A stretch of 64,000 nucleotides of DNA from Snodgrassella alvi. Lineage in GTDB: Bacteria > Pseudomonadota > Gammaproteobacteria > Burkholderiales > Neisseriaceae. The position numbers were made by a program, and so were the translations under genes. The stretch covers positions 25,562 through 89,561 of the forward strand of contig MEIR01000089.1 of NCBI GenBank assembly GCA_002777825.1, given 5' to 3'. Positions 1-64,000 of this stretch are shown here, piece after piece (within the stretch, counting starts at the first letter, position 1; the number at the start of each line of letters is the position of its first letter). The notes beneath the pieces were generated by a model, which saw only the letters and a program-made list of their open reading frames with translations, was not told where the DNA came from and did not search any database.

Positions 1-133
1 CAATTATTTTTTCTAAACCGGCAAGGTGAGACGATGTTTAAGATTTTTGTTGGCCATGATAAAAAGCAGCCGTTGAAAGCAGAGCAGCTAAGTGGCTTGG
101 CACAACACTTTGATGTTGCCTGAGGAGAAGCTA

Positions 134-778
134 ATGAAAACTTTATTGCTGTTTGGGGTAAGCCCGAAAATGGGTACGGGCTATCAGGTATTGCAACTGG
201 CGTTGCAGCAACCATTGCAGTGGCGCTGTGTTGCGCTGGTACGAGATGCGGATTTTGCCCGACAGTTAAGCCAGCAAGGGGTAGCAACGGCGGTTGGCGA
301 TGCCACTGATGAATCCAGTGTCAAGAAAGCTTGTGAGCTGGCCGGTAACTATGCGGTGATTGTATCGACGTTAGGCGGCTCGGCAGGTGCGCACTATCTG
401 GCACAGAGGCTGATTATTGATACTGCCGAACACTGTGGTATCAAGCAGATGCTGCTGGTTACTTCTCTGGGCTGCGGTGATTCATGGGCTACGATGTCAG
501 AACGGGCAAAAAAGACTTTTGGACATTCAGTACGGGAAAAGTCTCTGGCAGAAGTATGGCTGCAAACCAGTACGCTGAATTATGAAATTCTGCGCCCCGG
601 TGGTTTGGTTAATGGTGCAATTACCAGTACAGGAAAATGCTTTTATCAACAACAAATGCATGGTTATATTCATCGGGCGGAGCTGGCGAATGTGATTATG
701 CAAAGAATCAGCGCTGCTGCACTGGATAACTGTATTTATACAGTGATTGACCCGGGTTTGCACCCTGCGGATAAATAA
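134..778 (+). CDS. NAD(P)-binding oxidoreductase (NmrA/atypical SDR-like); likely start at MKTLLLFG
   Basis: ORF 92-778; N-terminal Rossmann-like glycine-rich motif LLLFGVSPKMGTGYQV; family-level call only. Confidence 0.55.
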   Translation: MKTLLLFGVSPKMGTGYQVLQLALQQPLQWRCVALVRDADFARQLSQQGVATAVGDATDESSVKKACELAGNYAVIVSTLGGSAGAHYLAQRLIIDTAEHCGIKQMLLVTSLGCGDSWATMSERAKKTFGHSVREKSLAEVWLQTSTLNYEILRPGGLVNGAITSTGKCFYQQQMHGYIHRAELANVIMQRISAAALDNCIYTVIDPGLHPADK

Positions 779-896
779 ACCGGAACCAACCAGATTGTGG
801 GTAAACTGTACTTATCCACAACCAGAAAAAACTGGCCAGCCCATCTGCAAGTATGACTAAGCAGACAGACTGGCCATTATTTCGTTATCCTGTTAC

Positions 897-1232
897 TCAG
901 GCTTTTTTCACAAAACACGCTTTAAGCATGATTTTCATGCCATCTACTTTGCAATCAATTTCGTGGTCGCCTTCAACCAGTCGGATACCTTTGGCTTTGG
1001 CGCCTTTTTTCAGCACGGTGCTGCTACCTTTGAGTTTAAGGTCTTTAATCAGGATAACATCATCACCATTGACCAGCGGATTGCCGTTACTGTCTTTAAC
1101 ATCCAGCTCCTGTGTGCTGGTAATACTGGCAGCATCCCATTCATGTCCACATTCAAGGCAGACAGTAAAGGTGCCATCAAAGTAATTCTGTTCGCTGGCG
1201 CATTGTGGGCAGATTGGGGTTGATTCAGACAT
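897..1232 (-). CDS. phnA: PhnA/YjdC-family protein (N-terminal zinc ribbon CPQC...CLEC plus C-terminal PhnA domain)
   Basis: 111 aa; MSESTPICPQCASE...CLECGHEW... matches PhnA-like architecture; overlapping plus-strand ORFs 853-1185/963-1223 considered spurious. Confidence 0.8.
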   Translation of the reverse strand: MSESTPICPQCASEQNYFDGTFTVCLECGHEWDAASITSTQELDVKDSNGNPLVNGDDVILIKDLKLKGSSTVLKKGAKAKGIRLVEGDHEIDCKVDGMKIMLKACFVKKA

Positions 1233-1619
1233 GGTTAAACCTCTGCAATGGTAAAAGCGGCGATTGTACCTAATTCTGTAACAACCACCACATTTTTATG
1301 TACTTCTTACGCTCTTTTGCAGCACTACGCTGCTGGTACAGAAATTATGCCTGATTCTGGTATTGTTGCGCTGTTTTTTCTGAGTGTATCGTCATTAGCT
1401 CGTGTTGATTAGATTTATTTGCTACAAACTGATAATCCTGTGTAGCAAATTTGGGCAGCATTTTCGGTAACGCCAGCTTAGTGAACACTTGGCGGTATTG
1501 ATGGCAACAGGCTGTTTATCGTTGCCGTGGCATTAGAGAAAGAGGAGAAATTTGTCTGAAGATAAGATACAAATAACAGGGTGGCTATTTGGCCACCCTG
1601 TTATATTATTGTACGCTGC

Positions 1620-3011
1620 TTAGAATTCAGCATCGATATCGGCAATGCTTACCAGTTTGGCATTAACAAATTCTTTTAAGCCCAAATCCAGCAATTCACG
1701 TCCGAAGCCGGAACGTTTTACGCCACCAAAGGGTAAATCGGCTTTCACCATGGTGGGGTGATTGATAAATACCATGCCGGTATCAATCTGCTGTGCCAGC
1801 TGTGCACCGCGTTCTTCGTCTGCGGTAAAGATGGAACCGCCAAGGCCATAAGGGGTATCGTTGGCAATTTCAATGGCGTGAGCAGCATCTTTGGCACGAT
1901 ACACGGAAGAAACTGGGCCAAAGAATTCCCAGTGCCGTGCCGGATTATCCTGCTGAATATTAGTCAGGATAACCGGCCGGAAAAAACAGCCTTGCGCAGG
2001 CATATCCAATGCAATTTCTTCGGCATGCGCACCCAGTTTAACCGCCTCGTCCAGTTGCTGTTGTAGGCCAGTGACGGCAGAGCGGGAAGACAGTGGTGCT
2101 AATGTCGTGGCTGCATCCATCGGGTCACCCATGCGCAGTTGCTGGATACCCTCACGATACAGTTTCAGGAAACGATCATATACGCCATCTTCCACGATAA
2201 TACGCTTGGCGCTCACGCATACCTGTCCGGCATTCCAGTGACGGCCGAACACTGCCCATTTAGCGGCTTTTTCGATATCGGCATCGTTCAGTACGATAAA
2301 GGCATCGGCGCCACCCAGTTCCAGCGTGCATTTTTTCAATGCTGCGCCTGCCTGTGCAGCCACAATCGCACCAGCACCTTCCGAACCGGTTAAGGCCACG
2401 CCGCGTACGCGCGGGTCGGCAATAATTTTGGCCAATTGGGCATGGGTTGGAAAGAGATTTTGAAAGGCACCATCCATCAATCCGGCCTGTGACAGCATGG
2501 CAGCCATTTTAGCGGCACACTGAGGAACATTAGAAGCATGTTTCAGCACAACAACATTACCGGCAGCCAGTTGTGGTGCGGCAATACGGGCTATCTGGTA
2601 ATACGGGAAATTCCATGGTTCAACCGCCAAGATAATGCCCTGCGGGGCAAATTCGATGCGGGCACGATTACCTTTATTGGAAGTAACCGGCAAAACTTCC
2701 GGCTGAAGCTGACGCTCGGCATTGACTGCATAATATTCGAAAATCTGTGCAGACAGCTCGGTTTCTGCCTTAGCTTCACTAAACAGCTTTCCCATTTCCA
2801 GTGTCAGCAAGCGGGCATATTCATCAATATTGGCACGTAAAATGTCGGCAGCGGTTTGCAGGATACACGCACGCTGGGCAAATGTAGTGTTTTTCCACTG
2901 TTGGAAAGCAGCATCAGCACGATTTAATGCTGTTTCCAGTTCGACATCGGTAGTATCAGGAAATGCCATTACTTGTTGCTCTGTATAGGGATTGGTACTA
3001 GCGTACGCCAT
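1620..3011 (-). CDS. NAD(P)+-dependent aldehyde dehydrogenase (succinate-semialdehyde dehydrogenase-like)
   Basis: 468-aa ORF; ALDH family motifs (VLELGGADA, catalytic Cys region GQVCVSAKR, EPWNFP); probable start MAYAST. Confidence 0.85.
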   Translation of the reverse strand: MAYASTNPYTEQQVMAFPDTTDVELETALNRADAAFQQWKNTTFAQRACILQTAADILRANIDEYARLLTLEMGKLFSEAKAETELSAQIFEYYAVNAERQLQPEVLPVTSNKGNRARIEFAPQGIILAVEPWNFPYYQIARIAAPQLAAGNVVVLKHASNVPQCAAKMAAMLSQAGLMDGAFQNLFPTHAQLAKIIADPRVRGVALTGSEGAGAIVAAQAGAALKKCTLELGGADAFIVLNDADIEKAAKWAVFGRHWNAGQVCVSAKRIIVEDGVYDRFLKLYREGIQQLRMGDPMDAATTLAPLSSRSAVTGLQQQLDEAVKLGAHAEEIALDMPAQGCFFRPVILTNIQQDNPARHWEFFGPVSSVYRAKDAAHAIEIANDTPYGLGGSIFTADEERGAQLAQQIDTGMVFINHPTMVKADLPFGGVKRSGFGRELLDLGLKEFVNAKLVSIADIDAEF

Positions 3012-3476
3012 ATAATTACCTTTCATGAGTAAGAGTTACACCACGGATACCGCCCTATTTACGGGCAGATTCTGAGAAAATCTGTTATGTATTACTATCC
3101 GGAAATGTTTTTTGCCTGATGTGTATGCTACCGCTGCTGCTAATTATCTATAAGCTGATAAAGGCAGACGGCAATATTATTTATCATACCTGAATACCAA
3201 TATTTAGGAATGATTTTGTATTTAATTCAGTTTAACAATTATTTACCGCATTATCAAGCATACAAGAAATCAATAAAATATGGCTGTCAGGCTGAACAAT
3301 TTTAAAGCATCAGGTAAACTGTCTTCAGGCATGTGAAGATTTCTGCATTGGTATATTCATGGTTTCCTGCCAGGCAATAATGGATATTTTTGTTTCCTGA
3401 AACGCTCTTGCCGTAGCAACACTTACCGGCTTAAGCTGTTTTAGCTTTTAATCAACCATACATAAGGGATATACAA

Positions 3477-4028
3477 ATGAGTAAACTGGCAATTGTATTT
3501 TTTTCCGGTTACGGCCATACCCGTAAAATTGCTGAAGCAGCGGCAGCAGATACCGATGCAGCGCTAGTGGAAATCGATGCGAATGGTGATCTGGATGATG
3601 ATCAGTGGCAACAACTGCATACTGCCAGAGGGATTATTTTTGCAGCTCCAACTTATATGGGCAATGTACCATGGCAATTCAAGAAATTTGCCGATGCTAC
3701 TTCGACATTGTGGGCAAAACGCGCCTGGCAGGATAAAGTATTTGGCGGCTTTACTAATAGTGCCAGTTTTAACGGCGATAAACAGGTAACACTAATCTGG
3801 ATGCAGACTCTGGCGGCACAGCATGGTGGTATCTGGGTAAGTCTGGGACTGTTGCCGGCAAATACCAAAAATGCACAACGTAATGATGTCAATACACTAG
3901 GCGGCTCTGTTGGTGCTCTGGTACAGACACCAGCCGATGCCAGTGTGGATGAAATTCCGCACGGCGATATTGAAACAGTTAAAATTTATGTAGCACGAAT
4001 AAGTGACATTATTAACAAGTTAGGTTGA
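3477..4028 (+). CDS. Flavodoxin-like fold NAD(P)H-dependent oxidoreductase (WrbA-like)
   Basis: 183 aa; N-terminus MSKLAIVFFSGYGHTRKIAEAAA typical of flavodoxin/WrbA FMN-binding loop. Confidence 0.6.
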   Translation: MSKLAIVFFSGYGHTRKIAEAAAADTDAALVEIDANGDLDDDQWQQLHTARGIIFAAPTYMGNVPWQFKKFADATSTLWAKRAWQDKVFGGFTNSASFNGDKQVTLIWMQTLAAQHGGIWVSLGLLPANTKNAQRNDVNTLGGSVGALVQTPADASVDEIPHGDIETVKIYVARISDIINKLG

Positions 4029-4134
4029 AGGTATTCCAACCAATCCCGCATATCAGCCCGGTATGTCATCGCTTTATCCCTGAAAGACAAAGCAATGGCA
4101 TACCGGGCTGTTTGGATAAGTGTAGTGTATTGTT

Positions 4135-5115
4135 TTAATGAGTATCCGGCTGCTGTCTGGTTTTCTGCCATGAAGCAAGTATGGCAATCAGTAAGGCACT
4201 GAACACTACTGCCAGTGAAGCAAAAGAAGGAATATGCCACCACTTGGCAACCAGCATTTTGCCGCCAATAAAAGTTAATACCACCGCCAGCCCGTATTTG
4301 AGATAGATAAATTTTTCTACCACATTGGCCAGCAAAAAGTACATCGCGCGCAAACCCAGTACCGCAAGAATATTGGAAGTAAAAACAATAAACGGATCGG
4401 TGGTTACCGCAAATACAGCCGGAATGCTGTCAACGGCAAACACCACATCGCTTAATTCAATCACTACCAAAGTAAGCAGCAAGGGAGTAGCCATGCGCTG
4501 GCCATTTTCAACAGTAAAAAATTTCTCCCGGTTCAACTGCTCACTAACACGCATATGCCGGTGCAGCCAGTGCACCAGTGGATTATCAGCCAAGCCTTTA
4601 TCCTCAGTTTTTTCCGGTAGCATCAGCTTAATACCACTATAAAGCAGAAATACGCCAAACAGATACAGTACCCACTCAAAGCGGCTGACCAGTACCGCAC
4701 CTAAAGCCACCATAATGGCGCGCAGAACAATCGCCCCCAGCACCCCAAAAAGTAAAACCCGATGCTGATATTCAGCCGGTACCTTAAAATAACTGAATAT
4801 CAATACAAATACGAAAATATTGTCGACTGATAGCGATTTTTCCAGCACATAACCTGTGAGAAAATCCATTACCGAATCCGCAGCTACTTCCGAACCAAGC
4901 GCAGGATTATGTGCCAGTTCAAAATACAGCCAGGCAGCAAATCCCAGAGAAACAGCAATCCATACAGTTGTCCACAGCAGGGCTTCTTTTGTACTGACAC
5001 GATGTACACCCTCTTTTTTCAGCGTGAACATATCAATCGTAATCATAACAATCACAATGGCGATAAATACGCCGTAAAATAAGGGTGTACCTACTGAATT
5101 CAGTTGTGGTTGCAT
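4135..5115 (-). CDS. TerC-family integral membrane protein (Alx-like)
   Basis: 326 aa, multi-TM, conserved TerC motifs (LSVDNIFVFVLIF..., ELSDVVFAVDSIPAV). Confidence 0.85.
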   Translation of the reverse strand: MQPQLNSVGTPLFYGVFIAIVIVMITIDMFTLKKEGVHRVSTKEALLWTTVWIAVSLGFAAWLYFELAHNPALGSEVAADSVMDFLTGYVLEKSLSVDNIFVFVLIFSYFKVPAEYQHRVLLFGVLGAIVLRAIMVALGAVLVSRFEWVLYLFGVFLLYSGIKLMLPEKTEDKGLADNPLVHWLHRHMRVSEQLNREKFFTVENGQRMATPLLLTLVVIELSDVVFAVDSIPAVFAVTTDPFIVFTSNILAVLGLRAMYFLLANVVEKFIYLKYGLAVVLTFIGGKMLVAKWWHIPSFASLAVVFSALLIAILASWQKTRQQPDTH

Positions 5116-5940
5116 GTATTCTTCCTGCTAAATATTTTTATCATACAAAATCCGGTGACAAGACTAATTCCAGATACAACAGTCCTGTGAATGGCACTTT
5201 ACAGGCCAATAATCGAACAATAGCATAGATAATCCCCCTATTGTCATTAGTTGTGCCGATACAAAAAGTCTGGTTATGCTATGGATACCGGTGGTGTGCC
5301 CATGATTGCACTGCTGCCAGAACAAACACTGTTTGTATTTTGGATACACATTGTATTATTGTATCCATGTTATTGATGGCAACTTTGGTATCCGGTTAAG
5401 GTGAAAATTAATAAAGAGAAATCTGCATGAAAATGCCATCTGTATGCCAAGACTGATATAAGTTAACCAATACCAGCCATCTTTGCTAGTTTATTGATGT
5501 TATTCTGCGCAGCCACGGACGGCTTATGTTGCAGACTAATCCTCTTTCCGGGCTAATTTTTTGGTAGGCGTATTGCTTGGTAGCTATATTGCCGACAAGC
5601 CGCAGATTGGTCTGACCTGTTTACTAGCCGTTATCTCTGCCAATGTGGCGGCGTATCTGTATCAGCTTAACCGCAAAGCTTAGCATTAACAATTTTAATT
5701 CCTGTCTGATCGATACTGTCTTAACCCCTTTGTGTGTAAAGGCACTATATTGATGGTTAAAAGTATAATGATTCACACTTTTTAGTTCCCACTGCATACC
5801 TATTATCAGTAACTGTATTTCTATTTTAATATCTAAAACACCAGATAAGGCATTGAATAGTATTAATGCATGAAAACAGGGCTTAGTGCCCTGCTGTTGT
5901 ATTTGCTGTGTGATTACGCCATCAAGCCAATTATTTCAGT

Positions 5941-6393
5941 TTATTTTGTTTCACAATCAGCAAGTGAAAGATGCACACTAAATATTTCTTTATCTTTTAT
6001 ATAATAATAATGGTTAACACCATTTGCGAATGACTCTCTGAATTTGACAAGCTCAGGATTGGTGCCACAATAGACCTGTTTCAGGTTACTAGTAGTAATT
6101 TTTTTAGTCCTAGGCAAATCTAGTTCATCTTTATTTATATCCATAACATATTTATAATTAATCGTATCATTCTCTTTATAGATATCAACTAGGTTGGAAT
6201 TTGAATCAACTTTTTTAGGAAGATACCGCTTAGCATCGTTAATATACGCATCTTGAATTTTACCAAGCTCTGATTTTTCAGTTGATTGTGCTATATCACT
6301 ACTGGCTTTATTTGCATCTGCTGATTTCGAATTGTCACAACCAAAGAGTACAAGGCTCATTGACATCAGTGCTATTATTTTTAAAACTTTCAT
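5941..6393 (-). CDS. Hypothetical lipoprotein (signal peptide + lipobox LFGC) in AT-rich islet
   Basis: 150 aa; MKVLKIIALMSMSLVLFGCDN; low-GC surroundings 5700-7100. Confidence 0.5.
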   Translation of the reverse strand: MKVLKIIALMSMSLVLFGCDNSKSADANKASSDIAQSTEKSELGKIQDAYINDAKRYLPKKVDSNSNLVDIYKENDTINYKYVMDINKDELDLPRTKKITTSNLKQVYCGTNPELVKFRESFANGVNHYYYIKDKEIFSVHLSLADCETK

Positions 6394-7173
6394 GTTTATT
6401 CCCTTTTAGTAAATTTTAAAAATATTATTATTATCATTGATTAAATAAAATAACAAGTTTTTTCATAATATTCGTATTAATTAATATTTGCATAATTTTC
6501 TAAACCTATCAGATTTAATTTAAACTTATATAATACCAATGGTTTTTTTAACTACCTTAGTTTCTAATTGATATTTTGATCAGAAATTAAGTTTGAAGAA
6601 AACTGCTAGCCTGTTCACTGCCATGGTATTTAATCTGCTGTATTTTGCACCGGATAAGGTTCTTGGCTTTGCTGGCGTATTTATATGTAACAGCACGCTG
6701 GCAGGAATAATTTTTTAGCAGAACTAGCAGTCAACACACTCAGAATAGCTATTTACGCGCTGGCCGGTTCTGTACTTGCAATTGGTATTGCGTTGTTGTA
6801 CGGCGGTCAGATAGCTATCATTTCTCTATGCTCTACTCTTTTAATGCTATTCTAATTGCTATTACACTGGCTACTTTCAGCAGTAATCAGATGTTAAAAC
6901 CAGTCTTTAATATTATGTTTAGAATTATACTAACCATATTTACTCAGGCAGCCTTCACCACGCTACTCAAATCATTTGCCATACCAGTACTAACTATGCC
7001 ATTTATACTAGTAAGCTGGTTATGGTTATTATTTAATCAGACTCTGAATCAACGTTAATTGCTAGCGATATGATGTTGCATTAATCACACAGAAAACTAT
7101 TTTTACTGATCAATAGATGCCCAGGCAGATACAGTTCATTAGCATAGATTACAAATATCAGTTTACCCAATAA

Positions 7174-7200
7174 AAAAGACTGCCCTTAGAGCAGTCTTTT
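7174..7200 (-). terminator. Rho-independent terminator downstream of rpmE
   Basis: hairpin AAAAGACTGC...GCAGTCTTTT followed by T-run on minus strand. Confidence 0.6.
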
Positions 7201-7226
7201 CAGATGCAAGATGTTGCAAACTATGA

Positions 7227-7442
7227 TTAACGTTTGAACATATTGCCGTATTTTTGGTTGAATTTGTCCACACGACCGGTAGAGTCAACAATTTTCTGTT
7301 TACCGGTATAGAACGGATGACATGCAGAGCATACTTCAATATTGAAAGTATCTTTTTCCATTGCGGATTTGGTTACAAAAGTATTGCCGCAAGAGCAGGT
7401 CACGGTTACGTCGTGGTAGTTTGGTTGAATGCTGTTATTCAT
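7227..7442 (-). CDS. rpmE: 50S ribosomal protein L31 (zinc-binding C+ form)
   Basis: 71 aa; CxC...CxxC motifs and HPFYTGKQ...[10 protein letters not shown] conserved L31 signature. Confidence 0.9.
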
Positions 7443-7692
7443 AGTATCGTCCTCGGTTGGCGGGTACAGGGGTTGTGCCTGTACCTCTTGAAACGGATGT
7501 TTGCAATCGGATAATTATACTCGCATGAGTAAGATTTTCAAGTGAATCAGTACACAGCAGCTACAACATTAAGCTGGCTGACAAACGCAAAACAGCAGAA
7601 GCTACCCGACTGATTACATCCTGCTTTTTTCAGTGTAACACTGCTGTCAAGACCTATACGTCTGACTAAAGCAGCCATTTAAACAGAACAAT

Positions 7693-9102
7693 TCAGGCAC
7701 GGCGCCAGGTAGTACCACTGGCACCATCTTCCAGCACAATACCGGCCGCAGTAAGCTCATCGCGAATCCGGTCTGATTCTGCCCAGTTGCGCGCTGCACG
7801 TGCCTGTTGCCGTGCGGCAATCAGTGCCTCAATCGCTGCGTTATCCAACCCCTGCGCTTTCTCGCCTACCTCACCCTGCAAAAAAGCCTCAGGTTCACGT
7901 TGCAATAAACCCAGCAAACCGGCCAATCCTTTCAGGCATCCGGCCAGTTCAGCATCATGAGTTTTGTTGATTTCATTAGCAAGTTCAAACAGAACTGCTA
8001 CTGCTTCTACAGTAGCAAAATCATCGTTCATAGCTGCATAGAAACGACGCGTATAGTCATTTAATTGCGCATGCACGGTTATATCTGCTGCCGACGTATT
8101 TTTCAGGGCAGTATACAGACGGGTTAACGCACCTTTGGCATCATCAAGATGAGCATCAGAATAATTTAACGGGCTGCGGTAATGCGCACGCAGAATGAAA
8201 AAACGCACAACTTCAGCATCGTATTTTTGCAACACTTCGCGGATAGTGAAGAAGTTTCCAAGAGATTTGGACATTTTTTCATTATCCACACGAATAAAAC
8301 CATTATGTAACCAATATTTAACATGGCTGGCAAAGTGATTCTGCTCATCACAACAACCTTGTTTTTCGGCGCCACAACTTTGGGCAATTTCATTTTCATG
8401 ATGCGGAAACTGCAAATCGGCACCACCACCATGTATATCAAATTTTTTGCCCAAAAGAACCTTGCTCATGGCAGAGCATTCGATATGCCATCCCGGGCGA
8501 CCGCGTCCCCATGGGCTGTCCCACGCAGGTTCATGTGGCTTGGCAGCTTTCCACAACACAAAATCCAGCGGATCACGCTTATGCCCGTCAACATCAACGC
8601 GCTCTCCGGCACGCAGATCATCCAGACTTTTTCCGCTCAGCTGGCCATAGGGCGGATATTCACGCACCGCATAAAAAACATCACCGTTATCAGCCACATA
8701 TGCTTTGCCATTTACAATTATGTCTTCAATCATGGCTATCATTTGCGCTATATACTCGGTGGCGCGTGGTTCATGGTCAGGCTGAAGTACGCCCAAAGCC
8801 GCCGCATCTTCACGCATGGCCTGAATATAGAAATCTGTAAGCTCGGTAATACTGATGCCTCGCTCATTGGCACGGGCAATAATTTTATCATCTATATCCG
8901 TGATATTACGTACATAATCTAGCTGATAACCCAATTCACGCAACCAGCGTGCTACCACATCAAATACAATCATTACCCGTGCATGGCCAAGGTGACAATA
9001 ATCATAAACCGTCATGCCACAAACATACATGCGCACCTGTTGCGGATTAATCGGTGTAAATTCCTGTTTGGTTCTGGTTAAGGTGTTATACAAGCTGAGC
9101 AT
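7693..9102 (-). CDS. cysS: Cysteine--tRNA ligase
   Basis: class I aaRS HIGH (HLGHAR) and KMSKS motifs; strong overall similarity to E. coli CysS; start probably MLSLYNT. Confidence 0.95.
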
Positions 9103-9417
9103 GTCTGTTTCCAAATTAACTGAATGGTAGCACTGTACCCGGGTAATTTATTTGTATGAGGTTAAACTGGTTGTTTTCAAGAGCCAGAGAGCCTAAAAGC
9201 ACGATTACAGTAGTCTGAATTGTAATATAGCGCAGTATAAGTTGTCGTCTAAAGCAGTTTTAAACCAAAACAAATACCTTTTGCATACAGATAGTACTGC
9301 TTTTTCTGTTTATGTGTATAACTCTCTAAGCCGGGTGTCTCACTTGCTTTTCTGCTACAGATGACATAAAACATTAATCGTAGGAACCAAAACAAGTTTT
9401 AAAGAGAAGGAGTAAGT

Positions 9418-10113
9418 ATGACTATCATGAAACCATTGGCTGCACTGGCAGCCGCCACCACTCTGGCCTTAACTGGCTGCGTTACTGATCCAACTACTGG
9501 CCAGTCACATGCCAGCAAAACTGCTGTATATGGCTTAAGCGGTGCTGCCGTGTGCGGCATTGTAGGCGCAATTACCCATAACAGCCGCGGTGCACGCAAC
9601 GCAGCACTGGGTTGTGGCGCTGTTGGTGCTGGTATTGGTGCCTATATGGATTATCAGGAAAAACTGTTACGCCAGAAATTGGCCAATACCAATGTTGACG
9701 TTCAGCGCGAAGGCGATCAGATTAAACTGACTATGCCTGAAAACATTACTTTTGCTACCAACAGCTCAGAATTGAGCGGCAGCGCTACTTCTTCTCTGTC
9801 TTCAGTAGCTGAAGTGCTGGCCAAATATGTGGATACCACCATTACAGTCGCTGGCTATACTGATAGTACTGGCAATGATAGCATTAATATTCCATTGTCA
9901 CAGCGTCGCGCCCAATCAGTATCCAACTTCCTCACCTCCCGTGGCGTAGCCTATAACCGTATCAGTGCTATGGGCTATGGTTCGGCCAGTCCGATTGCCA
10001 GCAATGCCACTGTTGAAGGCCGTGCGAAAAACCGGCGTGTGGAAATCCGGGTAAATCCGGCACCGCAGGCGCAAACCATGACTACACAGCAAACTACAAC
10101 CTACGTACAGTAA
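9418..10113 (+). CDS. OmpA-family lipoprotein (glycine-zipper + OmpA C-terminal peptidoglycan-binding domain; YiaD-like)
   Basis: lipobox LALTGC; GxxxG zipper; OmpA_C motifs ...NRRVEIRV. Confidence 0.8.
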   Translation: MTIMKPLAALAAATTLALTGCVTDPTTGQSHASKTAVYGLSGAAVCGIVGAITHNSRGARNAALGCGAVGAGIGAYMDYQEKLLRQKLANTNVDVQREGDQIKLTMPENITFATNSSELSGSATSSLSSVAEVLAKYVDTTITVAGYTDSTGNDSINIPLSQRRAQSVSNFLTSRGVAYNRISAMGYGSASPIASNATVEGRAKNRRVEIRVNPAPQAQTMTTQQTTTYVQ

Positions 10114-10259
10114 TTGCTGAATCAGGCCTGACTGATTACAGTGCAATTTAATCAATCAGGCCTATACACCAACAAACCAAATTTTTTCATAGCATATTTA
10201 TTTACATTTACAACCATGGTAAAATAAATTACATTCATTAACCATAAAATTAATTAAAT

Positions 10260-10532
10260 ATGTCAAATCAAACAAACTCTAATATTAATACCTCTTCTGG
10301 TAACATTAGCTCAGTCATGTCTGTAGGTGACTGGTTAATCACGCTTCTTATTTTCTGCATCCCCCTTGTCAATCTAATTATGATGCTAGTATGGGCTTTT
10401 GGTGGCAATAGCAATCCTAATCGCGCCAACTTCTGCAAAGCCTATTTAATACTAGGGGTAATTGGAATAATATTATGCTTTGCACTCATGGCAGTATTTG
10501 GAAGTATTCTGGCCAGCTCCACACCTGTATAA
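10260..10532 (+). CDS. Small hypothetical membrane protein (2 TM)
   Basis: 90-aa ORF, hydrophobic, AT-rich context; no recognisable family. Confidence 0.3.
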   Translation: MSNQTNSNINTSSGNISSVMSVGDWLITLLIFCIPLVNLIMMLVWAFGGNSNPNRANFCKAYLILGVIGIILCFALMAVFGSILASSTPV

Positions 10533-10701
10533 TTAATTCATATTCTTATAAACCGGTATTTGATGTCGGCCTGCTTGTTGGATTTTCTTTATTTCTAAGT
10601 GGAATATTAACAATTTTTTCACTTAGCCTCTTTACACCAATTATTTTTTACAAAAAAGAAAACAAACGTTCACAACAGAAACTTATAACGGAGATAGCCA
10701 A

Positions 10702-11262
10702 ATGAAACATTGTATTATTTATGCACATCCCTATGAGCTTAGTTTTAATCATGCTATTAAGGACAAAGTCATTAGCCTTATCAATAGTCGTGGAGAACAG
10801 TATAATTTGATTGATTTGTATCAGCAACGATTTCAGCCAGTGTTGTCTACTGACGATTTTATTGCACTGCAAAACAATACAGTCAATGATGATGTAAAAA
10901 GTCATCAGCAATTGGTAACTGAAGCTGATAATCTCATCTTTATTTATCCTATATGGTGGTTTGGCCAACCTGCCATTTTAAAAGGCTGGATTGACCGAAT
11001 ATTTTCTTCAGGCTTTGCCTATAGAGATGATGAAAATGGGTTCACTCCACTATTGACGGATAAATCTGCAACGTTAATTGTTACGCTTGGTTCTACACAA
11101 GAAGTACTTTTGCAACATGATATGAATGATTTCATGAAAAGTATGATTGTTGGCACATTGAATCTAGTTGGTATAAGTAATGTAAATTGCCAACAGCTTT
11201 ATGAGGTACCTACGTTAACAGACGACGAGCGTCAAACTATGCTAGACAATATCTCTATTTAA
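10702..11262 (+). CDS. Flavodoxin-like NAD(P)H oxidoreductase (KefF/MdaB/YwrO-type quinone reductase family)
   Basis: MKHCIIYAHPYELSFNHAIKD... and IWWFGQPAILKGWIDR motif typical of Flavodoxin_2 family. Confidence 0.7.
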   Translation: MKHCIIYAHPYELSFNHAIKDKVISLINSRGEQYNLIDLYQQRFQPVLSTDDFIALQNNTVNDDVKSHQQLVTEADNLIFIYPIWWFGQPAILKGWIDRIFSSGFAYRDDENGFTPLLTDKSATLIVTLGSTQEVLLQHDMNDFMKSMIVGTLNLVGISNVNCQQLYEVPTLTDDERQTMLDNISI

Positions 11263-11457
11263 CCATTCTAGCCTAATCAACATTGCTAATATAACACTAT
11301 TAAAAGATAGCGTTATATTAGCCCGAATCTGTGCAGATTTATTGCTGATGCTGGACTAAAAGTGTGATTAATCGACTTAGATATACAACCAATTTTGGGG
11401 CATGTATTCAATCCAGTGCTTAACCTGTAATATAGGGTAATTTACTGGAGAATATTC

Positions 11458-11826
11458 GTGGCTAAAGTCGATGGAAGGTGCTCATTTTGTCAACAAACTC
11501 CCTCAGTGAAAAAACATGGATTAGGAAGCACTGGACATCAACGTTATCATTGCTAAGATTGCTGCCGAAGCTTCCAGCTCGATTATGAATATCATGCCTG
11601 CCAACCCAGAACTAAAGATAAAATTATCGACCTCACGATGAATAATGCCAGTATTCGTGATACTGCTAGGCCCTTCATATCAGCAGTAATGAATTCAAAT
11701 GTCAAGAAATCGATTTTATTATCAACCCCAATTCATCAAACGAGCAGATATTGTTGCTGAGTATGACCTGACTAAATCTGCATTAGACAAGTGGATTAAG
11801 CCATATAGTAGTAACCAGAAAATTTG
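11458..11826 (+). mobile_element. Degenerate IS1-family transposase (InsA-like) remnant with frameshifts
   Basis: translation gives zinc-finger N-terminus VAKVDGRCSFCQQTPSVKKHGLGSTGHQRYHC* and later KIIDLTMNNASIRDTARPFI..., collinear with IS1 InsA (CPSC...[33 protein letters not shown]); multiple stops. Confidence 0.45.
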
Positions 11827-11900
11827 ATTTGTTATATATTAAGATTTAGCCTATCTAGTATACTGAATCGATTTCAAAGCATAAAATATACAATGTGTGT

Positions 11901-11931
11901 AAAAAAGCACTTCTACTTGAAGTGCTTTTTT
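11901..11931. terminator. Bidirectional hairpin (AAAAAAGCACTTC-TAC-TTGAAGTGCTTTTTT), copy 1 of a repeated element
   Basis: perfect 11-bp stem flanked by A-run and T-run. Confidence 0.5.
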
Positions 11932-12623
11932 GATTTTAAATCATCTGCACTACATTATTATTTAAGCATAAATATTAATTTAATGATTGATTTAGTATAG
12001 TAGTTGACAATATTTACATTTAATACCAAATTATTTTAAATCATTATTATTTTGAGTCCTGTCAAGTTTACAAATAAGGCCTAATCAGGCAGATATATCT
12101 CCACAACCTCAAAAATTGTCTGCCATCTTAACGGATACAATTTAAAAATCTGAATCCGCCCTGTACAATCAATGGCCACACATCATTCAAATCATTTCTA
12201 TTAAAGCCATCACAGAAACCAGCATCATCAATTACCAAAACATTTTGATTAAACCATCCAGTTTATTAATTGTGCATAATTCAAAAACCACAATCAAAGT
12301 TAATAGCATGGCTATAAATTCATACAAATATAATAGAGATTCTCAAGCAAAACATTACTGGTTATGAGCACAGTCCACAGGATAATCAGCCAGACTACCT
12401 AAATATTTTACAGTTAATTTAATTATGACGCCAATATGGCATTTGGTGAAAGTGGTCATTCTAATCGATTTAAATATTATAAATCTTAAATCGTTATCTT
12501 TGCTGTCTGCATAGCAATTGGTAAGTATCATGTCACCACATACGAATAAGAAATCATCATACCATTCGAATATATATACGCATAAGAACCAATAATCAGC
12601 ATAGCTCTGATCAGGCAAATCTG

Positions 12624-12655
12624 TAAAAAAAGCACTTCATTCTGAAGTGCTTTTT
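12624..12655. terminator. Bidirectional terminator just downstream of yidC (AAAAAGCACTTCA-TTC-TGAAGTGCTTTTT), copy 2 of same hairpin family
   Basis: near-identical stem to 11901-11931; sits 14 nt after yidC stop. Confidence 0.6.
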
Positions 12656-12668
12656 ACTATCGTTTCGT

Positions 12669-14321
12669 TTATGCGTCCAATGGACGGTGCAGCTTCGCCT
12701 GCCGCTCAATGCGTTTGTTGACAAACCATTGCTGTGCCAGCGTTAAAATATTATTCGTCAACCAGTACAGTACCAAACCAGCAGGGAAGAAGAAGAACAT
12801 CACTGAAAACGCAACTGGCATGATTTTCATCATTTTTGCCTGAACGGGGTCTGTTGGCGGCGGATTCATGAATGTTTGCAGATACATGGTTAGCGCCATC
12901 AGCACAGGCAGGATGAAATAAGGGTCTTGACGTCCCAGATCGGTAATCCAGCCAATCCATGGTGCACCGCGCAATTCTACTGAAGCAAACAGTGCCCAAT
13001 ACAAACCAATAAACACCGGAATCTGCAACAGCATTGGCAAACAACCGCCTACCGGATTGATTTTTTCCTTTTTGTACAGCGACATCATTTCCTGCTGCAT
13101 GCGCATGCGATCGTTACCATACTGGTCTTTCAATGCCTGTAGGCGTGGCGCCACAGCACGCATCTTGGCCATAGATTTATACGATGCATGGGTAAGCGGA
13201 AATAGAATCGCTTTTACAGTGAGTGTCAGTAGAATAATCGCCCAGCCCCAGTTATGTACCAAACCATGCCACCAGTTCAGCAGCCAGAACAAAGGCGAAG
13301 AGAACAGCGATACTTTACCGTAGTCTTTAATCATCTGTAGATGATCAGCAACTTTGGTAATCACTGAATAAATCTGCGGACCAGCATACAGAGAAATACC
13401 AAAGCTACCGGTAGCATTAGCACCAATATCTTTTAACGGCACGCGCACACCAGCCGAATACAGGCCATCACTGCGTTTACGGATATCAATCCGACAATCA
13501 CTGCTGCCACAAACACTGCTACCCTCTTTAGGTTGCAGAATCCATGTGGTCATAAAGTAATGCTGAGTCATGCCGATCCAGCCAGTATTAGTCTTACGCT
13601 GATAATCTGCCTGATCGCGGCCGGAAGCGTAATCACTGTCCAAATCCTTAAAGGCTACTTTTTCAAATTTGCCATTCGGGGTATACAACACCGGGCCAGT
13701 ATAGGTATGGTCAAAATAACCGCTACCTTCCGGTTCCTTGTCATCACGCAACACACGATAGGCCACATCCATTTGCAGTGGCTGGGCATTGTGATTGGCA
13801 ATTTCATAACGCAGTCCAATTAGATAGCTGCCTTTGGTGAAGGTGTAAATTTTGCTAACCTGCACGCCGTTTTGTTCCGCAGCAGTCAAACGCACATCCA
13901 GTTTGTCACCATTAAGCGTGTACTGTTTTTGTGCAGCAGTAAATGTCAGGTTTTTAAACTGATAGTCCCCCTGACGGTTCAATAACACCGACTGGGCAAT
14001 ATACTGATGGCCATTAGCACCGTTATCCAGCAACACAAAAGGCTTACTGGCATCACTGGTAGCTTTGTATTTATTGAGTGTAAGCTGGCGTAAATCACCG
14101 CTTTTTTCATCAATAATCGCCTTAACGGTATCGGTGGTAACCGTTACCGGATCCGTTTTACTCAATGCACCTTCAGCAGTCATATCGGTAGAAGTAGCAT
14201 TGCTGGTGGATGATGTTTGTTGTGTTGCAGGCTGATTTTGGGGTTGTGGGTATAATTTTTCCCAACCCAGCAAAATTGCCATGGTGAGCACAAAAAATAT
14301 CAGTAATCGTTTGAAATCCAT
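12669..14321 (-). CDS. yidC: Membrane protein insertase YidC
   Basis: 550 aa; large periplasmic domain then conserved C-terminal 5-TM insertase core; gene order rpmH-rnpA-yidD-yidC. Confidence 0.95.
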   Translation of the reverse strand: MDFKRLLIFFVLTMAILLGWEKLYPQPQNQPATQQTSSTSNATSTDMTAEGALSKTDPVTVTTDTVKAIIDEKSGDLRQLTLNKYKATSDASKPFVLLDNGANGHQYIAQSVLLNRQGDYQFKNLTFTAAQKQYTLNGDKLDVRLTAAEQNGVQVSKIYTFTKGSYLIGLRYEIANHNAQPLQMDVAYRVLRDDKEPEGSGYFDHTYTGPVLYTPNGKFEKVAFKDLDSDYASGRDQADYQRKTNTGWIGMTQHYFMTTWILQPKEGSSVCGSSDCRIDIRKRSDGLYSAGVRVPLKDIGANATGSFGISLYAGPQIYSVITKVADHLQMIKDYGKVSLFSSPLFWLLNWWHGLVHNWGWAIILLTLTVKAILFPLTHASYKSMAKMRAVAPRLQALKDQYGNDRMRMQQEMMSLYKKEKINPVGGCLPMLLQIPVFIGLYWALFASVELRGAPWIGWITDLGRQDPYFILPVLMALTMYLQTFMNPPPTDPVQAKMMKIMPVAFSVMFFFFPAGLVLYWLTNNILTLAQQWFVNKRIERQAKLHRPLDA

Positions 14322-14342
14322 AGTGTATTCCGTGTGTGTTCG

Positions 14343-14552
14343 CTAAGGAAGTGGGTCATGACCGCAACCACCCCATGGATGACAGCGGCAAATGCGCTTT
14401 ATCGCCAGCCAGCTACCCCTGAATACCCCGTATTTTTGCAGCGCCAGTACTGCATATTGCGAACAGGTCGGGCTATATCGGCAACGTGGTGGCAGCAACG
14501 GGCTAATGGCATACTGGTAAAACCGAATCAGACCCAGCAATAAATATTTCAT
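14343..14552 (-). CDS. yidD: Membrane protein insertion efficiency factor YidD
   Basis: 69 aa; conserved YQ..ISP...C.Y.PTCS.Y motif. Confidence 0.9.
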
Positions 14553-14908
14553 TGCGACGTTGTTTTACACCCGTCACTTGCCACAAGCAACTGCTGTAAA
14601 GTTCTGACAACGCCAGTATAATCCTTATGCTGGAAAGGCTGGCGTATACGAATGATTATATCTACCGGCGGCAATTCATGTCGGTGCAGGCGAAACCATT
14701 CCCGTAACACCCGTTTCATGTAATTGCGCCGGTTGGCACGTCTGGCCACTTTTTTGGCAACTATCAGCCCCAGACGCGGGAAACCCAAAGCATTGCGTGC
14801 CTGAAATACCTGAATCCAGGCACGGCTTTTTTGGCAACGTAACGCAAAAACGGATGAAAAATCATCCGTTTTTAATAGGCGATATTTTTTGCCAAAATGA
14901 TAATCCAT
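14549..14908 (-). CDS. rnpA: Ribonuclease P protein component
   Basis: 119 aa basic protein; RNR-like motif region ([19 protein letters not shown]); synteny. Confidence 0.9.
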
Positions 14909-14916
14909 TCTTGTTC

Positions 14917-15051
14917 TTACACAGCCAAACGTTTACGACCCTTGGCACGACGGGCAGCCAGTACAGCACGTCCGCCACGGGTTTTGCTGCGAACCAGAAA
15001 GCCATGAGTGCGTTTGCGACGGGTAACGGATGGTTGATAAGTACGTTTCAT
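14917..15051 (-). CDS. rpmH: 50S ribosomal protein L34
   Basis: Not in ORF track (44 aa). Reverse-complement translation: [44 protein letters not shown]. Confidence 0.92.
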
Positions 15052-15273
15052 AATTTATTCCCGAATTAACTTTAAATAAAACGTGGCATTACACAACAAG
15101 AACAGCACTTTGTCAATCAATATAATCTACAGCAAAGCTTTATGGCAACTGCTTTAACATAAAGTGCAAATCATGGTCAGAAATCTGTTTATTGCGTATA
15201 ATTAGCATAATAGGCACTTTTTACTTCCAGCCTTTAGCCCGTCCCGATTGACAGACAAATTTAAGCTTCACGC

Positions 15274-16902
15274 ATGACCCTGACAGAATTTTGGCCACAG
15301 TGCCTATTGCAATTAAAACAGAGCCTGCCCTCCCAGCAATACCAGATGTGGATTGCTCCGTTAACTGTAGGCGAGGAAAATGGCAATTGGGTAATCTTTG
15401 CGCGTAATACCTTTACATTTAATCATATCCGCGAACGTTTCTGGCCATCTGTCGAAAGCGCCAGACAGGCTATCCTGCCGGATGGCAACACACCATTAAT
15501 TCTGAAAATCGGCCAGGGACAATCCTTGCAGGCGGCCACACAGGCAATACCGCTAAACGTCGCAGCCAGCCCGGTTCCTGCTGCGGTTACGCCACCGGCT
15601 ACAGCGGTGATTGAGAATCTGCCAGCAGCCAAACCAGAAACAGACGCAGCAACTCCTGAGGTGGCACCCAAAACACGTGCAACACCAAAACAGACTGAAT
15701 CTGCTCAGGACATCATCGCCAAACGACTGCGTCACAGCCAGTCTAAAAGCGATAGTAGCCCTGCTGACAATAGCGAAAGCGGCAATACCAAACCGGCCAA
15801 AGCCGAAAAACACGAAGCGGCTGCACCAGCAACCGCATCTGATACAGCACATGAAAACAATAAAAAATCTCGCTATACCGAAACCAATCTGAATCCCGAG
15901 CACACTTTCGCAGCTCTGGTACAAGGTAAAGGTAACCGTTTGGCTCATGCTGCTGCTCTGTCTATTGCAGAAAATCCCGGCAACAGCATGTACAACCCGT
16001 TTTTCGTCTATGGCAGTACCGGTCTGGGTAAAACCCATCTGGTACAGGCAATTGGTAACCAGCTTTTTGCTACTGATGCCAAAGTAAAAATACGTTATAT
16101 TCATGCCGATGAATTTATCCGCGGCATTATGAATGCATTCCATGCCAAATCATTTGATGCCATGCGTCAGCAATATCAGCAGGTAGACTTGCTTATCATG
16201 GATGATGTGCAGTTTATTGCCGGCAAAGACCGTACCATGGAAGAGTTTTTTTACGTCTATAATCATTTAATTGACGAAAAAAAACAGGTTATCCTTACCT
16301 GTGATACCCTGCCTACCCATATTGATGGCATGGACGACCGCCTGAAATCACGTTTTTCCTGGGGGCTGAGTCTGGAGCTCGAACCGCCAGAGCTGGAAAT
16401 GCGTGTCGCTATTTTGCAGAAAAAAGCTGAGTTGGCACAGGTAAAATTGGAAGACGAAGCCGCGTTTTTTATTGCCAAGCATATCCGCAGTAATGTGCGC
16501 GAACTGGAAGGTGCATTCAAGCGTGTAGTCGCACAAAGCCGTTTTGCCAGCCGTCCGATTGATGTGGGCTTGGCCACTGAAGCATTACAGGATATTCTGG
16601 CAGTCAATCACAAACCCATGACTCTGGAACACATCCAGAACACTGTAGCCAAATTTTATGGCATCACCATTAGTGACATGGTGGGCAAAAAACGTACCCG
16701 CACTCTGGCTCGTCCGCGCCAGATGGCCATGACATTAGCAAAAGAACTTACTCCACTTAGTTTACCCGCTATTGGTAGCGGATTTGGTGGCCGCGACCAC
16801 ACAACGGTCATGCATGCGGTAAAAAGCATCTCCAAACTCCGTAAAGATGATGCTGAAACAACCAAAGCGTATGAAACCTTAATGATGATTTTGCGAGATT
16901 AA
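15274..16902 (+). CDS. dnaA: Chromosomal replication initiator DnaA (with extended Pro/Ala/Thr-rich linker)
   Basis: AAA+ Walker A GSTGLGKTHL, Walker B LLIMDDVQF, C-terminal DNA-binding domain; 542 aa. Confidence 0.95.
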   Translation: MTLTEFWPQCLLQLKQSLPSQQYQMWIAPLTVGEENGNWVIFARNTFTFNHIRERFWPSVESARQAILPDGNTPLILKIGQGQSLQAATQAIPLNVAASPVPAAVTPPATAVIENLPAAKPETDAATPEVAPKTRATPKQTESAQDIIAKRLRHSQSKSDSSPADNSESGNTKPAKAEKHEAAAPATASDTAHENNKKSRYTETNLNPEHTFAALVQGKGNRLAHAAALSIAENPGNSMYNPFFVYGSTGLGKTHLVQAIGNQLFATDAKVKIRYIHADEFIRGIMNAFHAKSFDAMRQQYQQVDLLIMDDVQFIAGKDRTMEEFFYVYNHLIDEKKQVILTCDTLPTHIDGMDDRLKSRFSWGLSLELEPPELEMRVAILQKKAELAQVKLEDEAAFFIAKHIRSNVRELEGAFKRVVAQSRFASRPIDVGLATEALQDILAVNHKPMTLEHIQNTVAKFYGITISDMVGKKRTRTLARPRQMAMTLAKELTPLSLPAIGSGFGGRDHTTVMHAVKSISKLRKDDAETTKAYETLMMILRD

Positions 16903-16917
16903 ACCAAGGAACAGAAT

Positions 16918-18021
16918 ATGCTGATTTTACAAGCAGAACGCGACAGTTTGCTCAAACCGCTGCAAGCCGTAACCGGTATTGTTGAGCGTCGCCACACTTT
17001 ACCGATACTGTCTAATGTATTGTTGGAAAACCATCAGGGGCAAATCAAAATTCTGGCTACCGATCTGGAAATTCAGATTGATACCGTAGGACCAAAAAGT
17101 GAAGCAGAAGATTTTCGCATCACCACCAATGCCAAAAAACTGCAAGACATCCTGCGCGCCCTGCCTGCTGGTGCCATGGTGTCACTAGACTGGAACAACA
17201 ACCGTCTGGTGCTGAAAGCCGGTAAAAGCCGTTTTAATCTGCAAACCCTGCCAGCAGAAGATTTCCCGCTGATGAGCGTTGGCGAAAATGTCGATGCCAC
17301 CTTTACCCTGCCACAGGAAATGTTCCGCGAGATGCTGTCACAAGTACAGTACAGCATGGCTATTCAGGATATCCGTTATTATCTCAACGGCCTGCTGATG
17401 CAAACTGAAGGCAATCAACTGCGTCTGGTGGCTACCGACGGGCACCGTCTGGCCTATGCAGCCTGCAATATCGAAGCAGATTTGCCCAAAGCCGAAGTGA
17501 TTCTGCCCCGCAAAACCGTACTAGAGCTGTTTAAGCTGCTCACCTTCCCCGAACAGCCGATAACCATTGAACTTTTGAATAATCAGGTGCGTTTCCGCTG
17601 CAATGACACCATTATCGTTTCCAAAGTGGTAGATGGTAAATTCCCAGACTACAACCGTGTTATTCCATTAGATAACGATAAAATCTTTCTGGCCAATCGT
17701 ACCGAGCTGCTGGGTGCACTGGAACGAGCTGCCATTCTGGCCAATGAAAAATTCCGCGGTGCCCGCCTGCAAATCCAGCCCGGCCTGCTCAGTGTCACCT
17801 GTAACAACAATGAACAGGAAGAAGCACGCGAAGAACTGGAAATTGCCTATCAGGGCGATACACTGGAAGTGGGTTTTAACATCAACTATCTGATGGATGT
17901 ATTGCGCAATGTACATGCGGAAGACTTACAGCTAGCTTTTGGCGATGCAAACCGCTCCACCCTGTTTACCATCCCCAACAACCCCAATTTTAAATATATT
18001 GTCATGCCAATGCGTATTTAA
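16918..18021 (+). CDS. dnaN: DNA polymerase III beta sliding clamp
   Basis: 367 aa, three-domain clamp; synteny after dnaA. Confidence 0.95.
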   Translation: MLILQAERDSLLKPLQAVTGIVERRHTLPILSNVLLENHQGQIKILATDLEIQIDTVGPKSEAEDFRITTNAKKLQDILRALPAGAMVSLDWNNNRLVLKAGKSRFNLQTLPAEDFPLMSVGENVDATFTLPQEMFREMLSQVQYSMAIQDIRYYLNGLLMQTEGNQLRLVATDGHRLAYAACNIEADLPKAEVILPRKTVLELFKLLTFPEQPITIELLNNQVRFRCNDTIIVSKVVDGKFPDYNRVIPLDNDKIFLANRTELLGALERAAILANEKFRGARLQIQPGLLSVTCNNNEQEEAREELEIAYQGDTLEVGFNINYLMDVLRNVHAEDLQLAFGDANRSTLFTIPNNPNFKYIVMPMRI

Positions 18022-18048
18022 TCGTTATTCATACAATCACTTAGCTAT

Positions 18049-18099
18049 GGCCGTAAACTAGCCTGCTGTTTTTATAACAGCCTAATCTGGTTTACGGCC
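18049..18099 (+). terminator. Long inverted repeat (GGCCGTAAAC ... GTTTACGGCC) after dnaN followed by T-rich run; likely terminator/structured element
   Basis: perfect 10-bp arms separated by 31 nt; T-rich tail. Confidence 0.4.
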
Positions 18100-18326
18100 G
18101 TTTATTATTTACATTGAGCATTATTATCCATAAATAAAAATCAGCCAAAACATCATGTTAAATATAACAACTGGCTGAAAAAAAGCTGGTTTTCTGTTAT
18201 AATATTCTTTTGGTCAATTGCCCTGAAACAGGCCTGTGAATACTGGCAAACCGGAGTATGCTTATCATCATATCAAGGCTACAGGCGCATTTTTTAACGG
18301 CATGACCACTGCCCCAGATTTAGTAA

Positions 18327-20726
<2,400 letters not shown>

Positions 20727-20745
20727 AAAATCACCTGCTCACACC

Positions 20746-20775
20746 AAAAAGGATGGCACAGCCATCCTTTTTTGT
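20746..20775 (+). terminator. gyrB intrinsic terminator (AAAAAGGATGG-CACAG-CCATCCTTTTTT)
   Basis: perfect 11-bp stem + T-run directly after gyrB stop. Confidence 0.8.
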
Positions 20776-20894
20776 TCATTATAAGAGCGCTCGCTATAAT
20801 TAAGGTATAGGTTTATCCATCAGAAAATAAAGAAAACTAAATCATATGGTGATTTTATTGTTACATTCAGGCCAAGATTTGTACGGGTACTAAA

Positions 20895-21185
20895 ATGAAA
20901 AAAATTAATATGGTTATATACCCAATAATTTATATGATAGGACTTTTAATATTATTGTGTACTTCTGATAATAAATATGAGTGGATGCAGGAGATAGATA
21001 ATACGATAGTTCAATTGCCAGAAGATAGCTCTGCAAATACGGCGATTGGAATGACTATTTTAACTTTAATATTAGTTATTATGCAGATAGTGCGTTTCAA
21101 ATTTGCCAGAAGCCATCTTGAGAAAAGCACTGTACTTATACTGGCATTGCTTGCAATCATTGTATGGGCGATTAAATTTAGTTAA
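20895..21185 (+). CDS. Hypothetical small membrane protein at the left edge of the R-M island
   Basis: 96 aa, 3 predicted TM; very AT-rich. Confidence 0.3.
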   Translation: MKKINMVIYPIIYMIGLLILLCTSDNKYEWMQEIDNTIVQLPEDSSANTAIGMTILTLILVIMQIVRFKFARSHLEKSTVLILALLAIIVWAIKFS

Positions 21186-22023
21186 TAATTAATTTTATTT
21201 TATTTAAATTTTTTATACTAAATCTTACTTTAAGATTAAGATAGATAGTTCTGCTTGAAAACTTTTTCAACAAACAGCTTACTGCACTGGCACAGATTAA
21301 TCTACTACACAGCTATTACTACTCAAAAAGTGACGCCAATTCTTATCATAAAATACCAATACTTATTTTCATAAAGCGATTATAAAAAAATTATCGGCAC
21401 TTATTAAGTAAAGTGCTATCGAACAATCGATTTTATGCATGACGGTTATCAAAATCTATGGCGCTTTAAATCATTAAATATAATAAATAAGTATCATCGT
21501 AAAATATTAGGCATTGGCATCTGTCAGATGCCCCGTAAGTAGAATAACTTCGTTATCAGAACAAGCTAGATAAATATGCTGGCTACCAGTAAACAGACAG
21601 ATAAATAATGAATCAAAACCTACCGGAATAACGGTCATCAACTGGAAAAATTATATGGATATCCACAAACTATATTCAATCCAATAGCATATCCAAACCG
21701 GTATATTGCATAATCGTCTCTATCCAACAAAACTACTGAATTGATATCTTTTTAATAATCTGGTACCGGCAAGAAAAATAAGCGAAGAATGACTAATGCT
21801 TTATAACACTGTCCGCCCATCATACATTAAATAATATTAATCCAATCAAATATAAGACATTGAAACAGATAGCGTAATTTTCTGCGGGCGTTTTAACTGA
21901 GGATGGAATACTGACCATTCAATTGCCGATTGTATGCAAGCATACTAAGCACGCCTGAATTAATCAGTTTTAATCAGGAAGCGGAAACGTTAATTCCCAT
22001 TTCCTCTTCCTGATAGTTCGCAA

Positions 22024-25000
22024 TTAAATTTCGCCACCTATGCCTTTAAACTTCTCCACTAGCTCAACAATTTTCTGGTATACCTTTTGTTTTTTGGGCA
22101 AATATTGCGGATTAAGCGGGCTCATTTTGGGCAAGACTTCGTTCAGTTCCGTGCCGTTGTCAGTAGCATATTCACGCCTTAATGAGGATGCAATATAACG
22201 TTTAGCAGCAGCTTCATTTAAATTTTCATCACCAATTAATGTCTTAACCTCAGCCTGTTGCTGCTGTTGGGCATACTGGTAAAAGGCATCAATCATACTG
22301 GCTTTATCAGCAATAGTATTTAAATCGGTATGTTGAATAAATTCAATAACCAATTCCTCTTTGGCACGATAGCCTAAACTGGAGCGGATTAAGCGCTGTG
22401 CATCTTCAACAATGACTTGTTTATTCTTATCTTGCTTGTTCTGCTCAAAAATTAACTCCAGAATATAATCCAAATTGATTTCTTGCGATTTTAATAAATC
22501 CACCTCAAAAACCACATCATCCCAATCTATGGTTAGCTGCTCCTGTTCTTCAGCGGCTTTTTGTCTATACAGCCAGTCACGAATATCATGGTAAGTTGAG
22601 CGGTAATTCTGGATCGCTCTTTCTGTTGGTATCTTAATCTTTTGCAACCGTTCAAAAGCTTCATCTGAAACATAATACTGCGCTTTAAACTGTTCGACTG
22701 CTTGTTTATCTGTAGTATCCAGCTGTTGCAATGTCTTTAAAGCGATATATTCATCATAATTTTGCAATGCATTATCGGCACGTAAATACTGGCCAAATAA
22801 TTTAATAAACGCTTTTTTATCTTTTTCAGTAATAATCTGATCCGGATGAGGAAAACATTGCTGTAGCTCAGCCACAATAGCTAAATATCCGCTATGGATT
22901 TCACCGGAAATCTCATCGGTGTAACCCTGCATATGTTCCTCATAACTTTTTTCTAATACCACATCCTGAGTATTTCTTTGGCCAAATAGTTTGATGGCGG
23001 CAATAGTAGCTGGTTCTAAATCACGAAATGCCACAATATTACCAAACGCTTTAGTGTCATCGTAGATGCGATTGGTGCGTGAAAAGGCTTGGATTAAGCC
23101 ATGAAAACGTAAGTTTTTATCGACAAATAGCGTATTGAGGGTTGGCGCATCAAAGCCGGTTAGAAACATACCCACCACGATTAATAAATCAATTTCCTGC
23201 TTTTTAACGCGCAAAGATAAATCACGGTAATAATTCTGAAATTGCCCGCTGCTAACATCATAGTTGGATCTGAACATTTGATTATAATCATCAATCGCAG
23301 AAGCTAAAAATTCTTTCGCACTTTGATTCAACGCATTGGTTTCAAAGCTTTCATCAGCAATACCGCCTGCAGGGTCTTGTTGCTCATTAGCAGCAAAGGA
23401 AAAGATAGTAGCAATTTTCAATGGTTTACTGGATGATTGTTGCAGCTTTTTTAACGACTCATAATACAGCTTTGCCGCGTCCACACTGCTCACGGCAAAC
23501 ATAGCATTGAATCCTGTACCGTTACCATTTAAGCGGTGTGTTTTCTGGTTAAATTTGTTCAGAATATATTGGCTGATTTGCTCAATTCGTTTCGGATGCA
23601 GTAATGCTTGCTTATTTTCAGCGGCACTGAGTTTCTCCAGATTTTGCTCACATTCAATCGCTTTAAAATGCGGGCGTACATCATTGTAGTCGACTTTAAA
23701 TTTAAGTACTTTTTCATCGCGAATAGCGTCGGTAATTAAATAGCTATGCAACTCACGCCCGAATACCTTGGCAGTAGTTTGCTCGCCAAACGCATTAGCG
23801 TCCAGAATTGGCGTGCCGGTGAAACCAAATTGATAGTATTTTTTAAACTTTTTCTTAATATTTTTTTGTGCTTCGCCAAATTGTGAGCGATGTGCTTCAT
23901 CAAAAATAAACACGACCTGTTTATTATAGATCGCTAAATCATCCTTAGCTTTTATCAGATTATTGAGTTTTTGAATGGTGGTGACAATAATCTTATTATC
24001 CTGTTTTTCAATATTGCGCTCCAGTCCGGCAGTACTATCGGAACCATTGACACTGTCTTTTGAGAATTTCTGATATTCTTTCATGGTTTGATAATCCAGA
24101 TCCTTACGATCCACCACAAAAAACACTTTATCAATAAATTCCAGCTCGGTGGCCAGACGCGCTGCTTTAAAGCTGGTGAGAGTTTTTCCTGAGCCGGTGG
24201 TGTGCCAGATAAAGCCGCCACTATGTAAGCTACTCCAGTTTTTGGCCTGATAAGCACTGATAATCTGCCATAAAATCCGTTCGGTTGCCGCAATCTGGTA
24301 AGGGCGCATAATCAATAAAGTATCATTGATATCCAGAACGGAGTAAGTGATTAAAACACTTAACAGCACACGGCTGGCAAAAAAAGTGGCGGTAAAATCT
24401 TTTAAGTCTTTAATTGGTTCGTTTTCAACATTCGCCCAGTTTATGGTGAAATCAAAACTGGCCTTATCCCGTTTGGTGGTATTGGCAAAATACCGGGTAT
24501 CGGTACCGTTTGAAATCACAAATAACTGTAGATATTTAAACAGGGAATTGTCCTGATTAAAACTCTCTTTACTGTAGCGATGAACTTGACCAAACGCTTC
24601 ACGAATGGCAAGGCCACGTTTTTTAAGCTCCACATGTACTAAAGGCAGGCCATTAACTAAGATGGTAACATCGTAGCGATTAGCATAATTACCGGTTTGC
24701 TGAAACTGGCGAATCACCTGTAATTTATTGTTGCTGAGGTTTTTTTTATCGAGCAGATAAATATTCTGAATATGCCCATCATCAAACACAAAATCGTAGA
24801 TATGATTATGGTGAATTTTACGGCTTTTATCGACCATCGATTCATTCGGTTTATCCAGATACTCTAATACAAATCGCTGCCATTCCTCATCGCTAAACTG
24901 CATATTATTGAGCGTTTGCAACTGCACCCGAATATTGGCCAACAATTTCTGCTGATTATTCAGCTCAGGCAGATATTCATATCCTTGACGGCATAAATCC

Positions 25001-25125
25001 TGAATCAATTCGTTTTCTAATTCATTTTCCGTTTGATACGCTGCCGCCGGCTCTTCAAGCTTGGTGTAGTTATCTAAAATAATATAGTGATCAGTTTCGG
25101 CAATCGGGGTTGTGTAATTGACCAT
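22024..25125 (-). CDS. hsdR: Type I restriction enzyme R subunit (HsdR)
   Basis: 1033 aa; SF2 helicase motifs incl. Walker A TGSGKT and DEAH box ([10 protein letters not shown]); operon with hsdM/hsdS. Confidence 0.9.
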
Positions 25126-25128
25126 CGT

Positions 25129-26271
25129 CTATTCCTCCTCCTTCTCGTAAAAATTGTAATTTTCGAGTAAATGATTCAGTAAAAAGGCAACTATCTTTTT
25201 TTCAGGTTCGGAAGGCTCGGGCACCATTTCATTGGATAAGGTTGAATGACTGGTAAAATTGATTATGCGGGTTAAATATACTTCTCTATCATCAGGCAAC
25301 AAGTCTGACCAATGCCGATAGCCTAAAAAACAGGCGGTTTTTTCATACAAGTTACGTAATAGGGTAAAATGATATTTTTCAATTTTATTTTCCTCAATCG
25401 CTTGTTGCAGCAACTGCTTTAAATACAGATGATAGGAAAAACTGTGGTTTGAATCGCCTTTTTTGCCCTCTAATTCAAAATAGCCATCTGCCAATCGTCT
25501 TAGAATATAACCGTTTTTTAATCCTAACTCATTATAAAGTACATTATAAAACAGTGGATTATGGGTAGTGATGATAAATTTAATGTCAGATTCATTGGAT
25601 TTGATTAATTGGGCAATATCTACTGCCAATTGAATCAAATGATTCTCATCTAATGAGCTTACCGGATCATCAATAAAAATATAGCGTAATTGGTCAAATT
25701 CATTAGTAGAACGCTCGCTTTTTTCCGCAATATTGCGCTCGGCAATCACCAAACTAATCAAGGTGAAAAAAATACTCCAAATTAAGTTATTTTCTTCCCC
25801 CTTGGAGATTTTAATATTAGCAATACGCTGATCATTACCCGCTGCGAGCGAAAAAGTAACAGCGGAAAAATCCTCATTGAAATGCGGCGTCAGGTTTTGC
25901 TGAGTATACGATTGGAAGTAACGAGCAATATTTTGCTCCTGCCCTTGCTCTTTCAGAATCCAGTCCGTAAATGAATTGGGTTGTATGCTTAGCTGATGCT
26001 CACCTTGCTGATATTGATCGTTATTCCAGACAAATAAATCCTCGGTAAATGCGTTATAGTAAAGAATTTTATGCCGTGTTAAGGCTCCACTGTTTTCTTT
26101 ATCCGCTTTATCCTGCGATACAATAAACTCTTTAAACGCTTGCGATAAACGTGTTTTACCGGTGCCATTAAAAGCATAAATCAATTGGGCTTTGTTTCCC
26201 TTTTTCCCTTTTTGGGTGCTTTGGGCGTTTCTATCAATCTGCTCAGCAATATTTATCAGTGTATTATTCAT
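25129..26271 (-). CDS. ABC/Rad50-like P-loop ATPase embedded in the Type I R-M operon; PrrC/RloC-like anticodon-nuclease candidate
   Basis: Walker A AFNGTGKTRLS near N-terminus, Walker B + D-loop IFIDDPVSSLDENH, H-loop TTHN; occupies the prrC position between hsdS and hsdR. Confidence 0.5.
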   Translation of the reverse strand: MNNTLINIAEQIDRNAQSTQKGKKGNKAQLIYAFNGTGKTRLSQAFKEFIVSQDKADKENSGALTRHKILYYNAFTEDLFVWNNDQYQQGEHQLSIQPNSFTDWILKEQGQEQNIARYFQSYTQQNLTPHFNEDFSAVTFSLAAGNDQRIANIKISKGEENNLIWSIFFTLISLVIAERNIAEKSERSTNEFDQLRYIFIDDPVSSLDENHLIQLAVDIAQLIKSNESDIKFIITTHNPLFYNVLYNELGLKNGYILRRLADGYFELEGKKGDSNHSFSYHLYLKQLLQQAIEENKIEKYHFTLLRNLYEKTACFLGYRHWSDLLPDDREVYLTRIINFTSHSTLSNEMVPEPSEPEKKIVAFLLNHLLENYNFYEKEEE

Positions 26272-26288
26272 ATTCTGATTGTCTTGTG

Positions 26289-27533
26289 TTATTTATCTTC
26301 TACCTTAGGAAAGTTCAATAATAAATTACGATAGTACTCGTACTGTTTTTGGCGTAATTCAATCTCACGCGGTAAACCCTCGGTGATTGAATTAGTGAGT
26401 ACATCGAATTTATCTAGGATTTTGACAATACGGTCTTGTTCCTCGAGGGAGGGGATGGGCAAGCGATATTTAAGAATAGCTTCTTTATTTCCACGTGGCA
26501 TTTTTGCGCCTTTAGAATGTTGCATATTGTATTCAAAAAAATTATCATTTGCTAAGATATGATATAAATATCTGTAGGTTAACAGATTATTTTTTAGACG
26601 AATGACTAAAACATCACCATTAGTGCCTCCAGAAGAATCTGCCTGCCAAATTTTTTTTAAGTACGGACGAATATTTCCAATTAAAATATCATTGGTGAGA
26701 TATTCTGTAAAACTTCCTTCTTTAGGCACGTGATTTGAATCAGTTTTTCCTGCTCGGTTTTGTAATAAATTATCAACACCTACATAATTTTTTTCATTAA
26801 GTTTATCAAAGCTGATTCGAGTATTTGAATAATTAGCTACTTCGCCTAAAGCCTTCCACTCAACCTCATCCTCTTTAAAGGTCAACAATTGATCACGATA
26901 ATAGTTGTATTGTTTTTTCCGTGCTGTAAGCTCTGCTGTAAGCTCTGCTGTAAGCTCTGCTGTAAGCTCTGTAAATATGTCTAAGATACGGGTAATTTCA
27001 GTCTGTATGTGTAGCGGAGGAATAGGAATTTGAATTTTTTTTAATTCACTCATTGGTAAACTAATAACTGGCGAACCAACAATTTTTTTACTATATTCAT
27101 TTACTATATATTTTGAATTAAATAAATGAGATAAGTATTTTGAAACAACTATTTCTTGAACAGGTTTTATTACATAGACTCCTTCTTTGATATTCCAATT
27201 TTTAGGTTTTTCATCAATAACAGCTGTTTTTCCTACCGTCCCTGTCCCCGAAAATAAGATGTCGCCAGCCTCTAAATTCGAGCGGTTGTTTATAAGCTCT
27301 AAAGCTTGGTTATTAATTTTATCAGTCTTATCAAGGAATACTATCTTTCCATTCTGAATTTCTCGAACAGTTATATAGAAATTCATAGCATCGGATGTAT
27401 TCAACTTAAAGTTATTTCGTGGATTTAGCCCCGTTTTCAAAGATTTTATTACTTCCCCTAATGGTTTCCACTCAACCGCTACCCCATCAAGTAATTTAGC
27501 GATACTATTGTGCATATTTAAATTGTTACTCAT
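26289..27533 (-). CDS. hsdS: Type I R-M specificity subunit (HsdS) with two target-recognition domains and a TAEL-repeat central conserved region
   Basis: 414 aa; duplicated TRD architecture; central ...ELTAELTAELTAELTA...; conserved C-terminal YEYYRNLLL-type motif. Confidence 0.85.
   Translation of the reverse strand: MSNNLNMHNSIAKLLDGVAVEWKPLGEVIKSLKTGLNPRNNFKLNTSDAMNFYITVREIQNGKIVFLDKTDKINNQALELINNRSNLEAGDILFSGTGTVGKTAVIDEKPKNWNIKEGVYVIKPVQEIVVSKYLSHLFNSKYIVNEYSKKIVGSPVISLPMSELKKIQIPIPPLHIQTEITRILDIFTELTAELTAELTAELTARKKQYNYYRDQLLTFKEDEVEWKALGEVANYSNTRISFDKLNEKNYVGVDNLLQNRAGKTDSNHVPKEGSFTEYLTNDILIGNIRPYLKKIWQADSSGGTNGDVLVIRLKNNLLTYRYLYHILANDNFFEYNMQHSKGAKMPRGNKEAILKYRLPIPSLEEQDRIVKILDKFDVLTNSITEGLPREIELRQKQYEYYRNLLLNFPKVEDK
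26923..26970 (-). repeat. Perfect 4x 12-bp tandem repeat (GCTGTAAGCTCT) encoding TAEL repeats in the HsdS central spacer
   Basis: four identical in-frame 12-mers read directly from sequence. Confidence 0.95.
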
Positions 27534-27733
27534 TTCTTGCGACTTTCCTGTTTCGCTTTGTTCGCTAATGCATTGATGGTTTCCAGATAAGATATTTCTA
27601 CCCCACTAGAAATATTTCGTGAACTATGTTGTTGAACTGTTCGGATTTTCCGAACAGTTGCTTTTTTAAAGTAAGCATCAACACGAACTTTTTGATTATT
27701 AACATGATAAATTTGAATGTGATTATTGCTCAT
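27530..27733 (-). CDS. Small hypothetical protein translationally coupled between hsdM and hsdS
   Basis: 67 aa; start overlaps hsdM stop and stop overlaps hsdS start (ATGA-type overlaps); basic C-terminus. Confidence 0.4.
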
Positions 27734-29274
27734 GCTTCAATCTCCGCCACAATTGCATCAATTTGGGCGCGTAAGCTATCAATTTTAGCTACAGTGTCTT
27801 TTAATTCAGCATTAAGCTGGGTGATATCAATAATTTCGCGGGTATCTTCGGCTTCCACATATGAGCTCACCGATAAATTATAGTCATTGTCGGCAATGGT
27901 TTGATTAGCAACCGATTTGGCAAAATATTCGACGTCTTGCTTGCTGGCAAATACTTGCACAATTTCTTCAATATGCTTATCAGTTAGGACATTATTATTG
28001 GTTTCTTTTTTAAACAGTTTGCTGGCATCAATAAATTGCGTGGTTCTGACGGTTTTGTTTTTCGCCAGCACCAAAATATTAACCGCAATCGAGGTACCAT
28101 AAAATAAGTTTGGTGCCAGTGATATCACGGTTTCAACAAAATTATTATCGATTAAATATTTACGAATTTTTTGTTCGGCGCCACCACGATAAAAAATACC
28201 CGGAAAGGTAACAATCGCCGCCCGCCCTCGCTCAGACAAGTAACTTAATGAATGCAGAATAAAGGCAAAATCGGCTTTTGATTTTGGCGCAAGTATGCCA
28301 GCGGGGGCATATCGTTCATCATTGATTAAGGTTGGGTTATCACTGCCAATCCATTTAATTGAATAAGGGGGATTGGAAACAATGGCATCAAATGGCTTTT
28401 CGTTGCCAAATTTAGGATTAAGTAGTGTATCCCCCAAGACAATTTCAAATTTATCGTAGTTGATGTTGTGTAAAAACATATTCATACGGGCAAGATTATA
28501 GGTGGTATGGTTAATTTCCTGACCATAGAATCCGTCCTCAATGATATGCTTATCAAACTGTTTTTTTGCCTGTAATAATAAAGAGCCTGAGCCTGCCGCT
28601 GGGTCATAGATTTTATTGATCTTTGTTTGATTATGTAAGGCTAATTGTGCGATTAATTTGGATACATTCGGCGGAGTGAAAAATTCTCCTCCTGATTTAC
28701 CGGCTTTAGAAGCATAATTAGAGATTAAATATTCATAAGCATCACCAAACACATCAATATGGTTATCTTCAAATTGCCCAAAATCCAGCTCGGCAATGCC
28801 ATTAAGTACGGCGGCTAGCCGTTTGTTTTTATCGGCTACGGTATTGCCTAAGCGGTTGCTGGTGGTGTCAAAATCGGCAAATAACCCTTTAATATCGCTT
28901 TCGGAAGGATAGCCGATAGCTGAACTTTCAATCGCATTAAAAATATTGGCCAAGTGGGTATTTAAGTCTTTATTGGTATTGGCCTCGGCAACGGTATGGC
29001 AGAATAATTGACTTGGATAGATAAAATAGCCTTTGGATTTAATGGCATCCTGTTTGATTTCGTCGGTGATAGCATCATCGGGAATTGATTTATAATCAAT
29101 ACTCTCGTCGCCTGCTTGCATATAATCAGCAAAGTTTTCACTAATAAAGCGATAAAATAAGGTGCCAAGTACATATTGTTTGAAATCCCAGCCATCAACC
29201 GCGCCTCTTACTTCGTCGGCAATTTTCCATATTTGGCGTTGTAATTGGTCTCGTTGCTGGATACTGATGGCCAT
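27730..29274 (-). CDS. hsdM: Type I R-M N6-adenine DNA methyltransferase subunit (HsdM)
   Basis: 514 aa; N-terminal HsdM_N domain, AdoMet motif [10 protein letters not shown] and catalytic NPPY ([11 protein letters not shown]). Confidence 0.9.
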
Positions 29275-29721
29275 GATTAAATTCCAATAAAAATCTGTGT
29301 GTTAAATATTAGGCTTATTGTGATATTTAAGCGGTAATTGTGTATTTTATCAGTATGGCTGCTTATTGGTGCATCAGGGTACAAAATAATATACGCCACA
29401 AGGCAATAATTGTATTATGGGTTCTTCGATATCAAGGTTCTAGCCTGCATTCTATGTATATTGCTTTTATAAGTGGCGATTCATTCTGGCCGCAGATTCT
29501 GTAACAGCTCAGCACATTGCATTTTGCCTGTGCCGATTGAGCATGATTGATTTTCTGGTGTTTGCTGTATTGCTCAGTCATCAATTATTTAATGTTGGTA
29601 GCAGTTGCGAAGGAGGCATCATTACAAGTACTTTATTTTCTTCCATAGCACTTTTTGCAGTAATAAGTTGCATTGAATTTGGTATTTAACCGACTAAGGC
29701 AGAGAAAATCGAAGTGGTCAT

Positions 29722-29821
29722 GGCTGCGGATAATGGCGTTGTTACCCTGATGGGTGATGCAGTAGAAGCACAGCGGGCACTGATTGAATACGATGCCTTA
29801 AATGCGCAGGTAGATGTTTGA
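29722..29821 (+). pseudogene. Orphan diverged copy of the gyrB 3' end (last ~32 codons: KIEVVMAADNGVVTLMGDAVEAQRALIEYDALNAQVDV*)
   Basis: ~75-80% identical to 20623-20726 ([34 protein letters not shown]); no upstream gyrB body. Confidence 0.75.
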
Positions 29822-29837
29822 ATCACTTTATTACATC

Positions 29838-29866
29838 AAAAAAGATGGCATAGCCATCCTTTTTCA
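29838..29866 (+). terminator. Diverged copy of gyrB terminator (AAAAAAGATGGCATAGCCATCCTTTTT)
   Basis: same hairpin as 20746-20775 with 2 substitutions; right-end direct repeat of the island. Confidence 0.7.
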
Positions 29867-29936
29867 TTGTCATGATTATATTCAGTAGCCAATCTGAGCT
29901 GGCTAAATATCTGATACAGTAAAACCAGCTAAATCA

Positions 29937-31163
29937 TCAGCCTTTAACACAGATAACCTGACGTAACTGATGTCTGATTTCTACCAGTTCCTGCTGTGCC
30001 TGCATTACGGCATCGATATCTTTGTACGCCATGGGAATTTCGTCGATTACTTCTGTATCCTTACGACACTCTACATGGGCGGTAGCCTGCATCTGATCGG
30101 CAACGGTGAATCTCCTTTTGGCTTCGGCGCGGCTCATTACCCGCCCTGCACCATGCGAACAGGAATGAAAACTCTCGGTGTTTCCTAAACCGCGCACGAT
30201 ATAACTTTTTGCGCCCATTGAGCCCGGTATAATTCCCAGTTCGCCCTCGCGTGCAGAAACGGCACCTTTACGGGTAACAAAAACATTGTGGCCAAAATGC
30301 CGCTCTTTTTGTACATAGTTATGATGACAGTTTATTGTTTGCAGATGCGTGGTAAACGGCACATCAATCACTTGGCGTAATGCAGCAATGGTGTTGTGCA
30401 TCATTACTTCACGGTTTACGCGGGCAAAATCCTGCGCCCAATGCACAGCTTCCAGATAATCACGACAATATTCGGTGCCTTCGGCAAAATACGCCAGATC
30501 GTTATTGGGCAGGTAGGTATCAATAAAATACTTTTTCATTTCTTTTTGTGCCAGTTCACTGAAATATTTACCAATGGCATGGCCAATACCACGGGAACCA
30601 CTATGCAGCATAATCCATACCTGATCGGTTTCATCCAGACAAACTTCAATAAAATGATTACCGCTGCCAAGTGTTCCCAGATGATGCAAGCTATTGGCTT
30701 TTAAAAAGCGCGGATATTTGCTGGTGAGTTTTTCAAATCCTGGCAATAGCTGCTGCCAGTACTCTTGTACAATCGGCGGCGGATTATGCCAGCTACCTTT
30801 ATCATATTTTTTATTACCCGGAGTAGAACCATGCGGTACTGCCTTTTCAATCGCCAGCCGCAATGGCATCAGGTCTTCCGGCAAATCCTGCGCGGTAAGT
30901 GATAACTGCACCGCCATCATGCCACAGCCGATATCTACGCCAACCGCAGCAGGTATAACTGCACCAGTAGTAGGAATCACGCTACCTATGGTAGAGCCTC
31001 GTCCCAGATGCACATCCGGCATTACAGCAATATGCTTAAAAATAAAGGGCAGTTCTGCGGTTTGCAGCAATTGTGTTTTGGCGATATCTTCTACTGGTAC
31101 GCCTTTAGTCCACATTTTTACCGGACGGGTTTTATCTTCTTTTAATACTTCATATTCTTGCAT
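29937..31163 (-). CDS. rtcB: RNA-splicing ligase RtcB (3'-phosphate/5'-OH RNA ligase)
   Basis: 408 aa; conserved RtcB metal/GTP-binding motifs (HxGxG region SGNHF, CHHNY, GAGR). Confidence 0.9.
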   Translation of the reverse strand: MQEYEVLKEDKTRPVKMWTKGVPVEDIAKTQLLQTAELPFIFKHIAVMPDVHLGRGSTIGSVIPTTGAVIPAAVGVDIGCGMMAVQLSLTAQDLPEDLMPLRLAIEKAVPHGSTPGNKKYDKGSWHNPPPIVQEYWQQLLPGFEKLTSKYPRFLKANSLHHLGTLGSGNHFIEVCLDETDQVWIMLHSGSRGIGHAIGKYFSELAQKEMKKYFIDTYLPNNDLAYFAEGTEYCRDYLEAVHWAQDFARVNREVMMHNTIAALRQVIDVPFTTHLQTINCHHNYVQKERHFGHNVFVTRKGAVSAREGELGIIPGSMGAKSYIVRGLGNTESFHSCSHGAGRVMSRAEAKRRFTVADQMQATAHVECRKDTEVIDEIPMAYKDIDAVMQAQQELVEIRHQLRQVICVKG

Positions 31164-31213
31164 TTTTATCTTTCATTATTTTTCTGTTTAATCAATCAGC
31201 ATAGGTTAGGCTG

Positions 31214-32794
31214 CTATTTTGCCTGAATGTTAATCAAACCATGTAATAACTGATCCAGACCGCCCACAACTGAAATTTTGTCGATGCGTTCAGCAATGCG
31301 TTCCAGTGTTTCCATTTCTTTCAAGCGTAAAGCCACTGGGTTATTTTCCATTACTCTGGCGGTATTCAGCAGGGAGCGGGTGGCGGAAGTTTCTTCGCGG
31401 CGGCGGATTACATTGGCCTGTGCTGCTTTTTCAGCCTCCACTACCTGCGCCAGTATGGTTTTCATGTCGCCCGGCAGAATAATGTCTTTCACACCTACGC
31501 TAATGGTTTCTATTCCGTAACCAGTCATATTTGCCTGCATATGCGCATTGATAACTTCATCAATCACATCCTTGTTTTCCAGCAATTCATCCAGCGTGCG
31601 GGTACCAATTGCTTCGCGTAAGGCAAATTGCAATTGCCGGTACAAGAGTTCCACAGGCTGGGCAGCTTTGGCGAAAGCAGTTAACACATCGGTATAGCAC
31701 CAGTTGGCTACTAGGTTGATACGCAGATTTACTTTGTCGCGGGTTAGTATTTCCTGCCCGGATATTTCTACCGTCTGCAAGCGTGTATCGACGATTTCAA
31801 CACTGATTTCGCGGTTAAAGCGCCAGTAAGCGGTGATGCCGGCATCCAGTAGCTGTTGTACTTGACCATTTACTTTTAATACACCAACATGATAAGCCGG
31901 TACCTGCGCAATCAGTATGCTGCTGTCTCCAATCACTTCTTTCTTACGTAATTTAGGCTGCAATAACTGCTGCACCATTTGTTCAGATAGCTGATAGCCA
32001 TCAGCCAGTTCTATGGTCTGCATGTGCTGCTTGCTGTTATTCTGCCAATATAATCGTTTTGTTCCCGGCGGCAGGATTTCCACCAGTAAATCATCTTCAA
32101 AGCGTAAACCGGCCTGATTGGCACCTACCTGCATCTGTACACAGTATTGCTGCATCTGCTCCGGTGCATTCTGCTCAATCGTGGCGGCCAGCAGGTCATC
32201 GATACGGTTATCCTGTAATTTGAATTTTCCCAGTACAAGCTTATGTTTGAATTCGCACAAGCCAATTACAGATGTGGGCGGAATAATCTGCACAAACTGG
32301 TTATCCACAAACAGAGTACCAATCTGTTCATCCACAAAATAATGCAGTTTTACATTGTCTATACCGGTAATCAGTCTGGCGGTATTTTTGGCCTGTATCA
32401 GTTCCAGTGCCACTTCATCCGGCAAACGGTAGCCCTGCTGCAAAGTCACTTTTTTAATCGATTGCGCTTTATAACTCTGCCAGTAAAGTGCTTTGGTGGC
32501 CGGCATAATGATCTCTACCAGTATGTCTTCTTCATAACGCAAAGCAATTTCATTATCCGCCACATGGACATAAAGACAGTATTTTTCTACTAGTTGCGGA
32601 TAAAAATTAAGCAGTTTTTCGGCGATGGCCGGCTCGATTTCAGTATCGGCCAGATCCACTAGATAATAGGTTATTGCTGAAAAGGGATCCCAGAAAGTAT
32701 GGCGGCCAGCGCTGACAATGGTATTTATCTCATCCCGTTTATTAACAACAGCCAGCTCACCTTTTTTTACATCGATTATGGTCAACATATTCAT
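31214..32794 (-). CDS. SPFH/band-7 (stomatin-like) domain protein with triplicated N-terminal SPFH-start-like module; co-operonic with rtcB
   Basis: C-terminal ...GIETISVGVKDIILPGDMKTILAQVVEAEKAAQANVIRRRE...NPVALRLKEMETLERIA matches stomatin/HflC core; three ~140-aa N-terminal repeats; SD GGAGA before MNMLTIID. Confidence 0.7.
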   Translation of the reverse strand: MNMLTIIDVKKGELAVVNKRDEINTIVSAGRHTFWDPFSAITYYLVDLADTEIEPAIAEKLLNFYPQLVEKYCLYVHVADNEIALRYEEDILVEIIMPATKALYWQSYKAQSIKKVTLQQGYRLPDEVALELIQAKNTARLITGIDNVKLHYFVDEQIGTLFVDNQFVQIIPPTSVIGLCEFKHKLVLGKFKLQDNRIDDLLAATIEQNAPEQMQQYCVQMQVGANQAGLRFEDDLLVEILPPGTKRLYWQNNSKQHMQTIELADGYQLSEQMVQQLLQPKLRKKEVIGDSSILIAQVPAYHVGVLKVNGQVQQLLDAGITAYWRFNREISVEIVDTRLQTVEISGQEILTRDKVNLRINLVANWCYTDVLTAFAKAAQPVELLYRQLQFALREAIGTRTLDELLENKDVIDEVINAHMQANMTGYGIETISVGVKDIILPGDMKTILAQVVEAEKAAQANVIRRREETSATRSLLNTARVMENNPVALRLKEMETLERIAERIDKISVVGGLDQLLHGLINIQAK

Positions 32795-33066
32795 TCTCCA
32801 GTCTATTGCAGCCAGCAAACAAGATGAACACAATCAAACGGATTAAGTAACGGAATAACAGGGGAAAGATTCATCATCATAACCTAATTATCGCCTGATT
32901 ATGATTAATAAATATTTTGCCTGCTATCCGGTTTTTTTACCCAAACAAAACAGCCATGGCTGAGTTTGCCCGGTTAACCGGTTTTTCCTGTGTCTAAGCT
33001 TTTACTACTGTGCTTATTCCCATTTACTGGCTGGTATTGCTTAATACGACAAGTATTACTATGTGA

Positions 33067-33139
33067 TTTTTGAAACAGGAATCGAACCTGTCACAGATTG
33101 GTTTGGTGCCAATTGCTCTATCCAGTGAGCTTTTCAAAA
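33067..33139 (-). ncRNA. tRNA-like element (cloverleaf with Trp-type CCA anticodon but A8, A33 and no encoded CCA) in leader of the rtcB operon
   Basis: minus strand: TTTTGAA-AA-GCTC-ACTGGATA-GAGC-A-ATTGG-CACCAAA-CCAAT-CTGTG-ACAGG-TTCGATT-CCTGT-TTCAAAA-A; perfect 7-bp acceptor, 5-bp anticodon and T stems; canonical T-loop. Confidence 0.55.
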
Positions 33140-33283
33140 ATACTCCGTGAAAGGGAGGTGTCTTGCATACTCAGGAATACATGTTGATAATGCAAATAGA
33201 TTAACCTTGCGGCGAATCCGGCAGCATTCGCTATGCACCTGACTGCCATATCAGACAGCATGTATTACAGACATAGGCTTTAT

Positions 33284-33299
33284 TGCAATTACTGTACCA
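33284..33299 (-). promoter_or_regulatory. Candidate sigma54 (-24/-12) promoter for the tRNA-like/SPFH/rtcB operon
   Basis: minus strand TGGTAC-AGTAA-TTGCA vs consensus TGGCAC-N5-TTGCW with exact GG-GC spacing; adjacent to divergent rtcR; AT-rich UAS region upstream. Confidence 0.35.
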
Positions 33300-33460
33300 A
33301 CAGGTAAATTTCTTTAGGAAATTTTTATAAACTATTATTTTTATTAATTAAATAATTAAATTTTAAAATTATTTGCCAGCTATTTATTGCTTAAATCCAA
33401 CATTATTTTATAAATTTATATATAATTTTATTTATATTTATAAACCAGTAGAACAATCTC

Positions 33461-35089
33461 ATGAACAGGAAAAACGTTGTATTCGGTTTTTTGGGCAATG
33501 TGCTTGACCAGCGCGGTAAAGGCAGAAAACGCTGGGGGCGCTGGCGGCCAACAGTTGATGTCTGTAATCATCCGGAATTGCCGGTATCTCGCTTTGAACT
33601 GCTTTATCACGTCAATGATAACGAGTTACTGGCTGAAATTATTCAGGATATTAAAACCATTGCCCCGGATACGCAGGTTAATCCGGTTGCAGTACATATA
33701 CATGACCCATGGGATTTTGAGGAGGTGTATACCTGTTTACTGGATTTAGCCAAAAGCTATCAATTTGATTATGAACAGGAGAATTATTATTTAAATATCA
33801 CTACCGGCACGCACGTTATGCAGATTTGCTGGTTTTTGCTGGCAGAATCACGCTTTTATCCGGCCAGACTGCTGCAATTATCGCCAACCAAAGGGGTAGC
33901 ACAGCCAGAAACGGTGTTAACTGAGCCGGCAGAGCATCAACAGCTATGCAGCCGCGGACAAATCAATATCATTGACCTGAATCTGAACCGCTACGACCAG
34001 ATTCTGACCCGCTTTCAGCAATACGCCGGCCAAGCTACTGAATTACTCAAATCCGGCATTGCCACCAGAAACCCGCATTACAATCAGCTAATTACTGAAA
34101 TAGAACAGGTAGCCAGCCGCTCGCATGCGCCTATCCTGCTATGCGGCCCTACCGGCGCCGGTAAATCTTTTCTTGCACGGCAAATTTACCAGCTTAAGCT
34201 GAATCAGCATCAGATAAGCGGCCAGTTTGTGGAAATTAACTGCGCTACTCTTACCGGTGATAATGCCATGTCCACTTTATTTGGTCATAGCAAAGGGGCT
34301 TATACGGGTGCCAGCATGGCCAGAAGCGGCCTGCTCAAACAGGCTGATAACGGCCTTTTGTTTCTGGATGAAATCGGCGAACTGGGATTAGATGAACAGG
34401 CTATCCTGCTCAAAGCCATTGAAGAAAAACATTTTTATCCGTTGGGCTCGGATAAACTGGTTTCCAGCCAGTTCCAGCTCATTGCCGGCACCAATAAAGA
34501 CTTAAAACAGGCAATTGCCTGTGGTGCATTCAGGGAAGATTTATACGCACGGATTAATTTATGGAGCTATCAACTGCCCGGGCTGGCAGAACGTAAAGAA
34601 GATATTGAACCAAATATTGATTTTGAGCTGGCACGCTATGCTAAGGAATATGGCACTATGCCACGCTTTAATCAGCAATCCAGAACCCGCTATGTAAATT
34701 TTGCCACTTCGGCTGCTGCACGATGGACGGGCAATTTCCGTGAGCTCACCGCTTCCATTACCCGCATGGCTACACTGGCCACGCAGGGTAATATCACTTT
34801 GACACAGGTTGAAGACGAAATTCAGCGCTTACAGCAACACTGGCAGCAGACAACACCCGCCGATGCACTGATTCCGGTTGAAATTGATGAATTCGACCGC
34901 TATCAGCTAGAAAAGGTGATTGAAGTATGCCGCAAAAGCCGAACTTTATCCGAGGCCGGCCGCTATCTGTTTGCGGTATCACGGGCACAGAAACAGCGTG
35001 CCAATGATGCCGACAGGCTGAAAAAATATCTGGCCAAGTTTGATTTAAGCTGGGAGCAGATAAAAGATAGTGCCTGTAGCAGCGATTAA
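33461..35089 (+). CDS. rtcR: Sigma54-dependent transcriptional activator RtcR (N-terminal CARF domain, AAA+ sigma54-interaction domain, C-terminal HTH)
   Basis: N-terminus MNRKNVVFGFLGNVLD matches RtcR CARF start; Walker A GPTGAGKS, GAFTGA-like GAFREDLYARINLW motif. Confidence 0.9.
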   Translation: MNRKNVVFGFLGNVLDQRGKGRKRWGRWRPTVDVCNHPELPVSRFELLYHVNDNELLAEIIQDIKTIAPDTQVNPVAVHIHDPWDFEEVYTCLLDLAKSYQFDYEQENYYLNITTGTHVMQICWFLLAESRFYPARLLQLSPTKGVAQPETVLTEPAEHQQLCSRGQINIIDLNLNRYDQILTRFQQYAGQATELLKSGIATRNPHYNQLITEIEQVASRSHAPILLCGPTGAGKSFLARQIYQLKLNQHQISGQFVEINCATLTGDNAMSTLFGHSKGAYTGASMARSGLLKQADNGLLFLDEIGELGLDEQAILLKAIEEKHFYPLGSDKLVSSQFQLIAGTNKDLKQAIACGAFREDLYARINLWSYQLPGLAERKEDIEPNIDFELARYAKEYGTMPRFNQQSRTRYVNFATSAAARWTGNFRELTASITRMATLATQGNITLTQVEDEIQRLQQHWQQTTPADALIPVEIDEFDRYQLEKVIEVCRKSRTLSEAGRYLFAVSRAQKQRANDADRLKKYLAKFDLSWEQIKDSACSSD

Positions 35090-35407
35090 AAATGAGTACA
35101 ATTGATTTATCTATCAATGGTTGCCTGATGATATAAGCTTCCGCTGCTTTCGGTAGCCAAAAGCATTAAAAAAAGCATTTGATGGAAGGTGAAAACCAGT
35201 TATGGATTACTCACTATCTATTGTCTGGTATGCAATTGAACGCATGATGACTGCTCATCATCTATAACCAAGCTCTATCTGTTACCGACACAGAAAAATC
35301 ATCCTCCTAGGTAATATTTACCTGCCTGCAAGACCGCAGACAGGTAAATAATACTATTCAGAGGAGACGTGTATAAATGAATTACGGTATCTGCATTGAA
35401 TACGCTG

Positions 35408-36280
35408 TTAACACACCATCCGTTGCAACAGTTTTTTAAAGTCTTCACCCACTAAAGGATGTTTCATTCCATACGCCACTGTTGCTTCCAGATAACCAAG
35501 CTTATCACCACAATCATAACGTCTGCCGGCAAAAGCATAAGCAAGCATTTTTTGTTCGGTAAGCAAGCGGGAAATAGCATCGGTTAACTGGATTTCTCCG
35601 CCTGCCCCACGTGGTAAATTAGTTAAAAAATCAAAAATGCGGGCAGATAAAATATAACGCCCTACTACCCCCAGATGTGACGGTGCTTCATCCGGATGCG
35701 GTTTTTCCACAATACTTTTGACATAATCAAAGCTATCTTCGCGGGCGGTTTCTACAATACCGTAAGCTCCAGTCTGTTGTGGGTCGACATTCTCCACACC
35801 AAGCACATTACAACCAGTACGATAATAAGCATCCATCATCTGGCTTAATGCGCCGGGCTGGGCATCAATCAGGTCATCGGCCAGTACTACGGCAAAGTTA
35901 TCTTTACCCACCGCTGCACGGCTGCACAGCACGGCATGTCCCAATCCCAGCGCAGCCGGCTGGCGAATATACAGACAGGTAACATTAGGCGGCAATATAT
36001 CTTGTACAAAATCCAGCAGTTTATTCTGATTACGGTAGGCCAGCTCGGTTTCCAGTTCATACGCTTTATCAAAATGATCCTCAATACAGCGTTTATTGCG
36101 GCCGGTAATAAATACCAGCTCGGTACAGCCGGCAGCCACGGCTTCTTCCACTGCATACTGAATCAGTGGTTTATCCACAATCGGCAGCATTTCTTTCGGG
36201 CTGGCTTTGGTAGCCGGTAAAAACCGTGTTCCCATACCAGCTACCGGAAACACACATTTACGGATTGGTTCTGCTTTCAT
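35408..36280 (-). CDS. galU: UTP--glucose-1-phosphate uridylyltransferase
   Basis: 290 aa; [31 protein letters not shown] signature nearly identical to E. coli GalU. Confidence 0.92.
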
Positions 36281-36285
36281 CAGCT

Positions 36286-38727
<2,442 letters not shown>

Positions 38728-38799
38728 CTAAAAAGAAAATGGCAACCCCCATTCTGCGGCTTGCCATCTCATCATAAAATTAAAAAAACTCTGGCAATA

Positions 38800-40074
38800 T
38801 CAGGAAAACAGCCTTTTTGTCAGCTCACTTCCGGGCTTCAGCTCAACCTGCTTCATTTCCTTCTGCCGGTCAACCACATAGCGGCGTACTTCACGCAACC
38901 ATTCTGTGGATAACTCTTCCACTTTATCGTTGACCAGATCCAGGCCTAACTGACTGGACAGCTTAACGGCCATATCCATAAACTGATCAAAACATTTTTC
39001 GCCGTCTGGTATGTGTACTATATCAAATAACATACTGAATCCACGATAATTTTGATTTGCTAACAATGTAGCAGTAAACGGCGAGTTATCCAGTGTGACA
39101 ATACTGAACAAAGGTTCACCATTACTATCGGCATAGTAGAATGCACCATCATGTCCCAGTTCAAAACCCTGCCGCTCAACCGCAGAGCGCAACTCCATAC
39201 CACTGACATTAGTGCGTGATACCAGATGAATAGCAATTGTCTGATCAACGCGTGCACACAAGTCATCCAGTGGCCGCGCTACACTCAGGAAAGTATTAAT
39301 ATCCGTTAACAGTAATTGCCCATCCATTTGCTCGGCAAACCGGTTGGCCTGTTCACCAAAATTTACCAGCTCTTCATGCGTGACCAAGCCACTGCGGTTA
39401 ATGGCCTGCAAGCCAACCACAAATCCCTGATAATAAACGCTGGGAATCGGCTCAGCCACCTGATAACGGTCATCCATGGTACAGCCCACCAGCCGAAAAC
39501 GAGAACGGCTGCTCAAACGTGGCATGGCGTGCAGCTCTTTGGGCTCATACAAAGCAATATAAGCCAGATAATCAAAGCGCACATCAAACCATGGCAGCGG
39601 CTGTTTGGCCATATCGCGCAAGTCTAATAAGGTTTTGCGCCCTTTTACCGGAATAGTTCGTGATAACGATTCCATATCACTGTGTACGGGCGAGCTTTCT
39701 GGTGCGGCATCTTCGTCAGCGACCGGCAGCTCCGGTTGCGCAGTAGCCACTGTTTCTTCCTGTATATAGCCATTCCTGGCTTCAGGCACGGCTTCCTCAC
39801 CTGTAGCCACAGATTCAGCCTGCTCAGTAGATGAATCGGCAGCCATATCCACCCCACTTTCTGGCGACACAGCTTTCTCATTCAGCGCAGACTGTGCCTG
39901 AGCGCCATCACGTACAGAATTCACCTGACTGTCCAGTAAAGCATCCTTATTGGCGTGTCCAAACTGTTCACGCAATTGTTTGCGGTATTGGCTTTCCTGA
40001 TAAATATTATAGACCAGCACTGCCAGAATGAACGCCGCACCCACCACCAACATAATCAATACAGAATCACTCAT
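38800..40074 (-). CDS. zipA: Cell division protein ZipA
   Basis: N-terminal TM anchor, charged/PQ-rich linker, C-terminal FtsZ-binding domain; conserved zipA-ligA linkage. Confidence 0.8.
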   Translation of the reverse strand: MSDSVLIMLVVGAAFILAVLVYNIYQESQYRKQLREQFGHANKDALLDSQVNSVRDGAQAQSALNEKAVSPESGVDMAADSSTEQAESVATGEEAVPEARNGYIQEETVATAQPELPVADEDAAPESSPVHSDMESLSRTIPVKGRKTLLDLRDMAKQPLPWFDVRFDYLAYIALYEPKELHAMPRLSSRSRFRLVGCTMDDRYQVAEPIPSVYYQGFVVGLQAINRSGLVTHEELVNFGEQANRFAEQMDGQLLLTDINTFLSVARPLDDLCARVDQTIAIHLVSRTNVSGMELRSAVERQGFELGHDGAFYYADSNGEPLFSIVTLDNSPFTATLLANQNYRGFSMLFDIVHIPDGEKCFDQFMDMAVKLSSQLGLDLVNDKVEELSTEWLREVRRYVVDRQKEMKQVELKPGSELTKRLFS

Positions 40075-40165
40075 TACATTCCTACTAGGCAATTTGCGGA
40101 AGCCGCAGTTTAATTAACAGCTAAACAGAATTATAACCAAAAATACCCCTGCCGGCAGCCTTAAA

Positions 40166-40750
40166 CTATAGTGGCCACTGATATTTTGTTATCACCGGCA
40201 AGCCCCATGCACGCAACCTGTCCCACTGAAAAAAATGCCCCGGATCAGATTTGCGCTCTGGCGCTATATGCTGATGCCCGGTAATGGCCTGAATCGGATA
40301 ACGCTCACACAGTGCCTGCAATAATTTATTTAACTGTGCATACTGCAACTGGGTAAACGATTCAAAATCACAGCCTTCCAATTCAATCCCGATTGAAAAC
40401 GCATTGCAGCCCTCACGCCCATCAAAACGCGATACTCCTGCCTGAAAAGCTGCATCATCACAGGAAACAAACTGGGTTAATGCCCCGCTACGCTCCAGCA
40501 GAAAATGGCTTGATACCCGCAAATTGATAAGCGAACGCATAAAATCATCTGGTTCATCCGGCTTAATCTGATTGGTAAACAGACGCTGCACAGCCTGTTG
40601 TCCATATTCAAACGGCGGCAGGGAAATATTATGTAATACCACCAGCGATATTTCAGTGTGCTGTGGTCGCTGGCTGAAGTTTGGTGACGGCACATGAATA
40701 CACTGCTGTAACCAACCATCTGTCCATAGCGGCTTTTGTTCGCCCGGCAT
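40166..40750 (-). CDS. ampD: 1,6-anhydro-N-acetylmuramyl-L-alanine amidase AmpD (Amidase_2/PGRP fold)
   Basis: 194 aa; conserved AmpD motifs (HNISLPP, zinc ligands H..H..D pattern, GHQHIAPERKSDPG). Confidence 0.8.
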   Translation of the reverse strand: MPGEQKPLWTDGWLQQCIHVPSPNFSQRPQHTEISLVVLHNISLPPFEYGQQAVQRLFTNQIKPDEPDDFMRSLINLRVSSHFLLERSGALTQFVSCDDAAFQAGVSRFDGREGCNAFSIGIELEGCDFESFTQLQYAQLNKLLQALCERYPIQAITGHQHIAPERKSDPGHFFQWDRLRAWGLPVITKYQWPL

Positions 40751-41006
40751 TCGCTTTGCCTCTTGTAATAAAAGTGTTTACCTTAATACAGCTCTGATTA
40801 GGCGTCTACTTTTAGCACATAATCAAGCAAAAAGCCGAAAATTGACCAGTTACTGCTCATAAGCAGACCAGACCAAAACAGCACTTGGCGTACAAGCAGG
40901 CAAAGTCAGATTATTTCTGTCAAATAAACAGCCACATATACAATCATCCACATAAAACACTTGCCAAACCCGATTATATCTGGTTTAATGCGCACTCTTC
41001 CCCGCT

Positions 41007-41082
<76 letters not shown>

Positions 41083-41524
41083 TTAATAACCGCTAAATGC
41101 GGTTATTTTTTTGTCTATTTTAATAAAATTAACATACCTAGAAAACATCATACTCAAGCAAATTATCGATAATAGGCTTAAACATTTAATATAAACTAAG
41201 AAGCTAAAACAGATAAAAATCGCTAAACCAAAACCTATATTTAAAAATTAGAGAAAAGTAAATACCAGTTTACTCATATAAAATACAACATAGTGAACTC
41301 TGCTTATCAATATAAGCATATACGATAAGGCATGTAATGACCCAATAGTGTATCTATTGGTTAAGAAATATAATTGATGGCAATTCATGCTGATTATTTA
41401 TAACATCAGCAGGATAACTAATCCTGTCTTGTCTGCAATTATCCACCAAAGAGGAATTTTCCTCTTTAAAGCTGCGAAAATAGCTTTATATTCTTATTTA
41501 AGTCATTGATGCAAAGGAAACCGT

Positions 41525-42394
41525 ATGGAATTTACAGAAGTAGAAAAAGAGGATTTTTTAAATGAATTAAACCAATTATATCTTAAATCTAAACCTGTTC
41601 GGTATATAGAACGTTCAGAAATATCAAGCCAAATTTTTGAGAATGAACAAACATTTTTAGAATTTATAAATATTAGTTACAAAGAATTCCACGAGGCTTA
41701 TTGTTCAATGCTCAATAATCCCCTTTTTAAACGATTTCGAGAAAGTTATCATGTTAAAATTTTTTGTAAAAAAGCCATTAAATATTGGAAAGTCCGCTTA
41801 AAGGAAGTAGATGATTTACCTTTGTTTATTTTTAACCAGATAATGAGAAAAAGTTGCCCTAACCTTTACATTAAGAAAAATGGCGAAGCCCAATTATTTT
41901 ATAATTTTCAATTTAATTTTTTTACTTATACTTGGTTAGATGGAATACCGTTTCAACTTTTGATTGATATTGCCAAGTATATTTGTGAAAATCCAGTAAA
42001 AGAACATGTCACATTAAAACAAGCAAAGGCTGCTGCTGAGTATATAGCAGAACATCAATATGAGTTATTAAATCAGAGAAAAATATTAACAAAATATCTA
42101 ATTCAAAATGGACAAGAACCATATTCAAAACTTGTTGGCGCAACGGTATATAATTCACGTTATCATTGCACCTCAGAGGATTTATTACAAAGTATTAGAT
42201 ATTTAAATTCATATGACAATAATAACTCCAGAGCAAAACACTTTATTATAGCAATCTGCAAAAATAAGTATTTTCGACAAAGAATATTCAAACCACCTAT
42301 TTCAGCATTAACAGACTTAGTTCAAATTATTGATGAAAACATATTGATTTCATCAGACACAATTGAAAGATGGATAAAAGAAAGCAATATCTAG
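41525..42394 (+). CDS. Hypothetical protein (AT-rich islet downstream of tRNA-Phe)
   Basis: 289-aa ORF, low GC, no recognisable motifs. Confidence 0.35.
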   Translation: MEFTEVEKEDFLNELNQLYLKSKPVRYIERSEISSQIFENEQTFLEFINISYKEFHEAYCSMLNNPLFKRFRESYHVKIFCKKAIKYWKVRLKEVDDLPLFIFNQIMRKSCPNLYIKKNGEAQLFYNFQFNFFTYTWLDGIPFQLLIDIAKYICENPVKEHVTLKQAKAAAEYIAEHQYELLNQRKILTKYLIQNGQEPYSKLVGATVYNSRYHCTSEDLLQSIRYLNSYDNNNSRAKHFIIAICKNKYFRQRIFKPPISALTDLVQIIDENILISSDTIERWIKESNI

Positions 42395-42565
42395 CGCACA
42401 TTTAGCAAAATATATAATCAAATTTGCGGTGTAATTTTAGAAGAAAGTAATAACAAAATAACGGCATAAAATGATTTTAAATAACTTTATAATTTGCCGA
42501 TACATACCTTTTGTAGGTATTTATAATTTTGTTTTCTTAATTAATACTTACAGAAATGAGCAAAC

Positions 42566-42790
42566 ATGTCAAATAATTCTTTAAGACTTACAAAGGTATT
42601 AAAATACTTTAGTGTATCTGATAGTGCATGGGTCAAAACCATCTCAAATCATAAGCTTGATAAAACATATTTTCTCAAACTTAGCCCATTACCTGTATCC
42701 AGCCATGCATGGCTGGCAAATCAATATTACCGGCTGCATTCTCATCTGATATCACCGAATAAACTGTCAATAAATGCGGAGGGCAGATAA
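42566..42790 (+). CDS. Hypothetical small protein
   Basis: 74-aa ORF, stop overlaps next ORF start (ATGA); weak. Confidence 0.2.
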   Translation: MSNNSLRLTKVLKYFSVSDSAWVKTISNHKLDKTYFLKLSPLPVSSHAWLANQYYRLHSHLISPNKLSINAEGR

Positions 42791-43095
42791 TGAATAATAT
42801 CCCTACTGCTGCTATTTCAGCCCAAAAACACAGTGATGCGGCTGCTCAGTCACTGCAAGGTACCAGCTACGCCACTCAGCGCAGCTTTATTCTGCAACGC
42901 TTACGTGAACATCCGCACAGCACTCTGGAACTGCGCGCATTGGGTATCTGTAGTCCGGCACCACGTATTAATGAATTACGTAATCAGGGCTATGTGATTG
43001 AAACGACGCGACGGCATGAATATGATTCCGCCGGTGTGGTACACAGTATCGCTGTGTATACGCTGTTAACTGATACCCACAAGCACAACGATTAA
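42790..43095 (+). CDS. Putative small winged-HTH DNA-binding protein (island-associated regulator)
   Basis: 101 aa; higher GC than neighbours; TLELRALGICSPAPRINELRNQGYVIET resembles HTH segment; no family assignment. Confidence 0.35.
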   Translation: MNNIPTAAISAQKHSDAAAQSLQGTSYATQRSFILQRLREHPHSTLELRALGICSPAPRINELRNQGYVIETTRRHEYDSAGVVHSIAVYTLLTDTHKHND

Positions 43096-43552
43096 TTACT
43101 CTGAATAAATTAATTACTCTGAATAATCAGAACACAGCAATAGAGGAAGCCGTATATTGTGTTTTATGCTTTCTCTATTGCTACTGTATCTGGTAAACAG
43201 TTTAAAGATTGGCTTCTGCACGTAAAACACTTTCGCCAGCACTGTGGATTAAATCCAGACAGGGATTGCTGGTTGGCTGTATCAGCTATATTGTATATTA
43301 GTTCTCAATTTGCCAGATTGGTTTGATGCAGGCGCTGAGGGAGAGGCAGAATAATTTTTTATCCTTACCAGAAACTGCAAAAACTGTTGGCCGATTCGTT
43401 CTACTAAAGATACAGTTAATATATTCCTTTTTCATACTTCCTAATATTTGACTGATTATTGGCTAGCCAGAGAGATACCCGCTATTGTAATCATCTGCTG
43501 GCTGCAATGGATGTGATAAAAATTTATTCTAATCATGCTGTTGCATATAAAT

Positions 43553-43571
43553 GAAAATAATTATTATTATC
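43553..43571. promoter_or_regulatory. Candidate Fur box upstream of the NRPS adenylation gene
   Basis: GAAAATAATTATTATTATC matches 15/19 of GATAATGATAATCATTATC. Confidence 0.4.
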
Positions 43572-43656
43572 TTTTAAAAATAATTAAGCCTGTATAGAAT
43601 GTTGTCTCTGGTGGATGGCAATCGGTTTCAGTCTATATTTTTGGGAGAAAGCTTAC

Positions 43657-45522
43657 ATGCACTCTGATACTTCTAAGTTACAGCAACAGCAGGATTTTCA
43701 ATCTGGTGTGAATGATGTGTCTGCACGAAGTTCAACCAGTGAAGTGACGGCAGCAGATGCTTTTCGTTTTCTGGAATATATCCAGCACAATCTATTTGAC
43801 GCTGTGCCGGATAAAACGGCGTTGTTTTATGCTGGTGAGGCCATTAGTTATCCACAGGTGGGGCAGAATGTGGCCAGAATCATGCACGCTTTGCGGCAAA
43901 AAGATTTACAGGCTGGCGCAGTGGTGGCGGTATGTCTGCCCAAAAGTGCTGAACATGTTTATGCTGTTTTAGCCTGTGCGCTGCTGGGTATTATCTGGTT
44001 ACCGGTTGATATGGATGCACCTGAGGCCAGACGCGACTATCTGCTGTCTAACAGTAGGGTTGATGTGGTTATCGCTAAGGCACAGCCAGACGGCTGGCAA
44101 TGTGTTTTGATTGATGATGTTCTGGCTATGCCAGTACCCGAAAAGCCTGAGTGTTCTTATGCACTGAATAAGCGTGCGGCCTATTATTTGTATACTTCTG
44201 GCAGTACGGGGATTCCAAAGTGTGTGGTACTGAATAATCTGGCTACAGCCAATGTACTCGGGCAAACGATTGGCCGATGGAATATGCATCGTGACGATGT
44301 GCTGATAGCAGTAACGCCCTTTCATCATGATATGTCTGTATTCGATGTTTTTGCAGCAATGGCACTTGGTGCTTCTCTGGTGATTCCAACGCCGGCACAG
44401 GTGAAGGATGCCTGTGCATGGGCGCAGTTGGTGGCGACGCATAATGTTACGATCTGGGTGAGTGTGCCGGCGATTGTGGATATGTTGTGCAGTGTGGCTC
44501 GGGTGGAACAATTGCAATCGCTGCGACTGGTTGCGCAGGGCGGCGATTATGTTAAGCCGGCGTTGATTCAATATTTACGCCAGCATCTGCCGCATGCGCG
44601 TTTGTTTTCTCTGGGCGGCCCTACGGAAACCACTATCTGGAGTATCTGGCATGAAATTACTGCTGAGGATGTGGATGTGATTCCTTATGGCCGGGCTTTG
44701 GCGCACAATCAATATTATATTCTGAATGAGCAGTTGCAGCCGTGTGCGGTGGGTGAAGTTGGCCAGATGTATATGGCGGGAGTGAATTTATCCAATGGCT
44801 ATTTGCTTGATGGGCAGTTACTCACCGGCGATTTTGTGTCGCTGCAATGCGATGCGGGAAAAACTGCTTTGCGCATGAATGATCTGGGCTATATGCGCGC
44901 GGATGGCAATATTATTTTTGCAGGGCGTGCTGAAGGCTATCTGAAAATCAAGGGGGTGCGGATTTCGGCAGCAGAAGTAGAAGTTGTGCTGGCTAAATCT
45001 GGCTGTTTACAGGATGGTGTGGTGGTGTGCTGTACTCATCCGGTAACGTCTATGCATGAATTGGTGGCGGTGTATACGCTGCCTGCGGGCAGGCAGAATG
45101 TGGATATTAATGCGTTAAAGCAACATTTATTAGCCAGCCTGCCTAAGTCGCACGTTCCCACCAGATGGCTGGCTATTGACCAGATTCCGCTTACGCGTAA
45201 TGTGAAAGTAGACCGGAAACGTATACAGCAGATGGCGCAGGAGCGTCTGTATCAGGCTGCGGCCGCAGCGGAGCAAAATCAGGCAGTGGCAGATAGTGTT
45301 GTGGCTATTTTTCGTGACTGCTGCCCGCAACAGGCAGACGATACAGGTGATGTTTCTGTGCAATCTGAAATTCTGGCCATGGGTTTGCGCCTGAAACAGT
45401 TAATGATGGTGGCCGGCAGGATTACTGAACGGTTTAATATTCAACTGGATGCGCCGGCTCTGGTGCGTTGTAAAACGGTACAGGATGTGGTGTATCAGGT
45501 GCAGCAGAAGATGCTGAATTAG
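43657..45522 (+). CDS. NRPS adenylation-domain protein with degenerate (Ser-less) C-terminal carrier-like region (AngR/BasD-like, lacking Cy domain)
   Basis: A-domain cores (YTSGSTGIPK, NGYLLDG-type A8, GRxD...K); C-terminal 80 aa resemble PCP fold but lack GGxS serine; SD GGGAGA before MHSD. Confidence 0.8.
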   Translation: MHSDTSKLQQQQDFQSGVNDVSARSSTSEVTAADAFRFLEYIQHNLFDAVPDKTALFYAGEAISYPQVGQNVARIMHALRQKDLQAGAVVAVCLPKSAEHVYAVLACALLGIIWLPVDMDAPEARRDYLLSNSRVDVVIAKAQPDGWQCVLIDDVLAMPVPEKPECSYALNKRAAYYLYTSGSTGIPKCVVLNNLATANVLGQTIGRWNMHRDDVLIAVTPFHHDMSVFDVFAAMALGASLVIPTPAQVKDACAWAQLVATHNVTIWVSVPAIVDMLCSVARVEQLQSLRLVAQGGDYVKPALIQYLRQHLPHARLFSLGGPTETTIWSIWHEITAEDVDVIPYGRALAHNQYYILNEQLQPCAVGEVGQMYMAGVNLSNGYLLDGQLLTGDFVSLQCDAGKTALRMNDLGYMRADGNIIFAGRAEGYLKIKGVRISAAEVEVVLAKSGCLQDGVVVCCTHPVTSMHELVAVYTLPAGRQNVDINALKQHLLASLPKSHVPTRWLAIDQIPLTRNVKVDRKRIQQMAQERLYQAAAAAEQNQAVADSVVAIFRDCCPQQADDTGDVSVQSEILAMGLRLKQLMMVAGRITERFNIQLDAPALVRCKTVQDVVYQVQQKMLN

Positions 45523-45596
45523 GTTTTGATGCTGTTGGCGCAAATAAAGTACTTAATTTGAATTTTAAGTACTTTATTTGTTTTATGCGGGTAGTT

Positions 45597-47714
45597 TTAC
45601 TGGCTGCCGCTCTGTGCTGAAGTCTGTGCGGCCAGTTTGCTCAAGAGTTGCTTCACCTCCCGGGCAATGCGTTCGACTACTGCGGTTGGATAGCGGTGTG
45701 CCTGATAGGTAATTATCATGCTCAGGCTATGCTGGTTGTTAATCTGGTTTTCCATGATTTCAAAGTGCAGGCCGAACATGGATTCGTTACGTTCAGGCAG
45801 TATTTGCCGGTATGGGATGGCACCTTGCGGAGTGTTTAGCTGGCCATTTAAGGCGTTGTTTGTGTGGATATGAATGTAAACATCAAACATTAAGCCCTGA
45901 TTATCGGGGATGCCTAAAGCCTGCTGGATATGATTAATCGGGATATCGGCATACTCTATGGACTCGTTGATTTGTTTGCTGGTGTCGGCCAGTAATGAGG
46001 TGAATGGTTGCTGCGGATTAAAGCGGATACGGTGCGCTACCATGGTGGTAAAGTAGCCAACGGTATCGAAATAGTTGGGGTCGGTACGGCCTGAAGCAGA
46101 GGTACCGATTACGATTTCGGTTAAATTACCCTCTTTTTGCAGTACGGTGGCAATGGCGGTATAAAACACGCTGAATATAGAGGCATGGTGTTTTTTGGTA
46201 AAGGCTGAGATGTTGCGATGGAAGGCTGAATCGAATTTGATTTCCAGCCATTCAATCTGTGGAGCGGTATTTTGCGATGCTGTCGCGACTGTCGAATTTA
46301 AAGTCAGTCCTTTTACAGCTCCTTGCAGATGCTTGCACCAGTAATCGAGATGTTGCTGGTTAATGCCGTTTTGCTGCTGCATGCGGGCAAATTCGTGAAT
46401 GCTGGGAACGCTGTTCGGCCAGACGGGTGCTTTGCCTTGCAGCCGTGCTGCATAGGCTATATTTAAATCGGCCATGATGGTGTTTAAAGACCACTCGTCT
46501 ATTACCATGTGATGCACCAGAAACGATAAAATCGTGTTGCCATTGTGTGCTTTTAACAGGCGGATTCGGAGTGGCAGTTCGCGTGTGAGATCGAATTTAT
46601 AGGCTGCTTCAGTAGCTAAGGTGGCATCTTTGCTGTCGCTGCTCGGCAAGAACCATTGATGCTGTTTAAGCTCGGTAATGGGTACGGTATATTGCAAGGT
46701 TTGTTGGTGTGAGGTTTTAAACAGGGTGCGTAATCCAACGTGGCGGATAATTAAATCATTAAATGCCTGATGTAAGGCTTCTTCATTAACCGGCTGCTGA
46801 AATTCTATAGCGAACGGTAGGTTATAAACGGGGCTGAAATCAAAAGCGCTGTAAGCCTGCCATAAAAAATCCTGCGCCAGTGTTAAGGGTGCCTGTTGTT
46901 CAGGCTGTATCTGGGTTGCGGAAGCAACTGGCTGCTCTTGCTGCGCAATATTGGCCAGTGCACGGGCGGATGGTGATTTAAAGAAATCATTGAAGTTCAG
47001 TTTAATGCCATGGTTGTTCTGTAAGTTGCCAATAGCTCGGGTGGCCAGCAGTGAATGGCCGCCAAAATCAAAAAAGTCATCGTCAAGGGTCATATTCGGT
47101 TCAGCCAGTGTGCTTCTGAACTCTGTCAGTATGATGCTGGCCAGTGCTGCTACGTTGGTATGCTGTGTTTTCTTGGCTGGTGCCGGATTTAAACTGCTTA
47201 AGTCTACTGGTGTGAGCTCGAGCTGATGTTCTGAACCGCTGTAGTTGTTGTAGCTGGTGCGGATTTCTTTGATTAATCCATTCAGTGTGAATTGTTCCTC
47301 AAGTATGGGATGCAAGCGAAGTGCCAGAATTACGCTGTTTTCTGTGCTGATTACTGTTGCCAGAAAAGGCGGGGTGATTTCGGGCTGCCAGTGTTGCTGT
47401 GCCAATGTAGATAATAGTGCAGTAACCTGCCCTTGCGCTGCTTGCTCATTCTGTACGCAGGTTGTCCAATCTGTATCGGGGTATTTGTATAAATCGCCGT
47501 CTTCGGTGAATTCATAGCGGGTATTCAATTCTGTATGCGTTGCCAGCAGGCTGTGGATACTTTTATGCAGGATGGCTGAATTGGGATATGGATTCAGCAG
47601 CCATGCTGCAAGCTGATATTTCACTTGTTCTGGTTCTTGTAACTGTTGCATCCAGATATATTCTTCACGCTCATTGGCTAAAGATGGTGCTGTTGCTGTA
47701 TTTGTATCTGACAT
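45597..47714 (-). CDS. NRPS PCP-condensation didomain protein (AngM-like)
   Basis: thiolation motif FFDFGGHSLLATRAI; condensation motif HHMVIDEWS. Confidence 0.8.
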   Translation of the reverse strand: MSDTNTATAPSLANEREEYIWMQQLQEPEQVKYQLAAWLLNPYPNSAILHKSIHSLLATHTELNTRYEFTEDGDLYKYPDTDWTTCVQNEQAAQGQVTALLSTLAQQHWQPEITPPFLATVISTENSVILALRLHPILEEQFTLNGLIKEIRTSYNNYSGSEHQLELTPVDLSSLNPAPAKKTQHTNVAALASIILTEFRSTLAEPNMTLDDDFFDFGGHSLLATRAIGNLQNNHGIKLNFNDFFKSPSARALANIAQQEQPVASATQIQPEQQAPLTLAQDFLWQAYSAFDFSPVYNLPFAIEFQQPVNEEALHQAFNDLIIRHVGLRTLFKTSHQQTLQYTVPITELKQHQWFLPSSDSKDATLATEAAYKFDLTRELPLRIRLLKAHNGNTILSFLVHHMVIDEWSLNTIMADLNIAYAARLQGKAPVWPNSVPSIHEFARMQQQNGINQQHLDYWCKHLQGAVKGLTLNSTVATASQNTAPQIEWLEIKFDSAFHRNISAFTKKHHASIFSVFYTAIATVLQKEGNLTEIVIGTSASGRTDPNYFDTVGYFTTMVAHRIRFNPQQPFTSLLADTSKQINESIEYADIPINHIQQALGIPDNQGLMFDVYIHIHTNNALNGQLNTPQGAIPYRQILPERNESMFGLHFEIMENQINNQHSLSMIITYQAHRYPTAVVERIAREVKQLLSKLAAQTSAQSGSQ

Positions 47715-47910
47715 GTTTTTTAATCCTCTCTTGTTCCGTTGAAGACGAGTAAGTAGCTAATTAATGAATGGCCGGATGTTGATGAAACACGATGAACGCT
47801 GAAGTTTTATTAACAATTGGCTGGATTCGGGCTGTTTTGCAGCGGTAGCTGCTCCTGAGCATTTTTTATTTTATTTATATTACTTTACACTTTATTTAAA
47901 AATATAATAC

Positions 47911-47945
47911 AATTGATTCTCATTTTCATCAATAATAATTGTTCT
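47911..47945. promoter_or_regulatory. Candidate Fur box(es) in divergent promoter between NRPS PCP-C gene and ABC permease operon
   Basis: AATTGATTCTCATTTTCATCAATAATAATTGTT contains overlapping GATAAT/ATCATT-like hexamers. Confidence 0.35.
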
Positions 47946-48152
47946 TAATTTTATTTAATATTTTTGTTTGTGCTAATGGAACGGGTATGAACGTTGCGTT
48001 GTAAGAATATACGGAGCATAAGGAGAAACAATGCGAGGTATGTACGAGCAAATGCAGGGGCAGAAGTCTTCTTGCATACTCCGGTGTTTGCTTACTGAAA
48101 ATTCAATGTTGCCGGTATTAAGCTGCTGTACCGGTGTGAAGGTGTATCTCTG

Positions 48153-49094
48153 ATGTATCTAGGTATGATAGGTGCATTTTTTGTTTTATGCATACTCTCT
48201 TTGCTGGTAGGCTCTGATCCGATTTCATGGACAGGTTTACTGGTCGGTTCAGATGCTGACTGGCTAACTTTGAAAGCCAGCCGTTTCCCGCGCCTGCTGG
48301 CGATTATTCTTACTGGTATGGGGCTTTCTATTGGCGGGGTAATTCTACAACATATTGTCCGCAATAAGTTTGTTGAGCCGGAAACGGCCGGCGGGCTAGA
48401 TGCAGCTAAGCTGGGGATTCTGATGTCACTGGTACTGCTGCCTTCGGTTGGGGTATTAAGTAAGATGCTGGTGGCTCTGGCGTTCTGTTTTGTGGCTGAG
48501 CTGATTTATATCCTGATTATTGCCAGAATCCGCTATCAGCAAATTGTGCTGATTCCGGTAATTGGGCTGATGTATGGCGGTGTGTTAAGTGCCGGCGCTG
48601 AATTTTATGCTTATAAAAATAATCTTTTGCAAAATGTTCAGGGCTGGCTGCTGGGTGATTTTTCGCGTGTGGTACAGGGGCATTATGAGTTGCTGTATGT
48701 TCTGATACCGGTGATTGTGCTGAGTTATGTGTTTGCACAGCGGTTTACGGTGGCAGGTATGGGGCAGGAAGTGGCTACCAGTCTGGGTGTGGGCTATAAA
48801 AGCACGGTGGTGCTGGGGCTAATGCTTGTGTCTGTTACTGTTGCGGCAACGGTGATTACGGTGGGCTCCATTCCTTTTATCGGGCTGGTGATTCCGAATC
48901 TGGTGGCACTTAAGTATGGTGAACATTTAGCCAAAACTTTACCGATGGTGGCTCTGGGCGGGGCATGTCTGCTGCTCGTATGTGATATTAGCGGCCGTTT
49001 AATCATTTATCCTTTTGAAGTCCCTATTGGTCTTACTGCCGGTGCTGTTGGCGGTATTGTCTTTCTGCTGCTGATTTTGCGGGGGCTTCGCTAA
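48153..49094 (+). CDS. Iron-siderophore ABC transporter permease (FecCD family)
   Basis: 313 aa, ~9 TM, FecCD motifs; operon with second permease, ATPase, binding protein. Confidence 0.85.
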   Translation: MYLGMIGAFFVLCILSLLVGSDPISWTGLLVGSDADWLTLKASRFPRLLAIILTGMGLSIGGVILQHIVRNKFVEPETAGGLDAAKLGILMSLVLLPSVGVLSKMLVALAFCFVAELIYILIIARIRYQQIVLIPVIGLMYGGVLSAGAEFYAYKNNLLQNVQGWLLGDFSRVVQGHYELLYVLIPVIVLSYVFAQRFTVAGMGQEVATSLGVGYKSTVVLGLMLVSVTVAATVITVGSIPFIGLVIPNLVALKYGEHLAKTLPMVALGGACLLLVCDISGRLIIYPFEVPIGLTAGAVGGIVFLLLILRGLR

Positions 49095-50038
49095 TGAATC
49101 GCAGATTCTGGCTGTTTTGTGGCTGCATCATTGCTCTGGCTGTGTTTTTTATGCTGTTTGATTCTGGCTTTGATGTTGATTATGTGCTGCCCAAACGTCT
49201 GTTACGGCTGGCTACTATTTTGCTGGCCGGTATCTGTATTGCGGTGTCGTCGGTGGTGTTTCAAACGTTGGTAACTAACCGGATTTTAACGCCGGCAATT
49301 ATGGGCTACGAGGCGGTTTATCTGTTCTGGCAGGTACTGCTGTTGTTCTTTCTGGGGCAAAGTGGTCTGGGATTACTGGGGCTTAATGGCAATTTCTTTG
49401 CCTCGGTAGGCTTAATGCTGCTGTATTCGTGGATGATTCATCATTTTTTACTGCCGCGAGCACGCCATAATCTGTGGCTGTTGTTGTTATTTGGTCTGGT
49501 ACTGACCATGGTAATCACTACTTTAACCCAGTTTATCCAGCTCAAAATCAGTCCGGGGGAGTTTTCGGTATTTCAAGGCATTAATTATGCTTCTTTTAAT
49601 CATTCAGAAACGCTGACGCTGGTATATGCTGCTATAGCGATGCTGGTGGTGGGCTGGGTGGCCTACCCGTATCTGCCTATGCTGGATGTGATGGCTCTAG
49701 GTGAAGAACAGGCCATTTCGCTGGGCGTGGATTATGCCCGCTATGTGCGCTGGGGGTTTGGTCTGATTGCGGTGCTGGTGGCGGTATCCACCAGTCTGGT
49801 TGGACCCACGGCATTTATGGGGGTATTTATTGCCAATATGGCTTACGCCTTTGCCGGCCACTTTCAACATAAACGCATTCTGTTATTTGCCAGTGCTGTG
49901 GCTGTTGTGGTGTTTCTGGTGGCGCAGATTCTGGTGGAACATGTGTTTAATTACAGGACTACGGTAAGTATTTTAATCAATCTGATTTGTGGGATGTATT
50001 TTCTGCTGCTTATTGTCTGTCGTCGAGGAATGGCATGA
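49094..50038 (+). CDS. Iron-siderophore ABC transporter permease (FecCD family, second subunit)
   Basis: 314 aa; start overlaps upstream stop (TAATG). Confidence 0.85.
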   Translation: MNRRFWLFCGCIIALAVFFMLFDSGFDVDYVLPKRLLRLATILLAGICIAVSSVVFQTLVTNRILTPAIMGYEAVYLFWQVLLLFFLGQSGLGLLGLNGNFFASVGLMLLYSWMIHHFLLPRARHNLWLLLLFGLVLTMVITTLTQFIQLKISPGEFSVFQGINYASFNHSETLTLVYAAIAMLVVGWVAYPYLPMLDVMALGEEQAISLGVDYARYVRWGFGLIAVLVAVSTSLVGPTAFMGVFIANMAYAFAGHFQHKRILLFASAVAVVVFLVAQILVEHVFNYRTTVSILINLICGMYFLLLIVCRRGMA

Positions 50039-50811
50039 TTCATATTCAGAATATTTGCAAAATTTATGGTCATAAGCCGGTACTGAATAATATTAATCTG
50101 GCGCTGCCGCTGCATCAGGTGACGGCGCTGATTGGCCCCAATGGCGCGGGTAAATCTACTTTGCTGATGATACTGGCACGGTTACTGGCACCCACTACAG
50201 GCAGTATTCTGTTTGAGCAGCAGGATATTGCCAGTATCCGCATTGCTGATTATGCCCGTCTGGTGGCCACGCTGCGGCAATCGCCCTATTTCGGCCTGCG
50301 TCTGACTGTAAAGGAGCTGGTGTCTTTCGGCCGCTTTCCATATGGACATGGATTGTTGTCTGCTAAAGATCATCAGGTAATAGACGAGGCAATAGATTTT
50401 TTAGATTTAAGTGCGCTGCGTGATGCATATATTGATGAATTAAGTGGCGGGCTGCGGCAAATGGCTTTTCTGGCCATGACTATTGCTCAGGAAACACGGG
50501 TTCTTCTGCTGGACGAACCTTTAAACAATCTGGATATGAATCATGCGGTACAAATTATGGCTGCTATCCGGCGTTTGTGTGAGGAACAGCGGAAAACTGT
50601 GATTATGGTGGTGCATGATATTAATTTCACGGCCAATTATGCAGATTATATTGTGGCTTTAAAACACGGACAGTTAAGTTTTTGTGGCGCTACGCGGGAA
50701 GTGATTACTGAAGAGTGTCTGAGTGAGCTGTATGGGCTGAATTTTGAAATCAGCCACACTAAGCATGGTTATGTCTGTCAGTATTTTCATTCGTTGAAAG
50801 GTAAAGCATGA
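50035..50811 (+). CDS. Iron-siderophore ABC transporter ATP-binding protein (FecE/FatE-like)
   Basis: Walker A GPNGAGKST, signature LSGGLRQ, Walker B LLLDEP; ATGA overlap with permease stop. Confidence 0.9.
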   Translation: MIHIQNICKIYGHKPVLNNINLALPLHQVTALIGPNGAGKSTLLMILARLLAPTTGSILFEQQDIASIRIADYARLVATLRQSPYFGLRLTVKELVSFGRFPYGHGLLSAKDHQVIDEAIDFLDLSALRDAYIDELSGGLRQMAFLAMTIAQETRVLLLDEPLNNLDMNHAVQIMAAIRRLCEEQRKTVIMVVHDINFTANYADYIVALKHGQLSFCGATREVITEECLSELYGLNFEISHTKHGYVCQYFHSLKGKA

Positions 50812-51794
50812 ACGGAAAACTCAAAAAATGTGCTGTCAGTCTGTTGGGGCTGATGGCGGTGATGACTATGGTTTCTGTGTCTGGCTGCGATAAAAAATCG
50901 GCACCAGCCAGCAGTCCTACTGTGCAAAAGCGCGCGGAACCACTGATTATTCAACATCAGTTGGGTACTACCAGAATTGATGCGGTGCCACAACGCGTGG
51001 CGGTGCTGGATATGAATGAAGCAGATTTTCTTGATCAGTTAAATGTGTCGATTGCCGGTATGCCGAAAGATTTTATTCCGCATTTTCTGGCTAAATACCA
51101 GCAGAGTCATGATGACATTGCTGATTTAGGTGGCATTGTCCAGCCGAATATGGAACGTGTCCATACTCTGAAGCCGGATCTGATTTTGATGACGCCGATT
51201 CAGAAAGACCATTATCAGGAACTGACGCAGATAGCGCCCACGCTTTATTATGAAATCAATTTTAATAACAGTGAGCACGGTCATCTGGCTACTGTTAAAA
51301 ATCACCTGCTGACGCTGGGCAAAATTTTTAACCGTGAAGATTTGGCTCGTACTAAGGTGGCTGAGCTGGATGCACAAGTGAATAAGGTGCGTGCCATCAC
51401 TAAAGACCGGCCGGAAAAGGCATTGGTGGTGCTGTACAACAATGGTGCTTTCAGCAATTACGGGGTAGATTCTCGTTATGGCTTTGTTTTCAGTGATCTG
51501 GGGGTAAGGTCTGCCAGTAATGATGCAAGTACCAGTTTGCATGGGCAGCCGATTTCCAGTGAATTTATCAAACGGGCAGACCCAGACATTCTGTACATTA
51601 TCGACCGCACATCGGTTATGCAACATCAGCCTATCATTACTGCTGCTCAGGTAACTAATCCTTTATTGCGCGCCACCAAAGCATGGAAAAATAACCGGGT
51701 GATTTTTGTGGATGCAGATGCTTGGTACACCACCGGTGCCAGCCCTACTTCGATGTACTTGCTCATGCAGGACGTGATGAAGGGCTATCAGTAA
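50808..51794 (+). CDS. Periplasmic siderophore-binding lipoprotein (FatB/FecB-like, class III SBP)
   Basis: lipobox VSGC; Peripla_BP_2 fold hallmarks. Confidence 0.8.
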   Translation: MNGKLKKCAVSLLGLMAVMTMVSVSGCDKKSAPASSPTVQKRAEPLIIQHQLGTTRIDAVPQRVAVLDMNEADFLDQLNVSIAGMPKDFIPHFLAKYQQSHDDIADLGGIVQPNMERVHTLKPDLILMTPIQKDHYQELTQIAPTLYYEINFNNSEHGHLATVKNHLLTLGKIFNREDLARTKVAELDAQVNKVRAITKDRPEKALVVLYNNGAFSNYGVDSRYGFVFSDLGVRSASNDASTSLHGQPISSEFIKRADPDILYIIDRTSVMQHQPIITAAQVTNPLLRATKAWKNNRVIFVDADAWYTTGASPTSMYLLMQDVMKGYQ

Positions 51795-51898
51795 TTGTAT
51801 TGTTAATTATAAAAGAATAATAAGTAACATCAGTGAATTCAATCCTGCCAATAAGCTTTTAAATATGTTGCATAAATTTGGTTAACAAGGAGATATCT

Positions 51899-54163
51899 AT
51901 GGGTAAACACGAACATTATCTGAGGCAGGATGGTCTACACAGGATTAGAAAACGGGGCGACAGTGTCGTAAGTTCTGTCAGCTCCTCCCCCAAAGCGCTG
52001 ATATTGAGTCTGGCCAGTGCTATGCTGGTTTATGCACCGGTACAGTATGCTAAAGCAGCGGATGATGAGGCTAAGCCAGAGATTAACAAAGCAGCAGATA
52101 AAACTATGCAATCTGCTGGCAAGGCCAATTTACCAGATGTGGTGGTAGAGGCAAATCAAAGCACTACCTACACCGGTGGTTTTGTGTCCAGAAACAGCCG
52201 TATCGGTTTTCTTGGTAACAAAAATGCCATGGAAACACCTTTTAATACCGTTAGTTATACTGATAAATTTGTTGAAGATACTCAGGCCAGAAATGTGACT
52301 GATGTGATTGCCGCTACTGACCCGTCAGTATTTACTAATGGCGCTATTGGTGGCTGGAGTGAGAATTACTATATTCGAGGTTTTCAGTCTAATACCAATG
52401 ATATGTCGATGAATGGTTTATTTGGTATTGCTCCTTACTACAGGACTGCACCTGCGATGTTTTCGCGCATTGAGGTGCTGAAAGGACCTTCAGCACTGCT
52501 GAATGGTATGCCGCCTGCCGGTTCTGTGGCAGGCACGGTTAATTTGGTATCCAAGCGCGCAGGTGATGCACCACTGCTACGGGTAACACCTACCTATATG
52601 TCTGATTCACAATGGGGCGGTACTATCGATGCCGGCCGCCGCTTCGGGCAAAATAAGCAATTCGGGATTCGGGTTAATGGCGTTTATCAGGATGGTTCCG
52701 GCCCGGTAAGAAAGCAGGATCTGAAAACTCAGCTTGGTTCGGCAGGCATGGACTGGCGCGGCTACCGGACGCGTATTTCCGCCGATTTTTACATGGCTGA
52801 TGACAAGGTAGACGGTGTAGTGCGCGGTATCAATCTGGGTAAAAATATGGAAGTTCCTGCGCCGCCCAACCCGAAAACCTTAATCAATCCAGACTGGTCT
52901 TATGTCAGTAATAAAGACCGTGGCGCGATGATGCGTGCTGAATATGATATTAGCGACAACATTACTGCCTATGCTGCTTTCGGACGCAGTAAAACCAAGT
53001 ACAAATACAATGGTGCCACTTCTGCAAATTTGCTGGATAATCACGGCACCATACAGACGGTGATGGCACAACTGGCGTTTGATGTGGATAAAAAATCGGC
53101 TGATGTGGGATTAAGGGGGCAGTTTGATACCGGTTTGGTTAATCATCAATGGGTAATCAATACTACCTACTACAAGCATAACCAGCATGATTATGGGGTG
53201 AGAAGTATTCCCTCGGCCACATGGATAACCAATATGTATCATCCGGTATGGGGTAAATCGGTACCGTTTGATGTGCCGCCGATTTCTAGAAGCTCGCTGC
53301 AACTTAAAAGCTATGGGATAGCGGATATGCTGTCATTGATGCAGGACAGGCTGCAACTAACTTTAGGCCTGCGCTATCAGGAAGTGAAAAGTGATAATCT
53401 GAGCCTGATGGGCAAACCGGTTCTAACTGAATATAAAAAACATGCCCTAACGCCGGGGGCGGCCATTTTGTTTAAAGCCACCGAACATGTATCACTTTAT
53501 GGCAATTATATTCAGGGCTTAACCAAAGGCGATTCAGCTCCTATTACTGCGGCCAATTATCCCAAGGTGTTTGCGCCGTATAAAACCAAGCAAACTGAGC
53601 TGGGCATCAAATGGGATTATGGCACGCTGTCTCACTCATTAAGTGTGTTTAATATTAAAAAACCCAGTAGTTATACTGATGTGACTACCAATATCTTTAC
53701 TTCCGGCGGTGAGCAGCGTAACCGTGGTATTGAGTGGAGTTTTATTGCCTCGCCGATTGAAACAGTACGCCTGATGGGCGGTGCCAGCTACATTAAACCG
53801 GAACTAACCAAACTGGCCAAGCATGGTAATGAGGGTAATATTGCTACGGGTGTGACCAAAGTACAGGGCAAACTGGGTGCTGAATGGGATATTGCTGCTG
53901 CTGTGGGGATGGTCACCCTGTCTGCCAATGCCACAGCCGTATCCAAGCAATACCTCAATCAGGAAAACAGTTTATCTGTACCCGGCCATACTGTATTTGA
54001 TATTGGTGCTCGTTATAATGCCAAAGTATCTGGCCATCCCTTTACACTACGGGCAGAGATTAAGAATGTTACCAATAAAAGCTATTGGGGCATGCCACGC
54101 TTGTCTAACCTGTCTTTAGGCGCACCACGGACTTTTCTGCTGTCCGGTTCCTATGATTTCTGA
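51899..54163 (+). CDS. TonB-dependent siderophore outer-membrane receptor
   Basis: signal peptide, plug-domain motifs, C-terminal beta-barrel ending in aromatic residue (..SYDF*); SD AAGGAGA 6 nt upstream of ATG at 51899 (ORF-track 51878 is a TTG). Confidence 0.85.
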   Translation: MGKHEHYLRQDGLHRIRKRGDSVVSSVSSSPKALILSLASAMLVYAPVQYAKAADDEAKPEINKAADKTMQSAGKANLPDVVVEANQSTTYTGGFVSRNSRIGFLGNKNAMETPFNTVSYTDKFVEDTQARNVTDVIAATDPSVFTNGAIGGWSENYYIRGFQSNTNDMSMNGLFGIAPYYRTAPAMFSRIEVLKGPSALLNGMPPAGSVAGTVNLVSKRAGDAPLLRVTPTYMSDSQWGGTIDAGRRFGQNKQFGIRVNGVYQDGSGPVRKQDLKTQLGSAGMDWRGYRTRISADFYMADDKVDGVVRGINLGKNMEVPAPPNPKTLINPDWSYVSNKDRGAMMRAEYDISDNITAYAAFGRSKTKYKYNGATSANLLDNHGTIQTVMAQLAFDVDKKSADVGLRGQFDTGLVNHQWVINTTYYKHNQHDYGVRSIPSATWITNMYHPVWGKSVPFDVPPISRSSLQLKSYGIADMLSLMQDRLQLTLGLRYQEVKSDNLSLMGKPVLTEYKKHALTPGAAILFKATEHVSLYGNYIQGLTKGDSAPITAANYPKVFAPYKTKQTELGIKWDYGTLSHSLSVFNIKKPSSYTDVTTNIFTSGGEQRNRGIEWSFIASPIETVRLMGGASYIKPELTKLAKHGNEGNIATGVTKVQGKLGAEWDIAAAVGMVTLSANATAVSKQYLNQENSLSVPGHTVFDIGARYNAKVSGHPFTLRAEIKNVTNKSYWGMPRLSNLSLGAPRTFLLSGSYDF

Positions 54164-54169
54164 TGTGTA

Positions 54170-54205
54170 GCCATTAAAAAATCGCCCGATGGGCGATTTT
54201 TTAAT
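54170..54205. terminator. Bidirectional terminator between convergent receptor and monooxygenase genes
   Basis: AAAAATCGCCC-GATG-GGCGATTTTTT perfect hairpin flanked by A/T runs. Confidence 0.8.
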
Positions 54206-54215
54206 GGCAGCCTGC

Positions 54216-55532
54216 TTACTCGGGTAATCCATACTGCTGAAATGCAGAGTATTCCGGTACCTGATAATACTGCTTACCTAGTAACTGGTTGATAATCACC
54301 CCGTTTCTGGTTGCGCCCATGCCTAAATCCGGCGAACCAACGCCCTGTTTGGCAATTTCGGCATTCTGGATAAAAATCCGCCCTTGGCCACCATCACAGC
54401 GCACAGCAGTAAAATCCTGATTAATCATATAATCATGCTGATCATCGGTTTGCAGTACAGTGCCTTTCAGCTCTTCAAACCAGCTCGGCCACTGATGGTG
54501 GTAGCCGGTAGCAGCAACAATCGCATTGCTCTGAATAGTTTGTTGTTGATTAAGCTGAGTATGCAGGCAGGTCATATTGATAACGCCTGAAGGCAGCACT
54601 TCTATCGACTGCACATCACAATTTGAAAACAGCGTCAGTCCGGCCGGTGCTCCGGCGATGGTGCGTTCGTACAGCAAATCATAAATATCGCCGATGGTAG
54701 CAAAACTGATGCCTTTGTATAGTTGCCCTTGGCTGGCACTGATTTCTCGTCTTTTCTGTGGTGGCAAAGTCTGGAAATAACGCATATAAACCGGCGTAAA
54801 ACACTCCTGTCCCAATTTGGAAAATTCCATCGGATGAAAACCTGCAGAACGGGTAATCCAGCGAATAGAGGCGCCGGCTCTGATTTGCTCCGGCTGCAAG
54901 GCTTGGTAAAGTGCCAGCACACATTCAGCAGCACTCTGCCCTGCACCAACCACAGTAACCTGCCTGCATTGCTGTAGCTGTTCCTGCATATGGGTAAACT
55001 GAGCAGAGTGCAGAATGAGCGGATGGCTGGTATTTTTCAGCCATTCAGGATAGTAGGGGACGGTGCCAATGCCAATCGCAATATCCTGACTGCAATAAGC
55101 CTGTTTTTTTCCGGCAGAAGATTCACTTTCAATAATAAATTTTTCCTGCTGGCGGTCATAGCTTACTGCCTGCACACAAGAATCAAAATGGCAGGAGGGT
55201 AACTGACGCACAGCCCAGCGACAGTAGTCATCATATTCCTGACGCGGTATCAGGAAACGGTCGTAGTAGCAAAACTGGTACAGACGCTGATGCTGATGCA
55301 GGTAATTCAGATAGCTTAAGGGATGGCATGGATTGGCCATAGTAACCAGATCGGCCAGAAACGGTACTTGCAGAGTGGTGCCGGGTAATAGTAAACCCGC
55401 GTGCCAGTGAAAAGTGGGCGTTTTATCCAAAAACACTGCATTAACTTCCGGATGGCTCGACAACAATGCCGCCAGCCCCAGATTGAAAGGGCCAAGCCCT
55501 ATACCGGCCAAATCAGTTTGTTTCATATCCAT
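54216..55532 (-). CDS. Flavin-dependent N-hydroxylating monooxygenase (IucD/PvdA/BasC/AngU family)
   Basis: N-terminal FAD motif GIGLGPFNLGLAALL, second nucleotide-binding motif VTVVGAGQSAAE; K_oxygenase family. Confidence 0.85.
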   Translation of the reverse strand: MDMKQTDLAGIGLGPFNLGLAALLSSHPEVNAVFLDKTPTFHWHAGLLLPGTTLQVPFLADLVTMANPCHPLSYLNYLHQHQRLYQFCYYDRFLIPRQEYDDYCRWAVRQLPSCHFDSCVQAVSYDRQQEKFIIESESSAGKKQAYCSQDIAIGIGTVPYYPEWLKNTSHPLILHSAQFTHMQEQLQQCRQVTVVGAGQSAAECVLALYQALQPEQIRAGASIRWITRSAGFHPMEFSKLGQECFTPVYMRYFQTLPPQKRREISASQGQLYKGISFATIGDIYDLLYERTIAGAPAGLTLFSNCDVQSIEVLPSGVINMTCLHTQLNQQQTIQSNAIVAATGYHHQWPSWFEELKGTVLQTDDQHDYMINQDFTAVRCDGGQGRIFIQNAEIAKQGVGSPDLGMGATRNGVIINQLLGKQYYQVPEYSAFQQYGLPE

Positions 55533-55593
55533 ATTTATTTCATCCCTATATCTAAGCTGTTAAATATTTATGTGCTTACAGCAGTTGATAACC

Positions 55594-58461
55594 TTATGCC
55601 GTAGACATCATTGATTGAATCAGGTGTTCAACTTCCTCAATATTGCGACAGCCAATCAACTGCCTTGGCTTCATAGCCAGCCCGAAAATCTGGTTAATCT
55701 GGCTGGTAACTTCTTTTACGTGTACAGGACGCAAACCCAGATTACTCAATGATTGCGAGGTTTGGATAATTGTTGCTGGCTTAATATTCAGCACTTTGCA
55801 GTAAATCAGCATTAATTGCTGGCGCTGCCAGTCTGCTGCTGCCACGGGCTGCTCATCAGGATTTGGTGCAGTGCCGGATGGTGTCTGTAGCAGCACTGAA
55901 TCAATATTTTCCAGTCCGCTATCAGCCACCTGCTGGCACACATTCACCAGTGCAGCTAAAAAATCGTGGATGATGGCATCGCTAACAGCAGCCTGAGCAT
56001 AGTCAACGTTAAACAGCAAAGCACCATCATTCCCAAGCATAAAGCGGATATCCATTGCTACCTGTGGTGTCTGAGTCAGCCCGCTCACATAGCGAACCGG
56101 GCTATCTGCCGGCAGAGTTGGCCACGATAGCCCATTGGTAACAACAACTGGTAAAACCGGCGCATGGCCATGCTGTTCAAACAGCAAGCGCGCCAAATCA
56201 ACACCAGAAAAGGCCAAATGCTGTAATCCTTCCAGCGTATCGGTTTGTAATTTTCTGGCCTGTTCGATAAATGCTGCCGTTGGCGCCCAAGTAGTGACAA
56301 TAAAAGTAGACTGATTGGACAATTCACCCTCATACAGCGGTAACACTGGCACCGCCACAGACAATAAGGCTGGTGTCTGCTGCCAGCGATTCAATACCGC
56401 CAGAATCAGCGCCATTAGTAAAGAATTTTTGAACAATCCCTGACGACAACCGAACTGACATAATGTTTGCAACGTTTGCTTGGGCAACATCGCACTTTGA
56501 CGGGTATAAACGGAGGTCATCAGTGTTGCCAACGGCTGTTTCCAAGGTAACTGCGGTATGGAAGTAACTTCTTGCAACCGCTGTTTCCAGTAAATAACCG
56601 CCAAGTTATAACGCTGGCTATCCTGCTGCTGTCTGTTTTCAGGCTGAGGTGACGCGGTCATAAGGGGCGTATCGGTGAATAATTCATACATCAGCGCGGC
56701 AATCGCACGCCCATCCAAAATCAGCGCATCAAAACGAGCAAACACAATAAACTGTTGCGGCGTTAACTGAAAAAGGGTGATGTCCCACGGAGATTCCTGT
56801 AAATCAAATAGCGCCTGCTGATAATTCTGCCGCAGAGTATTTATTTTTTCTGCGGCCACTGACGGTTCCTCACCACACAAATTAATTTCGGTTAAATTAA
56901 TGATTGCCTGCGGGTTTACCCATTGCACACAACGTCTGGCATCAATATAAGTCCTCAAACTGGCATGGTGCTGCACCATATCGGCCAGACGCTGCCGGAA
57001 TACAGGTAAATCCAGCGTGCCGGCATATTCGCGAAATTCCTGCATAGCCACACCACCAAGAGCAAATGCAGTGCTGCGCCCAGATAAATAGGCCTTTTGC
57101 AGCGCATTCAGCGGTGTAGTTACCACATCAGGGTCGGTGATATTCAGGTACTGATTCAATACCGCCAGCGGCTGCGTAAAACGCTCCGGCTGAACAATCA
57201 ACGCATTCATCAGCGCAAGACAACGTTCAAACAGAGCATTTACCCATGTATCCGGCAATGCATCCAGACGGATATCCCAATTAACGAGCAAATGATTGTC
57301 CAGCTGCACAAACTGTGCATCCAGTGCTACCTGCGACCCCTGAGAAATACACCAGTCCATGCTGCCAAAATACTGATGCACCTGTGACGAAAATAAACTT
57401 TTCTCTGCTAAATCCAGCGCAGCAGTAAAAACAACCGGCGCAATTTGCGCCATAGCATGATGGCGTGACAAACACCGCATCACATTTACGCCACTAAACT
57501 GCCGATGGTTCAGACAGCGCTGCCATTCGGCTGCCACGCGCTGGCAAAAAGCATTTAGAGTAGCCGCATCAGACATATCAATATTTAACAGCACCATATC
57601 GGCAAAATCACCAATGGTTTTATCAATATCGGGTACAACTGGTTCGCGCCAGAAAAACGGCACGTTCAGCCGGTAAGCGGCATCATGGGTTACTTTACCC
57701 AGACTGTAGGCAAATAACCCCAGTATCAGAGCAGAAAAAGTCAACTCATGCTGATGGGCAAGTTGGCGTAACTGCTTTGCCTGCTCAGGACTGAAAGTCG
57801 TACTCAGCCGTGTGCTTTGTGCCCCCGCCACAGCACAGTTGGTTAAAGGCAAAGCAGGAGCAGGAGCAATCGCTGCTATACGGGACTGCCACCACTGGCG
57901 TGCACGTTGCTGCTGTTGCTGCTCATGCTTATCCTGCCGTAGGGTGTTGCGCCATACATAAAAAGACGGTGCCGGCGGTAGAGACTTAGTGCTGTCTGCA
58001 TAAAACTGCGCCAAATCTTCCATCAAAATACGAAAGCTGGAAGGATCAACAGCAATCATATCGGCATCAATATGCAACCGAAATGCCTGATTATCCAGAA
58101 GACTGATAGAAACACGTATAGTCTGCCCCTCCTCCAACTTCAGTTGTTGATGCGTCCATTGCTGGCGTTTTTCTTCGAGCTTCTGTTGCTGCTGCGCCTC
58201 ACTCAAATGTAAAAAATCATCTATTTCCAGCGTATTCTGTGGCAGAGAATCCCTGATACTGACTTCCCCCGCAGCACTAAGTTGCAGGCGTAACAGCTCA
58301 TGGCGCCGGTACAGACATTCTATTGCCTGCCTGAGTCTGGCTACATCAATATGGCTACCATTAAATTCTGTATAAAGATGTGCGGCCACACCACCGAGCA
58401 TTGCTGCATGCGTACGCCCAAACCAGCATGCCGACTGCATTGAAGTAAGTTCACGCATCAT
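55594..58461 (-). CDS. NRPS tandem heterocyclization (Cy-Cy) protein (AngN/BasB-like)
   Basis: 955 aa; first Cy motif DADMIAVDPSS (DxxxxDxxS), second degenerate DALILDGRA. Confidence 0.7.
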   Translation of the reverse strand: MMRELTSMQSACWFGRTHAAMLGGVAAHLYTEFNGSHIDVARLRQAIECLYRRHELLRLQLSAAGEVSIRDSLPQNTLEIDDFLHLSEAQQQQKLEEKRQQWTHQQLKLEEGQTIRVSISLLDNQAFRLHIDADMIAVDPSSFRILMEDLAQFYADSTKSLPPAPSFYVWRNTLRQDKHEQQQQQRARQWWQSRIAAIAPAPALPLTNCAVAGAQSTRLSTTFSPEQAKQLRQLAHQHELTFSALILGLFAYSLGKVTHDAAYRLNVPFFWREPVVPDIDKTIGDFADMVLLNIDMSDAATLNAFCQRVAAEWQRCLNHRQFSGVNVMRCLSRHHAMAQIAPVVFTAALDLAEKSLFSSQVHQYFGSMDWCISQGSQVALDAQFVQLDNHLLVNWDIRLDALPDTWVNALFERCLALMNALIVQPERFTQPLAVLNQYLNITDPDVVTTPLNALQKAYLSGRSTAFALGGVAMQEFREYAGTLDLPVFRQRLADMVQHHASLRTYIDARRCVQWVNPQAIINLTEINLCGEEPSVAAEKINTLRQNYQQALFDLQESPWDITLFQLTPQQFIVFARFDALILDGRAIAALMYELFTDTPLMTASPQPENRQQQDSQRYNLAVIYWKQRLQEVTSIPQLPWKQPLATLMTSVYTRQSAMLPKQTLQTLCQFGCRQGLFKNSLLMALILAVLNRWQQTPALLSVAVPVLPLYEGELSNQSTFIVTTWAPTAAFIEQARKLQTDTLEGLQHLAFSGVDLARLLFEQHGHAPVLPVVVTNGLSWPTLPADSPVRYVSGLTQTPQVAMDIRFMLGNDGALLFNVDYAQAAVSDAIIHDFLAALVNVCQQVADSGLENIDSVLLQTPSGTAPNPDEQPVAAADWQRQQLMLIYCKVLNIKPATIIQTSQSLSNLGLRPVHVKEVTSQINQIFGLAMKPRQLIGCRNIEEVEHLIQSMMSTA

Positions 58462-58511
58462 TTCATTAATCTGTTGACAAATTTACTATTTTTGACGATT
58501 ATACCTTTAAA

Positions 58512-58530
58512 TGAAAATGATTACCAGTTT
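58512..58530. promoter_or_regulatory. Candidate Fur box in divergent promoter between Cy-Cy gene and entE-like gene
   Basis: GAAAATGATTACCAGTTTC matches 14/19 of Fur consensus. Confidence 0.3.
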
Positions 58531-58636
58531 CATTTAATAAATTTGAAACAACAGTTAACCTACTAATGGGTTCCACTGAACAGACAGACACAAAAACGAT
58601 GTTGCAAACTAATTATTACTTATAAATCAACATTAT

Positions 58637-59947
58637 TTGTCTGATTCAACCGGTTTAGCAGAAAAGGCTGATGAAATGATTACCTATACACACTGGCCAG
58701 AAGATTTAGCCCGCAAATACCGGCAAAAAGGTTATTGGCTGGATCAGCCGTTAACCCGAGTCCTGACAGACACAGCCAAACAGTCACCACACTCAACCGC
58801 CATTATCTGCGGTGACCGGCGCATCAGTTATCAGGAACTCAACCAGTTTTCCGACAATCTGGCCGCCAGACTGGCGGAGCAGAACTTTGGCATTGGTGAT
58901 ACAGCACTGGTGCAACTACCGAATATTGCCGAGTTTTATATTGTATTTTTCGCCCTGCTCAAGGCTGGTATCGTGCCGCTGAACGCCCTGTACAACCATC
59001 GCCAACATGAATTAAAGAGCTTCTTCAGCCAGATTAAACCCCGGTTGCTAATAGCATCGCGCAACCATGAAGTATTCATGCACAATCATTTTCTCGACCA
59101 GCTGGACAGCCTGCAACTGGCACCAGCCCTCACCCTGATGCTGCATGCCACAGACGGTGATAGAAACTTAAAAAACTGGTACACCTGCCCTCCCGCCACC
59201 AGCAGCAATTATGCCTGCACTCAGGCTGATGAAGTGGCTTTTTTCCAGCTTTCCGGCGGTAGCACCGGCACACCTAAGCTGATTCCGCGCACCCATAATG
59301 ATTATGAATACAGCGTGCGTGCCAGTGCCGAAATATGCGGCCTGAACCAGAATACACGTTTATTGTGTGCCATGCCGGCGCCGCATAACTATATGCTGAG
59401 TTCGCCCGGTGCACTGGGCGTATTTCATGCCGGCGGCTGTGTGGTCATGGCGGCCAGCCCCGAACCATCAAGCTGCTTTGCTCTGATTGAACAACACCAG
59501 CTTACCATGGCCTCACTTGTACCCAGTGCAGTATCCATGTGGATGCAGCAGCCACCGGAACAGTTAGAAAAAACCCGGTCGTTACAACTGATTCAGGTAG
59601 GCGGTGCCAGTTTTCCAGAATCCATGGCGCGGCAGGTATTAAACGTTTTCGGCTGCCAGTTACAGCAAGTATTCGGCATGGCTGAAGGACTGGTGAACTA
59701 TACACGGCTAGATGACAGCGAAGAAGTGATTGTCACCACACAAGGACGTCCCATCAGCCCAGATGATGAAGTAAAAATAGTGGATGAAAACGGCAACGAT
59801 GTACCTGATGGAGAAACAGGCATGCTAAAAACACGCGGGCCTTACATCTGCACCCCACCCCCGCCGTATGCGGTCCCCCCACCGCAACAGCAAGACAGTT
59901 TATCCTTACCCATGAAGGTTACAACCGCCACTACTACAGCGGCCTGA
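58637..59947 (+). pseudogene. entE: 2,3-dihydroxybenzoate-AMP ligase (EntE/AngE/BasE-like), 3'-truncated and fused to an isochorismate synthase 3' fragment
   Basis: first ~400 aa collinear with E. coli EntE through ...TRGPY; then Pro-rich nonsense encoded by C-tracts (CACCCCACCCCCGCC...GTCCCCCCACC) and stop; last ~125 codons of EntE absent. Confidence 0.75.
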
Positions 59948-60132
59948 ATGGTTGGATGGACGCCAGCGGTAATGGCGAATGGGTAGTTACCATCCGCAAT
60001 GGCCTGCTAAATCACAACAAAATCCGCCTGTATGCCGGTGCCGGCATCGTTAAAGGCTCCGAGGCAGCAACAGAATGGCAAGAAACCGAAGCCAAAATGC
60101 AAACCATGCTCAACGTCTTTCAGCAGCAATAA
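59842..60132 (+). pseudogene. 3' fragment (~75 codons) of an isochorismate synthase gene (EntC/AngC-like), frame +1 relative to entE
   Basis: translation ...GYNRHYYSGLNGWMDASGNGEWVVTIRNGLL...IRLYAGAGIVKGSEAATEWQETEAKMQTMLNVFQQQ* matches chorismate-binding enzyme C-terminus (EntC ...YAGAGIVPASSPLGEWRETGVKLSTMLNVF); no N-terminal 300+ codons present. Confidence 0.75.
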
Positions 60133-60154
60133 CCCCAACTTAGGAAAAACCAAA

Positions 60155-60922
60155 ATGCAATCTGCCATCATCGTTACCGGCGCAGCACAAGGCATCGGCG
60201 CCGCCGTAGTCAGCAAGCTACTTCAACAAAACTACCATATTATCGGCATCGACAAACAGCCAGCCCCGGCAAACTGGCCAGTACAACAAATGATAGCGCC
60301 CCAATATCAGCACCACTGGCTTGGCGTTAGTCAGAACATAACCGACTTCGAAGAAACCCAAATCCTGCTCAACACCCTTATCGCCCAACACCACATCACC
60401 GGTTTAGTCAACGTTGCCGGCATACTCATACTTACCCCCCTGCTCAATGCCACAGAAACACAATGGCAAAGCAGCCTAAACATAAACCTACTAGCACCCA
60501 TCTTCATCAGCCAGCATTTAGCTCGACATTTCCATCAGCAACAACACGGCAGCATCGTTACCGTCAGCTCCAACAGCGCCCGTATGCCCCGCACCCAGCT
60601 AGGCCTGTATGCCACCACCAAAGCCGCCCTCAGCCACTTCTGCCGCAATCTGGCATTAGAAGTAGCCCCATACGTACGCGTCAACATCGTTTCCCCCGGC
60701 TCCACCCACACCGCCATGCAGCAACAACTGTGGCCAGACAACCAGCCACCAGCCAGCATAATCAATGGCGACCTAAACCAGTACCGCCTCGGCATTCCCC
60801 TCAGAAAACTGGCACAGCCCGCAGATATAGCCAATACCGTTTCCTTCCTGCTCTCCGAACAGGCTGCCCAGATAACCATGCAGGAAATCGTCGTCGATGG
60901 CGGCGCCACACTGGGGGTTTAA
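60155..60922 (+). CDS. entA: 2,3-dihydro-2,3-dihydroxybenzoate dehydrogenase (SDR)
   Basis: TGAAQGIGAAV NAD motif, catalytic YxxxK (YATTKAAL), SPGST.T.M and C-terminal IVVDGGATLG closely paralleling E. coli EntA. Confidence 0.85.
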   Translation: MQSAIIVTGAAQGIGAAVVSKLLQQNYHIIGIDKQPAPANWPVQQMIAPQYQHHWLGVSQNITDFEETQILLNTLIAQHHITGLVNVAGILILTPLLNATETQWQSSLNINLLAPIFISQHLARHFHQQQHGSIVTVSSNSARMPRTQLGLYATTKAALSHFCRNLALEVAPYVRVNIVSPGSTHTAMQQQLWPDNQPPASIINGDLNQYRLGIPLRKLAQPADIANTVSFLLSEQAAQITMQEIVVDGGATLGV

Positions 60923-62029
60923 TCACGAATCTGAGCGCAGTATCCATAGTCCGATGCTTTTACCATCCCATCACTGCCTAACAAACCAACTAAACCTTCC
61001 TTCTAACCATTATTTAAATCAACAAGCTAATCACAAAAATTCTACTGTGCAGGCTAACTTGAGCTTATCTCAAGCCAAAATAAATAACCGCCGAATACAG
61101 ATATTGTTTAAGAAAATTATTTAAGCCAAAAAAAAATTTATCAAATTAATATACTATTCATTTGGAATATTAAACTAATAAACAACTTTCCGATATACAT
61201 TAGTAACTATCCAAACACGACATTTTAGCTTCAACTAATTTTATAGAATATATTTTTCAAACCAAATAAACTATTCAAAAAATCCCAAAATCTAAACACC
61301 TTATCAGGAACAAAAAATTCATTAACTATGCATTTCTAGACAATAGCCATAAAAGCAACCAATAAATACCTATGTCATCCTATGTCTCATTAGTACCATT
61401 CTAATATTATTTTAACTTCAGCCTACATAGCTACAGGTATAAATAAAAAAATTAATCACGTACCTTTAACTTCAATTAGCATCATGATTTGATTAAAAAA
61501 TATAAATTCATGGTTAGTCAAACCGATAAGTAACCCAACAAACACAATGATTATACTTTTTTGCATTCGGCCATTTTTTACTCTGTAGAATATTTTTTCA
61601 TTAGTTAATTCCCTTCCCTCTATTAATATTTATATTAATTATTTTTAAGCTTACTTAAACATATTAAAAATATAAATATATTTTCATTCGTTAAAATTTT
61701 AATTTTAATATTAAGAATTAGTTTAAAAATATACATTTACATCAAAAGGTTACAACAAAATGTTAATTATTTCTCTAATATGAAAATATTAATAATTAAT
61801 AATTAATATTTTATAAGATTTTATTTTTCAAGCGTAATCTTTAAAAGTAACTGCGTTTAATGATGTGTAAATGGTTTGAAAATATATACAGATAGTTTTA
61901 ATCCTTATTAAGTATCTGTTTATGTATCTGCCAGTTTGCTCAAACAACCAGCAGATGTAATGAACACACACAGTTATTTGTAAAAGAGGTTGAGTTTGTT
62001 AGTTATGTAACTTTAATCAGGAGAAACCA

Positions 62030-64000
62030 ATGAACAAGGTTTACCGTAATGTCTGGAATGAAAATACACAAACGTGGGTAGCTGCATCAGAATTAGCAAA
62101 CAGTAAAACTAAGTCGAATACTGTTTGTGAACTGCCACTTGTCAAACATGTATTAAATATATTTGGGCTGAAAAAAATTGTCAGCCTCACACTTACGACA
62201 CTAGCACTGCAATTGCAGACAGTTTCCCCAGTCTATGCTGCCAATCTGGCCATCACCGGTACTTCTAATATAAGTACCAATGGCACAGGCGTAAGCTATG
62301 CTTCCGGCAGCCACGGCAGTATTGCTCTGGCTGGTGATGATGACTTTTGTGGTGCAGACAAAGTTAACGGACGCAGAAATATCACAACAGGTGGTATCAA
62401 TGCCATGGAAGAATACCTGCGTTTTGCTGAGAATCGTTCGTTTAATGGCCGCAACCCATATGGCACCAGCAACGGTCAGCAAGTATGGACTGGAGACGGT
62501 ACTACTGGCGGAAATACCAGTGGTTCATCCGGCTACATGGGCACCCCAACTGGCGGAGATATAAACAAACTTCCCGTAGCTTATGGTGTGTATTCCTTTG
62601 CATCCGGTTGCGGCTCATATGCCACAGGTAACTATTCAACAGCCTTCGGTAATAATGCAACTGCCACCGCTGGCGGTGCTCAGGCTTTCGGCGTAGCAGC
62701 ACTGGCCTCCGGCGCAACTGCCGTTGCAATCGGAGTAGGTGCTCAGGCTACCAACACTGCAAGTTTAGCGCTTGGTTCCGTGGCTACTTCCGATGGTGCA
62801 GGGAGTGTGGCCGTTGGTTTCAATAGTGCCGCCCAGCAAGATAACACCACTGCTTTGGGAGCTAATGCCATTGCAACAGTAAAAAAAGCAGTGGCACTGG
62901 GTAGCGATTCTCTGGCTAATACCAGTGACGGTATTCAAGGCTATGACCCGGCAGGCACCAATACAGCTACAGAAAATCAGTCTGCAACATGGAAAAGTAC
63001 CGCCGCTGCAGTGTCCATTGGCAATGAAAATACCAAGATTACCCGCCAAATAACTGGTCTGGCCGCCGGTACAGCCGATACTGATGCCGTTAACGTGGCA
63101 CAATTAAAAAATCTGGCCAGCTCCACTTCAACCGGTTTATCCAATTTATCTACGGCGATAAACAGCAATCTTAATGGCTTAAATAACAATGTAGCCAACT
63201 TACAGAAAGATGCTCTGCAATGGAACGGCACTGCTTACGATGCCAGCCACGGTACCGCTAATGCACAGAGAATTACCAATGTAGCCGCTGGACAGATTGA
63301 CGAAAACTCCACCGATGCGGTTAATGCCGGACAGCTTTTCAGCATTTCAACATCTACTGCCGCCAGCCTCAGTACTTTGTCCTCTACATTGAATCAGGCT
63401 GGTGATTTAAGTAACGTCAATGCCAATATCAATACAATTAACAATAACATTAATGGCTTAAATAACAATGTAGCCAACTTGCAGAGAGACGCTCTGCAAT
63501 GGAACGGCACTGCTTACGATGCCAGCCATGGCACCGCTAATGCACAGAAAATTACCAATGTGGCCATTGGCGATACTGGTGAATACTCAACAGATGCCGT
63601 TAATGGCGGACAGTTATATTCCCTCTCCAGCTCTACCATTTCCAGTTTAAATAATCTGTCTACTACTTTCAGTGACAACCTCTCTACCGGCCTGAGCACT
63701 GCCAATTCGCGTATTGATATTGTGTCCCAGTCTACAGCTACCCTGGCCGGTAATCTCTCTACTGCCATTAACAGCATCAGCACCCTGCAAAAAGACGCAT
63801 TGCAATGGAATGGTACCGCTTACGATGCCAGCCACGGCACTGCCAACCCACAGAAAATTACTAATGTAGCTGCTGGGCAGATCGGCGAAAACTCCACCGA
63901 TGCGGTTAATGCCGGACAGCTTTTCAGTCTTTCCAGCTCTACTTCGACTCGCTTGGATTCACTGTCTACTACTTTACACAATGCCGGCGACCTAAGTAAT
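62030..64000 (+). CDS. Trimeric autotransporter adhesin (YadA/Hia-like), 5'-partial within window (continues past 64000)
   Basis: Not in ORF track (no stop in window). N-terminal ESPR MNKVYRNVWNENTQTWVAASELA; Gly/Ala-rich head repeats; three ~150-bp stalk repeats (ALQWNGTAYDASHGTANAQKITNVAAGQI..STDAVNAGQLFS). Confidence 0.85.
   Translation, partial: MNKVYRNVWNENTQTWVAASELANSKTKSNTVCELPLVKHVLNIFGLKKIVSLTLTTLALQLQTVSPVYAANLAITGTSNISTNGTGVSYASGSHGSIALAGDDDFCGADKVNGRRNITTGGINAMEEYLRFAENRSFNGRNPYGTSNGQQVWTGDGTTGGNTSGSSGYMGTPTGGDINKLPVAYGVYSFASGCGSYATGNYSTAFGNNATATAGGAQAFGVAALASGATAVAIGVGAQATNTASLALGSVATSDGAGSVAVGFNSAAQQDNTTALGANAIATVKKAVALGSDSLANTSDGIQGYDPAGTNTATENQSATWKSTAAAVSIGNENTKITRQITGLAAGTADTDAVNVAQLKNLASSTSTGLSNLSTAINSNLNGLNNNVANLQKDALQWNGTAYDASHGTANAQRITNVAAGQIDENSTDAVNAGQLFSISTSTAASLSTLSSTLNQAGDLSNVNANINTINNNINGLNNNVANLQRDALQWNGTAYDASHGTANAQKITNVAIGDTGEYSTDAVNGGQLYSLSSSTISSLNNLSTTFSDNLSTGLSTANSRIDIVSQSTATLAGNLSTAINSISTLQKDALQWNGTAYDASHGTANPQKITNVAAGQIGENSTDAVNAGQLFSLSSSTSTRLDSLSTTLHNAGDLSN

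Follow-up and report, generated by a model that had tools for sequence, protein, structure and literature searches.

In Snodgrassella, the interval from gyrB to rtcB is a defence hotspot with several alternative cargos, a point that a preliminary description of this DNA had missed. In the window, by which we mean the whole stretch of 64,000 nucleotides analysed here, the source organism is a bumble-bee-type Snodgrassella and the interval holds a Type I restriction-modification (R-M) island bounded by two diverged copies of the gyrB end and its terminator. With a probability of roughly 60%, this arrangement goes back to an ancient insertion of R-M genes with long target duplication, which turned the site into a core defence hotspot where homologous recombination in the flanks has since swapped one cargo for another.

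Results

The left core flank of the island is gyrB (18336-20726, + strand; 796 aa; Pfam DNA_gyraseB, Toprim, GyrB_insert and DNA_gyraseB_C), which is syntenic with dnaA-dnaN across all related loci. The right flank is the convergent RNA ligase gene rtcB (29937-31163, - strand; Pfam RtcB, E 1.9e-127). Within the window, MAFFT and BLAST aligned 20612-20775 with 29707-29866 over about 160 bp at approximately 83% identity. Copy 1 (20612-20775, + strand) comprises the last 37 codons of gyrB and the stop codon followed by a spacer of 20 nt and by terminator hairpin 1 (20746-20772), and copy 2 (29707-29866, + strand) comprises an orphan gyrB tail with a 33-codon ORF remnant (29720-29821), the spacer and terminator hairpin 2 (29838-29864). 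A repeat search resolved two arms of 116 nt at 83% and 44 nt at 84% identity with a 3-nt indel between them. BLAST E values of 1e-37 to 1e-39 and a Smith-Waterman score of 173, compared with 19 ± 2 for shuffled sequences (maximum 29), bear out the recurrence of the gyrB tail and its hairpin that the preliminary description had claimed; both tail peptides quoted there were reproduced on translation, and only the start of the repeat had to be moved, about 10 nt to the left of 20623. The left edge is sharp, with 72 dissimilar nucleotides upstream of each copy (local score 6 against a null of 6.3), and the right edge is the T-run of the hairpin or lies at most about 12 nt beyond it. From hairpin 2 to the rtcB stop codon runs a native spacer (29867-29936) common to relatives, namely strains with an Olokun system at this site (L083, L084) as well as L096, L112 and L107.

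It is hardly conceivable that an assembly duplication or chimera made the repeat. Such an error has the generic risk posed by repeats in its favour, but collapsed or duplicated reads are impossible because the copies are 17% different. The structure is moreover found in at least six independent assemblies, two of which are closed chromosomes; besides the window, it is present in the JGI contig L001, in GCA_002777575.1 (L002) and GCA_002777705.1 (L096), and in the closed genomes CP118686.1 (L112) and CP160326.2 (L107).

The 8.9 kb between the copies (20777-29709) have a GC content of 36.5% compared with 44.6% in the rest of the window, which agrees with the AT-rich, atypical composition noted at first sight. 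Pfam matched the gene list drawn up then (hsdM, a small ORF, hsdS, an ATPase, hsdR and a small hydrophobic ORF) and returned no integrase or transposase domain in the island. The two non-coding gaps contain neither long frames nor decayed integrase frames, their stop-to-stop frames reaching at most 47 and 81 aa. Next to hairpin 1 lies a lineage-specific segment (20777-21298, + strand) with a hydrophobic two-TM ORF of 96 aa (20895-21185, + strand) that weakly matches Pfam DUF2645 (E 0.0027). L001 and L002 have an intact copy of this ORF and L112 a 78% identical one; the segment is missing in L096 and L102, where homology restarts at window position 21299. An AT-rich non-coding spacer (21186-22023; GC 31.9%; frames of at most 47 aa) extends from the small ORF to the end of hsdR, and its counterpart in clade X is unrelated sequence.

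The remaining genes lie on the - strand. The product of hsdR (22024-25125; 1033 aa) matches Pfam HSDR_N, SWI2_SNF2, T1R_D3-like and, at an EcoR124-type C-terminus, EcoR124_C (PF12008, E 5.5e-64), along with PADLOC REase_I (E = 0), and shares 99% identity with a protein of S. alvi. The neighbouring gene (25129-26271; 380 aa), listed in the preliminary description as an ATPase, matches Pfam AAA_13 and the PADLOC profile of PrrC (E 2.1e-141, profile positions 20-351 of 372), and its translation contains a Walker A motif (GTGKT), FIDDP and a C-terminal R-x3-E...H pattern. These features identify it as a putative anticodon nuclease of the PrrC family, which had been overlooked. They make the cargo a Type IC prr locus of the order hsdM-orf67-hsdS-prrC-hsdR, accompanied by the DUF2645-like gene. 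HsdS (26289-27533; 414 aa) is matched twice by Pfam Methylase_S and has a central (TAEL)4 repeat encoded by a 12-nt tandem repeat (26922-26981; translated ELTA/TAEL x4), while its target-recognition domains show no alignment between lineages. The open reading frame of 67 aa between hsdM and hsdS (27530-27733) has no match in Pfam or NCBIfam and occurs only in the window lineage (L001, L002), being missing in L096, L112 and L107. HsdM (27730-29274; 514 aa) matches Pfam N6_Mtase (E 4e-119) and HsdM_N and PADLOC MTase_I. The region 5' of hsdM (29275-29706), which ends at the inner junction with copy 2, aligns across lineages W, C and R up to that junction and more weakly in X; it has no similarity to gyrB, nor is there any to the left of the repeat boundary.

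The cargo has a known counterpart. The prr locus of E. coli CT196 consists of the EcoprrI Type IC R-M system and the anticodon nuclease PrrC, and a TAEL repeat in HsdS is a marker of Type IC systems. The island shares with that locus the order hsdM-hsdS-prrC-hsdR, with a PrrC match between hsdS and hsdR, EcoR124_C in HsdR and TAEL in HsdS. It differs in its additional 67-aa ORF, in being known here from sequence and in having its nearest relatives in other bee-gut bacteria (Gilliamella and Apibacter; HsdR 81-84% identical).

The gyrB|rtcB site occurs in four states in Snodgrassella, namely empty, with prr/R-M, with Olokun (OloA E 5e-82, OloB E 1e-185) and with a degraded Septu block containing RadC and HATPase; the same pair of core genes thus encloses variable defence cargo or none. 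Empty alleles, which the preliminary description had suggested looking for in relatives, were found in L093, L097, L098, L100 and L104-106, where 85 bp, with a single terminator shared by both genes, lie between the stop codons of gyrB and rtcB, and the island is an insertion relative to them; within the window's own close lineage, we found no empty allele. In a neighbour-joining tree of DnaA, DnaN and GyrB, 206 of 300 bootstraps place clade X at the base. Because this rooting is weak, the empty state of honey-bee S. alvi may be secondary, through deletion via the repeats, rather than ancestral. The absence of rtcA, which had been expected next to the right-hand repeat, does not seem to be due to the island, since all Snodgrassella loci examined, empty ones included, have rtcR / SPFH-rtcB without rtcA. 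One RtcB protein, P0021 of Snodgrassella sp. ESL0253, was discarded as a locus relative as its locus is unrelated. Pattern searches anchored at the 3' end of rtcB gave no match among metagenome contigs, a collection that seems to contain no bee-gut data, and no exact match to the window's GyrB was found.

Several comparisons bear on how cargo is exchanged. For lineages W and R, hsdR-prrC is 98-99% identical, the orphan-tail segment 83% and gyrB 88-92%, and W and X are 90% identical in hsdR compared with 83% in the core. L099 and L101 carry different cargo (the far side of the L101 cargo being read through an RtcB cluster member) and are 0.5% apart in gyrB, yet 5 of the 13 differences fall within the last 112 nt (p = 6e-4). 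As the flanks are conserved, the exchange of cargo is best ascribed to homologous recombination. An alternative would be a site-specific tyrosine-integrase island whose attP mimicked the gyrB 3' end, leaving attL and attR before the integrase was lost. The low GC content of the cargo and a 21-nt run of identity within the repeat, at 29796-29816, would suit it, and the 3' ends of conserved genes are common targets of islands that supply a replacement gene end. We consider it very improbable, since neither an integrase nor a remnant of one was found in the four states of the site and five lineages, and no tyrosine or serine recombinase lies at an end of the window's island or of the alternative cargos. 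In addition, 160 bp is long for an att site and the other cargos are bounded differently: at the Olokun cargo the hairpin alone is duplicated, and the Septu block extends to the rtcB stop codon and has its own terminator. The latter boundary also led us to reject the hairpin as a universal recombination site, since the Septu-type cargo, with a terminator other than this hairpin, stops right at the stop codon of rtcB; there are no further copies of the hairpin within the 64-kb window.

Over 114 positions, the orphan tail has 20 differences from gyrB, which are spread 7/6/7 over the codon positions (pN/pS 0.58). Thirteen of 37 residues are changed, invariant ones included (VEPRR to VEAQR), so that an orphan-specific peptide, VEAQRALIEYD..., results. 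The functional gyrB tails of five clades, on the other hand, encode an identical peptide with 0 non-synonymous differences, all their differences being in third positions. The preliminary description had taken the orphan for the gene end of a heterologous donor or of the recipient. On that reading, homology-facilitated illegitimate recombination (HFIR) after transformation would have brought a donor segment of heterologous gyrB 3' end, terminator and island into gyrB, the two copies would represent a donor and a recipient allele, and the divergence between them would reflect how far donor and recipient are apart. The topology, with one sharp inner junction and no homology past it, and the lack of an integrase fit this scenario, as does the later cargo swap that carried a slightly different gyrB tail (L099 and L101); most such insertions, moreover, are in naturally competent species according to Furuta et al. 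(PMC2853133). However, a heterologous gene end should differ mainly at synonymous sites, whereas the copies differ evenly over the codon positions and invariant residues have been lost, a pattern that no pair of functional gyrB tails shows. The orphan is also nearest to the gyrB of its own lineage (17.5% compared with 22-27% to other clades) and carries own-clade states at every clade-distinguishing site. No other gyrB matched it better among the matches listed in a GyrB scan of genome contigs, which were from distant Betaproteobacteria and Gammaproteobacteria, included no Snodgrassella and served as an outgroup. Finally, the window contains no over-represented DUS-like motif, and the orphan substitutions differ between lineages that have the same junction, so most of the divergence postdates the event. 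Taken together, we regard HFIR from a heterologous donor as quite unlikely.

Nor does a recent event in a single genome agree with the data, as the inner junction, where ...TTTGGTATTTAACCGACTAAGGCAGAGAA meets AATCGAAG, is identical in the four lineages W, C, R and X, and one of the lineages that share it is at a dS of about 1.2. Even the orphan copy of X can be recognized, as it is collinear with a score of 33 compared with a null of 20 ± 2.5 and has an in-frame stop. The substitution pattern marks the orphan tail as what appears to be an old, decaying duplicate of the gyrB end and terminator. Its 33-codon ORF, open in W, C and R, was also considered as a peptide gene and rejected because of the in-frame stop in X and a pN/pS of 0.6-0.8. 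What had been proposed about the acquisition of the island by recombination can therefore be retained in part: it is a duplication-bounded, integrase-free insertion of foreign composition whose cargo was apparently moved by core-flank recombination, but neither the heterologous gene end nor the recency holds.

Several observations count against our explanation, among them the weak rooting and the failure to find an empty allele in the window's close lineage. Despite the one shared junction, orphan decay is uneven and amounts to 11 of 114 positions (about 10%) in L096, about 18% in the window and about 40%, with an in-frame stop, in L107. The substitutions of the window orphan are rich in transversions (9 transitions to 11 transversions compared with 10:0 for gyrB of W and R), which a simple neutral clock fails to explain, and the orphan of lineage R resembles W/O-type gyrB more closely than the gyrB of its own lineage. 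The uneven decay and the allele of the R-lineage orphan would be accommodated by RecA-dependent cycling of the Campbell type, in which the island excises as a circle between the tails and re-integrates, be it in its original strain or elsewhere, by a single crossover at the gyrB tail, so that the repeat is regenerated and the orphan partly refreshed. The differences between L099 and L101 that are confined to the gyrB tail, and empty sites in a clade that is possibly nested among occupied ones, point in the same direction, and a 'virus-like life cycle' of R-M units flanked by direct repeats has been put forward (PMC2853133). Still, we judge such cycling to be unlikely as the explanation: neither a circular form nor a hybrid repeat was observed, the window orphan has no 5'-to-3' divergence gradient, RecA recombination would today be very inefficient at 83% identity over 160 bp, and the first insertion is left unexplained.

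The hairpins have fared differently from the coding tail. Hairpin 1 has a 12-bp stem in the terminator scan and folds at -17 kcal/mol on both strands, whereas hairpin 2 is more stable on the rtcB-sense strand (-15.6 kcal/mol) than on the opposite one (-9.4). Hairpin 2 is conserved, W showing a G.U pair on the rtcB-sense strand and X double changes from G:C to A:T, which is consistent with its retention as the predicted terminator of rtcB and as the sole part of the orphan copy that is kept.

Discussion

We propose that in the original, empty form of the site gyrB and rtcB would have shared one bidirectional terminator hairpin. Early on, a foreign AT-rich Type IC R-M/PrrC cassette would have inserted just 3' of this hairpin with a target duplication of about 160 bp, which would have taken in the final 37 codons of gyrB together with spacer and hairpin and would have given each core gene a separate copy of the terminator. 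From then on, the copy attached to gyrB would have been under strict purifying selection, while the coding tail on the rtcB side would have been a dead fragment, decaying more or less neutrally and in each lineage on its own, with its hairpin kept as the terminator of rtcB. Host homologous recombination in the conserved flanks would have swapped the cargo between strains with no involvement of an integrase, giving rise to the contents now seen: prr/R-M with differing HsdS specificities, Olokun, the degraded Septu block or none at all. The cargo would by analogy act in the cell as a standard prr locus. Type I R-M systems cut DNA that lacks methylation, and PrrC is kept latent by the R-M complex until a phage disables restriction, whereupon tRNA-Lys is cleaved.

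A more far-reaching idea is that the duplicated gyrB tail and terminator form a working, recombinase-free 'landing pad', from which cassettes leave as circles to enter naive genomes again through crossover by the host's RecA in the gyrB tail. The uneven orphan decay, the foreign-allele orphan of lineage R and the tail-confined differences in near-identical genomes are possible footprints of repeated cycles of this kind. We find this idea improbable; to our knowledge, the 'virus-like life cycle' of R-M systems proposed by Kobayashi's group has never been demonstrated.

The founding event that we favour, an insertion with long target duplication, has been described for R-M systems before (Nobusato et al. 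2000; Furuta, Abe & Kobayashi 2010, PMC2853133). All features by which Furuta et al. recognize this class are present here: R and M homologues inside the insert (hsdR, hsdM and hsdS by Pfam and PADLOC), an insert below 20 kb without mobility genes (8.9 kb), and a repeat above 30 bp that is single-copy in an empty genome (about 160 bp; L093 and L097, the empty genomes being from another clade with about 16% gyrB divergence). As in the published cases, the R-M unit is below 20 kb, lacks a mobility gene and is flanked by direct repeats far longer than 30 bp that overlap the 3' end of a resident gene, and their H. influenzae example is also a Type I M-S-R unit, broken there by a small ORF that resembles a regulator and by an ATP-binding protein (PMC2853133). 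Unlike those cases, the repeats are old and about 83% identical, compared with mostly 93-100% (PMC2853133), and the empty allele comes from a different clade instead of the same species. Furthermore, the duplicated unit includes a bidirectional terminator with a selectively kept copy, and the site is now a multi-cargo hotspot.

The present state of the site resembles the core defence hotspots (cDHS) of Pseudomonas aeruginosa (Johnson et al. 2023, PMC10250203), which are proposed to spread laterally via homologous flanks, and comparable hotspots of E. coli or Vibrio: a fixed site between core genes takes up variable low-GC defence cargo without a consistent mobile-element signature. The slot is much smaller (0-9 kb, one system at once), however, and its flanks are gyrB and rtcB instead of a tRNA or tmRNA gene, with the founding scar, the duplicated gene end, still traceable. 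Likewise, the hsd 'immigration control region' of E. coli and Salmonella is a fixed locus with alternative Type I systems or non-R-M genes and recombination in the flanks (PMC2853133), but it has other flanking genes and other cargos than Olokun and Septu, and the duplicated target is explicit only here.

The gyrB slot is thus a clear case of known phenomena and no new kind of element. For annotation, it means that the orphan fragment is not a gene and that the 'ATPase' should be renamed as PrrC. The scar separates the origin of the slot, a long target duplication, from the later turnover of cargo by flank recombination, which is rarely possible in integrase-free hotspots. The gyrB-rtcB interval is also a handy marker for strain typing and a potential neutral insertion site for engineering bee-gut Snodgrassella. 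In conclusion, the model gut symbiont Snodgrassella has, beside its replication-origin genes, a compact defence hotspot with four alternative contents and a readable founding scar.

The direct repeat and its cargo

The diverged direct repeat described at both ends of the roughly 9-kb Type I restriction-modification (R-M) island between gyrB and rtcB was recovered by repeat search, BLAST and Smith-Waterman alignment alike. Copy 1 (20612-20775) comprises the last 37 gyrB codons, the TAA stop, a 20-nt spacer and a hairpin with a 12-bp stem and flanking A- and T-runs (hairpin 1), and the same stretch recurs as copy 2 (29707-29866), made up of an orphan gyrB tail and hairpin 2. The match consists of two segments, of 116 nt (83%) and 44 nt (84%), which a 3-nt indel separates, with BLAST E values of about 1e-37 to 1e-39 and a Smith-Waterman score of 173 versus 19 +/- 2 for shuffles. 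The left edge is sharp, as likeness in the 72 nt upstream of both copies is no greater than that of shuffled sequence. Repeat and island structure occur in at least six independent assemblies, two closed chromosomes among them, and therefore do not represent an assembly artefact. The AT-rich composition of the island (36.5% GC between the copies versus 44.6% elsewhere in the window) and its gene content were confirmed as well: Pfam identified gyrB, hsdR, an AAA_13 ATPase, hsdS and hsdM, followed to the right by rtcB and an SPFH gene. In agreement with the preliminary description, neither integrase nor transposase domains were found in the window by Pfam. The non-coding gaps of the island contain no long open frames.

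The homologues of RtcB and HsdR place the host in Snodgrassella, a genus of bee-gut Neisseriaceae. Sequence almost identical to the window is present in a JGI contig and in GCA_002777575.1. Between hsdS and hsdR lies a 380-aa prrC (25129-26271; PADLOC PrrC, E 2e-141), the translation of which contains GTGKT, FIDDP and a C-terminal R-x3-E...H pattern. HsdR has an EcoR124-type C-terminal domain according to Pfam, and a tandem repeat of a 12-nt unit (26922-26981) encodes (TAEL)4 in the central region of HsdS, where all strains checked have four L-T-A/V-E-like units, some of them diverged. The latter two features we take to be hallmarks of Type IC systems. Given these three features, the island is a classical prr locus, hsdM-(orf67)-hsdS-prrC-hsdR, with an additional small DUF2645-like membrane ORF. 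The 67-aa orf67 (27530-27733) lies between hsdM and hsdS, overlaps both neighbours with its start and stop, has no family match and is confined to the window lineage, with 84% identity in GCA_002777575.1. The 522-bp segment with the DUF2645-like ORF (20777-21298) is restricted to the window and S. communis lineages and stands in place of about 12 nt after hairpin 1 in L096 (GCA_002777705.1) and L102, a second, nested indel at the hairpin 1 boundary. Outside Snodgrassella, the nearest HsdR proteins belong to other bee-gut bacteria, Gilliamella and Apibacter (81-84%), in line with the low GC content of the island. An hsdM-hsdS-prrC-hsdR operon of another bee-gut organism (L094:6154-13102, JGI 3300076110), with an 84% identical HsdR, is surrounded by efp and radical-SAM genes, a neighbourhood wholly unlike gyrB|rtcB. 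Between genera, it would thus be the prr cassette that travels and not the site.

Four states of the gyrB|rtcB slot

The gyrB|rtcB interval was gathered from many strains by exact-protein lookups around RtcB, HsdR and ribosomal protein L34. Distances between gyrB genes define five clades, of which W (the window lineage), O and R (L096 type) are 7-10% apart, whereas the W/O/R group, E and X (L107 type) differ from each other by about 16-17% (dS 1.0-1.2). In the empty state (L093, L097, L098, L100 and L104-106), the gyrB and rtcB stops are separated by 85 bp with one common hairpin, and RtcB is labelled S. alvi (honey-bee type). The prr/R-M state is found in the window, L001 (the JGI contig), L002 (GCA_002777575.1), L112 (CP118686.1, S. 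communis, lineage C), L096, L102, L099, L103 and L107 (CP160326.2). Other loci carry Olokun (OloA and OloB; L083-L092) or, in L101 and L118, a degraded Septu block together with genes for RadC and a HATPase_c_3 protein. Integrases are absent from all four states.

In all occupied states, the cargo starts no more than a few bases beyond the hairpin 1 T-run. Olokun (L083:11426-14858, with relatives L084-L092, a sister lineage) is bounded by two copies of the ~27-bp terminator hairpin; the second copy is the hairpin alone, and no gyrB-tail copy is present in these loci. Just behind hairpin 1, ~11 nt (TTGCYGGTA) are similar to the first bases of the R-M cargo of lineages R and X, which hints that Olokun replaced an earlier occupant of the slot. 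The Septu block (L118:11222-18497) extends to the rtcB stop codon and brings a terminator of its own that differs from the hairpin. Since Olokun duplicates only the hairpin and the Septu block ends with another terminator, the hairpin is a frequent but not an obligatory cargo boundary. With PtuA split into 71 and 334 aa and a called PtuB ORF of 101 aa that matches just the C-terminal half of PtuB profiles, the Septu system is probably inactive.

Origin and decay of the orphan gyrB tail

The preliminary description proposed that a donor had supplied a heterologous gyrB 3' end. The functional gyrB tails of the five clades encode the same 37 residues and differ in third positions only, with no non-synonymous change among up to 16 differences. 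Of 114 positions in the orphan tail of the window (29707-29821), 20 deviate from gyrB; they are distributed 7/6/7 over the codon positions and cause 13 amino-acid replacements, which affect the invariant VEPRR-F motif as well (pN/pS 0.58). For this tail, the nearest gyrB allele is the own-clade one (17.5%, versus 21.9% for R or X and 27.2% for E), and the tail has the own-clade state at all clade-diagnostic synonymous sites. Because the differences are spread over the codon positions, invariant residues are lost and the own-clade gyrB is nearest, the orphan tail is a defunct duplicate of the resident gyrB 3' end and not the functional end of a foreign gyrB.

The inner junction ...GGCAGAGAA|AATCGAAG, or recognisable derivatives of it, is common to lineages W, C, R and X, while the substitutions in the orphan tail differ by lineage (11/114 in R, 20-21/114 in W and C, about 40% plus an in-frame stop in X), which argues for one founding event followed by independent decay in each lineage. 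Starting at the ATG at 29720, the 33-codon orphan frame has remained open in W, C and R, whereas it is interrupted in X. Decay is uneven among lineages: the W/C copy is transversion-rich (transitions to transversions 9:11), compared with 10:1 for the R orphan and 10:0 for the functional tails of W versus R. The R orphan is closer to the W/O gyrB allele than to its own gyrB. Gene conversion, excision and re-integration via the repeats or import of a gyrB 3' end could be among the contributors. For the founding duplication itself, we infer the molecular mechanism.

Hairpin 2 is conserved while the orphan coding tail decays. In W, the only change it has undergone still allows a G.U pair in the rtcB-sense RNA (-15.6 kcal/mol versus -9.4 for the other strand), and in X two stem pairs changed from G:C to A:T on both sides. 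This is the behaviour expected if copy 2 provides the predicted rtcB terminator: the shared bidirectional terminator would have been cut off from rtcB, and the copy 2 hairpin would serve in its place. The absence of the rtcA gene that was expected beside rtcB has no bearing on the island, since rtcR / SPFH-rtcB without rtcA occurs in all Snodgrassella loci including the empty ones, with an SPFH/Band_7 gene in the stead of rtcA in the rtc operon (29937-35089). The nearest RtcB homologues outside Snodgrassella are from Gilliamella (78%). In clade X (L107:441-5576), RtcB has 406 aa and its gene is only about 71-76% identical in DNA sequence, compared with 83% for gyrB. RtcB looks laterally mobile. 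PrrC yields tRNA halves with 2',3'-cyclic-phosphate and 5'-OH ends, the substrate class that RtcB seals, and only ~3.7 kb separate prrC from the RNA-repair operon rtcR / SPFH-rtcB, so that RtcB might in principle reverse PrrC damage. However, this adjacency is probably incidental because Olokun or Septu fill the same slot in other strains.

Exchange of cargo

Between the window and lineage R, identity is 98-99% in hsdR-prrC, 97% in hsdM and 88-92% in gyrB but only 83% in the orphan-tail segment; relative to clade X it is about 90% in hsdR-prrC versus 83% in the core. The target-recognition domains of hsdS cannot be aligned between strains, and specificities therefore differ. The closed genomes L099 (prr/R-M) and L101 (Septu block) carry different cargo at a gyrB divergence of 0.5%, and 5 of their 13 gyrB differences fall within the last 112 nt (Fisher p = 6e-4), a cluster that marks a recombination end point. 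Mosaic identity profiles, unalignable hsdS domains and the L099/L101 tails together indicate repeated homologous exchange that used the conserved flanking regions as well as the R-M genes and took place after the slot had formed. DNA uptake sequences (DUS) occur roughly once per kb in Neisseria; by contrast, no DUS-like over-represented 10-12-mer was detected in window 1-64000, where even the most frequent 11-mer, CAATACCGCCA, is present just 5 times. A three-protein rooting placed X basal in 206 of 300 replicates, a weak result, and honey-bee S. alvi could either have kept an ancestral empty site or have regained it through deletion between the repeats.

Relation to known systems

Insertion of R-M systems with long target duplication has been described for Types I-IV, chiefly from competent bacteria, among them Neisseria and Haemophilus; the Haemophilus case is again a Type I unit that has an ATP-binding protein embedded in it (PMC2853133). 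The island matches every criterion of this class: it combines R and M genes in less than 20 kb, its repeat exceeds 30 bp and is single-copy in the empty genome, and mobility genes are lacking. Core defence hotspots are, like this slot, multi-cargo and integrase-free, and homology of the flanks has been put forward as their route of transfer (PMC10250203). The site therefore belongs to kinds that are already known, although our literature search found no paper on this Snodgrassella gyrB|rtcB site. Of the acquisition model put forward initially, insertion with a duplicated gene end and recombination-driven mobility without an integrase are retained, whereas recent acquisition and a heterologous gyrB end are not. 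In conclusion, the gyrB|rtcB slot is an ordinary yet well-resolved example.

Follow-up and report, generated by a model that had tools for sequence, protein, structure and literature searches.

A 380-aa ORF in a 64,000-nt stretch of Snodgrassella alvi DNA (the window) encodes a protein which, judged by its sequence, is an ordinary and already annotated anticodon nuclease of the PrrC family. The explanation as a whole, which we consider highly probable, is that this PrrC is part of a type IC restriction-modification (R-M) operon, works in a manner similar to that of the E. coli prototype (EcoPrrC), and was brought to its present position as cargo of a genomic island.

When the protein was compared with the PADLOC profiles, the PrrC HMM matched residues 4-379 with 469 bits (E = 2.1e-141), covering model positions 20-351 of 372, and the next-best family reached only 41.6 bits. 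Pfam AAA_13 was matched at 4.9e-13, above the gathering cutoff, and an NCBI entry, "anticodon nuclease [Snodgrassella alvi]", was 100% identical. The NCBIfam search returned noise only (holB and LolD at E>0.02). Identity to EcoPrrC over the full length was 58% by BLASTP and 61% by MAFFT; E. coli L001:6767-7957 was used as the EcoPrrC reference, in which all published landmarks fall at the published residue numbers. Residue conservation was counted over an alignment of 121 PrrC family members. The prrC ORF was intact and under purifying selection, with dN/dS of 0.10-0.19 against nine relatives. A sequence search of the PDB gave nothing at E<=0.01, and there was therefore no solved PrrC or RloC structure to compare. 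In the paper collection searched, no paper mentioned both Snodgrassella and PrrC.

That a type I R-M operon holds a latent anticodon nuclease of PrrC type at the PrrC position had already been proposed in a sequence-only reading of the same DNA, and the profile match, the residue mapping and the type IC flanks bear this out. Profile searching, the kind of check suggested there, matched PrrC, and placement in a non-nuclease family of the AAA_15/OLD kind was not obtained. Sub-threshold Pfam matches to AAA_21 (4.6e-4; 20.8 bits against a cutoff of 27) and SMC_N, together with PtuA heads among the Foldseek matches, would suit a generic defence ABC/AAA ATPase that lacks RNase function and resembles AAA_15/OLD, AAA_21/AbiEii or Septu PtuA, but these weak matches span the shared ATPase motifs only and fall far below the PrrC match, and the C-terminal domain has the complete PrrC/HEPN catalytic set. 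Pfam gave no match to AAA_15, and PADLOC none to PtuA or OLD at E<=1. Profiles and residues together refute the AAA_15/OLD, AbiEii and PtuA identities, and the protein is almost certainly not an ATPase of this sort.

Gene order and the flanking type IC enzyme

The operon has the gene order hsdM-(67-aa ORF)-hsdS-prrC-hsdR, with all genes on the minus strand (Table 1). As the sequence-only reading had described, prrC is located between hsdS and hsdR; its ATG follows the hsdS stop after 17 bp, and its own stop precedes the hsdR ATG by 3 bp. Relatives L007-L010, L092, and L093 have a gene call for the 67-aa ORF between hsdM and hsdS; a Pfam search with this ORF gave no match. Scanning for sigma-70 promoters yielded 33 matches against 36.4 expected, which is chance level; therefore, no promoter was assigned.

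Table 1. Positions of the operon genes, PrrC domains and motifs, and island boundaries in the window
Feature	Position	Strand	Details
gyrB 3' end and hairpin terminator, the repeat bounding the ~9-kb island on the left	20610..20775	plus	hairpin 20746-20772
hsdR, closing the operon; type IC restriction subunit	22024..25125	minus	Pfam HSDR_N, SWI2_SNF2, T1R_D3-like, EcoR124_C
prrC, 380-aa anticodon nuclease (putative)	25129..26271	minus	ATG start
R335-I-I-N338-F-T-S-H342, HEPN Rx4-6H motif (EcoPrrC R349/N352/H356)	25246..25269	minus	CGC ATA ATC AAT TTT ACC AGT CAT
R306-N307-L-Y-E310, catalytic Arg/Asn/Glu (EcoPrrC R320/N321/E324)	25342..25356	minus	CGT AAC TTG TAT GAA
LARP-equivalent KKGDSNHSFSY, residues 270-280	25432..25464	minus	9/11 identical to EcoPrrC 284-KYGDSNKSFSY-294
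N-terminal ABC/Rad50-like NTPase domain, residues ~1-268	25468..26271	minus	motifs, EcoPrrC mapping, Foldseek
hsdS, specificity subunit with type IC central TAEL-repeat spacer	26289..27533	minus	Pfam Methylase_S 2.8e-36
Tandem repeat within hsdS (12 bp x 4.2, perfect), coding for ...TELTAELTAELTAELTA... (TAEL units)	26922..26971		TRF score 100, 100% matches
67-aa ORF in the apparent hsdM-hsdS gap	27533..27733	minus	4-bp overlap with each neighbour; gene call in relatives
hsdM, heading the operon; type I (IC-like) methyltransferase subunit	27730..29274	minus	Pfam N6_Mtase 4.4e-119, HsdM_N 2.8e-18
Right boundary repeat: degenerate (~80%) second gyrB 3' end and terminator, beside the rtcB stop	29700..29865	plus	BLAST 82%/158 bp

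By sequence, the enzyme flanking prrC is of type IC, as in E. coli, because HsdR carries an EcoR124_C domain and HsdS carries TAEL repeats. The HsdR matches to HSDR_N, SWI2_SNF2, and EcoR124_C ranged from 1e-45 to 5e-64, with EcoR124_C (PF12008) at 5.5e-64. TAEL repeats are a hallmark of type IC enzymes, in which they fix the spacer length (EcoR124I/II). Their copy number was strain-dependent, being one fewer in strain L012. HsdM and HsdR were 77% and 70% identical (full length), respectively, to those encoded at L001, a prr-type locus of E. coli; the conserved regions of HsdS aligned with the E. coli prr-type HsdS, and the target-recognition domains were divergent. When 80 PrrC loci of species-representative genomes were examined, hsdR was found in 79, the exception being a truncated contig, and hsdM was located upstream in 71.

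NTPase and nuclease domains of PrrC

The motifs FNGTGKT, IFIDDPVSSLD, and TTHN, from which the sequence-only reading had started, were found at residues 34-40 (Walker A, nt 26152-26172; the GKT(R) form spans 34-41), 198-208 (Walker B and D-loop), and 235-238 (H-loop, with KFIITTH at 231-237). The ABC signature (C-loop) ISKGE was located at residues 155-159. A PrrC box was present at residues ~57-84 (YYNAFTEDLFVWNND), equivalent to the family-unique stretch of EcoPrrC residues 68-94 with the essential E88, W93, D94, and N95 (PMC3025547); here E77, W82, and N84 are conserved. The earlier reading mentioned neither the C-loop nor the PrrC box.

The EcoPrrC residues defined by experiment (PMC1484252, PMC3025547) were mapped onto the S. 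alvi protein. Conserved residues were K46/T47/R48, E88, W93, N95, K168/K171, D215/D216, S220, D222, N224, H225, K245, T250, H251, N257, E262, D287/S288, F292, Y294, H295, K299, and H315, and, in the nuclease, R320, N321, E324, R349, N352, and H356. Every catalytic residue and nearly every essential one is thus present, the only essential NTPase residue not kept being D94, which is Asn83 in S. alvi. The mapped columns were invariant or nearly so across the 121 family members.

In EcoPrrC, D94N and D94E were non-toxic in a yeast assay (PMC3025547). Asn at this position was the minority state (10 of 121 family members), and Asn and Asp toggled at residue 83 among relatives ~94-96% identical; the S. 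alvi allele could therefore be attenuated. A near-identical S. alvi allele (L093) differed by 3 nucleotides, one of the changes restoring Asp. These observations would fit a PrrC-family protein which is attenuated or inactive through Asn83 and has little or no share in defence. This seems unlikely to us, considering that the ORF is intact with the low dN/dS given above, that Asn83 recurs with full-length genes in several separate bee-gut lineages (P0004, P0005, P0008, P0024, P0025, P0026, P0031, P0034, and L017), suggesting tolerance in the background of this clade, and that the yeast assay, run at high dosage, scores overt toxicity and does not gauge regulated activity within an R-M complex. 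The differences in prrC from L092 and L093 were all nonsynonymous (5/5), but the excess is not significant (p about 0.25), and recent selection on prrC was rejected. PrrC homologues of Neisseria meningitidis and Xanthomonas campestris were non-toxic in yeast or E. coli despite having the triad (PMC3025547, PMC1484252), and motif conservation is therefore no guarantee of overt activity. Activity of the S. alvi protein is nevertheless the preferred reading, and the naturally occurring Asp/Asn variation at this PrrC-box position, which is essential in E. coli, is a possible probe of how latency is tuned against activity.

The catalytic triad Arg320-Glu324-His356 is common to all PrrC homologues (PMC1484252). 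In S. alvi PrrC it corresponds to R306/E310/H342 with identical spacing (R-x3-E-x31-H; H342 is 32 residues past E310), and it was invariant in 121/121 aligned members; the HEPN-motif Arg (R335) was found in 120 of them. Further essential residues of the EcoPrrC nuclease domain, H295, H315, N321, R349, and N352 (PMC3025547), are kept as H281, H301, N307, R335, and N338, and K299 as K285. EcoPrrC H297 is replaced by Y283, Tyr being the family majority (92/121). The sequence-only reading had suggested a C-terminal Arg/Glu/His nuclease site. The site exists, and H342 is inside the string quoted there (residues 317-343), but the Arg and Glu were picked wrongly (R319/R329/E330). The site was doubted because these residues, ~15-25 positions too far downstream, were the ones examined; the remark that the R-x3-E...H spacing is not exactly matched was mistaken, as R306-x3-E310...H342 has exactly the EcoPrrC spacing.

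PrrC has been assigned to the HEPN superfamily (PMC3710099), and R335-x6-H342 conforms to the Rx4-6H motif. An AlphaFold2 model, used as a weak consistency check only, was built from a 39-sequence alignment and was of moderate quality (pLDDT 67.6; P-loop region below 50). It consisted of an alpha/beta N-terminal part and a C-terminal part bearing both motif pairs, in which residues 279-371 are predicted to form four helices. Foldseek comparison of the whole-chain model with the PDB placed Rad50, SMC, and PtuA ATPase heads on top with low TM-scores (0.23-0.31), and gave no match for the nuclease domain and no solved HEPN domain.

The lysine-anticodon recognising peptide (LARP; motif defined in PMC3025547, PMC1950546) marks those family members that are specific for tRNA-Lys. 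Here it differs from that of EcoPrrC by Y285K and K290H. PrrC homologues have been proposed to differ in substrate specificity (PMC1484252), and the two substitutions could accordingly belong to an active PrrC with an RNA target other than, or not only, tRNA-Lys. We regard such a target as improbable: the peptide is 9/11 identical, the tRNA-Lys recognition residues D287, S288, F292, and Y294 are kept, positions 285 and 290 are the variable ones across the family, and a PrrC with just 35% identity to EcoPrrC still hits tRNA-Lys (PMC11555353). An active PrrC directed at tRNA-Lys is thus the reading followed below.

The island at the gyrB 3' end and the rtcB neighbourhood

The hsd/prrC operon is cargo of a ~9-kb mobile defence island inserted at the gyrB 3' end, which is a defence hotspot. 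The island is bracketed by two gyrB 3' ends, each with its terminator (Table 1); the hairpin of the right-hand copy is at 29844-29858. Homology to strain L174, which carries the Olokun defence system, stops at window position 20773, and other Snodgrassella strains have the same rtc and gyrB flanks with Olokun in the slot instead. The operon is beside the rtcR/tRNA-like/band7/rtcB locus because the island inserted there. Since Olokun occupies the same slot elsewhere and the duplicated gyrB 3' end brackets the island, the PrrC-RtcB pairing is positional. Of the two possibilities raised by the sequence-only reading, a functional pairing is not supported and coincidental adjacency is, the slot being a variable one.

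In the 80 PrrC loci from species-representative genomes, prrC adjoined rtcB in 2, in Snodgrassella only, and an rtcB neighbour was not found in the PrrC cassettes of other genera. A metagenome scan with the window RtcB, which covered loci of up to 69% identity and no Snodgrassella loci, found prrC near rtcB in 0 of 80 rtcB loci. The genomic evidence does not indicate that PrrC and RtcB were selected as a pair, and no conserved partnership was seen.

Cross-talk between PrrC and RtcB in trans is biochemically plausible. There is a small chance that PrrC and the RtcR/tRNA-like RNA/Band7/RtcB module of Snodgrassella form a working damage-and-repair circuit despite their insertion-derived adjacency. 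In such a circuit, RtcB would be induced and would reseal the ends, the "suicide" by PrrC would become a reversible arrest, and the tRNA-like leader, whose anticodon loop is strain-variable, could be a bait for or sensor of the anticodon nuclease. With both a tRNA nuclease and an RtcR-controlled RtcB ligase in one host, nature offers a handy setting in which to study whether abortive infection is reversible by RNA repair. A 2012 study by Meineke and Shuman (RNA 18:145) reportedly dealt with the amelioration of PrrC toxicity by tRNA repair. The gyrB 3' end of Snodgrassella can further be regarded as a defence-island hotspot at which hsd/prrC and Olokun alternate.

Proposed mode of action and comparison with known systems

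By analogy to the E. coli case, S. alvi PrrC would be produced along with the R-M enzyme and kept latent through association with it, until the R-M complex is put out of action by an anti-restriction factor from a phage. The activating signal would be passed on by the ABC-type NTPase domain at the N-terminus, a step dependent on GTP hydrolysis and dTTP in E. coli, and the nuclease would cut tRNA-Lys, acting as a latent "suicide" back-up of type I R-M against phages. From homology to E. coli PrrC, we infer that the latency, the trigger, the tRNA-Lys target, and activity of the N83 allele most likely apply to S. alvi.

RloC (Geobacillus, Acinetobacter) has in common with PrrC an ABC-ATPase, a HEPN-type nuclease, the Arg/Glu/His set, and AAA_13, but is about twice as long and is distinguished by a long coiled-coil/zinc-hook insert, wobble excision, rare R-M linkage, and DNA-break control. 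JGI gives the name "wobble nucleotide-excising tRNase" to several close relatives of S. alvi PrrC, and this naming, with the shared AAA_13 and catalytic residues, raises the possibility of an RloC-type enzyme whose DNA-damage switch is internal and does not depend on R-M. RloC is defined by its rare R-M linkage and by the Cys-X-X-Cys insert within its ATPase domain (PMC3458546), whereas the S. alvi protein is 380 aa long, has C314 as its only Cys, lacks a CxxC, has ~115 residues from Walker A to the C-loop with no long insert, is encoded within an R-M operon, and matches the PrrC HMM as given above. The RloC identity is effectively refuted and has next to no probability.

The identification of PrrC adds little to the biology of this family, being a textbook R-M "guardian" in a new host, already labelled by annotation pipelines. 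A PrrC/type IC cassette circulates in the bee gut among bacteria that are not related to one another (Snodgrassella, Gilliamella, and Apibacter), with ~80-90% protein identity.

Gene order and tight spacing are common to the S. alvi operon and the E. coli prr locus (EcoprrI hsdM-hsdS-prrC-hsdR). Several differences were observed. S. alvi PrrC is 16 residues shorter than EcoPrrC, having lost residues ahead of Walker A and from the acidic linker around residue 60, and has Asn for Asp94 and Tyr for His297. The operon has the extra 67-aa ORF, HsdS has 4 TAEL-type repeats as compared with only 2 in E. coli (L001), and the host is a bee-gut betaproteobacterium. PrrC170 of Klebsiella quasipneumoniae likewise belongs to a type I R-M operon (PMC11555353). 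For this protein, phage blocking and tRNA-Lys depletion, as well as bypass by a phage tRNA-Lys, have been shown by experiment, and it is just 35% identical to EcoPrrC (PMC11555353). S. alvi PrrC is therefore much closer in sequence to the prototype, with 58-61% identity.

Identity of the prrC product

A 380-residue ORF was present between hsdS and hsdR, separated from them by 17 bp and 3 bp, respectively. The PADLOC PrrC profile, a search of the kind suggested by the sequence-only reading, matched residues 4-379 of its product (E value 2.1e-141, 469 bits); the runner-up PADLOC family scored 41.6 bits. The protein also belongs, above the gathering score, to Pfam AAA_13, the family recorded for 120 of the 120 PrrC homologues listed. 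A 100% identical NCBI entry, "anticodon nuclease [Snodgrassella alvi]", turned up in a search of 5.8 billion proteins, along with thousands of homologues of about 60% identity in many phyla. The gene is already labelled correctly, and the system is known and already annotated.

E. coli PrrC (EcoPrrC), the prototype, is defined by the catalytic triad R320/E324/H356, the lysine-anticodon recognising peptide (LARP) 284-KYGDSNKSFSY-294, the ABC motifs, and the family-specific PrrC box at residues 68-94 (PMC1484252, PMC3025547); H295, H315, N321, R349, and N352 are further essential nuclease residues (PMC3025547). The numbering reference was the 396-aa "anticodon nuclease" of an E. coli hsdM-hsdS-"anticodon nuclease"-hsdR locus (L001), in which GKT47, LSKGE173, SSLD222, KFIITTH251, and KYGDSNKSFSY294 all lie at the exact published positions. 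The window protein was 61% identical to this reference (MAFFT; 58% by BLASTP). EcoPrrC R320, N321, and E324 correspond to R306, N307, and E310; R349, N352, and H356 to R335, N338, and H342; H295 and H315 to H281 and H301; and K299 to K285. The LARP reads KKGDSNHSFSY (9 of 11 residues conserved), and R335-x6-H342 is the HEPN Rx4-6H motif (PMC3710099). The catalytic columns were invariant across 121 aligned family members, and the departure at H297 (Y283) is the majority state (92/121).

The motifs FNGTGKT (residues 34-40), IFIDDPVSSLD (198-208), and TTHN (235-238) were located, as was the C-terminal string quoted earlier (317-343). Doubt had been raised over the R-x3-E...H spacing of PrrC because R319, R329, and E330 had been inspected instead; the true R-N-L-Y-E sits 11 residues upstream of that string, with a spacing that matches EcoPrrC exactly. 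Profile, residue mapping, and operon context show that a PrrC-type anticodon nuclease in the PrrC slot of an R-M operon had been guessed correctly.

RloC was ruled out on its defining features, a coiled-coil/zinc-hook insert and rare R-M linkage (PMC3458546): the window protein is 380 residues long, contains a single cysteine, lacks CxxC, and is encoded within an R-M operon. Several JGI relatives are named "wobble nucleotide-excising tRNase", the description of RloC; this label is a mis-transfer. AAA_15/OLD, AAA_21/AbiEii, and PtuA gave no matches or sub-threshold matches only (Pfam, PADLOC). In a predicted structure of moderate quality (pLDDT 67.6), the N-terminal part resembles the ATPase heads of Rad50, SMC, and PtuA, and residues 279-371 would form four helices bearing both motif pairs. 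A PDB sequence search with the window protein found no solved PrrC or RloC structure.

Features of the hsd/prrC and rtc loci
Feature	Coordinates	Strand	Remarks
hsdR	22024..25125	-	1033 aa, downstream of prrC; unambiguous Pfam assignment
prrC	25129..26271	-	380 aa, ATG start; window ORF scan
hsdS	26289..27533	-	414 aa, upstream of prrC; unambiguous Pfam assignment
Tandem repeat in hsdS	26922-26971		perfect, 12 bp x 4.2; encodes TAEL units
67-aa ORF	27533-27733	-	4-bp overlap with the hsdM stop and with the hsdS start; gene call also made in relatives
hsdM	27730..29274	-	514 aa, upstream of prrC; unambiguous Pfam assignment
rtcB	29937..31163		presence confirmed
Band7/SPFH gene	31214..32833		539 aa; presence confirmed
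tRNA-like element	33067-33139	-	between rtcR and band7-rtcB, rtcB strand; ARAGORN tRNA-Trp(CCA)
rtcR	33461..35089		presence confirmed

The type IC partner and PrrC function

HsdM and HsdR were 77% and 70% identical to the PrrC-linked E. coli subunits, and HsdR carries the EcoR124_C domain (Pfam). TAEL is the type IC spacer repeat of HsdS; its copy number is strain-variable, with one fewer at locus L012 and two in E. coli. About 420 bp of hsdS (~27034-27453) had no alignment to the S. alvi locus L093, a strain otherwise 98-99% identical, which indicates a target-recognition domain swap. Together, the swap and the copy-number variation imply strain-specific R-M specificity. The 67-aa ORF had no Pfam match and could be a remnant of a RhuM-like gene; such genes are said to accompany PrrC operons (PMC3710099).

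A census covered 80 PrrC loci out of at least 585 relatives from species-representative genomes. In it, 79 loci had hsdR, the sole exception being a truncated contig, and 71 had hsdM upstream in the same orientation. These counts are consistent with the literature, in which prrC is always R-M linked. At four loci (L022, L040, L067, and L073) prrC and hsdR were about 0.85-1.26 kb apart, which suggests an extra gene between them in these lineages.

By homology to the known systems (PMC1484252, PMC3710099, PMC12707154), the type IC enzyme would hold PrrC latent, a phage anti-restriction factor inhibiting this enzyme would release it, and the NTPase domain would act as the switch (in E. coli, with GTP and dTTP). 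As the LARP is nearly intact, tRNA-Lys is the likely target here; a homologue 35% identical to EcoPrrC defends against T1 and T7 and targets tRNA-Lys (PMC11555353). We infer, for this protein, its latency, its trigger, its target, and how active the N83 allele is.

All EcoPrrC-essential NTPase residues were kept but one, D94, which is N83 here, a minority state (10/121). This matters because D94N inactivated EcoPrrC in a yeast toxicity assay (PMC3025547). Asp and Asn toggle at this position among relatives about 94-96% identical, and Asn83 recurs in separate bee-gut lineages with intact prrC genes. Pairwise dN/dS was 0.10-0.19 against nine relatives; therefore, prrC is maintained by selection, and N83 is taken to qualify how active the enzyme may be, not to signal gene decay. 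Codon 83 (26023-26025) is polymorphic for Asn/Asp within S. alvi: the L093 allele has three nucleotide differences, all nonsynonymous (G62E, N83D, and Q86K), and that of L092 has two, both nonsynonymous, an excess that is not statistically significant.

The gyrB/rtcB junction

The sequence-only reading had pointed to a pairing of PrrC with RtcB repair. The adjacency was confirmed, but it is positional, arising from island insertion, and the reservation that it may be coincidental held. The order rtcR-band7-rtcB-[hsdM-hsdS-prrC-hsdR]-gyrB-dnaN-dnaA occurred in all cassette-bearing Snodgrassella contigs found with enough flank, and an 89%-identical cassette in Gilliamella has unrelated genes as neighbours. 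An rtcB lay within 10 kb in 2 of the 80 PrrC loci, both from S. alvi, and 80 generic rtcB loci (1.04 Mb) contained no prrC. Cross-talk in trans is biochemically reasonable; the PrrC loci, rtcB loci, and Snodgrassella strains compared gave no indication of co-selection.

Other Snodgrassella strains (L174-L183) had identical rtc and gyrB flanks with OloA and OloB of the Olokun system in the slot (PADLOC 4.9e-82 and 1e-185; L174:11426-14858). Homology between the two island types ends at 20773 and restarts at 29838; the junction (~20774-29837) is a Snodgrassella defence-island hotspot. The last ~140 bp of gyrB with its terminator hairpin (20610-20775) recur next to the rtcB stop (~29700-29865) as a direct repeat of ~80% identity. 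The two copies bracket the island and resemble an att-like duplication or a scar left by recombination; no integrase stood out among island ORFs of at least 80 aa. Given the variable slot, sharp boundaries, and bracketing repeat, the ancestral order was therefore convergent, gyrB->terminator<-rtcB, and the 3' end of gyrB is where the defence island inserted. The order dnaA-dnaN-gyrB was common to all Snodgrassella loci examined; here gyrB follows dnaN directly after a 314-bp gap, with no recF between (16918-20726).

Among the relatives compared (P0021, P0023, P0028, and P0030; L011 and L015-L020), Gilliamella (Gammaproteobacteria) has PrrC proteins with 80-89% identity to the window protein, and Apibacter (Bacteroidota) has one with 81-83%; both genera live in the bee gut, as does Snodgrassella (Betaproteobacteria). 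Such identity indicates recent horizontal exchange of the cassette in that community.

A tRNA-like element in the rtc locus

The side observations, namely the tRNA-like element, the defence hotspot, the cassette exchange, and the D/N polymorphism, may outweigh the main finding. The rtc locus (29937-35089) comprises rtcR, the tRNA-like element, band7, and rtcB, with no rtcA candidate among ORFs of at least 80 aa between rtcR and rtcB. The Rfam tRNA model scored 49 bits on the element in a local search and missed it in the whole-window gathering run. Its acceptor stem has A-U pairs only. The element was found in all Snodgrassella rtc loci, Olokun strains included, with invariant stems and an 'anticodon' that varies among strains (CCA, CCT, and CTG), which suggests a non-decoding tRNA mimic. 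At 33285-33299 (-), 146 nt upstream, there is a sigma-54-like TGGTACAGTAATTGC, but such matches are as frequent in the window as expected by chance. In three unrelated metagenomic rtcB loci (L165:7522-7599, L167:8029-8103, and L145:2779-2851), ARAGORN likewise called a tRNA on the rtcB strand, 1.5-2.5 kb upstream of that gene, one with an undeterminable anticodon; therefore, tRNA-like leaders may recur in rtc operons. The Snodgrassella element is comparable to the YrlA Y RNAs of the Salmonella rsr-yrlBA-rtcBA operon.

Follow-up and report, generated by a model that had tools for sequence, protein, structure and literature searches.

The idea of a variable repeat has been established for type IC restriction-modification enzymes since 1989, membership in this family having originally been decided by genetic complementation or antibody cross-reaction with the type IC prototypes. 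Tetra-amino-acid repeats (TAEL, LEAT, SEAL or TSEL) in the central conserved region are a hallmark of the family (PMC10030836). A 12-bp sequence is present twice in EcoR124I, which recognizes GAA N6 RTCG, and three times in EcoR124II, which recognizes GAA N7 RTCG; EcoDXXI and EcoprrI also have three TAEL units, and three is the apparent optimum (Loenen 2013, PMC3874165). The number of TAEL units is known to change by unequal crossing-over (PMC3874165). Repeats of 12 nt, located likewise in the central conserved region and likewise variable in number between strains, encode LEAT in NgoAV of Neisseria gonorrhoeae and LEAE in XfaII of Xylella; methylomes for NgoAV revealed a difference of 1 bp in the gap for every LEAT unit (PMC6789123), and the number of LEAE repeats varies from strain to strain (bioRxiv 10.1101/2022.09.01.506293). 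Both of these systems differ from the locus described here in the tetrapeptide itself, and the specificity of NgoAV depends additionally on a poly-G frameshift. Lastly, EcoprrI belongs to the prr locus of E. coli CT196 (prrA-hsdM, prrB-hsdS, prrC, prrD-hsdR), a type IC system with an embedded PrrC (PMC3874165).

The DNA analyzed here, referred to as the window, is a 64-kb (64,000-nucleotide) stretch from Snodgrassella, a bee-gut member of the Neisseriaceae, and it contains an island of the following genes, in the order of their transcription:

27730 to 29274, minus strand: hsdM, 514 aa, the N6-adenine methyltransferase subunit (Pfam N6_Mtase, E=4e-119, and HsdM_N; PADLOC MTase_I).
27530 to 27733, minus strand: an ORF of 67 aa, overlapping the stop of hsdM and the start of hsdS (translation).
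26289 to 27533, minus strand: hsdS, 414 aa, a type IC-like specificity subunit (7bst_A, Pfam Methylase_S, PADLOC Specificity_I).
25129 to 26271, minus strand: a prrC-like anticodon nuclease gene, 380 aa, between hsdS and hsdR (PADLOC PrrC, Pfam AAA_13).
22024 to 25125, minus strand: hsdR, 1033 aa, an EcoR124-type restriction/translocase subunit (Pfam EcoR124_C, T1R_D3-like, SWI2_SNF2 and HSDR_N; PADLOC REase_I).

The PrrC match is strong, covering residues 4-379 of the 380 aa (E=2e-141, 469 bits in PADLOC). HsdR matched PF12008 EcoR124_C with E=5e-64 and PADLOC REase_I with 1399 bits. Judged by its gene content and order, the island of hsdM, hsdS, prrC and hsdR is a prr-type locus with the architecture of E. 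coli prr, and since a prrC homologue sits between hsdS and hsdR, it would constitute a prr-type hybrid of abortive infection and restriction-modification in Snodgrassella. In prr-type systems, cleavage of the tRNA-Lys anticodon is masked by the restriction-modification complex and unleashed upon phage infection. The 67-aa ORF gave a weak PADLOC match to PDC-S05 and no Pfam family, and may resemble an N-terminal fragment of the RhuM type; among the related loci it was called in L001, L205, L208, L216, L217, L220 and L240, and was absent from L206, L207, L214, L215, L218 and L219. Compared with EcoprrI, which has the same gene order and three TAEL (PMC3874165), the window differs in its Snodgrassella host, its target-recognition domains (TRDs) and the extra 67-aa ORF between hsdM and hsdS; its PrrC is a putative nuclease. 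An 'anticodon nuclease' also follows immediately after hsdS in an allele on an E. coli IncY plasmid (L233).

The identity of the specificity gene was supported by several independent matches. Residues 11-412 of the protein align with the solved HsdS of EcoR124I (PDB 7bst_A, E=5e-53), so the two are homologous over the full length in fold and domain order, and their HsdR partners share the EcoR124_C domain. Pfam Methylase_S was matched in two stretches, and PADLOC Specificity_I with E=4e-105. The parts of the protein are arranged as TRD1, the central conserved helix (ILDIF-17 aa-RKKQYNYY), TRD2 and the C-terminal conserved helix, and the motif pair ILDxF...RxKQYxYY correspondingly occurs twice in the translation. 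The second occurrence frames the counterpart of the central linker:

26355 to 26405, minus strand: the C-terminal conserved-helix counterpart, the 17 residues DVLTNSITEGLPREIEL between ILDKF and RQKQYEYY (translation).

As the central linker and the C-terminal segment are both 17 residues long, the two conserved helices are symmetric. Wherever the motif pair could be located among the best 120 homologues, the C-terminal segment is likewise 17 aa, and the same length was seen in each Snodgrassella allele that could be read there. [quoted passage not shown] The initial annotation, which had called the gene a type IC-like hsdS and had placed the repeat in its central conserved region, was therefore correct on both counts. 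No second or silent hsdS copy or fragment, of the kind used in shufflon-type switching, was found in the 64-kb window. The exact HsdS protein is recorded only on the JGI contig Ga0643323_000010, and by these comparisons the allele is an uncharacterised specificity, with new TRDs, in a classic type IC system.

The repeat itself lies wholly within the reading frame of the 414-aa HsdS:

26922 to 26971, minus strand: a perfect tandem repeat that encodes ELTA x4 in the 17-residue linker (Tandem Repeats Finder, sequence, translation, tract measurement).

Tandem Repeats Finder reported a period-12 array of 4.2 copies with 100% matches and no indels, and direct measurement gave a perfect tract of 50 nt, which on the coding (minus) strand holds the 12-nt unit GAGCTTACAGCA 4.17 times. 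By direct reading, the plus strand is (GCTGTAAGCTCT)x4 and the coding strand CA(GAGCTTACAGCA)x4, and the earlier description of a perfect 12-bp repeat is thus accurate for the DNA. It is the sole perfect short-period tract of such size in the 64-kb window, and the number of perfect tracts this long expected by chance in 64 kb of the window's base composition is only about 1.6e-16 (38 consecutive lag matches, summed over lags 4-100). At the protein level, the linker TELTAELTAELTAELTA comprises HsdS residues 188-204 (nt 26922-26972), in the context TRILDIF-TELTAELTAELTAELTA-RKKQYNYYRDQLL or, in short form, ILDIF-TELTAELTAELTAELTA-RKKQY. The residues read F-T-ELTA-ELTA-ELTA-ELTA-R, i.e., a T followed by ELTA x4, which in the TAEL register becomes TEL-TAEL-TAEL-TAEL-TA: three complete TAEL units, preceded by a TEL without the A and followed by TA. 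The translation given in the initial annotation (TAELTAELTAELTAEL) is not encoded, and its count of four TAEL was an artefact of the register, as only three complete units are present in the protein.

For comparison with the classical enzymes, alleles from plasmids were chosen by their match to the solved EcoR124 chain, and every tract and linker was measured in the same way. The allele chosen as EcoR124I-type (L230) was 100% identical to 7bst_A over a 203-aa query comprising TRD1 and the central region; no EcoR124I-identical protein was present among the best 120 homologues. The measurements were as follows:

L230 (EcoR124I-type): linker TALTAELTAELNM, 13 residues; perfect period-12 tract of 28 nt, 2.33 copies.
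L231 and L232 (EcoR124II-type): linker TALTAELTAELTAELNM, 17 residues; perfect period-12 tract of 40 nt, 3.33 copies.
Window: linker TELTAELTAELTAELTA, 17 residues; perfect period-12 tract of 50 nt, 4.17 copies.

EcoR124I thus differs from the window in having a 13-residue linker, two TAEL and an N6 gap, the window having one TAEL more, and in the HMMER alignment to 7bst_A the window indeed has one insertion, of 4 residues. EcoR124II, the enzyme of E. coli plasmid R124/3 (also EcoR124/3), is like the window in architecture and in its 17-residue TAEL linker (TALTAELTAELTAELNM versus TELTAELTAELTAELTA), and its C-terminal conserved helix is equal in length and nearly identical in sequence. Its linker ends, however, are TAL and NM, where the window has TEL and TA, and this difference accounts for the extra DNA copy, because the flanking codons (the E of TEL, and the TA that replaces the NM of EcoR124) continue the periodicity. 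In other words, the perfect tract is 50 nt rather than 40 nt long, but the additional 10 nt of periodicity add no residues, and the protein is not lengthened. Both TRDs of EcoR124II are unrelated to those of the window, and the half-sites are therefore predicted to differ.

Linker lengths in the family are quantised. Among the best 120 homologues, linkers of 5, 9, 13 and 17 residues were found in 1, 7, 87 and 20 proteins, respectively, and none had 21 residues, the length between ILDxF and RKKQY that defines a four-TAEL class; the window has 17. The initial annotation had rightly tied the N6 or N7 spacer of EcoR124I/II to the number of TAEL copies (PMC3874165), but its proposals that four copies exceed those of the classical enzymes and that a longer spacer is to be expected did not survive the measurement, as the 17 residues equal those of the EcoR124II-type alleles L231 and L232, and the helix is as long as the three-TAEL helices of EcoR124II, EcoDXXI and EcoprrI. 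The closest full-length relatives among the best 120 form a cluster of E. coli and Moellerella HsdS proteins of 415 aa (P0001-P0010) that are 72-73% identical to the window across both TRDs and may for this reason read the same or similar half-sites; they differ in having a 13-residue linker, FTGLTAELTAELTM, and a plain hsdM-hsdS-hsdR operon without prrC. One of the E. coli proteins is encoded in assembly GCA_022761245.1.

The occurrence of the repeat beyond these relatives was explored by scanning metagenomes for two exact units of GAGCTTACAGCA, which returned at least 120 loci; the window's own lineage was not among the matches listed. All listed matches occupy one equivalent position within an hsdS-type reading frame. 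Among them, two exact units were found in at least 52 loci, three in at least 46, four in at least 20, and seven and eight in at least one each, while linkers of 13 residues occurred in at least 63 loci, 17 residues in at least 51, and 33 and 37 residues in at least one each. Every complete four-unit tract among the matches listed encodes F-TELTAELTAELTAELTA-R. By this survey, the 17-residue linker of the window is one of two standard states. Natural hsdS genes with 7 to 9 units of the 12-nt repeat, and with 33- and 37-residue linkers, were also encountered (L008, at 392-500, and L087). The contigs that contain the exact unit number at least 120 (L002-L121); their habitats include human gut, bioreactor and fermentation, and their TRDs are only about 30-50% identical in amino acids to those of the window. 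The presence of GAGCTTACAGCA across such distant hosts suggests conservation at the DNA level, or spread, of a central 'constant module'.

Copy number was found to vary between alleles that are otherwise the same. In the metagenomes, L089 and L119 are 100% identical over 373 aa with linkers of 13 and 17 residues; L056, a 2-TAEL allele, and L087 are 99.4% identical outside the repeat with linkers of 13 and 33 residues; and unit number differs in L005/L041 (96% identical outside the repeat) and in L018/L088 and L074/L083 (nearly identical outside it). Among the protein homologues, complete identity outside the linker was seen in E. coli P0015/P0016 (3 versus 2 TAEL), in P0024/P0030 and the metagenome-derived P0036/P0039 (2 versus 1 TAEL in each pair), and in the Bacillus mycoides trio P0049/P0059/P0075 (3, 2 and 1 TAEL). 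Near-identical alleles outside Snodgrassella thus differ by 1 to 5 units, with counts of 1, 2, 3 and 7 at 96-100% identity or more. These pairs, together with the Snodgrassella alleles described below, bear out the view that TAEL number varies across natural alleles, a known property of the family.

In the window itself, the GyrB encoded at 18336-20726 is matched with 100% identity by proteins of Snodgrassella alvi. Near-identical GyrB sequences were therefore used as anchors, and the region downstream of gyrB was read in other Snodgrassella assemblies, most of which had the island in the order gyrB, hsdR, prrC, hsdS, hsdM, rtcB. Comparison with the hsdS alleles of these related strains, which the initial annotation had advocated, revealed four DNA units and a 17-residue linker in 13 of 16 alleles (the window, L205, L206, L214, L215, L216, L218, L219, L220, L226, L240, L241 and the frameshifted L242), and three units and a 13-residue linker in 3 of 16 (L207, L208 and L217). 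Repeat copy number therefore does differ between related alleles at the same site, although none of the 16 had more than four units; as a tally of alleles, the 17-residue state is strongly favored in Snodgrassella.

The TRDs of these alleles are reassorted extensively. TRD1 of the window is found again in L208, L216 and L217 (99-100% identity), joined to two other types of TRD2, and in L240-L242 (93-100% DNA identity across TRD1), joined to a further TRD2; TRD2 of the window recurs in L205 with 94% identity. Of these alleles, L217 comes from assembly GCA_002777745.1 and L240 from GCA_002777525.1. The N-terminal TRD1 of L205 corresponds to the C-terminal TRD2 of L206, L215 and L216 (about 95% identity), and since one and the same TRD is thus seen at either end, TRDs are exchanged not only among alleles but also between the two positions. 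In the 16 alleles, linker length varies independently of the TRDs, and no pair among them combines the same two TRDs with different unit numbers. Over nt 1-540, the hsdS genes of the window and L217 match with 100% identity; their unit numbers then differ, identity is 87-93% over nt 613-690, and from there on the sequences are unrelated. The crossover joint thus coincides with the tract. The units themselves show concerted evolution: in L205 each of the four is GAGCTCACAGCA, with the synonymous change CTT>CTC, and in L216 three are GAGCTTACAGTA, where GCA>GTA replaces A by V (TVEL). In combination, these patterns favor unequal crossing-over or slippage as the process acting on the repeat.

The content of the interval between gyrB and rtcB (about 20726-29937 in the window), which lies within a few kb of dnaA-dnaN, varies among Snodgrassella strains. 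In most strains it is the hsd/prrC island; other loci examined (L209, L224, L234, L225 and L228) carry alternatives, which are two unannotated ORFs of 581 and 567 aa in some strains, and a HATPase_c_3 protein with RadC and an AAA_15 ATPase in others. Within the island, prrC is split in L218 and hsdS is frameshifted in L242. In a literature search on Snodgrassella combined with methylome or type I restriction, Snodgrassella was unmentioned in the 12 top-ranked results.

Two alternative readings of the copy number itself were considered. The helix might carry four TAEL, one beyond any classical type IC enzyme, and specify an unusually long gap of N8 or more, as the 4.2 DNA copies of Tandem Repeats Finder would indicate when set against the 'two' and 'three' of the literature for EcoR124I/II. 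That comparison, however, mixes two registers: counted as DNA, the EcoR124I- and EcoR124II-type alleles have 2.33 and 3.33 copies, and counted in residues they have 13 and 17, the window having 17. With only three complete TAEL in the protein, one insertion of 4 residues when aligned to 7bst_A, a two-TAEL chain, and a 17-residue linker invariably encoded by the four-unit tract in at least 20 unrelated metagenome alleles, a four-TAEL helix is highly improbable here. An engineered four-TAEL variant of EcoDXXI is said to be promiscuous. Collapse or expansion of the repeat during assembly could also be suspected, as the sequence comes from a metagenome-type assembly (JGI 3300076093), but the 50-nt tract is shorter than typical reads, and the four-unit tract recurs in sister strains that were assembled independently (NCBI, ENA, JGI and Logan); because these assemblies agree on the count, such an artefact is very unlikely.

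More is to be said for a phasevarion-like role of the tract as a rapid contingency switch within populations, in which slippage would continually generate subpopulations with three, four and five units and differing methylation specificities. The perfect tract is longer than that of the EcoR124II type (50 versus 40 nt), its units evolve in concert (L205 and L216), Snodgrassella strains differ by three versus four units, identical or near-identical alleles of other bacteria differ by 1-5, and expansions to 7-9 exist (L087 and L008). Similar ideas have been discussed for simple sequence repeats (SSRs) beside TAEL tracts (PMC7383803) and for the LEAE repeats of Xylella (bioRxiv 10.1101/2022.09.01.506293). 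Against rapid switching, 13 of the 16 Snodgrassella alleles, with many TRD pairs, have the same unit number and none exceeds four, which looks more like selection for the 17-residue state than free drift. Slippage of a 12-nt unit is, moreover, expected to be far rarer than that of SSRs of 1-5 nt, and since changes in unit number never shift the frame, ON/OFF switching would not result. A fast switch within populations is on balance unlikely. A broader proposal is that the prr-type hsd island beside gyrB is a strain-diversifying specificity locus, in which TRD exchange and TAEL gain or loss occur at one 50-nt tract kept homogeneous by concerted evolution, with N6/N7 switching frequent enough to create heterogeneity. 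We regard it as conceivable but doubtful; if true, such switching would lead to heterogeneity in methylome and phage resistance inside a single bee-gut population.

The reading that we favor is the classical one, namely that the tract very probably encodes the TAEL ruler of the central helix, with three TAEL-equivalents, in the class of EcoR124II, EcoDXXI and EcoprrI. The central conserved helix is expected to pair in antiparallel orientation with the C-terminal conserved helix, and would act as a molecular ruler, setting how far apart the two TRDs lie and how they are twisted relative to each other. The ruler is here 17 residues, or three TAEL-equivalents, matching the 17-residue C-terminal partner, and the constancy of this partner fits the remark that three TAEL are optimal. 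The class predicts 8 nt between the methylated adenines (N7 for half-sites of 3 and 4 bp), and this remains a class prediction, since gap length also depends on the half-site lengths of the uncharacterised TRDs; relative to sister alleles with the same TRDs and a 13-residue linker, the gap is predicted to be 1 bp longer. The tract coincides with the joint where TRD modules are swapped, its units presumably being gained and lost by unequal crossing-over or slippage. The enzyme is presumably active, with a recognition sequence that is predicted at the level of its spacing class.

Overall, the mechanism is already well described and of textbook standing, and what is new, by comparison of sequences, is the allele itself. 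Its repeat is functionally meaningful but of ordinary TAEL spacer length, and the allele opens no new mechanistic question. The chief value of the analysis is a correction: the DNA copy count of a tandem-repeat finder overstates TAEL number by about one relative to the count used in the literature, and a spacer prediction based on it would have been wrong. In Snodgrassella, a single chromosomal site holds, from strain to strain, numerous TRD combinations and linkers of two lengths, accompanied by PrrC, and these comparative data may help the engineering of bee-gut bacteria and studies of the barriers to phage and horizontal gene transfer between strains.

Follow-up and report, generated by a model that had tools for sequence, protein, structure and literature searches.

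We describe a locus of Snodgrassella that, with a probability of about 0.7, encodes an RtcB repair system under RtcR/sigma54 control, in which a Band-7/SPFH protein of the slipin family is combined with a tRNA-like RNA and, as an RNA-binding protein, would aid the RtcB ligase. The locus lies in the 64-kb stretch of DNA that we analyzed as a whole, here called the window. As established by sequence and comparison, the predicted transcript runs from a leader of ~134 nt through the tRNA-like RNA, a second hairpin, the slipin gene and rtcB to a terminator. Systems formed by RtcB, a Band-7 protein and a ‘b7a-tRNA’ (‘band 7-associated tRNA’) were predicted by Burroughs and Aravind in 2016 (NAR 44:8525), as cited in bioRxiv 10.1101/312249; hence, the locus is a Snodgrassella example of an already predicted kind and not a new system. 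By the account of that preprint, the b7a-tRNA was without experimental validation by 2018, and our literature searches found no later experimental validation of the Band-7/b7a-tRNA system.

Organization of the locus

The locus comprises the following features:

33461–35089, plus strand: rtcR, divergent from the slipin-rtcB operon (Pfam, NCBIfam, PADLOC)
33284–33299, minus strand: candidate -24/-12 sigma54-type promoter motif, TGGTAC-N5-TTGCA (sequence and pattern match)
33140–33273, minus strand: predicted 5' leader of ~134 nt (alignments, RNAalifold)
33067–33139, minus strand: tRNA-like RNA of the ‘b7a-tRNA’ family (ARAGORN, Rfam tRNA, family model R1, covariation)
32853–32929, minus strand: long leader hairpin with the internal loop 5'-GG[CA] opposite [CC]CC-3' (RNAalifold, motif count)
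31214–32788, minus strand: slipin-family SPFH/Band-7 gene, 524 aa (Pfam Band_7, homologue alignment)
29937–31163, minus strand: rtcB, RNA ligase for 3'-phosphate/2',3'-cyclic-phosphate ends (Pfam RtcB, 1.9e-127)
29838–29858, minus strand: intrinsic terminator, GATGGC-TAT-GCCATC and then TTTTTT (read from the sequence)

A preliminary description of this DNA had placed rtcR, as a CARF and sigma54 activator, divergently from an operon with four parts (promoter, tRNA-like element, SPFH gene and rtcB), all of which are present and conserved in related loci. Regarding rtcR, Pfam, the NCBIfam equivalog and PADLOC agree. Its product shows a CARF-type sensor domain (RtcR/CARF, 2.2e-70), a sigma54-interacting AAA+ domain (Sigma54_activat, 4.3e-49) and an AAA+ lid, and scores 763.6 bits against the NCBIfam RtcR equivalog (cutoff 650) and 816 bits against the PADLOC model RtcR--CARF_AAA_HTH; a separate HTH domain match is absent from the domain listing. 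According to Pfam, slipin (Band_7) and rtcB (E = 1.9e-127) are adjoining genes on one strand. When aligned to solved RtcB structures, the ligase presents the DvH, CG, GSGNHF, HHN and SHGAGR motifs. The two-gene operon is closed by the intrinsic terminator, ~80 nt past the rtcB stop; the scan also called this hairpin on the plus strand.

The absence of rtcA, also claimed beforehand, was confirmed by tblastn, which gave no match anywhere in the 64 kb of the window (E <= 1e-3). At the same threshold there were no remnants of rtcA or RlaP either, including the ~560-nt gap past the terminator. The TROVE domain is absent from the seven ORFs scanned with Pfam (three of the locus and four flanking it), in agreement with the claimed lack of Ro/Rsr, and the proposal of a distinct Rtc module with an SPFH protein in the place of Ro/Rsr is supported. 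NfeD was not found in these seven ORFs. Besides, the anti-phage defence families of PADLOC gave no match for slipin, RtcB or RlaP, and megablast against a plasmid collection gave none.

The arrangement is common among slipin loci

We compared the locus with 80 proteobacterial slipin loci from Beta- and Gammaproteobacteria. In most of them the orthologous slipin sits between a divergent rtcR (found in ~69) and rtcB, and 63 carry a tRNA-like element upstream of slipin on the same strand. The arrangement of the window recurs in these relatives, and the view of it as non-canonical does not hold for a recurrent and already predicted architecture. The lack of rtcA had likewise been presented as a departure: it is real but not unusual, since rtcA was found in 24 of the 80 slipin loci and not within the flank of the other 56, so that its absence is the commoner state. 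The slipin system is widespread: one search alone yielded more than 7,600 homologues of slipin, P. aeruginosa and some E. coli among them. The slipin clade and the tRNA-like RNA family are also found in Pseudomonas, Burkholderia, Rhodocyclales and others, and in many genera slipin is closely linked with rtcB, RlaP, rtcA and rtcR.

A sigma54-type promoter motif upstream of the operon

The candidate promoter on the minus strand (33299..33284) reads TGGTACAGTAATTGCA. By itself this motif is not significant: the window contains two matches to the -24/-12 pattern where 0.77 would be expected, and two matches also occur in 17 of 100 shuffles. The motif is nevertheless credible because 51 of 63 related loci have a TGGCAC-N5-TTGCW-type motif (with one mismatch at most) 115–199 nt ahead of their tRNA-like element. 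In a relative with 88% identity (L081) it reads TGGTACGGTAATTGCA, and the spacing is likewise 144 nt. Transcription would be expected to start near 33273. A second sigma54-like motif (47311–47326) falls inside a 705-aa ORF and is probably due to chance.

RtcR control is dispensable, since one close relative (L084) keeps the RNA-slipin-rtcB unit and has lost both rtcR and the sigma54 motif. We also searched for an independent sigma70 promoter of slipin and found a single weak match (9/12), located within the tRNA-like element, with promoter-like sites being fewer than in shuffles; a promoter of its own for slipin is thus without support.

A tRNA-like RNA with a conserved body and a variable anticodon loop

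The tRNA-like RNA is 73 nt long, lies 279 nt upstream of slipin and forms a full cloverleaf with an acceptor stem of 7 bp, all of them A-U or G-C. ARAGORN identifies it as tRNA-Trp(CCA), the Rfam tRNA model gives 49 bits in a sensitive run (E = 2e-9, above the gathering threshold) and the family model R1 gives 75.1 bits, results that bear out the element reported before; the Rfam run on the whole window with fast filters missed it. Its place in the leader, downstream of the sigma54-type promoter, is conserved across related loci. Covariation among 37 family members supports the cloverleaf, with 95.4% paired (32–44% in slid registers) and compensatory changes in 14 of 20 pairs, a value that none of 500 shuffles reached. 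The Rfam search of the leader returned the tRNA family and, at credible E-values, no other, Y RNA included. Rfam likewise detected nothing when applied to ten leaders from enterobacterial and Pseudomonas loci devoid of the tRNA-like element, and the full tRNA-like unit is absent from enterobacterial slipin loci.

Across the family the D and T arms hardly vary, while the anticodon loop is variable or exchanged for a tetraloop, even among close relatives. The loops of relatives include UACCAAA, UCAGGAA, CACGGGA, CACCA and tetraloops, and many members show a UUCG or GNRA tetraloop or a loop of 4–6 nt. Given that many of these loops are tetraloops, the conserved part is the tRNA body and not a nuclease target site. 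The copy in the window has A8, the anticodon loop CACCAAA with A33, and no encoded CCA; nearly all tRNAs have U33. Read against the loops of its relatives, its Trp anticodon is accidental.

The leader contains a second conserved hairpin

The leader is conserved over its whole length between Snodgrassella and Gilliamella, with blocks of the 5' part at 33226–33235 (CATAGCGAAT) and 33177–33191 (ATTATCAACATGTAT), and the whole of it (~485 nt) folds better than shuffles (z = -5.25). Where the window has a hairpin of 4 bp and a 7-nt loop (33143–33157), most other loci have another tRNA-like unit, which is degenerate and has a GGGTTCGAnTCCC T-arm; no second tRNA-like copy was found in the leader of the window, even with filters off. 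The long hairpin ends 64 nt ahead of the slipin start codon. Its internal loop is conserved and its stem shows compensatory changes (RNAalifold and an independent alignment, 6 relatives). The GG[CA]/[CC]CC motif with paired flanks was present at a consistent offset in 24 of 67 leaders, compared with 51 of 1340 shuffles, and this second leader hairpin may not have been described before. Finally, between the RNA and slipin there is a weak hairpin of 4 bp with a T-run behind it (32943–32962); we rejected it as a conserved attenuator or terminator, the hairpin not being found in relatives, and no conserved terminator is apparent in this interval of the aligned leaders.

The slipin is predicted to be soluble

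The SPFH gene was called as an ORF of 539 aa with a TTG start (31214–32833, minus strand). We place the start at the ATG at 32788, as indicated by homologues and by a GGAG ribosome-binding site, and the protein is probably 524 aa long, the length of a 97% identical homologue. The SPFH assignment made beforehand holds, with Pfam Band_7 at residues 310–481, unlike the length of 539 aa; no TROVE domain was found in the protein. It begins with five beta units of ~72 aa each (a duplicated pair of ~145-aa modules plus one unit leading into SPFH), followed by the SPFH core and long C-terminal helices. The label of membrane scaffold is not sustained: there is no transmembrane segment, hydropathy peaks at a 19-residue Kyte-Doolittle mean of 1.17, and the model opens with beta strands. 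The slipin is thus predicted to be soluble and devoid of an N-terminal membrane anchor, either a TM helix or a hairpin.

Comparison with known systems

Like the Band-7/b7a-tRNA/RtcB systems, as far as they are outlined in bioRxiv 10.1101/312249, the window has an SPFH/Band-7 gene beside rtcB and a tRNA-like RNA. The fuller operons of this kind also contain RlaP, RtcA and a small zinc-finger protein (zf_Tbcl), none of which belongs to this minimal version. Common slipins have 375–381 aa, whereas that of the window (524 aa) has an extra duplicated N-terminal module, and the upstream degenerate tRNA-like unit has shrunk to a small hairpin.

The rtc locus of P. aeruginosa is composed of rtcR (PA4581), PA4581.1 (‘tRNA-Arg4’), PA4582/PaFlo8, rtcB, PA4584 (RlaP) and rtcA; its PA4581.1 and PA4582/PaFlo8 are counterparts on record before this analysis. 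Order and orientation are equal to those of the window, a CCA-less tRNA-like gene lies between rtcR and slipin, and its slipin (P0101) shows 57% identity over the shared 70% of the query. In contrast to the window, the P. aeruginosa cluster carries RlaP and RtcA, and the Pseudomonas loci examined (e.g. L019, L020, L025 and L030) have two tandem tRNA-like units instead of one. The orthologous RNA of P. aeruginosa was detected by qRT-PCR at about half the level of canonical tRNAs, and this level was unchanged while the Rtc proteins were strongly up-regulated, which speaks against a purely sigma54-driven co-expression, or else the RNA is very stable. The deletion of paFlo8 gave no phenotype in standard assays.

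The Salmonella rsr-yrlBA-rtcBA operon shares with the window the RtcR/sigma54 control, an operon-encoded RNA with a tRNA-like module, RtcB and a putative ring-shaped scaffold. It differs in its protein, which is of the TROVE type, and in its Y RNA, which includes a Ro-binding stem, where the window has an SPFH protein, a near-complete cloverleaf and no rtcA. With E. coli K-12 rtcBA the window shares the RtcR equivalog, the divergent sigma54-type promoter and RtcB; the canonical operon of K-12 consists of rtcB and rtcA, without an SPFH gene or tRNA-like RNA according to the literature, while rtcA is what the window lacks. In some E. coli strains the slipin gene is accompanied by RlaP only and neighbors P2-like prophage tail genes. 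As in the membrane SPFH scaffolds (stomatin, HflK/C, QmcA, flotillin), the slipin of the window has an SPFH fold followed by long oligomerising helices, but these scaffolds have an N-terminal anchor and often an NfeD partner, and we found neither (seven ORFs scanned).

Discussion

In the mechanism that we favor, RNase P would cut the leader just before the tRNA-like unit; together with 3' trimming and possibly CCA addition, this processing would release a free tRNA-like RNA. By analogy with solved SPFH assemblies, the soluble slipin may form a ring or cage through its C-terminal helices, and it would bind the RNA through the D/T elbow and the acceptor end of its conserved tRNA-shaped body. The slipin could then act as a cofactor or scaffold for RtcB when it reseals cleaved tRNA or rRNA, a role that would parallel the one proposed for Ro60/Rsr and YrlA in the Salmonella operon. 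Judging from its gene content, the copy in the window is a minimal version, lacking the RtcA cyclase and the RlaP nucleotidyltransferase. This model is supported by the domain assignments and the place of slipin between a divergent rtcR and rtcB in most of the 80 loci, 63 of which have the RNA ahead of slipin; by the conserved sigma54 motif and the covariation; by a protein that lacks a TM segment and joins an SPFH fold to long C-terminal helices; by near-invariant D/T arms next to a varying anticodon loop; and by the presence of a terminator after rtcB with no conserved one apparent between the RNA and slipin. It is opposed by the unchanged RNA level in P. aeruginosa upon Rtc up-regulation, the silent paFlo8 deletion, the loss of rtcR and the sigma54 motif in L084, and the enterobacterial slipin loci without the full tRNA-like unit.

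One could argue that the element is an ordinary tRNA-Trp gene, or what remains of a tRNA integration site, with unrelated neighbors, as the ARAGORN call and the Rfam score above the gathering threshold might suggest. We rejected a real tRNA-Trp on the basis of A33 and A8, the CCA not being encoded and the differing loops of the orthologues, and the probability of this reading is close to nil: in 63 loci from two classes the element keeps one position and strand with respect to slipin, and the homologous loci, which could have shown a bona fide tRNA-Trp with unrelated flanks, present other or malformed loops and keep their rtc/slipin neighbors. It is also highly improbable that the SPFH protein is a membrane-microdomain scaffold with no part in RNA repair that merely shares the operon. 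The hydrophobic anchor is missing, NfeD is absent from the seven scanned ORFs, and slipin is tightly linked to rtcB, RlaP, rtcA and rtcR over many genera, although most SPFH proteins associate with membranes and PaFlo8 is counted in a flotillin-like set by the P. aeruginosa study.

The preliminary description saw in the tRNA-like RNA a bait or activator, that is, a decoy cut by anticodon nucleases that shields real tRNAs or yields cyclic-phosphate fragments activating RtcR. RtcR is indeed reported to respond to cyclic-phosphate-ended tRNA fragments, a role as competitive inhibitor was suggested for YrlA, an anticodon-like loop of 7 nt persists in the window copy and in some relatives, and the fast loop turnover between close relatives could reflect an arms race. 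Still, the many tetraloops weaken this role and we find it quite doubtful: nucleases are unlikely to target UUCG or GNRA tetraloops and loops of 4–6 nt, and still the element has been conserved; position 33 of the window copy is A33 in the place of the usual U33; and YrlA fragments were not seen in Salmonella. The leader elements might also act exclusively in cis, on RNase P/RNase III processing, mRNA stability or slipin-rtcB translation, with no RNA-protein particle in trans. Such a role fits a leader that folds better than its shuffles, is conserved in its entirety between Snodgrassella and Gilliamella and has a hairpin ending shortly before the start codon, but it is unlikely: the RNA accumulates in P. 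aeruginosa, and the b7a-tRNA class lies occasionally beside Rsr and YrlA occasionally beside Band-7 proteins (as told in bioRxiv 10.1101/312249), which suggests a partner role in trans.

Going beyond the cofactor role for slipin that we favor, the ~485-nt leader might encode a composite RNA (5' domain, tRNA-like unit and GG[CA]/[CC]CC hairpin) that assembles with a soluble SPFH protein bearing vault-like N-terminal repeats and forming a ring or cage. The damage-inducible particle would keep RtcB close to the ends of broken tRNA or rRNA and would be a functional analogue, perhaps a relative, of the eukaryotic vault, which is formed by the major vault protein with vault RNA. We regard this as possible, with a low probability. 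If true, it would mean a bacterial damage-inducible ribonucleoprotein compartment.

For annotation, ARAGORN labels this element tRNA-Trp in the window, while labels elsewhere are tRNA-Arg, Met, Ser and others; it should not be counted among decoding tRNAs. Snodgrassella, a bee-gut symbiont, is culturable and genetically tractable. Its copy is approximately the smallest version of the system, with one RNA, one SPFH protein, one ligase and one regulator, which would make it a clean system for studying the role of a tRNA-shaped RNA in RNA repair, a soluble SPFH oligomer off membranes and whether RtcR works without RtcA.

A divergent rtcR, slipin and rtcB locus

The preliminary description had placed rtcR divergent from a tRNA-like RNA, a gene for an SPFH/Band-7 protein (the slipin) and rtcB, and we confirmed this arrangement using Pfam, NCBIfam, ARAGORN and Rfam.

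Features of the locus in the window
29838-29858, after rtcB: intrinsic terminator, GATGGC-TAT-GCCATC then TTTTTT (sequence)
29937-31163, minus: rtcB (Pfam RtcB, E = 1.9e-127)
31214-32833, minus, upstream of rtcB: SPFH/Band-7 (slipin) ORF, Band_7 at residues 310-481
33065-33140, minus, between the slipin ORF and rtcR: tRNA-Trp(CCA) prediction (ARAGORN)
33067-33139, minus: tRNA-like RNA (Rfam tRNA model, 49 bits, E = 2e-9, sensitive run)
33299..33284, minus: match to the -24/-12 consensus, TGGTACAGTAATTGCA (sequence and pattern match)
33461-35089, plus, divergent: rtcR (Pfam RtcR/CARF and Sigma54_activat)

The window RtcR scored 763.6 bits against the NCBIfam RtcR equivalog (cutoff 650), and RtcB retains the conserved motifs when aligned with solved RtcB structures. 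The fast filters of Rfam missed the tRNA-like RNA in a whole-window run, and a sensitive run was needed. Regarding the slipin, the Band_7 domain is as described, but its length is probably 524 rather than 539 aa, since the closest homologue (Snodgrassella communis, 97% identical) has 524 aa, slipin homologues begin MLxxIxVKK, and a GGAG lies upstream of the window ATG at 32788.

In agreement with the reported lack of rtcA, neither rtcA nor RlaP gave a window match at E <= 1e-3. The ~560 nt between the rtcB terminator and hsdM (29275-29837) hold no ORF of at least 60 aa, and no remnant of either RtcA or RlaP was seen in this gap. Immediately 3' of the operon lie hsdM (27730-29274) and hsdS (26289-27533), type I restriction-modification genes on the minus strand; these genes, and the different genomic context of relatives at 88% identity, suggest that the region is variable and island-like.

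Operon variation among slipin loci

The slipin family is very large, with at least 7,678 matches among 8,000 candidates scored, and includes forms of 375-381 aa in P. aeruginosa, Burkholderia and some E. coli. We retrieved 80 genomic loci encoding slipin relatives for comparison. Taken as lower bounds, some contigs being incomplete, ~69/80 have a divergent rtcR upstream of the slipin gene and ~62/80 have rtcB directly downstream, while fuller operons add genes for the RlaP nucleotidyltransferase (41/80), RtcA (24/80) or a small zf_Tbcl protein (22/80). Hence the absence of rtcA, presented earlier as unusual, is the commoner state.

The slipin protein assigns the window to Snodgrassella, a genus of the Neisseriaceae that lives in the bee gut. 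This minimal operon recurs, with proteins ~70% identical to those of the window, in Gilliamella, a further bee-gut genus that belongs to the gammaproteobacteria. Locus L084 (1836-3001), whose slipin is 77% identical and which has the ligA-galU synteny in common with the window, retains the leader, slipin and rtcB after the loss of rtcR and the sigma54 motif. RtcR regulation is therefore dispensable or replaced and, given the differing contexts at 88% identity, the module moves between genomes and can lose its regulator.

Other arrangements were also observed. Some Burkholderiales loci (L062:4220-5709, L072:4130-5744, L063 and L076) lack rtcR, and an array of 3-6 canonical tRNA genes immediately precedes their tRNA-like RNA, slipin and rtcB; an HNH endonuclease gene separates array and tRNA-like RNA in the two loci checked, L062 and L072. 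In an E. coli locus (L088:4200-7400), a 375-aa slipin is partnered by RlaP alone, without rtcR or rtcB, and the pair adjoins P2-like prophage tail-fibre and baseplate genes. Only the T-arm remains in its leader (CGGGUUCGAUUCCCG at 4813-4827), and this slipin/RlaP pair matched no PADLOC defence family.

The tRNA-like RNA

In 46/80 loci, ARAGORN predicted a tRNA-like gene upstream of slipin, in the same orientation and at a distance of a few hundred nt, with arbitrary or malformed 'anticodons'. A family covariance model trained on 37 of the 46 elements found the RNA in 63/80 loci and gave 75.1 bits for the window copy. In the 37-sequence alignment, 95.4% of cells are in standard pairs (32-44% with slid partners), 14/20 pairs show compensatory changes, and none of 500 shuffles reached the observed covariation. 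The D arm (TAGCTCA..GGTAGAGC) and the T arm (GGGTTCGAnTCCC) show almost no variation, and every pair of the anticodon stem covaries. The anticodon loop is not conserved: it varies from 4 to 17 nt, in many cases being a UUCG or GNRA tetraloop.

The alternative of a bona fide tRNA-Trp gene with unrelated flanks is therefore settled in favour of a mimic, as the loops are not conserved and the body is conserved in relatives. The window loop is CACCAAA, and close relatives have UACCAAA, UCAGGAA, CACGGGA, CAAGGGA or CACCA. tRNAs almost always carry U at positions 33 and 8; the window element has A33 and A8, and no encoded CCA. With these features and the unconserved anticodon loops, the tRNA-Trp call is accidental, and the tRNA-shaped RNA is selected for its body, without selection for decoding. 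The window also holds a canonical tRNA-Phe(GAA) at 41007-41082 (+), with 72.4 bits in Rfam, as an internal contrast.

Promoter and leader

By itself, the sigma54 motif is not significant (2 window matches versus 0.77 expected); the second match, a perfect TGGCACTTCGCTTGCA at 47311-47326 (-) inside a 705-aa ORF (45597-47714), is probably due to chance. The candidate promoter at 33284-33299 fits the consensus, and 51/63 loci have a TGGCAC-N5-TTGCW-type motif, with no more than one mismatch, at 115-199 nt before the tRNA-like RNA. Because of this conservation, and a spacing of 144 nt in both the window and an 88%-identical relative, the RNA lies within the leader of the sigma54-type transcription unit, as proposed. 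No convincing sigma70 promoter for the slipin gene was found in the window, and the aligned leaders show no conserved terminator separating the RNA from slipin.

In most lineages (e.g. L004, L018, L021), the ~170 nt before the tRNA-like RNA hold a second, degenerate tRNA-like unit with the T-arm GGGTTCGAnTCCC and a ATGCCGCC motif, and Pseudomonas leaders show two recognisable units in tandem. In the window (33140-33273, minus) and Gilliamella, the upstream unit is reduced to the conserved blocks CATAGCGAAT and ATTATCAACATGTAT and one small hairpin whose loop has 7 nt. Past the tRNA-like RNA and ahead of the slipin start codon, the leader has a second, long hairpin (32853-32929, minus). Its internal loop is conserved, GG[CA] facing [CC]CC, and its stem shows compensatory changes in an independent alignment. 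It occurs at a consistent offset in 24/67 related leaders, versus 3.8% of shuffles. The 485-nt leader as a whole folds more stably than its shuffles do (z = -5.25).

A possible cofactor for RtcB

From the conserved anatomy we infer how the RNA may be processed, what it may bind and what it may do. In the best-supported reading, the leader of an RtcR/sigma54-inducible transcript would yield a tRNA-shaped RNA, and this RNA and an oligomeric, soluble SPFH protein would together serve RtcB as a cofactor. The preliminary description had instead proposed the RNA as bait or activator. RtcR activation by cyclic-phosphate tRNA fragments is a Salmonella result (PMC7790460). A bait or activator role is possible for the window copy; across the family the idea is weakened because tetraloops replace the anticodon loop. 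A purely cis-regulatory leader is also possible.

In P. aeruginosa, PaFlo8/PA14_60630 has been described as lying within the rtc locus, and deleting it gave no standard phenotype (PMC13086221). PA4581.1, annotated 'tRNA-Arg4', lies between rtcR and PA4582, lacks CCA and is detectable by qRT-PCR, at a level unchanged upon Rtc protein induction (PMC13637947). Given this result and the relative without rtcR, strict RtcR dependence should not be assumed.

The original observation is thus confirmed and its interpretation partly supported: the anatomy of a distinct RNA-repair module stands, its newness does not. The abstract of Burroughs and Aravind 2016 reportedly names 'a novel tRNA-like molecule' together with SPFH/Band-7 scaffolds. 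That study is cited by the Wolin and Ferré-D'Amaré laboratories in a preprint of 2018, whose citing passage gives the tRNA-like RNA of the predicted system as without experimental validation at that date (10.1101/312249). The window locus is a minimal, new member of the already predicted system, to which it may make small additions: a slipin without membrane anchor, the slipin repeat architecture, and the second leader hairpin, which is possibly described here for the first time.

Follow-up and report, generated by a model that had tools for sequence, protein, structure and literature searches.

A membrane-less Band-7 protein encoded between a tRNA-like RNA and rtcB in Snodgrassella alvi, a possible scaffold for RNA repair

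Snodgrassella alvi is a bee-gut bacterium. We analyzed a window of 64,000 nucleotides from its genome (contig MEIR01000089.1, positions 25,562 to 89,561 of the forward strand; all coordinates below count from the first letter of the window). The original prediction placed a gene for an SPFH/stomatin-domain protein at 31214-32794 and left its strand unstated; the open reading frame spans exactly 31214-32794 and lies on the minus strand. Translation from the ATG at 32794 gives a product of 526 aa. The start is likely the ATG at 32788, giving 524 aa, because this codon has the better Shine-Dalgarno spacing (GGAG at 32799-32796, 7 nt) and because the 97% identical protein of Snodgrassella communis, named 'slipin family protein', is 524 aa long. 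Downstream on the same strand lies rtcB (29937-31163; Pfam RtcB, E 1.9e-127), which encodes a 3'-phosphate/5'-OH RNA ligase. The gap between the two genes is 50 nt and holds no terminator by our terminator scan, bearing out the claim that the Band-7 gene is directly upstream of rtcB. The ligase gene is the last of the operon, with no rtcA after it at this locus, and is followed by an intrinsic-terminator-like hairpin read from the sequence (GATGGC-TAT-GCCATC then TTTTTT; 29837-29858, minus strand). The scan also reported this rtcB-distal palindromic stem on the plus strand.

Divergent from the operon is rtcR (33461-35089, plus strand), which encodes a CARF / sigma-54 AAA+ / HTH activator identified by NCBIfam NF038308 (E 1e-229) and by Pfam RtcR and Sigma54_activat. 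The regulatory context had thus been called correctly. With hsdM, rtcR and rtcB make up the called neighbors of the Band-7 gene.

A sigma-54 (-24/-12) promoter-like site, TGGTACAGTAATTGCA, was found by pattern matching at 33284-33299 on the minus strand, where it may drive the operon. The predicted transcription start is followed, some 133 nt further downstream, by a tRNA-like RNA of the b7a-tRNA type (33065-33140, minus strand), which is detected by ARAGORN, by Rfam (tRNA, 49 bits, E 2e-8) and by a custom covariance model, R1 (75 bits). The original prediction had missed this element, the defining partner of the module discussed below. In a three-way alignment, the rest of the ~480-nt leader (32838-33240, minus strand) contains blocks conserved between Snodgrassella and Gilliamella at 33223-33240, 33171-33191, 32918-32939 and 32838-32864, and the leader folds better than its shuffles (z = -4.5). 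From this layout, the tRNA-like RNA, the Band-7 gene and rtcB would share one sigma-54 transcript.

ARAGORN labels the element 'tRNA-Trp(CCA)', but it lacks the canonical tRNA set of a 7-nt anticodon loop, a constant anticodon, a stable 7-bp acceptor stem and a CCA end. In the Snodgrassella element the acceptor stem is all A-U and no CCA is encoded; across loci, only 4-5 acceptor pairs are conserved and ARAGORN reports many different or impossible anticodons. The element does form a cloverleaf with conserved D and T loops. Among orthologous elements this cloverleaf covaries (compensatory changes in 12 of 18 pairs) and keeps invariant D and T loops; the 'anticodon' loops, by contrast, differ between loci, many of them being GNRA or UUCG tetraloops. 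The comparison points to a structural mimic of tRNA and not a decoder. A long stem of the Y-RNA type around the element was rejected, as flank-to-flank pairs averaged 5.0, under the 7.4 of shuffled controls.

The predicted C-terminal Band-7/stomatin core is confirmed. Pfam PF01145 (Band-7) covers residues 297-468 at 103.1 bits (cut-off 23.6, E 2.3e-29), and stomatins are the closest relatives of the C-terminal 230 aa in sequence and fold, the best solved ones being PH1511 (E 2.6e-18) and human stomatin (STOM; 1e-16). The SPFH domain proper (31472-31918, minus strand) consists of a first beta unit (31778-31918) and an alpha/beta core (31472-31777), and this core fold is followed by a long helix. 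In the secondary structure of the model the helix takes up residues 442-507; together with a near-invariant tail, ...IDKISVVGGLDQLLHGL, it is encoded at 31217-31471 (minus strand) and holds most of the family's invariant columns. This segment can be aligned to the C-terminus of human stomatin, ...NSTIVFPLPIDMLQGII, and the part of stomatin that forms its oligomeric cap has a counterpart here. To our knowledge, every structurally characterized SPFH protein self-assembles into a ring or cage, and by analogy with other SPFH proteins the helix and tail may act in oligomerization.

SPFH proteins usually act at membranes and are usually viewed as membrane scaffolds. Here, as the original prediction had it, there is no transmembrane segment: the Kyte-Doolittle 19-residue mean peaks at 1.17, and the N-terminus is an array of beta units in place of the hydrophobic hairpin or transmembrane anchor of stomatins and slipins. 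The protein further differs from stomatins in its ~290 extra N-terminal residues, in its RNA-repair context and in having no NfeD-type gene among the called neighbors (rtcR, rtcB, hsdM). It could still be an ordinary SPFH protein that organizes membrane microdomains or regulates a protease, or else an abortive-infection effector, and sit beside rtcB by chance; the habits of the family, the NCBI name 'slipin family protein', the JGI name of a homolog ('regulator of protease activity HflC') and a restriction-modification/PrrC cassette in the region all lean that way. However, besides the missing hydrophobic segment and NfeD-type partner, scores on the HflK/HflC equivalogs are far under their cut-offs (TIGR01933, 31.8 bits vs 159; TIGR01932, 28 vs 134), and PADLOC matches neither the Band-7 protein nor RtcB. 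An order of rtcR and rtcB, or of other RNA-repair genes, that is conserved across beta- and gammaproteobacteria speaks against chance. We regard this explanation as highly improbable. With no PADLOC match, we also dropped the suggestion of the original prediction that the protein is a defense-type effector.

The N-terminal module had been described as triplicated, in three segments that each resemble the start of an SPFH domain. Repetition is real, as residues 48-144 align with residues 192-289 with a Smith-Waterman score of 182 (z = 29) that 0 of 300 shuffles reach; self-BLASTP of the protein returned the identity match alone. The count differs, because AlphaFold models (monomer only; pLDDT 82.6 and 90.5) and unit HMMs resolve five successive five-stranded beta units, all encoded on the minus strand: u1 (aa 3-72, 32579-32788), u2 (aa 73-147, 32354-32578), u3 (aa 148-217, 32144-32353), u4 (aa 218-292, 31919-32143) and u5 (aa 293-339, 31778-31918), the last being the first beta unit of the SPFH domain. 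Units u1 and u2, each followed by helices, form module A (32354-32788), and u3 and u4 form module B (31919-32353), a tandem duplicate of module A. The N-terminus is thus a two-unit module of ~145 aa present twice, followed by the SPFH domain's own first beta unit. The three segments correspond to u1+u2, u3+u4 and u5, and the third is the start of the SPFH domain itself.

Comparisons between units place their origin in that domain. With E-values scaled to a 121-sequence database, u2 matches u4 at 1e-22 to 1e-25, u3 matches u5 at 1e-18, and u1 matches u3 and u5 at about 1e-5. Where homologs have duplicated recently, u3 and u5 share 63-80% identity, which agrees with the original view that the repeats copy the start of an SPFH domain. 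The number of units varies across the family from one to about nine, the upper end being a 924-aa member with up to about nine N-terminal units. Homologs of the common length, 375-381 aa, lack module B; the N-terminal extension of the Snodgrassella protein amounts to four extra units, or about 290 residues. Pfam did not assign the N-terminal region to any unrelated known domain, such as TROVE or vWA, and its pieces gave only sub-threshold matches to DUF7193 and DUF1392. An N-terminal profile run against PDB sequences found nothing meaningful (best E 2.5, to an unrelated CoA transferase). The protein is acidic (pI 5.25), as is every N-terminal unit (pI 4.7-5.7), so that net charge does not suggest direct RNA binding by the repeats.

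A small beta-repeat array, an SPFH-like 'shoulder' and a long helix are also the parts of the eukaryotic major vault protein (MVP), a likeness at the level of architecture only. MVP has nine repeats, compared with the four extra units of the Snodgrassella protein, and each of the two is paired with a small structured noncoding RNA, vault RNA for MVP and b7a-tRNA for the Band-7 protein. Foldseek alignments of the full-length model to MVP span 620-664 columns (E 1e-11 to 1e-8). One could then imagine a strict bacterial mini-vault, a true MVP homolog forming a closed, two-halved shell around the RNA and RtcB, and the longest family members, which reach about nine N-terminal units, would fit such a shell. 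However, a model of the N-terminus by itself reaches only E 0.3 against MVP R1-R7 (probability 0.08), and where it matches locally with confidence, the partner is the first beta part of stomatin and erlin. Searched against the PDB, it gave no significant global match, with generic multi-domain beta arrays at the top (probability <=0.44), and for this reason we dropped the claim that the units are MVP repeats. Even with E allowed up to 10, neither Vault nor MVP_shoulder of Pfam appeared in the query, its N-terminal pieces or 37 members of the family, and MVP chains were absent from the PDB hits of the N-terminal profile. As the repeats are copies of the protein's own SPFH start, the similarity to MVP may be architectural convergence, and true homology seems to us quite unlikely.

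The surroundings of the gene recur in a set of 80 related genomes, with rtcR and a sigma-54 promoter followed by the tRNA-like RNA, the Band-7 gene and rtcB. On the same strand as the Band-7 gene, rtcB follows in 59 of 72 evaluable loci; a divergent rtcR lies upstream in 66 of 76. Of 81 upstream regions, 68 have a site matching TGGCAC-N5-TNGCA at 9 or more of 11 positions, at a distance of 310-610 nt from the Band-7 ATG. The site always precedes the tRNA-like element and is missing exactly where rtcR is missing. Where rtcB is absent or separated, the neighbor is a different RNA-repair module, either the RlaP nucleotidyltransferase (PF10127, E 3e-96) or a phosphatase of the PNKP type. The tRNA-like element lies 256-402 nt upstream in 66 of the 80 loci and went undetected in 14, which means that it is no strict requirement of the protein; Rfam found no known RNA in the leaders of five loci that lack it. 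Plasmids searched by tblastn with the E. coli homolog yielded nothing useful.

The original prediction called a gene of this kind in an RNA-repair operon unexpected. This was wrong, because the association is recurrent and already published. A Band-7 / b7a-tRNA / RtcB module was predicted by comparative genomics by Burroughs and Aravind (NAR, 2016), as cited in 10.1101/312249 and PMC13404743. The same work is credited there with the hypothesis of a scaffold, with which the predicted 'scaffold for RtcB' coincides. The b7a-tRNA is described as a noncoding RNA without experimental validation (10.1101/312249), and no biochemical test of the module is reported in the literature we examined. Judged by its gene content and order, the Snodgrassella locus is an instance of this known association: as in the published module, Band-7 stands beside RtcB, with a predicted noncoding RNA that resembles tRNA and with RtcR/sigma-54 control, and nothing essential differs. 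The Snodgrassella copy departs from the usual b7a form in its duplicated N-terminal module (524-526 vs 375-381 aa), in the lack of rtcA and in an adjacent PrrC cassette.

Two known systems help to place the locus. PaFlo8 of Pseudomonas aeruginosa (PA14_60630 / PA4582) belongs to the same family and sits in the rtc locus; the 381-aa P. aeruginosa proteins are ~57% identical to the Snodgrassella protein over the shared part. PaFlo8 differs in having a single N-terminal module and an operon that also contains rtcA and PA4584. In related Pseudomonas loci the tRNA-like element comes as a tandem pair, unlike the single one of Snodgrassella. A mutant deleted for PaFlo8 had no phenotype when assayed for growth, virulence, motility, biofilm and oxidative stress, all of which are unrelated to RNA damage (PMC13086221). 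The second system is the Salmonella rsr-yrlBA-rtcBA operon, in which Ro60 (Rsr) and Y RNAs hold the place that the Band-7 protein and its noncoding RNA take in the b7a module. Ro60 and YrlA share with our pair the position in an RtcR-controlled RtcB operon and an RNA partner folded like a tRNA (PMC7790460, 10.1101/312249). They differ in that the Band-7 protein has no TROVE or vWA domain by Pfam and the RNA here is a stand-alone cloverleaf without the long stem of a Y RNA.

In this Snodgrassella lineage the anticodon nuclease PrrC (25129-26271), part of a type I restriction-modification cassette beside the operon, is encoded immediately downstream. This neighbor, with a tRNA-like RNA as the first product of an RtcR-dependent transcript, could fit a regulator or decoy, in which the tRNA mimic held by the Band-7 protein competes with tRNAs for an anticodon nuclease or tunes the RtcR signal. 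Such tuning might be the work of a sentinel, with the fragments of the cleaved mimic switching on the CARF domain, or of a sponge that silences the signal. We think this unlikely. With anticodon loops that vary widely and are often tetraloops, the mimics would make poor sentinels for anticodon-specific cleavage. Nor is PrrC a conserved part of the module, because PrrC and Hsd proteins were found in none of the 80 related loci; the adjacency is also missing in another Snodgrassella lineage whose Band-7 protein is 88% identical. A regulator or decoy would, moreover, leave the conserved cage-type C-terminus and the variable number of repeats unexplained.

Given the domain identity, the repeat anatomy, the missing membrane anchor, the covarying tRNA-like element and the conserved gene order and promoter, we favor, at a probability of roughly 0.55, a soluble oligomeric scaffold or cage that, together with the tRNA-like RNA, concentrates or restrains RtcB in RNA repair. 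RtcR is activated by tRNA halves ending in a 2',3'-cyclic phosphate (PMC7790460). In the model, RNA damage would activate RtcR, which would drive a single sigma-54 transcript encoding, in order, a stand-alone tRNA mimic, a membrane-less SPFH protein of the stomatin type and the RNA ligase RtcB. The SPFH protein would most likely self-assemble into a soluble ring or cage through its long C-terminal helix and stomatin-like tail, and extra copies of the first beta unit of its SPFH domain, stacked on one another, would lengthen the wall. Protein and tRNA-like RNA would then form a scaffold or compartment in which RtcB is concentrated or restrained while cleaved tRNA or rRNA is repaired. Oligomerization, RNA binding, RtcB binding and any effect on ligation are the conjectural parts of this scaffold model.

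A bolder form of the model, which we hold to be doubtful, is a soluble, vault-like nanocage whose wall height is set by the number of SPFH-start units and which encloses RtcB and a nuclease-resistant tRNA mimic, so compartmentalizing tRNA repair. If true, it would be a bacterial counterpart, and possibly the evolutionary source, of the eukaryotic vault particle, and in this Snodgrassella lineage it could also buffer self-damage from the neighboring PrrC.

For annotation, a 'slipin family protein' beside rtcB should be read as an RNA-repair component, and the ARAGORN 'tRNA-Trp' at 33065-33140 as a non-decoding tRNA-like element. More broadly, the locus presents a soluble branch of the SPFH family that is tied to RNA repair and has a tRNA mimic as its partner, a pair that parallels Ro60 and Y RNA in bacteria and the vault protein and vault RNA in eukaryotes. 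Natural variants with one, two or more wall modules could show how an SPFH cage serves an RNA ligase, and the bacterial module might in turn illuminate what vaults do.

The Band-7 gene lies on the minus strand at 31214–32794, encoding 526 amino acids when read from the ATG at 32794. This annotated-style start is 1 nt from a GGAG (32799–32796) that precedes a second ATG, at 32788, by a 7-nt spacer. Given this spacing and the 524 aa of its nearest homologue, the Snodgrassella communis protein (97% identical), ATG 32788 is the likelier start, and the protein probably begins MLTIIDV. The 97% identity also assigns the window to Snodgrassella, a genus of bee-gut Neisseriaceae. The stomatin-like C-terminal core of the original prediction was recovered as a Pfam Band_7/SPFH domain at aa 297–468 (E 2.3e-29), with stomatins as the nearest solved relatives (P. 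horikoshii PH1511, E 2.6e-18; human stomatin, 1e-16); the NCBIfam models for HflK and HflC scored far under their cut-offs. The protein is acidic (pI 5.25) and, as also predicted, contains no membrane-spanning hydrophobic stretch, the top 19-residue Kyte-Doolittle mean being 1.17.

A triplicated N-terminal module had also been proposed. The repeats are real: aa 48–144 align to aa 192–289 with a Smith-Waterman score of 182 (z = 29), equalled by 0 of 300 shuffles. The check suggested at the outset, AlphaFold modelling of the full-length protein (pLDDT 82.6) and of residues 1–292 alone (pLDDT 90.5, pTM 0.76), bears out a repeat architecture of five consecutive five-stranded beta units, u1 to u5 (aa 4–47, 73–117, 148–192, 218–262 and 293–336). 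One or two helices follow each of the first four units, the fifth leads directly into the SPFH alpha/beta core, and a 65-residue helix and short tail lie C-terminal to that core. Using per-unit HMMs, with E-values relating to a 121-sequence database, u2 matched u4 at 1e-22 to 1e-25, u3 matched u5 at 1e-18, and u1 matched u3 and u5 at ~1e-5. The protein therefore consists of two odd-even pairs (u1-u2 and u3-u4), then an odd unit, then the core; the proposed count of three does not hold, as the third "segment" is the start of the SPFH domain itself.

The two odd-even modules are 34% identical to one another in the window protein, 56–64% in Xenorhabdus-type proteins and 85% in the homologue P0044, and by these identities the age of the duplication varies among lineages. 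Because u3 and u5 are 63–80% identical in the younger duplications (Xenorhabdus-type proteins and P0044), the extra units are copies of the beta unit that opens the SPFH domain, together with an "even" unit. The commonest homologues (375–381 aa, including those of E. coli, Pseudomonas and Burkholderia) have the layout u1-u2-u5-core and those of 313–314 aa the layout u4-u5-core; four even units are found at 591 aa and three odd-even pairs at 724–744 aa. Searched as a profile, the N-terminal 292 aa matched 947 clusters (50% identity) in 1.84 billion proteins, the longest among the matches listed being 924 aa. The Band_7 domain was terminal in all seven proteins checked, including the five longest listed (637–924 aa), so proteins of this family may carry up to about nine units, and unit expansion looks recurrent.

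Short u4-u5-core forms include P0028 (Snodgrassella sp., 313 aa) and P0038 (Entomomonas moraniae, 314 aa). The Entomomonas chromosome carries 525-aa and 314-aa copies together, the 314-aa copy being closer to the window protein (79% vs 65% identity). The nearest two-module homologues occur in unrelated insect-gut bacteria: Gilliamella (loci L001 and L002), Entomomonas (P0022) and Neisseriaceae (P0027 and P0030). As Gilliamella, a gammaproteobacterium, shares 69% identity with the window in Band-7, 73% in RtcB and 73% in RtcR, the sequences suggest that the whole locus moved by horizontal transfer within the bee-gut community.

Repeat homology with the major vault protein (MVP) was considered and found no support in closer tests. 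Pfam searches of 37 family members, run to E 10, gave no Vault or MVP_shoulder match, the N-terminal sequence profile gave no MVP match, and the N-terminal model alone matched MVP R1–R7 at E 0.3 (probability 0.08). Where that model did match locally with confidence (probability 0.8–0.97), the partners were the opening beta portions of stomatin and erlin. The likeness to MVP is one of architecture only, and we conclude that this is a stomatin-type SPFH protein with vault-like architecture, its membership of the MVP family not being established. A strict mini-vault would share that architecture and sits poorly with these searches; we consider it improbable.

As predicted, the Band-7 gene is directly upstream of rtcB (29937–31163, minus; Pfam E 1.9e-127), on the same strand and across a 50-nt gap in which no terminator was found. 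A hairpin and T-run (29858–29837, minus) lie 3' of rtcB, and no rtcA is found downstream of it in the window. On the other side, a 666-nt intergenic region separates the Band-7 gene from divergent rtcR (33461–35089, plus; NF038308 E 1e-229). We read a sigma-54-type site, TGGTACAGTAATTGCA, at 33299–33284 (minus), and a tRNA-like element lies ~133 nt past the predicted start of transcription (33140–33065, minus; Rfam tRNA 49 bits, E 2e-8; ARAGORN "tRNA-Trp(CCA)") with an all-A-U acceptor stem and no encoded CCA. Predicted folding of the 478-nt leader is stronger than that of shuffled sequences (z = -4.5). Outside the element, leader blocks at 33223–33240, 33171–33191, 32918–32939 and 32838–32864 (minus) are kept between Snodgrassella and Gilliamella despite a Band-7 identity of just 69%, and might represent additional RNA structure or sites of regulation. 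A small hairpin directly 3' of the element in many loci, for example TGYCC-N5-6-GGRCAG (L004, L018, L020 and L052 included), has a window copy, TAATAC-TTGTC-GTATTA, at ~33040–33058 (minus), and may be a processing or stability signal.

Scanning one genome per species yielded at least 596 positive species, from which the best 80 loci were fetched. Of these, 59 of 72 evaluable loci have rtcB co-oriented with the Band-7 gene and no more than 1.5 kb downstream of it, and 66 of 76 have a divergent rtcR upstream. A covariance model trained on 41 tRNA-like elements placed one in 66 of 80 loci, always on the gene's strand and 256–402 nt (median 330) before the ATG. Upstream of the element, a TGGCAC-N5-TNGCA site (at least 9 of 11 matches) was present in 68 of 81 upstream regions, and the loci lacking it are exactly those lacking rtcR. 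Compensatory changes support 12 of 18 pairs of the consensus cloverleaf. The D and T loops do not vary, conservation in the acceptor stem is limited to 4–5 pairs, and the "anticodon" loops change from genome to genome, often being GAAA or UUCG tetraloops, which argues for a structural tRNA mimic rather than a decoding tRNA. A test for a Y-RNA-like long stem enclosing the element was negative.

Where rtcB is absent or displaced, another RNA-repair module is the neighbour. An RlaP nucleotidyltransferase (PF10127, E 3e-96) replaces it after the Band-7 gene in Enterobacterales, and a PNKP-type HAD phosphatase in Undibacterium (L049) or a treble-clef zinc protein in Pseudomonas (L018) is inserted between Band-7 and rtcB. 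This consistent gene syntax links the Band-7 protein with RNA repair and not with membranes. The Enterobacterales variants (L007, L008, L054, L059, L060 and others) have a shorter leader, with no tRNA-like element detected and no known RNA found by Rfam. Five Burkholderiales loci without rtcR and the sigma-54 site (L056, L057, L063, L073 and L076) carry, at about 4100–4850 in locus coordinates, a canonical tRNA array (Asp, Phe, Arg, Pro, His, Glu, Lys and others) that shortly precedes the tRNA-like element and Band-7. Ten Pseudomonas loci (L014, L018, L019, L026, L027, L030, L032, L034, L035 and L037) have two tandem tRNA-like elements before the Band-7 gene, the distal one being a distinct sequence type with a G+C-rich acceptor stem. 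In L083, whose Band-7 protein shares 77% identity with that of the window, the Band-7 gene and rtcB are both intact, and no rtcR was called within the 1.2-kb gap upstream of Band-7.

Directly downstream of rtcB is a type I restriction-modification cassette (22024–29274, minus): hsdM (27730–29274), hsdS (26289–27533), the anticodon nuclease gene prrC (25129–26271; PADLOC PrrC E 2e-141; Pfam AAA_13) and hsdR (22024–25125), with prrC between hsdS and hsdR. As established in the phage T4 / PrrC system, PrrC cleaves tRNA-Lys to leave 2',3'-cyclic phosphate and 5'-OH ends, which are RtcB substrates. The S. communis contig L081 has the same layout. In L084–L086, from a Snodgrassella lineage with 88%-identical Band-7, the cassette is absent and rtcB abuts gyrB-dnaN-dnaA, and PrrC was near the Band-7 locus in 0 of 80 other loci; because of these absences, we take the cassette to be a lineage-specific insertion between rtcB and gyrB, outside the module. 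A coincidental membrane or defence role, to which the SPFH fold or the PrrC neighbour might point, is very improbable beside the missing membrane-spanning stretch and the conserved gene order.

The locus is near-certainly the Band-7 / b7a-tRNA / RtcB module predicted by Burroughs & Aravind (2016, as cited in 10.1101/312249 and PMC13404743), and the original prediction was correct as an observation but incomplete. Where Wang et al. (10.1101/312249) treat the module, its tRNA-like RNA is given as predicted, without experimental validation. The P. aeruginosa homologue, PA4582 / PA14_60630 (PaFlo8), lies inside the rtc locus, and its deletion mutant was without phenotype when assayed for growth, virulence, motility, biofilm and oxidative stress; RNA damage is probed by none of these assays (PMC13086221, PMC8619066). 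What is added here is the precise layout of the repeats, their derivation from the start of the SPFH domain itself, recurrent unit expansion and the local PrrC neighbour.

Sequence analysis puts in hand the protein's anatomy, its missing membrane anchor, a tRNA mimic predicted to be co-transcribed, and putative RtcR / sigma-54 control. RtcR is activated by 5' tRNA halves with a 2',3'-cyclic phosphate end (PMC7790460). The RNA–protein pair might itself act as a regulator or decoy, as a tRNA mimic under RtcR could allow; we think this alternative unlikely. Stomatin, HflK/C, prohibitin, erlin, flotillin and MVP, whose structures are oligomeric assemblies, are all among the structural matches of the Band-7 protein, and its long C-terminal helix and tail, its most conserved part, align with the stomatin C-terminus. 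From these we infer that the protein would self-assemble through helix and tail. The beta units would then form an extended wall of the particle, which together with the tRNA mimic may scaffold or enclose RtcB during repair. We give the reading as a whole, the module with Band-7 as a scaffold or cage for RtcB, a probability of about 0.55, the cage or scaffold step being its uncertain part. Known so far on paper, the module has a bearing on the unsolved question of what vault-like SPFH cages do.
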